Below, piece after piece: positions 1 through 15,305 of a stretch of 15,305 nucleotides of DNA. Below the pieces are notes generated by a model. That model saw only the letters and a list, made by a program, of their open reading frames with translations, was not told where the DNA came from and did not search any database. Each line of letters starts with the position of its first letter. Position 1 is the first letter of the stretch. The position numbers and the translations under genes are program-made. Origin of the DNA: Candidatus Hodarchaeota archaeon. GTDB lineage: Archaea; Asgardarchaeota; Heimdallarchaeia; Hodarchaeales; Hodarchaeaceae. Where the stretch lies: assembly GCA_016839785.1 (NCBI GenBank), contig JAEOTQ010000144.1, positions 1-15,305 of the forward strand, given 5' to 3'.

Positions 1-873
1 AAATCCACAGGTGTCATAAGCAATCCAATCATTGATTTTCTCAACATAATATGTTTTAACAACCTGTGCTGTTCCAACAGATTCATACCATGTGAGTCCA
101 GCAGAAATTTCTCCCTGATCATCAAGAGAAAGAATTGTATCAATTGCAGTTATAACACCTAGTTTAAATACATCTCTCCGCACATTATGTGCAAACACAG
201 TGACATTCGTAAAAACTAAAGATTCTGTATTTGGGGGTGGACCCCGTAAGGTAACGGTAGGAACGACAAGTGATCCATTATTAGAAATCCTTCTTTGAAC
301 CTCTTCTCGGAAGACACCATACACTGTTTCAAAAAATGCAGGTGGTTCTAAATACATTTGAATTGCTGTTTTATCCTTATACGGATAATAATCCATCCGA
401 AAATAATTCCATTCCCACCATCCTCCTGAGTAGTGGGCTCTATACCACCAGTTAGAAACACTATTTATTGTATGTATGGTATGTGTATCAAGAGAAGCAT
501 TAAATGAATATACAAGATCGATTTTACTCATGGTATCCAAATAGACCAGAATATCAAATAATGAGAAAAATCCCGGATTGAAAAGATCGGATCTGATAGA
601 AGTAACATTCTTAGGATCAAAAGTGAAACTTCCAATAGAATCGATGGAAATTTGTCCTAGAAGACTAGGAGTAGTGTTACTATCCGGAGGCATGGTTAAT
701 AAAGTATTGTTGAAATCTTTTCCTTCAGGAGGAGGAATAGTTGTTGTTTCATCGTCATCGGGAGTATCATCAACTGGATCCGAGATCCATTGAAAGAGCA
801 ACGGAAGAGTAAAGGTAAGTATAACAGCAGCACTTAATCCTATCCAAATATATTTTCTATCAATCCAGCTCAT
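1..873 (-). CDS. Partial (3' end outside window) membrane-anchored surface protein with two tandem homologous domains, possibly DUF4430/transcobalamin-C-like beta-grasp
   Basis: Not in the ORF track. Manual translation is open from ATG at 873 to base 1: MSWIDRKYIWIGLSAAVILTFTLPLLFQWISDPVDDTPDDDETTTIPPPE...YYVEKINDWIAYDTCGF. It has an N-terminal hydrophobic helix, an acidic/Thr/Pro linker, six N-x-S/T sequons and a GAGG SD-like motif just upstream. Confidence 0.85.
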   Translation of the reverse strand, partial: MSWIDRKYIWIGLSAAVILTFTLPLLFQWISDPVDDTPDDDETTTIPPPEGKDFNNTLLTMPPDSNTTPSLLGQISIDSIGSFTFDPKNVTSIRSDLFNPGFFSLFDILVYLDTMSKIDLVYSFNASLDTHTIHTINSVSNWWYRAHYSGGWWEWNYFRMDYYPYKDKTAIQMYLEPPAFFETVYGVFREEVQRRISNNGSLVVPTVTLRGPPPNTESLVFTNVTVFAHNVRRDVFKLGVITAIDTILSLDDQGEISAGLTWYESVGTAQVVKTYYVEKINDWIAYDTCGF

Positions 874-914
874 TTTCTTGCCTCAAGAATAAAACTTCAG
901 TTTCGAGTATAATT

Positions 915-928
915 TTCTTTATATATGA
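915..928 (-). promoter_or_regulatory. Candidate TATA box for the leftward surface-protein gene
   Basis: Minus strand reads TATATAAAG about 45 nt upstream of the ATG at 873. Confidence 0.35.
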
Positions 929-1090
929 TATTCGCACTACGAATTTCACAGGATTTCCTGATTCTTTACACAGGAAGAGGAGAAAATGTGTCCTAGCATG
1001 ATTTGAACACAAACATATATGTATAGTAGATCTCACCATGAGTGTATCTTCTAGAAAAAAGATCTTACTTGATTTCAGGGTGACTCCTCA

Positions 1091-2536
1091 ATGGTAACCA
1101 CAAAAATTGTTGCAACTATCGGACCCGCAAGCGATAAAATTCTCGTTTTAAAAGAATTATTAAAGTATGTTGATGTATGTCGTCTTAATTTTAGTCATGG
1201 AGCATATCCTGACCACTTAGAACGATATGAACGAATTAGATCCGTTTCGTCGGATGTTGCAGTACTTGTTGATCTATGCGGCCCAAAAATCCGTACAGGA
1301 GATGTTGAAAAAGGGACATTTTTAGAAAATGGTAAAGAATTCCGGATTTCAGGGAAAATTGGTCTAGAAGGAAATTCAGAAGTGGTTTCTACAAATTATC
1401 CCCCTCTTATAAAAGATGCTAAAGTCGGTAATCACCTGGCAATTGACGATGGTCTCTTACAGTTCCGTGTAGTAAAAAAGGATGCCAAAAAGAATGAGTT
1501 AGTATGTGAGGTCTTAAATGGAGGAGAATTGAAATCACGAAAGGGGATAAATGCTCCTGATGTTCCATTGTCAATCTATTTTCCAACCCAAAAAGATTTG
1601 GATGATATTAGATTTGTAATTCGGAAATTTGACCCTCCTGCGGATTATCTAGCCGCTTCTTTTGTGAGAAGAAAAGAAGATATTCTTACAGTGAGAGAGA
1701 AGTTAGATGAGGCAAATTCATCTATAAATATAATAAGTAAAATAGAGAATCAAGATGGTCTCAAGAACTTTGATGAAATTTTGGAACATTCTGATGGGAT
1801 TATGGTTGCTCGTGGGGATCTAGGGATCGAGATACCAAGTGAAAAAGTCCCAATTGTTCAGAAAGAAATTATCGCGAAGTGTAATAAAGCATCCAAACCC
1901 GTTATTGTTGCCACTCAAATGTTAGAATCGATGACTATTAACCCGAGACCAACTAGAGCTGAGGTCTCCGATGTTTCAAACGCTATAATGGATGGTGCTG
2001 ATGCTGTAATGCTGAGTGGGGAAACTGCTGTAGGAAAATTTCCTGTTGAAACTGTTGGATATATGGAACGAATTATTAATGAAATAGGTGCAAATCTTCA
2101 CCTTATTTCAACAGAACCATCGTGGACTACTGATTCTCCAAATATCCCTGAAGTTCTAGGCAGAGCTGTTCATATGATAAGTGATGCCAGCTCACTGGGA
2201 ATTAACGCCATTGTGACAAGTACCCGATCTGGTTCAACCACCCGTATGATAGCGAAATGTCGTCCAGAGAAGAAAATCATCGCAGGTACTCCGTATGAAA
2301 CTGTAAAAAGACAATTACAGCTAGTATGGGGAGTTTATCCGTTATGTGTCAAAGTCACACCTTCTTATGATGAACTTCTATATGAGATTGTATTAGCAGC
2401 CACTGAAAAAGAAATGTTGGATCCTAAAGATATTATATTGGCTGTTGGAGGAAGTATGCTTGGATTTCCCAGCAAAACAAATCAACTCCAAATATTAAAT
2501 GTAGAGGATATACTATTATTTGGTCAGCAACTCTAA
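1091..2536 (+). CDS. pyk: Pyruvate kinase
   Basis: Motifs TKIVATIGPAS, RLNFSHG, DLCGPKIRTG, IISKIEN, MVARGDLGIE, ATQMLESM, PTRAE, DAVMLSGETA. GGTGA SD-like motif at about 1079-1083. Confidence 0.98.
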   Translation: MVTTKIVATIGPASDKILVLKELLKYVDVCRLNFSHGAYPDHLERYERIRSVSSDVAVLVDLCGPKIRTGDVEKGTFLENGKEFRISGKIGLEGNSEVVSTNYPPLIKDAKVGNHLAIDDGLLQFRVVKKDAKKNELVCEVLNGGELKSRKGINAPDVPLSIYFPTQKDLDDIRFVIRKFDPPADYLAASFVRRKEDILTVREKLDEANSSINIISKIENQDGLKNFDEILEHSDGIMVARGDLGIEIPSEKVPIVQKEIIAKCNKASKPVIVATQMLESMTINPRPTRAEVSDVSNAIMDGADAVMLSGETAVGKFPVETVGYMERIINEIGANLHLISTEPSWTTDSPNIPEVLGRAVHMISDASSLGINAIVTSTRSGSTTRMIAKCRPEKKIIAGTPYETVKRQLQLVWGVYPLCVKVTPSYDELLYEIVLAATEKEMLDPKDIILAVGGSMLGFPSKTNQLQILNVEDILLFGQQL

Positions 2537-2549
2537 TTTTTCCTTAGAG
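2531..2549 (+). terminator. Possible terminator after pyk
   Basis: The stop codon is followed by TTTTTCCTT. CTCTAA (2531-2536) and TTAGAG (2544-2549) form an inverted repeat around the T-run. Confidence 0.3.
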
Positions 2550-2632
2550 AATAATAAATATAGCAGAATGATTGATATTTGTTCTCACACTAATCCGTCT
2601 TCATTGTATAATATTGAAGGAGAATATATCCA

Positions 2633-4372
2633 ATGAGTAGTCCTACGTCCCCATCTGATGAAACCATAATTACTAAGATAAAGGCAAATCGATTAGACCA
2701 AATAATCCAGATTCTTGAAATTTCATTTATCTTTATGATTTGTTATTCAATCATCACACTAGTAGATGCGGCCTTTTTGGAATTGAACTTATATAATCCC
2801 TTGGGAGATTTCTTGGGGGATGAAGGTATTGGGAATTTAAATGGTGGACATTTTGAAGAAATTGTTCGAGTTACCCTGATTTTTAATCTTCTACTGTTTT
2901 CTGTAAGTCTAATATTCGGTCTGTGGATGCGACGTGCACGAGATGGATGGTCATTCAGCCAATTAGGATACACCTTAAAAACACCCAATTACTCTTTTGG
3001 TTCCCTTGTCCGACGTGGATTGCTTTTAGGTTTCATTGTAATTCTCGTATGGTATACTCTTGTCACTTTTGTACAATTTTTGCTGATTGGTGATTTACAA
3101 GAAGCTATTTTCATGCATCATTCTTTTCAAAGCAATGGGACTCTTCTTGATTCTCACCAGTTGCTAGCAGAATATTATTTTGGATTCATAGAGATGGGGT
3201 TCATTTGGCCATTATCTGCTGGGTTTTTCTTCTTCGCTTATGTTCATAATTCGTTGAAAGCACGGTTTCCTTTTGGGATAGCGAACCTTCTAGCCACATT
3301 TTTCTACGTTACTTACCTGGCCTTTTTCTTTATGATCCCGTCAAGAGGGAAGTTCGATTTCATTATTCCAGCCATTAAAGATCCAATGTTTTGGGCCATG
3401 CTCATGAGTTTTGCAGTGGTCCTCTATATCTCATTCAGTGCTTTTGCTGAAACAGGATCGGTGGTCCTACCATTTTTATTAAACTTTGTTTTGAATGTAG
3501 GTTTAACATTATTTAAATCAATAAATTCACTTCTTTTCAACTCAAGTCCAGAATTAGATTATTTTTGGATGATTATTCCATATCTAGTAGTATTGACAAT
3601 TATTGTGATATGGTATTTTCTAAAACGAGAGGATTTTTCGACATTACGTCTCGGATTAGGTCATATTCGTGAAATATTTACAAAAAAATCTCGAAATGAA
3701 GTTTCATTGCGCGCAGCACTAGGAATATTTGGTTTATTCTTTACTCTCTCATTTATAGTCCCTGGTTTTATCGAATACATTGTTTCGAAAAGAATTGGCC
3801 AACCAGATCTATTTTCTACGGAACTGGTAAGTCTAGTCTATGCTTTAACGTATGTGGTTATTATTGGGCTAGCAATTATTGTTCTTACGTATGAGCCAAC
3901 AGAAGTTTTCGATGTACTATTGGTAAAAATGCCTGATGGGATTCCAATTGCACAGAGGCTTAAGCTTTTCCAATCAGATGAAGTATTAATCTCGGGTTTT
4001 TTCACAGCGATTTCTAGTGTGTCAAAGGAATTGGATGAAGACGAAAAAGCTGATCTTCGATCAATTAAAAGGGGAGAGCGGGAAATCATTCTTGAAGATG
4101 GAGTATTCACCAGAATTATTGCTTTAGTAGATCGAGATCAAAATCGCATCCGTCAAATGATGCAGGATATGCTGCGTAAATTTGAATCTGCTAATTCCAC
4201 AGCCCTAGCAAATTGGATAGGTGATGTTAATGCGATTCCAGAGGCAAAAACTCTTGTAAAAGAGATGGGTAGACTTTCAATTCGGTTTGATATACCAAAT
4301 CAAACACGCCTGATAGGTGTACTGACAGTATTACTTACTCCCCTTATGATTACGCTTATCGGTTTTATCTAA
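2633..4372 (+). CDS. Polytopic membrane protein: degenerate CPBP/Abi-like N-terminal region, longin/roadblock-like domain and terminal TM helix
   Basis: About 10-11 hydrophobic segments precede a soluble stretch VFDVLLVKMPDGIPI...DEVLISGFFTAISSVSKEL...LRSIKRGEREIILE...KFE...LANWIGDV, which matches the pattern of Asgard longin-like domains. A final hydrophobic helix follows. AAGGAG SD-like motif upstream. Confidence 0.75.
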   Translation: MSSPTSPSDETIITKIKANRLDQIIQILEISFIFMICYSIITLVDAAFLELNLYNPLGDFLGDEGIGNLNGGHFEEIVRVTLIFNLLLFSVSLIFGLWMRRARDGWSFSQLGYTLKTPNYSFGSLVRRGLLLGFIVILVWYTLVTFVQFLLIGDLQEAIFMHHSFQSNGTLLDSHQLLAEYYFGFIEMGFIWPLSAGFFFFAYVHNSLKARFPFGIANLLATFFYVTYLAFFFMIPSRGKFDFIIPAIKDPMFWAMLMSFAVVLYISFSAFAETGSVVLPFLLNFVLNVGLTLFKSINSLLFNSSPELDYFWMIIPYLVVLTIIVIWYFLKREDFSTLRLGLGHIREIFTKKSRNEVSLRAALGIFGLFFTLSFIVPGFIEYIVSKRIGQPDLFSTELVSLVYALTYVVIIGLAIIVLTYEPTEVFDVLLVKMPDGIPIAQRLKLFQSDEVLISGFFTAISSVSKELDEDEKADLRSIKRGEREIILEDGVFTRIIALVDRDQNRIRQMMQDMLRKFESANSTALANWIGDVNAIPEAKTLVKEMGRLSIRFDIPNQTRLIGVLTVLLTPLMITLIGFI

Positions 4373-4373
4373 A

Positions 4374-4403
4374 GAGGAATAAAATGGAGGAAAATTCCTC
4401 CTA
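4374..4403. terminator. Hairpin between convergent genes, possibly a bidirectional terminator
   Basis: GGAGGA (4386-4391) pairs with TCCTCC (4396-4401) inside the 31-bp gap between two convergent stops. Confidence 0.4.
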
Positions 4404-5066
4404 TTATCGATTCAATATGCGAACCCATTCATAAACAGGTTCACATAACTTTTCTATTCGTTCTTTCTCTGCATTCATTGGTGAAGGTGACCATTCTGGA
4501 TCAGGTTCAAACCAAAAGTCGATAATATTCCCAACTCGGTCTTCTTCATTAGCAAATTTTACCACGACTGGCATATTGGTTTCAGTATGCCAAGGTTTGT
4601 CAATTTTTAGAATATTTGCGATAGCTGTTTTACTTTCCCCAACAAGAACATAGGCTAGGACGAATGGTAATTTCTTCAAGGCACTTTTTGCTGCAAAGCC
4701 ACAAATGGTAAAAGTATGAAGAATACCAGTCATGGGCATTTCTACCCAGTCAGTAATTTCTAATTTGCAATCAAGATTCCAACAGTTTACACGGGGAGGA
4801 AAAGTGACATCTCCACACTTTGGGCATTTCGTCCCCATTAGCTTCCCATTCATTAAACCCTTGGCATACGGACTCAAGGCTCCTAGACGAAAGGTGTACA
4901 GCATATCATAATAAATCTGTTGTTCTACCCAATCTGATCCATCCGCTGCTGATCCTGCACGGAAGTTTTGCCAGACCCATCCTTTTTCAGGTATTAATTT
5001 ACTTAGCTTTTTCCAGTCTTCCCAATCGAAGTCGTTATTATTTGGTGTTGGATGAAGTTTTGTCAT
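4404..5066 (-). CDS. Zn-ribbon/OB-fold protein (DUF35/ChsH2-C family), thiolase partner
   Basis: GKLMGTKCPKCGDVTFPPRVNC zinc ribbon, followed by an OB-fold pattern (WVEMPMTGILHTFT...LPFVLAYVLV...MPVVVKF). It starts 12 bp after the thiolase stop, with a GAGGTG SD overlapping that stop. Confidence 0.92.
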   Translation of the reverse strand: MTKLHPTPNNNDFDWEDWKKLSKLIPEKGWVWQNFRAGSAADGSDWVEQQIYYDMLYTFRLGALSPYAKGLMNGKLMGTKCPKCGDVTFPPRVNCWNLDCKLEITDWVEMPMTGILHTFTICGFAAKSALKKLPFVLAYVLVGESKTAIANILKIDKPWHTETNMPVVVKFANEEDRVGNIIDFWFEPDPEWSPSPMNAEKERIEKLCEPVYEWVRILNR

Positions 5067-5078
5067 TTCTTTTGCACC

Positions 5079-6347
5079 TCACACTCTCTTTAATATGAAA
5101 TTGCTAATAGAAGTCCCTGTACCAGCATGAGAATTCACTAGTCCAACTTCAGCATCCTTGACTTCATTATCAGTGCTTTTATGTTCTCGTGGGACTAATC
5201 CAGTGAGTTGATAATAGCACTCTATAGCAGACATAAGACCTGTTGCGCCAACAGGATGTCCATATCCTATTAATCCTCCACCGGGATTAGTAGGGATTTC
5301 TCCGTCCATCATGGGCATTTTATCCCGTATGAACTGTTTTGGGGTTGTAGATTCACACCAACCAAGTGCATTATAAATCTGAAATTCTGACGTACTAAAT
5401 GCATCATGGACCTCTGCAACATCGATTTGTTTATGCGAATCTTTCCAGTTTATTCCCGCCATTTTATAAGCCACTTCAGCTGAATGACGACACGCAGCAA
5501 ATTCCCCAAGCCCCGGATACCCCTCTCCATATCGCTCGGTCCAACCAGGAAATGCGTAGCGATCACCAGCTCGAATAGTGCATGAAGAGAGGCCAGCCCC
5601 TGTAATTTCGACATAATGATCAGGGGAATATTGTTTCGCGTATTTCTCATTGGTTACAAGAATAGTAGCAGCTCCTTCAGACATAAAACAACAATCCCAT
5701 TTCTTTAAAGGATAGGATATTAAGCGACTGCCCATTACATCATCGACTGTTAATTTTTTACCAACCTTACGATAATGCTGGGCTTTCTCACCTGTTGCTA
5801 TGGCGTTATTCTTATTTTTGACTGCAATCTCAGCAAAATCTTCTTCTGTTAGACCGTATTCTTCCATGAAAATACGTGCTAATCCAGCATAATAGTTAGT
5901 ATAGTTTGCTCCCAGCATAGCTTCATATCTGGTATCTGATGCGATAGCAATAAACTCAGATCCCTTACTCTGAGAAACAGATCCCATCAATTCATATCCG
6001 ATAACTGGGACAACATCAGCTAACCCTGCTCTAACTAGTGCATAGGCCGCATAAAGGGCGCTTCCCCCTGTATTACCTCCGTTGTCAATTCTGAAGTGGG
6101 GTACTCCAACTAAACCGAGGTGATCGTGTAGAATCCAGTAAGAAGTCAATTGATGAGCAAAATGGACACTAAAATGACTATAAACAACCATTCCATCCTC
6201 TCTCACATCCTTCAGATGAAAATTTGGAATATCATCATATAATTGACGAATTGTATTGGCAACAAGCTCCTCAATCTGTAGGTTTACTGGATAATCAAAA
6301 GGAGTGGTCGTACCTCCTGCAATGAATACTTGTTGTTGTTCAGGCAT
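5079..6347 (-). CDS. Thiolase-superfamily protein (SCP2-thiolase/Ltp-like) lacking the catalytic cysteines
   Basis: Motifs AEIAVKNKNNA, DCCFMSEGAA, DVAEVHDAFS, PTNPGGGLIGYGHPVGATG. The start is placed at ATG 6347 (MPEQQQVFIAGG) because an AGAGGA SD lies just upstream and the longer extension is AT-rich promoter-like sequence. Confidence 0.92.
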   Translation of the reverse strand: MPEQQQVFIAGGTTTPFDYPVNLQIEELVANTIRQLYDDIPNFHLKDVREDGMVVYSHFSVHFAHQLTSYWILHDHLGLVGVPHFRIDNGGNTGGSALYAAYALVRAGLADVVPVIGYELMGSVSQSKGSEFIAIASDTRYEAMLGANYTNYYAGLARIFMEEYGLTEEDFAEIAVKNKNNAIATGEKAQHYRKVGKKLTVDDVMGSRLISYPLKKWDCCFMSEGAATILVTNEKYAKQYSPDHYVEITGAGLSSCTIRAGDRYAFPGWTERYGEGYPGLGEFAACRHSAEVAYKMAGINWKDSHKQIDVAEVHDAFSTSEFQIYNALGWCESTTPKQFIRDKMPMMDGEIPTNPGGGLIGYGHPVGATGLMSAIECYYQLTGLVPREHKSTDNEVKDAEVGLVNSHAGTGTSISNFILKRV

Positions 6348-6365
6348 AGTTAATCCTCTATAATT

Positions 6366-6378
6366 CTCTTTATAATAC
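6366..6378 (-). promoter_or_regulatory. Candidate TATA box for the thiolase-DUF35 operon
   Basis: Minus strand reads TTATAAAAG about 25 nt upstream of ATG 6347. Confidence 0.35.
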
Positions 6379-6407
6379 CTCACAAAATTTCTTTTACGAG
6401 TTTTCAC

Positions 6408-6426
6408 AAGTAATTAGTAATTACTT
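6408..6426. promoter_or_regulatory. Inverted repeat, candidate transcription-factor operator in the divergent promoter region
   Basis: Perfect AAGTAATT-N3-AATTACTT between the divergent thiolase and glycerol kinase genes. Confidence 0.4.
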
Positions 6427-6576
6427 TCCATTCGCTGACAAAAATCATGATTGGTCGAAAACCACATTTTTACAAGTGACACTCCTTAAAAAAGCCTCCC
6501 TAAAGGTAATCACAGCTTAAAGTACTTCGTATCTCGTTCGTTGTAGGCTGAATTTTACAGACTAACACTTCTCTAG

Positions 6577-8121
6577 GTGAGTTTATTGAGTTACATCTTA
6601 GCCATAGATTCAGGTTCCACAGGAATCCGTGCTGTAGTATTTGACAAACAAGGTCAAATACTCGCCAAAGAATATCAAAAGACGCTTCCACTTACACCTC
6701 ATCCCAGGTGGGTGGAATATGATCCTGAAGAACTGTGGAATTCTTTATTGGAAGTTGTAACAAAAGTTTTTGCTACTTCCTCAATTTCTCCACAAGAAGT
6801 TGTAGCATTAGGAATTTGTAATCAACGTGCCACCTTTTGTTTATGGGAACGAGAGACAGGCAAGCCTATTACAAATTTTATTAGCTGGGCTGACACACGT
6901 AGTATATCAACAGTTGAAAAAATGAATAAAAACTGGAAATGGAGACTACTACGAAAATTTGCATGGATAGGAAGGGTTTTTGGTAATACAATGATGACTG
7001 CCACGACTATGTTACAATTCAATACCGATCATACCACTTCCCGGTTAAAATGGGTGCTAGATAATGAGGATGGCTTACGTAAACGATGCAGAAATGGTGA
7101 GATCATCTATGGAACTATCGATTCCTGGTTTGTTTACAAACTGACAGGAGGACAAATGCATGTAACTGACTTCAGTAACGCTGCCACTGGCCTTCTAAAC
7201 CCCTTTCAGTTAGTATGGAATCAGTATATACTTAGAATATTCGATATTCCTCAACAAATGTTCCCAGAAATAAAAGAGACTACCTCTACTTTTGGTACGA
7301 CTGATCCTTCACTGTTTCAAGGTGTGTCAATACCAATTGCTGCTGTAGCTGGAGATCAACAAGCGGCTCTTTTTGGACAGTGCTGCTTCAATCCAGGAGA
7401 TGTGAAAATCAGTCAGGGGAGTGGTGCATTTGTCGATATGCTTGTAGGTGATAAGGGACAACTTTCTAAACGTGGGTTATTGCCTTTAGTGGCTTGGGTG
7501 ATTGATGAACAACCAATGTATCTTTTAGAAGGCTACGTTGCCACAGCTGGCACATTAATCGATTGGTTAGGGGAAGGTATAGGATTGAGCGATACTCCGA
7601 AAATATTAAACGAGTTTGCAGCAAAATGTGATGATACTGAAGGAGTGATATTCATCCCTACCCCCTCTGGTATCCGATTTCCTTATTTTTCGGCTCATTC
7701 ACGAGCTACGATTATGGGGCTTTCATTGAATACCCATCGGGCGCATGTAGCTAGAGCAGTCTTTGAAGGGATAGCAATGAGAATTGTAGATATCCTTGAA
7801 GGCGTGGAACAAGATACAAAGATAGTAATCAAGTCTTTAAAAACTGATGGGGGGGTATCACAGTCAGATATACTATTACAACTTTTAGCTGACTTCGCCA
7901 ACTTGGAAGTACAACGTGCTCCAGAAGCAGATATGACTGCCACAGGGATTGCCTACTTAGCAGGTTTAAGTGTGGGTTTCTGGAAAGATCAGGATGAGTT
8001 ATCTCAATTATATCTGCGAAGTGAACCTACAATCTTCACACCAAATCTTGATTCAGGAAAAAGGGAGGAAAAGCGGAAAAAATGGAAAAAAGCTCTTCAG
8101 GCACTACTTTCAATAGGATAG
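6577..8121 (+). CDS. glpK: FGGY-family carbohydrate kinase, glycerol kinase (GK5-like)
   Basis: Motifs ILAIDSGSTGIRA, WVEYDP, GICNQRATF, GTIDSW, TDFSNA, GDQQAALFGQ, DGGVSQSD, AYLAGLSVGFW. The true start may be TTG 6586 (AGGTGA SD at 6575-6580) rather than GTG 6577. Confidence 0.9.
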   Translation: MSLLSYILAIDSGSTGIRAVVFDKQGQILAKEYQKTLPLTPHPRWVEYDPEELWNSLLEVVTKVFATSSISPQEVVALGICNQRATFCLWERETGKPITNFISWADTRSISTVEKMNKNWKWRLLRKFAWIGRVFGNTMMTATTMLQFNTDHTTSRLKWVLDNEDGLRKRCRNGEIIYGTIDSWFVYKLTGGQMHVTDFSNAATGLLNPFQLVWNQYILRIFDIPQQMFPEIKETTSTFGTTDPSLFQGVSIPIAAVAGDQQAALFGQCCFNPGDVKISQGSGAFVDMLVGDKGQLSKRGLLPLVAWVIDEQPMYLLEGYVATAGTLIDWLGEGIGLSDTPKILNEFAAKCDDTEGVIFIPTPSGIRFPYFSAHSRATIMGLSLNTHRAHVARAVFEGIAMRIVDILEGVEQDTKIVIKSLKTDGGVSQSDILLQLLADFANLEVQRAPEADMTATGIAYLAGLSVGFWKDQDELSQLYLRSEPTIFTPNLDSGKREEKRKKWKKALQALLSIG

Positions 8122-8227
8122 ATAGTAAACACCTATATTAAACGATCAATAATTCCGTGAGAAAAATACATTTGAGGAAGAAAAATCTCATCAAATACTG
8201 TATTTATTATCTTGATTCTCCCATAAT

Positions 8228-9181
8228 ATGATCATTGGAGAGACAGACTTGAGTATGACACAATTTAAGGCGATAATTGATCTTTTACGTTTTACACTTG
8301 GAATCTTAAGTAGTTTTGCCGTCCTCTCTGCTGGTTTTATTGTGTACGTCCTTGAGGGGAATAGTCCCGACTTTGTTTCATTCTTTTTTGAGAATGGAGT
8401 TCTGGAATGGCCAGGGATATTATTAGGTCTGTTTGCAACTATGCTCCTAACTTGGGGGAATCAAGCAGTAAACGATCTTTTTGATGTAGAAACAGATATT
8501 GCAAATCAACGCTTTGATCGTCCTTTGGCTCGGGGGGATCTTTCACATAATTTTGTAAAGATTCTGACCTTTCTGCTATTCTCAACGGCTGTGATCATAA
8601 TAGGTGGTCTTGTACTAGTGTATAAAGTTACTATTGCCCTATTTATATTTACTCTATTATTTGTAATAATTGGAGTAGGATATAATTTCGGTGTTAAACA
8701 ACTAGGATTTATTGGTAATATCTGGGTGGCTATAGGATATGTAGCACCGTTGTTTATAGGGTTCTTTATGCTAAGTCCCCAAGAAGCCTTAACTATCATG
8801 GCCTGTGCAATCATCTTGAACTCTACTTTCTTCATGAGTGTTGGTCGGGAAGTTATCAAAGATATTCAGGATTATGAGGGAGATAAACAACAGCATCTCA
8901 ATTCATTAGCAGTAAAATACGGGCCCAAAAATGCGAGTATTGTTGCAACTATCTTTTTTCTTATTACTATTTTATCCTCTCTTGTTGCAGGTATATTCGT
9001 GTACAAAAATCTGGTGTTTTGGGTTTTTGATGCTGGTTTTGCACTAATCCTTTTATTAACGAGTTATACCATTTTTGTAGAAAAGACTCAAGGTGGGAAG
9101 AAAGCACGAAAATATACACGTTGGTCATTATGGGTAGCCTTAGGCGCTTTTTTCTTTGGGATATTCTTTATTCCAACATAA
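8228..9181 (+). CDS. UbiA-family prenyltransferase, geranylgeranylglycerol-phosphate geranylgeranyltransferase (DGGGP synthase)-like
   Basis: First Asp-rich motif NQAVNDLFDVETD..N...RPLARG and second motif REVIKDIQDYEGD are typical of the DGGGPS subfamily. About 8-9 TM segments. Alternative start at ATG 8255. Confidence 0.88.
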   Translation: MIIGETDLSMTQFKAIIDLLRFTLGILSSFAVLSAGFIVYVLEGNSPDFVSFFFENGVLEWPGILLGLFATMLLTWGNQAVNDLFDVETDIANQRFDRPLARGDLSHNFVKILTFLLFSTAVIIIGGLVLVYKVTIALFIFTLLFVIIGVGYNFGVKQLGFIGNIWVAIGYVAPLFIGFFMLSPQEALTIMACAIILNSTFFMSVGREVIKDIQDYEGDKQQHLNSLAVKYGPKNASIVATIFFLITILSSLVAGIFVYKNLVFWVFDAGFALILLLTSYTIFVEKTQGGKKARKYTRWSLWVALGAFFFGIFFIPT

Positions 9182-9199
9182 TCATCGAGGTAACAATAA

Positions 9200-10582
9200 A
9201 TGGAACATTCAACAGAAAATACAACAACAGATAAATCGAAAATTCAGCTAAAAGATATTCTCTATGTTTTCGCAGTTCTTTTAATATTAGTATCATGCTT
9301 TGATTTATTAGGAACGATTTTCGCTCTTGGTATTACTTTTGGGAGTTTTACTGCTCTCATCCCACCGATAGGGGAGAATGAAACGATATACAATTTATTC
9401 CTGAATTTTGGTGCTCAAGTAGGAGCAATAATTGGATTTCTAATTTTATACAAATTGAGAAAAATCGAGCCAGAAGAGAAAAAGAATCCTAAGGGTCCCT
9501 TTATTCAAATCACATATGTGTTGCATGCCCTAGATTTAATTTTCATCCTAACTGTTGTATTAGCTGTTACCTATATCTTGGAAGAAATATTAGATGTCTC
9601 AACTACAGCTCCGACTTCGATAGAACCAACCCTAGCTTCATTAGGGGATCCCCTATTCTTTATACTTTTCTTTGGCGTTTTAGCGGTAGGTGCTCCAATC
9701 TGGGAAGAATTAGTTTTTAGACGCACATTAATACCAATGTTTGAGAGAAGAGGTTTTGGTCAAGCTTGGGCATTATTATTTACAAGTTTAATGTTCTCAT
9801 TACGGCATACGCCTACTGATCTATTTGAAGGGTCTCTAGGTTTTGCAATCTCTCATTTCTTTAGCACACTCATTGGAGGTTTAATGTTAGGGTTTTTGTA
9901 TCTGAGAACTAGAAACATATTTTGGCCAATATTACTGCACAGCATTACTAATTCCTTTTATGGACTTGCTCAAATTGCTAATACTGAGCTTGAAGCAGGA
10001 TTAGATATCTCAATGGCAATGATTGCTTCTTCTTATTGGCTTTTGATTGCAATAGGTGTTGGAGCTGTAGCAACGCTCTATTTTGGGGTGCAATTGGTGT
10101 TTAGAGGAAGAAGGCAATTCAAACCGATTTGGTTGCAGATAATTACAGAAACCAAGAACAGAACTAGCTCAATTCTTACTTTTTCTCTCTTGGTTATTGG
10201 TTTTATTCTCTTTTCAGGAGCTGTACCGATTTTTTTCGATTATGTTGCAGATTTAATGAATCCTACATCTGAATCTGGGGTATATTTAGTTTATATGTTT
10301 CAGATTTTCTTTTTTGCGATAGTAGTGGGCATTCTGGGACTTTTCATATTTAGAAAAGCTCAACCATTTACGAAACCGATCTTTGTCTCAACAAAGGTAG
10401 TAGATCCAACGGCCCAGATATTTATTCGTAAACCAGATTTCATTCCAACGGTTATTCCTGCTGATAGCGCACGATGCGTGTCTTGCGGTAATACTATATT
10501 ACCTAATGCAAAGTTTTGTGCTTTTTGTGGATCGGACCTCAGTATCGAAAGTGATGATCCAGATAAATGGGAAAAAATCTAA
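9200..10582 (+). CDS. CPBP/Abi (Rce1-like, type II CAAX) intramembrane glutamic protease with a C-terminal zinc ribbon
   Basis: Intact motifs APIWEELVFRR (EExxxR), FSLRH (FxxxH) and ILLHSITN (HxxxN). C-terminal CVSCG...AKFCAFCG zinc ribbon. GAGGT SD. Confidence 0.92.
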   Translation: MEHSTENTTTDKSKIQLKDILYVFAVLLILVSCFDLLGTIFALGITFGSFTALIPPIGENETIYNLFLNFGAQVGAIIGFLILYKLRKIEPEEKKNPKGPFIQITYVLHALDLIFILTVVLAVTYILEEILDVSTTAPTSIEPTLASLGDPLFFILFFGVLAVGAPIWEELVFRRTLIPMFERRGFGQAWALLFTSLMFSLRHTPTDLFEGSLGFAISHFFSTLIGGLMLGFLYLRTRNIFWPILLHSITNSFYGLAQIANTELEAGLDISMAMIASSYWLLIAIGVGAVATLYFGVQLVFRGRRQFKPIWLQIITETKNRTSSILTFSLLVIGFILFSGAVPIFFDYVADLMNPTSESGVYLVYMFQIFFFAIVVGILGLFIFRKAQPFTKPIFVSTKVVDPTAQIFIRKPDFIPTVIPADSARCVSCGNTILPNAKFCAFCGSDLSIESDDPDKWEKI

Positions 10583-10632
10583 GAAAAATATTTTGGAGAC
10601 CATTCTCCTAAAGGTTTCACTGGAGTCATAGT

Positions 10633-11946
10633 ATGAGAATAATTGGAAATAAGGGTATTGGGGAGCGATTACTTCCATTAAAATACCCTAATTTTGGAAA
10701 GCTGTTTATAGGTCAATTTATTTCCAATATTGGTTCTCAATTTTCATATATGGCACTCCAATTTCTTATTTTTGATTTAACGGGCGATTTAGTAATGATG
10801 GCTGTACTTGCTATCACGGAAGCCGTACCAATGATACTTATTGGACCCTTTGCTGGAGTAATGATAGATAGATATAATAGAAAATACATAATGGCAATAG
10901 CAAATGGACTTCAAGCAGTTGTGATACTTTTGATCCCAATTACATCTGTTTTTACGGGGAGTACTCGGATTGGAGCAATTTTAATCCTTGCATTCTTGAA
11001 TTCTGCTTTTGCTCGTTTCTTTTTTCCCGCTAGAGGAGCCTCTATTCCTAAATTAATCGAAAACAAAGATGATCTCTTTGGTGCCAATTCGCTTAGTGCA
11101 GGTGCTTACCAAACTTCAGCCCTTATTGGGCCCATGTTTGCAGGTATAATAATCGGATTATATGGCTATCAAATTCCCTTTGTTATTGATAGTTTTACCT
11201 TTATTTTCTCTTCACTATGCATTTTATGGATTTCTGTTCCATTAAAAGTGACTGAGCGTTCTAAACAAGGGCCGATTCAAGATTTAGTTGATGGAGCAAG
11301 ATACATCCGAGGGTTTCTCCCAATTTTATACCTCTTAGTTATTTTTTCGGTTTTAATGTTTGCAGGAGGTGCAACACTCTTCCTTATTGTTCCATTTCTG
11401 GAAATTGAATTTGGTTTAGCTTCTAGGGGGCCACGAGAATTCGTTTTTGGACTATTCTCTGCATTATCGGCGGGGGTGGGTATGCTGTTTGCAGTCTATT
11501 TATCGAGAAAAAAACAGCTACGAAGACCTATCACATTGATTACGTATTCTTTAGTTATAGCTGGAATTATGTTATTTGGATTTGGCATTGCTACTGAACT
11601 TTGGATGTTGGCACTCGCGTGGATCGGTTTTGGGACAATAGAAGTTGCTGTTGGCATACCCTTACAAACTATTGCTCAAGAAACAGTACCTGATAAATTA
11701 AGGGGAAAAGTATTCTCTTTTATTAATTTAGCAATTACTTTTTCACAGATAATTGGAATGGGATTTGTGAGCTTCTTGGCTGCAAGTCCTCTTGCATTAC
11801 GGGGAACATTTGCTGCAAGTGGACTTTTTATGGTACTTTTTGCATGTCTTGGGTTCCTCTTCATGAGAAGAAAGAAATTAGAAAGCATTGCGTTACAAAA
11901 ACGAGAAGAATTCCGTCAAAGGACAGGAGATCCTATTCCACCGTAG
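10633..11946 (+). CDS. MFS transporter (DHA3/MefA/EntS-like)
   Basis: About 12 TM segments, motif A GPFAGVMIDRYNRK, N-terminal FGKLFIGQFISNIGS and C-terminal QETVPDKLRGKVFS. GGAG SD. Confidence 0.93.
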   Translation: MRIIGNKGIGERLLPLKYPNFGKLFIGQFISNIGSQFSYMALQFLIFDLTGDLVMMAVLAITEAVPMILIGPFAGVMIDRYNRKYIMAIANGLQAVVILLIPITSVFTGSTRIGAILILAFLNSAFARFFFPARGASIPKLIENKDDLFGANSLSAGAYQTSALIGPMFAGIIIGLYGYQIPFVIDSFTFIFSSLCILWISVPLKVTERSKQGPIQDLVDGARYIRGFLPILYLLVIFSVLMFAGGATLFLIVPFLEIEFGLASRGPREFVFGLFSALSAGVGMLFAVYLSRKKQLRRPITLITYSLVIAGIMLFGFGIATELWMLALAWIGFGTIEVAVGIPLQTIAQETVPDKLRGKVFSFINLAITFSQIIGMGFVSFLAASPLALRGTFAASGLFMVLFACLGFLFMRRKKLESIALQKREEFRQRTGDPIPP

Positions 11947-13483
11947 AAGCATCAGTCAGCTTGGCATATTCTTTGACTTTGCCCTCTTCACTCGTCCCCT
12001 GTAAAACAAGGACATATTCAATACATCCTCTGGCCCGTTCTCTCCGTTGTGTCATATCATCGAGATTGCTAGTGATGTCTAAGTGAATAACAACATCTGC
12101 TTCCTCTAAGTTTAATCCCCTTCCACCAACAGGTGTGAATATCAGGACGTTAACATCTTCTTTCCGAAATTGATCTAGAATAATATGTCTAGATTCCTCT
12201 TTTGTCTTTCCAGAAAGGTATTTAACTCCTGGATATTGCAGAGTTTCTAATAGCATTTTCAATTGCTCACCCAAGGCGAGATACCGTGTAAATAAGAGTA
12301 CTTTTGCCCCTCGAATGATATGTTCATGAATAATGTTTATAGCTTTCTCAACTTTTGGATGAATCAATCCTCGAGTAGTTACCTCTTCAGGCTTATCATA
12401 ACGTGGTAGATCAACCCGATAAGAAATGATTTCTGAACTGACCTCTAAGAGAGATTGAAAGACTTCTTTGTTCTCATCTTTCTTGGTATATTTAAGATAT
12501 TCTCCTGGAGTGCTTTCAAGAAGTAGTAACCGCGCGTGCGTCAACTTAAAAAGTAAAGCAAAAGCGTTTATTAGTTGAATACGGTCATCATTCTTGGTGA
12601 CACGGTATTTACCAAGTTTAATTGGATATGCAACTTGTTCACCTCGTAATCGATCAAGAGCTCCTCCATATGACAGTTTAACAATTTCTAACCGACTTAA
12701 ATTAGGATCGAGGATTTCTTGAATGGTACCAACAGGCTTGGTCAGTAAATTTGAAATAGTTTGATCATTGTGAATATAATCTTCCCGATTAATTGGTTTA
12801 ATTTGGGTAATAGTTTCATAAGGGGATAAATCTAAACGAGACATTTGGTGGGCATCTTCCCCTAGAACCTGCATGATAAATTTAGCTTTATGTTGATCTC
12901 TTGTTCCAGACATGGCAAGAATAGGAAAATTGTTGCTTTTCCTCACCTGGAATAATTCTTGAAAATATTTAGATAAACGAAAACCCGACATCGAGCGTGC
13001 AAGGAGATCGGTAGCTTCATCAACAATACAAAGGGACATATTCTTGAAAATATCAACTTTCATCCGAGATTTGATCTGAAATCGATCATTCATAAGAGTT
13101 TGAATTGGGGAAAAGATGACATTCGATGCCTGGTACATTTTCATTTTTTGCGAGAGATTCAGGCCTTTTCCTCCCGTTTGAGGGTTAAAAAGATAACCTA
13201 GCTTATCTACAAAGCCAAATTCTTTTCCCATTTCCACAGCTTGGCGACAGCGCATACCAGCAGCTTCGCGTGCGGAAGTGAAAATGAACTGCTTTTTTGG
13301 TTCATCCAACTTTAGCCTTAACAGCACGAGAAGAGCAATAATAGTTTTTCCTGTCCCATAGGGGTAGTTTAACAAGATGGAATGTGAATCCTTGTGATGC
13401 GTGAGAATTTCTTGTACTGCCTGTAATTGATAATCTCGTTTGTCAATGGTCAATCCTTGAAGAAAGCTATTCAGTTTCTCCAT
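11933..13483 (-). CDS. SF2 DExD/H-box helicase, Hef/FANCM(Mph1)-like, with divergent motifs and no nuclease domain
   Basis: Q motif RDYQ, motif I YPYGTGKT, II IVDEAT, III MSGT, a helical insertion, HPK...KVLLFTRY (IV), TPVGGRGLNL (V) and QRRERAR (VI). The 3' end overlaps the MFS gene by 14 bp. Confidence 0.85.
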   Translation of the reverse strand: MEKLNSFLQGLTIDKRDYQLQAVQEILTHHKDSHSILLNYPYGTGKTIIALLVLLRLKLDEPKKQFIFTSAREAAGMRCRQAVEMGKEFGFVDKLGYLFNPQTGGKGLNLSQKMKMYQASNVIFSPIQTLMNDRFQIKSRMKVDIFKNMSLCIVDEATDLLARSMSGFRLSKYFQELFQVRKSNNFPILAMSGTRDQHKAKFIMQVLGEDAHQMSRLDLSPYETITQIKPINREDYIHNDQTISNLLTKPVGTIQEILDPNLSRLEIVKLSYGGALDRLRGEQVAYPIKLGKYRVTKNDDRIQLINAFALLFKLTHARLLLLESTPGEYLKYTKKDENKEVFQSLLEVSSEIISYRVDLPRYDKPEEVTTRGLIHPKVEKAINIIHEHIIRGAKVLLFTRYLALGEQLKMLLETLQYPGVKYLSGKTKEESRHIILDQFRKEDVNVLIFTPVGGRGLNLEEADVVIHLDITSNLDDMTQRRERARGCIEYVLVLQGTSEEGKVKEYAKLTDASTVE

Positions 13484-13517
13484 AACCGATCAAGCTCAAG
13501 GGTGTTAGGGGAGTCAC

Positions 13518-13526
13518 CTTTAAAAG
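13518..13526. promoter_or_regulatory. Candidate bidirectional TATA box
   Basis: CTTTAAAAG, with palindromic core TTTAAA at 13519-13524, sits at the centre of the 78-bp gap between the divergent ATGs at 13483 and 13562. Confidence 0.45.
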
Positions 13527-13561
13527 TACTTCAGTTACGATCTGATTTCGGATGGTATATT

Positions 13562-14062
13562 ATGGAGGAACTAATTGTTGCGATGCAAAAACGTCGTAAA
13601 GGTATTGTTTATTTACTGAAAATGATTCCCCTTGATATTTGGGACTGGAAACCTGGTTCAGGAATGAGAACTACCGCTGATTTAGCCAATCATTTGGCCT
13701 CAAGTCCATTAATGCTTCTTGAATTATTTAAAGGTGAACTGAAATCAGGAGAAGATTTTGCTGAACTCGAAAAGCAAAATTTTCCTATCAATGCCCAAGG
13801 ATTAGTGAAACTGTACGACGAGGGCCTTAAAAAGCTAATTACATATCTCGAGGACCATTTGGAAGGAGCACGAGAGAAAAATGTGAAGTTCTTTTATCAG
13901 GAAGAAAAGTCTTCATTGTACCATGAAATATTTGAAGAAATTGGTCATGAATGGTTTCATTCAGGGCAGTTGTTCACGTATTTAAGAATCAACAACGTTA
14001 CAGTAGATATGGGAGCCTATTATGGTTACAAGGATCCTGATGAAAGTATTCCGCCAAATTAG
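13562..14062 (+). CDS. DinB/YfiT-family four-helix metalloprotein
   Basis: WDWKPGSGMRTTADLANHLA and HEWFHSGQLFTYLR supply the family's His triad. The start is moved to ATG 13562 because the longer ORF overlaps the helicase head-to-head. Confidence 0.88.
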   Translation: MEELIVAMQKRRKGIVYLLKMIPLDIWDWKPGSGMRTTADLANHLASSPLMLLELFKGELKSGEDFAELEKQNFPINAQGLVKLYDEGLKKLITYLEDHLEGAREKNVKFFYQEEKSSLYHEIFEEIGHEWFHSGQLFTYLRINNVTVDMGAYYGYKDPDESIPPN

Positions 14063-14066
14063 ACTG

Positions 14067-14969
14067 CTAAGTAACTGTCTGGTCAATTGATAGGGGGAAT
14101 ACAATATTGAAGGTTGATTGAGTTAGCCAACAGCGGAGATTAAAATACGCTGCGATGTACTGAAAATAGTGGTTAATTAGGCGATAACTTTGTAACGAGG
14201 ACAAATAGTGATCATATGGAATACAGAAACTAAGTTTGGTCGAAACACGGTTTAACTGCTCTAATTCTATGGTCACAGGTTCTGTCTCAAACCATGTGAG
14301 AGTGGTAATGCAAAAATTTGCTAGGAAATGTTCACTTCCATATATCACAGGATTTGAGTTAAAATACGGCTCTTGGTATCCATCACCTGCTTGAACATGA
14401 AATCGGACTCTGGAAGGATCAGGAGAAGATCCCCAACTTTTTGAAATGACTCCTGATAATGTTGCGGGAGATAAAGGAGGAGGAGCACTTAAGAGCTGTA
14501 TAAAATCAGATGCAATAAGAGTACTCATTTTTTGTCGATGTGAGGCAGATCTAAGGGTTTCAAAAAGATAAGGAAGCGAGGAATTCGACGTTTCTTGTAT
14601 CAATCTTGTGCCAAGTCCCATGATTAGACTCGCAGTCCGGAGTTCATGGATAAGATCTTCAACCCACATTTGTTGATAGGGTAAAGGAACAGTTGTCGTT
14701 TTATTACAGGAATATACGTCATAAATTAAATGGGAATCTTCCATAAGATTGAAACTAACATCGTGAGTATTAAGCTGGGATAGGCGAGGGAATGACTGAG
14801 AAGGGTTAAGACCACTTATTTCCGCAAAAGATTGCGTGTAATAAAGGATTACATCGTCATCTGTGATGATATACGATTGAAAAGGATTAGTAAAGACTTT
14901 TTCAGTAGTGGATTGTTGATGAATTATAATCATCCCCTGGTTTTCTTGGTTTGGATTGGGTAATCTCAT
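14067..14969 (-). CDS. Hypothetical protein, degenerate PAS plus histidine-kinase-like
   Basis: SYIITDDDVILYYTQSFAEISGL resembles the start of a PAS domain and EDLIHELRT resembles a HisKA H-box. No recognisable N, G1 or G2 boxes. Confidence 0.6.
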   Translation of the reverse strand: MRLPNPNQENQGMIIIHQQSTTEKVFTNPFQSYIITDDDVILYYTQSFAEISGLNPSQSFPRLSQLNTHDVSFNLMEDSHLIYDVYSCNKTTTVPLPYQQMWVEDLIHELRTASLIMGLGTRLIQETSNSSLPYLFETLRSASHRQKMSTLIASDFIQLLSAPPPLSPATLSGVISKSWGSSPDPSRVRFHVQAGDGYQEPYFNSNPVIYGSEHFLANFCITTLTWFETEPVTIELEQLNRVSTKLSFCIPYDHYLSSLQSYRLINHYFQYIAAYFNLRCWLTQSTFNIVFPLSIDQTVT

Positions 14970-15098
14970 GCAAGACTTATATTATTGTAAGAATTGTGTT
15001 CAATCTATGTTTTAAGGTTCATAGGATCACAAGCATGCATATTTTCCGAATGAATGGTTATTACTAATGTGACATAATTGTACTCCATGAAATTAGCT

Positions 15099-15305
15099 TC
15101 AATCTTGTTCAAGATAATCACAAAGTACTTCTTGAAAGAGAAATTCCTCATTAAATGAAAGAGGCTCTGCATCATAAATTTTCAAAGTACCTATCTTTTT
15201 AGATTGCATATCGAAATAAAAATTTTTCATCGTTACTTGTTTAAGTGCATCGAGGAATGAAATGACACGAGGTAAGATTTTTTCGATCTCCTGATTAAAG
15301 TTACA
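15099..15305 (-). CDS. Partial hypothetical protein (C-terminal 68 aa)
   Basis: Open frame from the window end to TGA at 15101-15099: CNFNQEIEKILPRVISFLDALKQ...QEVLCDYLEQD. No recognisable motif. Confidence 0.6.
   Translation of the reverse strand, partial: CNFNQEIEKILPRVISFLDALKQVTMKNFYFDMQSKKIGTLKIYDAEPLSFNEEFLFQEVLCDYLEQD

Follow-up and report, generated by a model that had tools for sequence, protein, structure and literature searches.

The CPBP/Rce1-like glutamic proteases (PF02517; Methanococcus maripaludis Rce1, PDB 4CAD) have an eight-helix membrane body. As set out in the accessible part of PMC13692083, the first Glu of motif 1 (EExxxR) and the His of motif 2 (FxxxH) are catalytic, the second Glu (E2) and the Arg of motif 1 form a salt bridge, and motif 3 (HxxxN/D) forms the oxyanion hole. 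In SpdC, Abx1, CflP and SpbR the same fold works without proteolysis, scaffolding or regulating another protein at the membrane, and CflP also lacks the first Glu, having Val there (available portions of PMC13692083 and 10.1101/2020.05.21.109470). These bacterial non-catalytic CPBPs retain the buried E2-R salt bridge and, for the most part, the His residues, according to the same part of PMC13692083. They carry no longin domain, and their partners are known. Non-catalytic CPBP scaffolds have so far been known only from a few Gram-positive bacteria. The iRhoms, which are dead rhomboids, show an intramembrane protease fold reused for binding after catalytic loss, and APH-1 of gamma-secretase, a proposed CPBP relative, is a pseudo-protease turned membrane scaffold. 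Both may be compared with the present protein by analogy only; they have other folds or belong to other lineages, and neither has a longin domain.

The longin domain is a fold used by eukaryotes to dock small GTPase switches. In Asgard archaea it has been shuffled into many lineage-restricted multidomain proteins, and the fusions described in the available sections of 10.1101/2020.10.19.343400 and PMC10933270 join it to GTPases, TRAPPC3/V4R, DENN and two-component domains. The protein reported here, P0001, has the same kind of longin domain; unlike the fusions in those sections, it combines the domain with a CPBP-like body and holds it between membrane helices. It is encoded in a window of 15,305 nucleotides, the whole stretch of DNA analysed. 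Among archaea, the Heimdall-group host is one of the closest relatives of eukaryotes. The literature searched yielded no description of a CPBP-longin fusion; the family may be an unnamed asCOG cluster in the supplementary tables of Liu et al.

Features of the P0001 gene and protein (nucleotide positions in the window; residues of the 579-aa protein)
Feature	Position (nt)	Strand	Residues and basis
Whole ORF	2633..4372	+	579 aa and a stop codon; membrane protein conserved in Heimdallarchaeia only (P0001)
Eight-helix CPBP/Rce1-like body	2690..3622	+	20-330; AF2, fold matches and sister-clade Pfam
Body helices			20-50, 74-104, 122-152, 177-211, 214-234, 251-274, 278-304, 310-330; AF2
CPBP motif 1 (EExxxR) remnant	3209..3238	+	193-202, PLSAGFFFFA; E1 = A196, E2 = G197, R = F201; hhalign
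CPBP motif 2 (FxxxH) remnant	3302..3316	+	224-228, FYVTY; His -> Y228; hhalign
CPBP motif 3 (HxxxN) remnant	3452..3496	+	274-288, TGSVVLPFLLNFVLN; His -> N284, N288 kept; hhalign
Basic helical linker, predicted cytoplasmic	3623..3706	+	331-358; AF2 helices 332-348, 351-356
Extra two-helix membrane hairpin (TM9, TM10)	3707..3889	+	359-419; AF2 helices 359-389, 396-419
Longin-fold domain, predicted cytoplasmic	3899..4270	+	423-546
Longin elements (E, strand; H, helix)			E423-432, E438-442, H450-469, E477-480, E483-489, E493-499, H504-520, H536-546; AF2
C-terminal membrane helix (TM11)	4298..4366	+	556-578; AF2; pins far end of longin domain

The AF2 model of the full-length protein (pLDDT 81, pTM 0.77; 86 and 0.84 for residues 1-420 alone) lays it out as an eight-helix body, a linker, a two-helix hairpin, a longin-fold domain and a last membrane helix. 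Compared with Rce1-like proteases, three membrane helices and the longin domain are added. The linker has seven K+R against four D+E, and by the positive-inside rule the N-terminus would be inside, the longin domain cytoplasmic and the C-terminus outside. In the family alignment, TM11 is conserved and the hairpin that leads into the longin domain is poorly conserved (mean column identity 0.45-0.49). P0001 matched no Pfam or NCBIfam profile. The same genome holds 12 canonical CPBPs, one of them within the window. In a metatranscriptome library (X3), at least two short contigs lie in the upstream pyruvate kinase gene and at least six (151-181 nt, 0-4 differences) lie inside the P0001 ORF; these are not proof of transcription, and the uncovered parts carry no evidence.

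Residues 423-546 are modelled in the order b-b-a-b-b-b-a-a, lacking an N-terminal helix, with pLDDT below 50 in places in helix 1. Foldseek matched the domain at probability 1.00 to solved longin domains in the PDB, namely Sec22b, Ykt6, VAMP7, AP sigma, zeta-COP, sedlin, Fuzzy and MON1A, with TM-scores of 0.63 by target for 1ifq_A (Sec22b), 0.57 for 2nut_C, 0.54 for 9ddt_B and 0.52 for both 3bw6 and 2j3w_C; 4afi_A, 7q3d_C and 9lol_B were also matched at probability 1.00. The E-values were only 0.04-0.2 because the query was the whole 579-aa model. On these model comparisons the longin fold is well supported. Curated profiles gave weaker signals: Robl_LC7 matched 7 of the 41 family members (best E 9.6e-4), Fuz_longin_1 matched one of the 41 (E 2.7e-5), and Sybindin matched three of the four sister-clade members at E 0.015-0.033. 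P0001 itself matched no longin or roadblock profile in Pfam. A predicted complex of two copies of residues 418-552 scored 0.19 against a mark of 0.42, a result that carries no weight either way.

The sequence-only reading had proposed a soluble longin-like domain at about 3900-4270. Its fold and span hold, but the domain is not a free soluble tail, since the membrane helices of the hairpin precede it and TM11 follows it, all of which that reading had missed. In the model the domain is held between membrane helices 10 and 11 and is thus tethered at both ends. The eukaryotic longin SNAREs Sec22b, Ykt6 and VAMP7, which are among its best structural matches, similarly have a longin domain on the cytoplasmic side and a C-terminal membrane helix. 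Unlike in the SNAREs, the N-terminal side of the domain is anchored here as well, by the polytopic body. Reading P0001 as a SNARE was rejected: only about nine residues (547-555) separate the last longin helix from TM11, leaving no room for a heptad motif of about 60 residues.

The remnants of the CPBP motifs are collinear and canonically spaced on helices 4, 5 and 7, which we take to be the helices that bear the catalytic residues of Rce1. In the hhalign register, A196-G197 corresponds to EE, F200-F201-A202 to F-R-G, F224...Y228 to FxxxH, and T274-x-S276...N284...N288 to T-x-S...HxxxN. The T-x-S turn ahead of helix 7 is shared with the active enzymes. The same register, with EE, R and H lost, had been read by eye from two peptides, IWPLSAGFFFF... 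and AFAETGSVVLPFLLNFVLN, and both lie where they had been placed (the first begins at residue 191, nt 3203; the second is residues 270-288, nt 3440-3496).

None of the three motifs is intact in P0001, and the loss of the catalytic residues, which the sequence-only reading saw in one protein, is shared by every homologue examined. The catalytic Glu of motif 1 is Ala in all 77 sequences that cover A196, the motif-1 Arg is Phe in 77 of 77, and the catalytic His of motif 2 is Tyr (Y228) in 78 of 78. Position 197 (E2) is Gly in all 73 main-clade sequences and Glu in all four of the sister clade, which reads A-E-x-x-x-F. At position 284 the main clade has Asn in 75 of 78 sequences, in agreement with the proposed change of His to Asn, and Thr in the other three; the sister clade has His (4/4) and retains HxxxN. 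N288 is invariant in both clades (82/82). By alignment, the catalytic Glu/His dyad is gone from every homologue that covers it. The best conserved segment is the motif-1 helix, with 20 of 35 columns at 90% or more, and the motif helices TM4 and TM5 have the highest mean column identities (0.85 and 0.79). This pattern points to strong purifying conservation that has its centre in the helices of the former active site. The absence of the dyad fits a non-proteolytic CPBP scaffold of the kind seen in SpdC/LyrA (PDB 6U0O), Abx1, CflP and SpbR. Unlike those proteins, P0001 also lacks the salt-bridge pair, with G197/F201 here and E/F in the sister clade.

The CPBP/Rce1 resemblance of the membrane body is invisible from P0001 or the main clade alone, where profile methods did no better than chance, and becomes credible only through the sister clade and fold comparisons. 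No family member (0 of 41) matched Pfam Rce1-like at E<=10. An hhalign comparison of the main-clade core with 11 CPBP paralogues from its own genome was not significant (P 0.13), nor was that of the whole family with own-genome CPBPs. Genome-wide hmmsearch in both directions showed no enrichment of the 12 CPBP paralogues, and P0001 was missing from the 2030 matches of the CPBP model; one extra match (C135) looks like a spurious ORF. An HMM built from the CPBP paralogues gave solely negative, bias-dominated scores against family members, and PDB sequence searches, with sister-clade P0158 among the queries, returned nothing relevant. One realigned hhalign run chose another register, setting FGSLVRRG onto EExxFRG at residues 122-135; we regard it as spurious, the segment being only partly conserved.

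The sister clade is 28-31% identical over the full length, and P0001 finds it at E 1.5e-51. Three of its four members matched Pfam Rce1-like (E 3.7e-4, 0.0072 and 0.017) over model positions 5-93 or 8-93 of 93, the best at 21.2 bits, below the curated cut-off of 22.4; the fourth had no match. The hhalign comparison of its core with the 11 own-genome CPBPs gave P 3.2e-4 (combined P 0.0015). Reversed-profile controls scored 9.5-11.9 against forward scores of 29.8 and 26.3, and 2 of 30 block-shuffled CPBP profiles equalled the sister-clade score.

Foldseek comparison of the residue 1-420 model with BFVD returned four matches at probability 0.54 or above among the 50 listed, the other 46 being at 0.21 or below. 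These were a phage 'CAAX protease self-immunity' protein (probability 0.99, TM 0.61 by target, rmsd 6.4 over 272 columns), an unnamed 280-aa protein (probability 1.00, TM 0.53 by target), one match at 0.75 and Bacillus phage G gp60 at 0.54. Atlas models of two PF02517 clusters matched P0158 with TM 0.78 and 0.57 by target, the structure rows aligning over residues 79-299 and 73-349. The top language-model neighbours were also CPBP clusters, for P0001 (0.87) and for P0158 (0.89, 171 of 256 features), and serve as leads only. Neither of the solved structures of Rce1 and SpdC was among the 50 PDB matches listed for the membrane body. All Foldseek E-values were weak (0.02-0.3, none at or below 0.001). 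Taken as model comparisons, these results argue that the body has a CPBP-like fold carrying collinear motif remnants. Both anatomical claims of the sequence-only reading, the longin C-terminus and the CPBP-like body, are supported by comparisons that could have overturned them. The same reading further proposed that the protein may act, in the manner of iRhoms, as a receptor or scaffold with the longin domain as its signalling part.

P0001 is probably a pseudo-protease, a non-catalytic protein of the CPBP/Rce1 fold to which a membrane-tethered longin module is fused. The points against this include the profile and PDB searches that gave P0001 no link to CPBPs, the gene context that indicates no partner and the absence of the E2-R salt bridge that is reportedly kept in non-catalytic CPBPs. 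A non-catalytic scaffold of this kind would hold a longin platform at the membrane. Its former substrate cavity may still bind something in the membrane plane, either an isoprenoid lipid or the membrane peptide or helix of a partner, which would parallel SpdC, Abx1, CflP and SpbR. Held flat against the inner face of the membrane, the longin domain could then serve as a docking platform for a soluble partner, most likely one of the many Ras-superfamily GTPases of the genome or another longin/roadblock protein, and P0001 would position this partner on the membrane or regulate it there. In a bolder and rather improbable version, P0001 is a one-protein receptor: an isoprenoid lipid, or a lipid-anchored or membrane peptide, would occupy the former Rce1-type cavity and thereby reposition the doubly tethered longin platform, which would recruit or switch one of the roughly 58 Ras-like GTPases of the cell at the membrane.

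The dead CPBP body might instead bind another membrane protein, as in SpdC-SagB or CflP-CovS. P0001 would then scaffold a membrane enzyme or sensor, no GTPase would take part, and the longin domain would serve only to oligomerise the complex or to cover the body on its cytoplasmic side. All characterised non-catalytic CPBPs in the available portions of PMC13692083 and 10.1101/2020.05.21.109470 act on membrane enzymes or kinases, and Tran et al. 2024 (PMC10933270, in the part available) note functions other than GTPase regulation for some roadblock/longin proteins. The lack of any GTPase gene linked to this one agrees with such a role, and the full-length pTM of 0.77 suggests that the longin domain packs against the body in a defined way. 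We nevertheless consider it unlikely, as the gene has no conserved neighbour of any kind and the shuffling of longin domains onto many Asgard proteins is easier to reconcile with a general docking module than with a dedicated cap.

Doubt could also fall on the body itself, which might be an unrelated membrane domain of 10-11 helices, for example transporter-like, with a convergent or chance likeness to the motifs. The main clade's lack of profile-level signal would be expected then, as would the alternative hhalign register and the block-shuffled profiles that sometimes score equally high. The PDB matches listed for the body are all poor, to TMEM16, LeuT and Nramp transporters or scramblases; such a list would suit a body unrelated to CPBP, and the values (probability <=0.44, TM <=0.19, rmsd >17 A) count against a transporter. 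The sister clade, however, has HxxxN and one Glu exactly at the aligned positions, three of its four members come near the Pfam cut-off over the whole model, and two independent fold comparisons give CPBP models as their only confident matches, so we think an unrelated body distinctly unlikely. Very unlikely, in our judgement, is an intramembrane hydrolase still active through a replacement catalytic set, such as E29 (helix 1) or E187 with N288 and Y228. Its appeal is that no part of the protein is better conserved than the site region, with N288 invariant, E29 present in 71 of the 72 sequences covering it (both clades) and E187 in all 72 of the main clade. Yet E187 is His, Tyr or Phe in the sister clade, both members of the canonical dyad are lost in every sequence, and no CPBP known in the accessible part of PMC13692083 works without the Glu/His dyad.

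As far as the literature searched shows, the favoured non-catalytic scaffold fused to a longin module would be an archaeal and more extreme case of the non-catalytic CPBP scaffold. It would give Heimdall-group archaea one concrete way to fix a longin domain to the membrane, and it has a bearing on how GTPase platforms came to be fixed to membranes before there were eukaryotic endomembranes. If the receptor version were true, P0001 would stand as a prokaryotic precursor of the longin/roadblock GTPase platforms that are anchored in membranes (Ragulator, TRAPP, Mon1-Ccz1), and it would connect the CAAX-protease fold with small-GTPase biology at an early stage. Because the protein is compact and strongly conserved and its soluble domain is clearly delimited, it lends itself to structural work, to the co-purification of lipids or peptides and to screens for GTPase binding.

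Family-level proteins were found in 22 of 400 Asgard genomes, only in some Heimdallarchaeia. The 78 homologues are 42-100% identical and 324-602 aa long, most full-length ones being about 560-600 aa. The neighbours PyrK, DUF35, thiolase, UbiA and a CPBP-Zn-ribbon protein are common to only 2 of 17 loci, from close relatives (84-86% identity), and no neighbour recurs outside those two among the 17. A link to isoprenoid or lipid genes was therefore dropped. Gene context at the 17 loci tied no GTPase or other partner to P0001. The genome has 58 Ras-family matches. CaaX, CC and CXC endings are all absent from the 57 Ras-family ORFs whose C-terminus is complete, which argues against a cavity that binds prenylated GTPase tails. 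Longin-only matches were found in 177 further Asgard genomes, and shuffling has carried this type of longin domain onto a great many different Asgard proteins, 143-3033 aa long.

The 579-aa protein carries no family name in Pfam or NCBIfam, yet by its homologues its gene is genuine and conserved. A word-indexed search returned 78 homologues of 324-602 aa (42-100% identity), the full-length ones mostly about 560-600 aa, and the majority of those with labels are 'hypothetical' MAG proteins of Hodarchaeales, Heimdallarchaeota or Kariarchaeaceae. Exhaustive phmmer searching gave 83 proteins at E<=0.001. The membrane part found family members and fragments only, besides P0086, a distant full-length relative (31% identity, E 1.5e-51); residues about 375-562 additionally found dozens of proteins of unrelated length (61-1724 aa). 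One RNA library has short contigs from the ORF, a weak hint that does not show transcription.

An AF2 model of the whole protein, built on a 41-row alignment, reached a mean pLDDT of 81 and a pTM of 0.77 (residues 1-420: pLDDT 86, pTM 0.84). Helices 9-11, unremarked by the sequence-only reading, tether the longin domain at both ends. The predicted topology is N-in, with the linker and longin domain cytoplasmic. Loop charges agree: loops 51-73 and 153-176 have K+R 0 and D+E 3, and the linker has K+R 7.

Features of the window (nucleotides) and of the 579-aa protein (residues, AF2 model)
Feature	Position	Strand	Remarks
ORF	1-873	-	291 aa, open-ended; no match in a scan of NCBIfam only; 63% identity in close-relative locus L017
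Gene of the 579-aa protein	2633-4372	+	single ORF, 579 aa
DUF35-type protein (ChsH2 zinc ribbon + OB fold) adjoining thiolase	4404-6407	-	converges on 3' end of the gene of the 579-aa protein
UbiA-family prenyltransferase gene	8228-9181	+	18 nt before CPBP protease; pair spans 8228-10582
ORF	14067-14969	-	300 aa; no match in a scan of Pfam only; 85% identity in L017
Membrane body, eight long helices	residues 20-50, 74-104, 122-152, 177-211, 214-234, 251-274, 278-304, 310-330
Basic helical linker	residues 331-358
Two further membrane helices	residues 359-389, 396-419
Longin domain, b-b-a-b-b-b-a-a	residues 423-546
Final membrane helix	residues 556-578

The catalytic dyad of CPBP (Rce1-like) proteases consists of the first EExxxR Glu and the FxxxH His, and the oxyanion hole is made up of the motif-3 His and Asn (HxxxN). 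The Arg of motif 1 pairs with the second Glu in a buried salt bridge, in non-catalytic CPBPs too (PMC13692083). Residues at these positions were counted in 82 aligned family sequences, with the sequences covering each position as denominators. The first Glu is replaced by Ala in 77/77 and the motif-2 His by Tyr in 78/78, so the dyad is lost throughout the family. The catalytic loss proposed by the sequence-only reading is thus shared by the orthologues. The motif-1 Arg position is Phe in 77/77. At the second Glu, the main clade has Gly (73/73) and a divergent sister clade (P0086, P0158, P0159 and P0160) has Glu (4/4); at the motif-3 His, the main clade has Asn (75/78) or Thr (3/78) and the sister clade His (4/4). 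The motif-3 Asn is retained in 82/82. The former active-site region is nonetheless not in decay: conservation peaks in helices 4 and 5 (mean column identity 0.85 and 0.79; in helix 4, 20 of the 35 columns reach >=90%) and is lowest in helices 8-10 (0.45-0.49). This pattern points to a putative binding function kept at the former site.

The membrane body might be something other than a CPBP, and several searches went that way. The Pfam Rce1-like model matched none of 41 family members, even at E<=10. Aligned by hhalign with 11 CPBP paralogues that the same genome encodes, the family gave P 0.08-0.13, and one run favoured another register. In genome-wide hmmsearch the genome's 12 canonical CPBPs were not enriched among matches to the family model, and the 579-aa protein was missing from the CPBP model's 2030 matches. 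PDB sequence searches gave nothing relevant. Foldseek of the residues 1-420 model against the PDB returned poor transporter/scramblase matches (probability <=0.44, TM <=0.19 in the best 50), with Rce1 and SpdC absent from these 50. In strict terms the protein falls outside the CPBP family, both at the profile cut-off and in all three motifs.

The sister clade and fold comparisons favour CPBP descent. Its four members are 28-31% identical to the 579-aa protein over the full length, with H-x-x-x-N exactly at N284-x-x-x-N288 and Glu at the position of G197. Three of the four match Pfam Rce1-like (E 3.7e-4, 0.0072 and 0.017) from position 5 or 8 to the end of the 93-position model; the highest score, 21.2 bits, is below the cut-off of 22.4. 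Against the 11 paralogues, hhalign gave P 3.2e-4 for the sister-clade core and 0.0015 for the combined core, in a constant register (A196/G197 = EE, F201 = R, Y228 = motif-2 His, N284/N288 = HxxxN). Reversed CPBP profiles scored 9.5-11.9, against forward scores of 29.8 and 26.3. Block-shuffled profiles, which preserve the motif blocks, equalled the observed score in 2/30 sister-clade and 0/30 combined runs, and for this reason hhalign lends only moderate support to the link. Foldseek against BFVD gave just 4 of its best 50 matches at probability >=0.54. First among these is an unnamed 280-aa protein (TM 0.53, probability 1.00); another, at probability 0.99, is annotated 'CAAX protease self-immunity' and aligned over 272 columns with rmsd 6.4 and TM 0.61 by target. 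The ESM Atlas model of P0158 aligned with two PF02517 clusters, over residues 79-299 (TM 0.78 by target, 0.45 by query) and 73-349 (0.57 by target, 0.46 by query). The nearest language-model clusters are also CPBPs (P0158 0.89, 579-aa protein 0.87), scores below 0.9 being leads only. The CPBP-like body of the sequence-only reading therefore stands on fold matches and the sister clade, but not on direct Pfam or PDB matches; taking all the evidence together, we regard CPBP descent as very likely.

The longin-like C-terminal domain of that reading was borne out. With the whole model, Foldseek returned solved longin domains at probability 1.00: Sec22b (1ifq_A, TM by target 0.63), 2nut_C (0.57), AP-1 sigma (9ddt_B, 0.54), Ykt6 (3bw6, 0.52) and the sedlin complex (2j3w_C, 0.52), besides VAMP7 (4afi_A), zeta-COP (5mc7_A), Fuzzy/CPLANE (7q3d_C) and MON1A (9lol_B). 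E-values were weak (0.02-0.2, none <=0.001), in part because the query has 579 residues, and helix 1 of the domain falls below pLDDT 50 in places. Pfam gave sub-threshold matches only: Robl_LC7 in 7/41 members, Fuz_longin_1 in 1/41 and Sybindin in 3/4 of the sister clade. In the same Foldseek run, alignments with roadblock proteins (dynein LC7 and the C-terminal domains of Rag) were shorter or poorer. The helix order, with no N-terminal helix and two C-terminal ones, follows the longin rather than the roadblock variant (the two are contrasted in Tran et al. 2024, PMC10933270). The domain is part of the known Asgard longin/roadblock expansion. P0073, a homologue from an ENA contig (500 aa), has the longin piece ahead of the motif helices and is the sole family member with a precomputed Fuz_longin_1 match; it is probably a chimera that arose in assembly or gene calling.

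A profile search matched 199 of 400 Asgard genomes at E<=1e-10. Family-level matches (best E <=1e-73) occur in 22, the window's own included: 8/21 other genomes of the same genus, 2/2, 2/3 and 8/12 in three more families that share its order or class, and one genome whose family carries just the label 'same phylum'. Another same-class family had none in 31 genomes. Several same-genus genomes at least 91% complete are without the gene, and the orthologue at G056:C7:43341-45035, in another Asgard genome, has two in-frame stops (one TAG, one TAA); by these signs the gene is dispensable and patchy. In the other 177 genomes nearly all listed matches span profile positions about 400-560 only, in ORFs of 143-3033 aa. 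The longin module is thus promiscuous and spread across Asgard archaea, consistent with the extensive shuffling of Roadblock/longin domains described by Liu et al. (10.1101/2020.10.19.343400). Among 18 phmmer proteins scanned with Pfam, 17 have the longin-type domain only and P0086 is the full-length relative; partner domains are TPR, DUF11/CARDB, KaiC-like/DUF835, or none. P0116 and P0123, of the phmmer set, are two examples: a 1395-aa protein with surface-type DUF11/CARDB repeats carries the longin-type domain at its C-terminus, and a 1128-aa protein has it just ahead of its KaiC-like/DUF835 ATPase domain.

The analysis establishes the fold, the loss of the dyad, conservation at the former site, a longin domain tethered at both ends and the absence of operon partners; the mechanism is inferred. 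By analogy with bacterial pseudo-CPBP scaffolds, the most likely role of the 579-aa protein is that of a non-catalytic membrane scaffold or receptor. A cavity at the former active site would hold a lipid or membrane segment, and the longin domain would give partners a surface to dock on at the inner face of the membrane. Longin roles in eukaryotes and the genome's GTPase load make a small GTPase a plausible docked partner. A co-fold of two copies of residues 418-552 scored 0.19 against a mark of 0.42, which speaks neither for nor against a homodimer. iRhoms and APH-1 are analogues in a loose sense only. The protein may work like the bacterial scaffolds: SpdC is a scaffold of SagB and may bind the lipid carrier, and Abx1 and CflP adjust the kinase CovS with catalytic residues unneeded (PMC13692083; 10.1101/2020.05.21.109470). 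Known non-catalytic CPBPs keep the E-R salt bridge, and the 579-aa protein does not. The combination of dead CPBP body, helical hairpin, longin domain and anchor helix was not found in full-text literature searches, nor in the accessible text of Tran et al. or Liu et al., supplementary tables aside, where an unnamed cluster entry is possible. The protein is a new variation on known parts and a solid subject for Asgard cell biology.

The window's own genome has 58 Ras-family (PF00071) matches, all above cut-off, and none lies within the window. A CaaX, CC or CXC end occurs in 0/57 Ras-family ORFs with a complete C-terminus, so these GTPases are unlikely to be prenylated there in the classical way. 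On contig C92 of this genome (85-924, minus strand) lie two Pfam Prenyltrans (PF00432, prenyltransferase/squalene-cyclase repeat) matches, best E 9.8e-13, at the contig edge and one with an in-frame TAA; the PF00432 search gave no match in 14 control genomes.

The gene of the 579-aa protein sits downstream of a pyruvate kinase gene and is convergent with the DUF35/thiolase pair, a pairing familiar from the mevalonate pathway of archaea, in its thiolase/HMG-CoA synthase complex. Across 17 public loci, its neighbours recur in two close relatives only and no other neighbour recurs past near-identical pairs; the gene therefore stands alone. The CPBP protease beside the UbiA gene is canonical (460 aa; EELVFR, FxxxH and HxxxN intact; C-terminal zinc ribbon), and the UbiA/CPBP pair is conserved in the close-relative loci L013 and L017.

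Follow-up and report, generated by a model that had tools for sequence, protein, structure and literature searches.

Organisation of the locus and domain structure of the kinase

The window, a stretch of 15,305 nucleotides of contig JAEOTQ010000144.1 from a Candidatus Hodarchaeota archaeon, contains an intact open reading frame for an FGGY kinase, which is flanked by a thiolase with its zinc-ribbon partner on one side and by genes for a UbiA-family prenyltransferase and an intramembrane protease on the other (Table 1). Both FGGY domains are present, with scores of 192.5 bits for PF00370 (cut-off 28.8) and 106.8 bits for PF02782 (cut-off 27).

Table 1. Positions of the genes, domains and residues discussed in the text (nucleotides of the window; residue numbers are those of the kinase)
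Feature	Position	Strand	Basis or remark
DUF35/ChsH2-type zinc-ribbon and OB protein, thiolase partner (context only)	4404..5066	-	same four relatives as thiolase
Thiolase, divergent neighbour (context only)	5079..6407	-	Pfam thiolase domains; syntenic in four close relatives (L058, L059, L141, L143)
GK5-type FGGY kinase gene	6577..8121	+	ORF list; 514 aa, GTG start, stop included
FGGY_N domain, residues 6–267	6592..7377	+	Pfam PF00370, E 1.2e-56
Arg84-Ala85, paired with GlpK Arg83-Glu84; Glu lost	6826..6831	+	3d7e alignment
Trp104 of the W-x-D-x-R motif	6886..6888	+	invariant in clade (28 aligned members)
16-residue insertion relative to GlpK, residues 118–133; core of predicted cationic amphipathic helix	6928..6975	+	unmatched in 3d7e alignment
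Asp151-His152, paired with GlpK Tyr135-Phe136; substrate Tyr lost	7027..7032	+	3d7e alignment, column counts
Asp260, paired with GlpK Asp245; retained	7354..7356	+	3d7e alignment; invariant in clade alignment
FGGY_C domain, residues 277–464	7405..7968	+	Pfam PF02782, E 1.6e-30
Phe285, paired with GlpK Phe270; retained	7429..7431	+	3d7e alignment; invariant in clade alignment
UbiA-family prenyltransferase, downstream neighbour (context only)	8228..9181	+	PF01040
CPBP/Rce1-like intramembrane protease, C-terminal zinc ribbon (context only)	9200..10582	+	

The translation contains QRATF at residues 83–87, NFISWADTR at residues 100–108 and CCFNPGDVK at residues 269–277, and DPYFS, NTYGTG, QRETT and NAIVWQ were not found in it; the three motifs and the absence of DPYFS and NTYGTG are as the initial annotation had given them. 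Among 28 aligned members of the clade of the kinase, D11, G13, R84, W104, D260, Q261, G281, G283, F285 and D424–G426 are invariant, as are D106 and R108. The glycine motifs kept in the protein are those that we take to be the FGGY nucleotide-binding motifs, and the kinase is predicted from its residues to be catalytically competent. An AF2 model of the protein had a pLDDT of 89.2 and a pTM of 0.90. When this model was compared with the PDB by Foldseek, only GlpK structures were returned (TM 0.82–0.89 for the best matches), with no solved structure of the GK5 type among them. The identity to solved GlpKs is about 35–38%.

Two metatranscriptome runs contain just 6% of the sampled words of the window. 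Short contigs covering 6400–6572 and 6831–7054 carry six differences each. A further 34-base stretch (7913–7946) is located within a contig otherwise unlike the window, and the other run covers 8141–8300. The matches belong to a relative, do not demonstrate transcription and are no evidence for or against expression of the kinase gene.

Substrate-binding pocket

The kinase scored below both NCBIfam cut-offs for GlpK (478.6 against 590.35 for TIGR01311 and 478.2 against 498 for NF000756), and the next best NCBIfam model was xylulokinase, with just 176 bits. Residues were paired through a HMMER alignment to the solved Enterococcus GlpK 3d7e (E 5.7e-115). Zhang et al. 2011 (PMC3245297) state that FGGY subfamilies change substrate through a few pocket residues and describe a five-residue GlpK substrate signature, Arg83, Glu84, Tyr135, Asp245 and Phe270, as identical in all GlpK clusters. 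At these positions the window kinase has Arg84, Ala85, Asp151, Asp260 and Phe285, so three of the five residues are kept, and Trp104, paired with GlpK Trp103, is kept as well. The changes replace two of the four GlpK residues that form hydrogen bonds with glycerol (Glu84 by Ala85 and Tyr135 by Asp151). Columns were counted over 32 prokaryotic GK5-type, 18 eukaryote-type and 12 canonical GlpK rows. The Glu84 column holds Glu in all 12 canonical rows and Ala, Gly or Ser in the GK5-type rows, and at 16 positions a residue that is near-invariant in canonical GlpK (at least 11 of 12 rows) is found in at most 10–15% of the GK5-type rows. The window kinase has the pocket of the GK5 type, with a small residue in place of Glu84 and a D/Q/N-H/Q pair in place of Tyr135-Phe136. 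Canonical GlpK (TIGR01311; 3d7e, 3h3n and 1bo5) has in common with it the two-domain FGGY fold, the nucleotide-binding motifs and the equivalents of Arg83, Asp245, Phe270 and Trp103, but the window kinase is without Glu84 and Tyr135, carries a 16-residue inserted helix and belongs to a separate clade.

The genome from which the window comes also encodes a canonical GlpK (714.8 bits), so the window gene is a second, distinct paralogue. Both types are likewise found in L. interrogans and in one Spirochaetales MAG, and MK-D1 and Lokiarchaeum ossiferum combine the GK5 type with a divergent FGGY protein that has the full R-E-Y-D-F signature. A signature-bearing GlpK-like gene was present beside the GK5-type copy in every genome checked for a second FGGY; in these genomes, the GK5-type kinase accompanies a normal glycerol kinase and does not replace it.

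Inserted helix

The initial annotation had described a basic, aromatic and amphipathic insertion, NKNWKWRLLRKFAWIGRVFG, and each part of this description agrees with our analysis. The segment comprises residues 117–136 (nucleotides 6925–6984), exactly where it had been placed, and the length of the insertion is 16 residues, since residues 118–133 are unmatched in the alignment to 3d7e. It is located between the pocket residues Trp104 and Asp151, and the segment that holds it, lying between the W-x-D-x-R motif and the Tyr135 equivalent, is 32–33 residues long in GK5-type rows versus 15–20 in canonical rows, with the window kinase fitting the GK5 type. The insertion is the most amphipathic 14-residue stretch of the protein (hydrophobic moment rank 1 of 501) and has a net charge of +5 to +6. 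Of 31 prokaryotic rows, 19 have the aligned segment as their most amphipathic stretch, and of 19 eukaryote-type rows, 12 have it among their first ten. All 54 insertion-bearing rows carry a net positive charge there. In the AF2 model, residues 120–133 form a helix (block pLDDT 96/94). The insertion is thus predicted to be a conserved, positively charged and strongly amphipathic helix, and its pLDDT of 94–96 would be compatible with packing on the protein as well as with a role as a membrane anchor.

Phylogenetic relationships and similarity to eukaryotic GK5

In a careful maximum-likelihood tree of 51 rows, from which the insertion columns were excluded, Asgard and Spirochaetota proteins formed a joint clade with named eukaryotic GK5 (38 rows, support 100/98), with support of 97/88 for its prokaryotic half and 94/83 for its eukaryotic half. 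Canonical GlpK formed a separate clade (100/100) without the window kinase. Two quick trees, one with 86 rows and one with 71, gave an unchanged topology, with support of 93 and 94, respectively, for monophyly of the GK5 type. The GK5-type clade adjoins GlpK-like groups, and a xylulokinase-like paralogue from the same genome is the outgroup on a very long branch. The window protein is almost certainly a GK5-type kinase, and its initial assignment as a prokaryotic member of the GK5 clade and not of GlpK is borne out by the tree. The features of the GK5 type are kept throughout a family of hundreds of proteins, and because of this conservation their sharing cannot be attributed to chance. The nearest proteins carry the NCBI/UniRef name 'glycerol kinase 5'; the subfamily is already named in databases, and the window gene is a further member. 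None of the papers listed by a literature search of main texts deals with prokaryotic GK5-like proteins, but the GK5-type group may already be present in the glpK phylogeny of Loki- and Thorarchaeota given as Fig. S8 of PMC6737245.

The subclade of the window kinase is composed of Asgard and Spirochaetota copies that are intermingled in the tree and 54–72% identical across the two groups, the Leptospira proteins being at 55–58%. Its sister is a second Asgard/Spirochaetales subclade of the GK5 type (ASG2; P0406 and relatives), each of the two being supported at 100/100 and their union at 97/88. ASG2 proteins have TQRASF, W-Q-D-K-R, a 33-residue segment, T-D-H and QCCF; they are common to Asgard and Spirochaetales-labelled proteins, with 56–60% identity between these, and are 39–42% identical to the window kinase. 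The gene tree shows exchange of GK5-type genes between Asgard archaea and Spirochaetota.

Named GK5 proteins from Styela, Suncus, Rana, Leptinotarsa and others were compared with the window kinase. They have QR[S/G/A][T/S]F and W-x-D-x-R, a segment of 33 residues compared with 17 in GlpK, and Gln/Asn-His in place of Tyr-Phe, so the sharing of motifs and insertion with animal GK5 that the initial annotation had proposed is seen in named GK5 sequences. In eukaryotic GK5, including homologues from Chromosphaera and Arcella, the insertion has the same length and place as in the window kinase and is cationic and amphipathic as in prokaryotic copies. Glu84 and Tyr135 are lost, Phe136 is replaced by His or Gln, and QCCF is present, as in window-type proteins. 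The pocket changes and the inserted segment of GK5 are thus common to a compact prokaryotic clade. The two sides are nevertheless only about 36% identical, the Tyr135 position is Asp in prokaryotic copies and Gln or Asn in eukaryotic GK5, and the phosphate-2 motif, SQGSG (not T[ML]GTG), separates eukaryotic GK5 and the prokaryotic copies.

Eukaryotic GK5 is the sister of all prokaryotic GK5-type copies in the careful tree and is not nested among the Asgard ones. Forcing the eukaryotes together with the Heimdall-group copies was rejected by the AU test (delta lnL 182.8, p-AU 2.7e-58). The connection from Asgard archaea to eukaryotes that the initial annotation had drawn is weakened because bacterial homologues group with the window kinase, the very result it had named as telling against this connection. 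The Asgard-to-eukaryote case for GK5 is weak, and with no specific signal of that kind in the gene tree the family is less relevant to eukaryote origins than had been hoped.

Genomic context

Gene neighbourhoods were sampled at no fewer than 30 GK5-type loci, obtained from an alignment-based scan; a locus search with the window protein alone returned canonical GlpK loci only (30–41% identity). Among the matches listed, 13 loci are from spirochaetes other than Leptospira, and in seven of these a PF01553 acyltransferase gene adjoins the kinase on the same strand. Three spirochaete loci also contain a lipid kinase of the YegS/DgkB type, which scores above the cut-off of TIGR00147, and three contain a HAD-IB hydrolase. 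The best NCBIfam match of the acyltransferase is 1-acylglycerol-3-phosphate acyltransferase, below its cut-off. At locus L073, the three genes are arranged with a 4 bp overlap and a 5 bp spacing. In spirochaetes, GK5-type genes are thus wired to phospholipid genes. The window genome has four PF01553 acyltransferases. Among the loci listed, an alpha/beta hydrolase is located one or two genes away in four of seven Leptospira loci, with nothing else lipid-related, and no lipid genes were found around the GK5-type genes of Lokiarchaeia. In all three loci read, genes for a GlcD-like FAD oxidase and a CCG iron-sulfur protein share a tight operon with the ASG2 kinase, and an alpha/beta hydrolase is found there as well. 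The neighbourhoods vary and are not conserved between lineages.

In the window itself, the UbiA neighbour was considered as a digeranylgeranylglyceryl-phosphate synthase, an identity by which the kinase would be linked to the ether lipids of archaea. Its best NCBIfam match, NF009523, reached 149.5 bits against a cut-off of 269. Among the loci listed, a UbiA gene is located 3' of the kinase, with a DNA methylase gene between them, in L058, L059, L141 and L142. This link was rejected because the genome has 13 UbiA matches including this gene, which falls below all NCBIfam cut-offs and adjoins the kinase in close relatives only. The thiolase and UbiA neighbours of the window are local synteny limited to a few close relatives.

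Proposed function and alternative explanations

The amphipathic helix and the adjacency of acyltransferase and lipid-kinase genes in Spirochaetaceae point to glycerolipid metabolism. We propose, at close to even chances, that the window encodes a catalytically competent GK5-type kinase that is distinct from GlpK and acts in a lipid-linked manner at the membrane surface; as regards this last element, we put forward the lipid-linked, membrane-surface role only tentatively. Using ATP, the enzyme would phosphorylate a primary hydroxyl either of glycerol itself or of a molecule that contains glycerol, bound otherwise than glycerol is in GlpK. The inserted helix would position the active site on a lipid surface or gate it there, and the kinase would serve glycerolipid synthesis or turnover and not glycerol catabolism. 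One possible route would be the supply of glycerol phosphate or of a lyso-lipid phosphate, to be completed by acyl- or prenyl-transferases. The YegS/DgkB family and ACAD10, whose folds are unrelated to that of the window FGGY kinase, would resemble it in function only, as kinases that act on a hydroxyl of glycerol at the surface of a membrane. With the simple, intron-free prokaryotic orthologues and their operon clues, the question of what GK5-type kinases phosphorylate can be addressed for the subfamily as a whole.

A second glycerol kinase isozyme, which would produce sn-glycerol 3-phosphate from free glycerol and differ from GlpK in regulation, oligomerisation or localisation, is a possible but doubtful alternative. 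The insertion would then be a regulatory or oligomer-interface element. The GlpK fold, the identity of about 37% to solved GlpKs and the retention of Trp104 and of the Asp245, Arg83 and Phe270 equivalents agree with it, and Asp151 could replace the carboxylate that was lost with Glu84. Database names also read 'glycerol kinase' or 'glycerol kinase 5', and animal GK5 is reportedly annotated in UniProt as a true glycerol kinase (EC 2.7.1.30). However, half of the residues that bind glycerol by hydrogen bonds are replaced in a signature otherwise identical in GlpK clusters (PMC3245297), the score is below the curated GlpK cut-offs, and a signature-bearing GlpK-like gene coexists in every genome checked for a second FGGY. 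A small soluble substrate such as a polyol, ketose or hydroxy acid, with the lipid-gene neighbours being coincidental, is improbable. FGGY subfamilies do switch by a few pocket residues (PMC3245297), the ASG2 operon with its oxidase and CCG subunit (three of three loci read) suggests that a small hydroxy compound is oxidised, and the neighbourhoods differ from lineage to lineage. Against this, the clade adjoins GlpK-like groups with the xylulokinase-like paralogue far off as the outgroup, the xylulokinase model gives a low score, the acyltransferase and lipid-kinase adjacency recurs in Spirochaetaceae, and it is hard to see what a conserved cationic amphipathic helix would do in a kinase of soluble sugars.

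Loss of catalysis, which would leave a binding or regulatory protein, is by far the least probable reading. It is suggested by animal GK5, which is reported to bind SREBP and to regulate SREBP processing in skin (the reported SREBP link being that of mouse GK5) and which affects skin lipid and sterol homeostasis. In the window clade, however, every catalytic or nucleotide-binding position checked is invariant in the 28 members, and 54–72% identity across Asgard archaea and Spirochaetota fits an enzyme. SREBP is not known from prokaryotes, and for this reason an SREBP role is not expected for the prokaryotic GK5 type.

The proposal of a lipid-linked kinase can be extended to the subfamily as a whole. 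GK5-type proteins would then be an old membrane-surface family whose substrate is not free glycerol but a lipid-linked or otherwise substituted one, with the helix as interfacial anchor and eukaryotic GK5 derived from the same prokaryotic stock; we consider this extension unlikely. Monoradylglycerol, for example, would be converted to a lyso-phosphatidate-like product and completed by PlsC-type or prenyl-transferases. If this were true, the spirochaete operons and easily expressed orthologues would reveal the function of animal GK5. Formation of glycerol 1-phosphate by a specifically archaeal kinase was considered and is unlikely because the same subclade and pocket are found in Spirochaetota and the sister clade is eukaryotic. 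For animals, GK5 is also unlikely to be the orphan 1-O-alkylglycerol kinase, because a 2025–26 preprint assigns this activity to ACAD10, an unrelated kinase. In a mouse preprint, which calls GK5 minimally characterised in systemic metabolism, GK5 is one of several candidate genes that the locus offers for a serum lipid QTL hotspot.

Sequence features and pocket residues of the window protein

The kinase described in the initial annotation coincides exactly with a single ORF (see the table below), and all the motifs quoted for it were located at their positions in the window protein; DPYFS, NTYGTG, QRETT and NAIVWQ are missing from its translation. The top NCBIfam models are both GlpK models, and the protein scores below their curated cut-offs (478.6 against 590.35 for TIGR01311 and 478.2 against 498 for NF000756); the third model is xylulokinase, at 176 bits. 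The closest solved structure by sequence is Enterococcus GlpK (3d7e, E 5.7e-115). In the alignment with 3d7e, a 16-residue insertion (residues 118–133) is unpaired, and Ala85, Asp151 and His152 correspond to Glu84, Tyr135 and Phe136 of GlpK.

Features of the kinase and other ORFs in the window
Feature	Position	Strand	Description
GK5-type kinase gene	6577..8121	+	one ORF, 514 aa, GTG start
PF00370	residues 6-267		first of two FGGY kinase domains (Pfam)
PF02782	residues 277-464		second of two FGGY kinase domains (Pfam)
579-aa ORF	2633-4372	+	579 aa, hydrophobic, apparently multi-pass (by eye), no Pfam match at E <= 0.001
Spacer	8122-8227		106 bp
CPBP/Rce1-like protease	9200-10582	+	intramembrane protease with C-terminal zinc-ribbon
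MFS transporter ORF	10633-11946	+
Helicase ORF	11933-13483	-
DinB-family ORF	13427-14062	+	listed TTG start
300-aa ORF	14067-14969	-	no Pfam match at E <= 0.001

According to Zhang et al. (2011, PMC3245297), GlpK specificity lies in five residues stated to be identical in all GlpK clusters, with Arg83, Glu84, Tyr135 and Asp245 forming hydrogen bonds with glycerol and Phe270 packing on it. The window protein has Arg84, Ala85, Asp151, Asp260 and Phe285 at these positions and retains three of the five. When columns were compared across 12 canonical GlpK, 32 prokaryotic GK5-type and 18 eukaryote-type rows, 16 positions were near-invariant in canonical GlpK (at least 11 of 12 rows), with the canonical residue present in at most 10–15% of GK5-type rows; they include positions 85 (E to A/G/S), 151 (Y to D/Q/N), 152 (F to H/Q), 203 (R to A/S) and 303–304 (TT to PL). 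The catalytic and nucleotide-binding positions D11, G13, R84, W104, D260, Q261, G281, G283, F285 and D424–G426 are invariant in the 28 aligned clade members. Judged from this conservation and the three-of-five signature, the window protein seems to be an active kinase whose substrate site has been remodelled.

Phylogeny and distribution of GK5-type kinases

Rows for three trees were hand-picked from the matches by length (440–640 aa) and diversity. Two trees were quick (86 rows; and 71 rows, named taxa among them, with the insertion columns removed), and the third was built more carefully, also without the insertion columns (485 columns, LG+C20+F+G4 PMSF), from 51 rows, most of the ~270 full-length sequences collected being left out. 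The same topology was obtained from all three. In the careful tree, canonical GlpK forms a separate clade (support 100/100), and the window protein belongs to a GK5-type superclade of 38 rows (100/98) together with eukaryotic GK5, as had been proposed from the motifs; its assignment to the GK5-type kinases is secure. The superclade divides into a eukaryotic half (15 rows, 94/83) and a prokaryotic half (23 rows, 97/88), so eukaryotic GK5 is the sister group of the prokaryotic copies as a whole and does not fall within the Asgard ones. The gene tree lends no support to a connection between Asgard archaea and eukaryogenesis. Constraining the 15 eukaryote-type and seven Heimdall-group rows to group together cost 182.8 log-likelihood units (p-AU 2.7e-58), for a constrained group that was chosen after the tree was seen. 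The prokaryotic half consists of two sister subclades, each with 100/100 support: that of the window protein, with 20 rows, and a second one. Within the former, spirochaete sequences are basal or unresolved, and Asgard sequences fall into at least three groups interspersed with Leptospira.

Two more uncharacterised GlpK-like groups (proteins P0124, P0169, P0213 and P0270; P0142, P0146, P0188 and P0196) branch off between the GlpK and GK5-type proteins. In one of them, a segment of 39–43 residues occupies the same insertion point; the other has no insertion, yet also lacks Glu84.

By word-indexed search, 2560 of 7998 scored candidate proteins reached E <= 1e-10. Among the best 120 of these, the closest are Asgard proteins (Hodarchaeales, 72% identity; Thor-, Hermod-, Odin-, Heimdall-, Sigyn- and Lokiarchaeota-labelled, 54–68%), followed by Leptospira and other Spirochaetota (55–58%), and many already bear the NCBI/UniRef name 'glycerol kinase 5'; the family assignment is therefore already mirrored in database names. 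When 50%-identity representatives were searched exhaustively, the top match was a Spirochaetota 'glycerol kinase 5' (54%, 600.6 bits), and the remaining full-length matches were at 41% or below. Among the insertion-bearing representatives at 32–38% identity are the named GK5 proteins of Styela, Leptinotarsa, Brevipalpus and Phlebotomus, and proteins of Chromosphaera (Ichthyosporea) and Arcella (Amoebozoa). In a reciprocal search with Styela GK5, among the 120 matches listed, all named proteins were animal and each name stating a function was glycerol kinase 5.

A clade-alignment scan of species-representative genomes yielded a sample of at least 30 loci at 48% identity or more, comprising 10 archaeal loci (Asgard-labelled or 'uncultured archaeon') and 20 from Spirochaetota; among the matches listed, the first locus below 48% was a GlpK, at 38%. 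Within the window's phylum, a copy at 57% identity or more was found in 7 of 201 sampled genomes, which are incomplete MAGs, so that 'not found' does not equal 'absent'. Besides the window's genome, these are three of nine congeners and all three genomes of one other family; far more of the 201 contain GlpK-like matches alone (31–38%). Sampling 40 genomes of one Asgard family yielded eight full-length sequences and one partial sequence of the second subclade (39–42% identity to the window protein). By identity (56–60%), this subclade has members labelled Spirochaetales too, so both subclades are common to Asgard archaea and spirochaetes.

Coexistence with glycerol kinase

The window's genome (84.5% complete) also encodes a canonical GlpK (714.8 bits, over the cut-off) with the QRETT, NAIVWQ, TYFS and NTYGTG motifs. 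A GlpK-like second match occurs in the three congeners bearing the GK5-type gene, and Leptospira interrogans and a Spirochaetales MAG contain both types (GlpK, 668 and 728 bits; GK5-type, 446 and 456 bits). No match exceeded the GlpK cut-off in the complete genomes of Promethearchaeum syntrophicum MK-D1, Lokiarchaeum ossiferum and Harpocratesius; a second FGGY match of MK-D1 and of L. ossiferum retains the full R-E-Y-D-F signature (NQRET, DPYFS, GDQQ, GTGSF). In each genome checked for a second copy, the GK5-type gene is thus a paralogue accompanying a signature-bearing glycerol-kinase-like gene. The second match is the sole other GlpK-like gene of MK-D1 (L145:4935-6479) and L. ossiferum (L146:4935-6479), scores 348–354 bits against the cut-off of 590 and is ~32–34% identical to the GlpK of the window's genome. 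This divergent gene with its intact signature is a candidate for the true glycerol kinase of Lokiarchaeia. Manoharan et al. (2019) describe several glpK homologues in Loki- and Thorarchaeota, most of them not bona fide glycerol kinases.

Genomic context

In the window, the kinase gene is preceded by a divergently transcribed thiolase gene with a DUF35 partner and followed by genes for a UbiA prenyltransferase and a CPBP protease. Among the loci compared, this order recurs in close relatives only: thiolase and DUF35 at L058, L059, L141 (the same locus as L075) and L143, and UbiA at L058, L059, L141 and L142; the Lokiarchaeia loci have none of these neighbours in common. The UbiA gene was discounted as a functional link, being one of 13 UbiA matches in the window's genome and below all NCBIfam cut-offs. 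At L058, L059, L141 and L142, a gene of 702–770 aa separates the kinase from UbiA where the window has only its short spacer, so the group differs by an insertion or deletion; the 770-aa version (L058:8546-10858) belongs, by Pfam, to the N6 DNA methylases of Eco57I/TaqI_C type. The CPBP/Rce1-like gene follows UbiA in the window and four relatives. Further downstream, the helicase ORF shares 14 bp with the end of the MFS transporter ORF and 57 bp with the DinB-family ORF, counted from the latter's listed TTG start; the DinB-family protein probably starts further downstream.

Elsewhere, a PF01553 acyltransferase gene adjoins the kinase on the same strand in 7 of 13 non-Leptospira spirochaete loci; its top NCBIfam model is 1-acylglycerol-3-phosphate O-acyltransferase (76.6 bits, below the cut-off of 102.95). 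A YegS/Rv2252/BmrU lipid kinase (144.1 bits, over 118.65) is also present in three spirochaete loci, and a HAD-IB hydrolase in three. The loci with the PlsC-like neighbour are from Spirochaetaceae (L073:4075-7258, L076, L077, L078, L080, L084 and L087). At L073, the lipid kinase and acyltransferase genes share 4 bp, and the FGGY kinase gene begins 5 bp further on. The Spirochaetaceae arrangement looks like a small, apparently undescribed phospholipid-related operon. In four of seven Leptospira loci, the first or second gene downstream of the kinase encodes an alpha/beta hydrolase. In the second subclade, the order is GlcD-like FAD oxidase, CCG iron-sulfur protein, kinase and alpha/beta hydrolase in all three loci, one of which was scanned by Pfam; these clusters, from other Asgard genomes, are tight and on one strand (L138:4208-9545, L139 and L140). 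The window's genome has one GlpD/GlpA-type C-terminal domain match, three Fe-ADH_2 (G1P dehydrogenase-like) matches, one PcrB (GGGP synthase-like) match and four PF01553 (PlsC-type) matches (C8:23177-23575, C8:10484-10876, C60:16927-17337 and C76:9122-9511); the same PF01553 search gave none in four control archaea. Set against the other loci, the acyltransferase and lipid kinase neighbours of spirochaetes make the strongest contextual signal a bacterial one, which points to phospholipid metabolism and is not universal.

The inserted helix and possible function

The AlphaFold2 model of the window protein (28 clade members in the alignment; pLDDT 89.2, pTM 0.90) has GlpK structures as its top fold matches (TM 0.82–0.89) and contains helices at residues 110–117, 120–133 and 138–145 (block pLDDT 96, 94, 87 and 89). 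The basic, aromatic and amphipathic character ascribed earlier to the insertion was confirmed: residues 123–136 have a larger helical hydrophobic moment (0.71) than any other of the 501 14-residue windows, and helix 120–133 has a net charge of +5 and three tryptophans. The aligned rows show this character to be conserved: the segment ranks first among windows in 19 of 31 prokaryotic rows and reaches the ten highest in 12 of 19 eukaryote-type rows, and each of the 54 insertion-bearing rows has a net positive charge there. These properties fit an interfacial helix. The high model confidence would agree equally well with a helix packed on the protein. The helix could plausibly affect substrate access, given that the insertion is located between the pocket residues Trp104 and Asp151.

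We tentatively favor, as the likeliest mechanism, an active kinase that would phosphorylate a primary hydroxyl of glycerol or a glycerol-bearing molecule, this substrate being bound in another way than GlpK binds glycerol; the conserved cationic, amphipathic helix would work at a lipid surface or close to one, and the enzyme would serve glycerolipid synthesis or turnover. The main competing explanation, an ordinary glycerol kinase isozyme that is regulated differently, is a realistic possibility of lower probability. Glycerol kinase activity is reportedly credited to GK5 in UniProt and in a 2017 study by Zhang and colleagues; the window protein has lost two of the five GlpK signature residues. 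A soluble, non-lipid substrate seems unlikely beside the phospholipid-related neighbours in spirochaetes, and a non-catalytic role is highly improbable with the catalytic positions invariant. The putative membrane and lipid role suggested in the initial annotation gains modest support. An alkylglycerol kinase function is weakened for animals by a source that assigns this activity to ACAD10.

Among the papers that the literature searches listed, none deals with prokaryotic GK5-type proteins. According to one review, mouse GK5 is a kinase of sebaceous glands and regulates cholesterol biosynthesis. A 2026 preprint calls GK5 minimally characterised with respect to systemic metabolism, and for a lipid QTL hotspot it puts forward Gk5 as a candidate, one of several genes at that locus.
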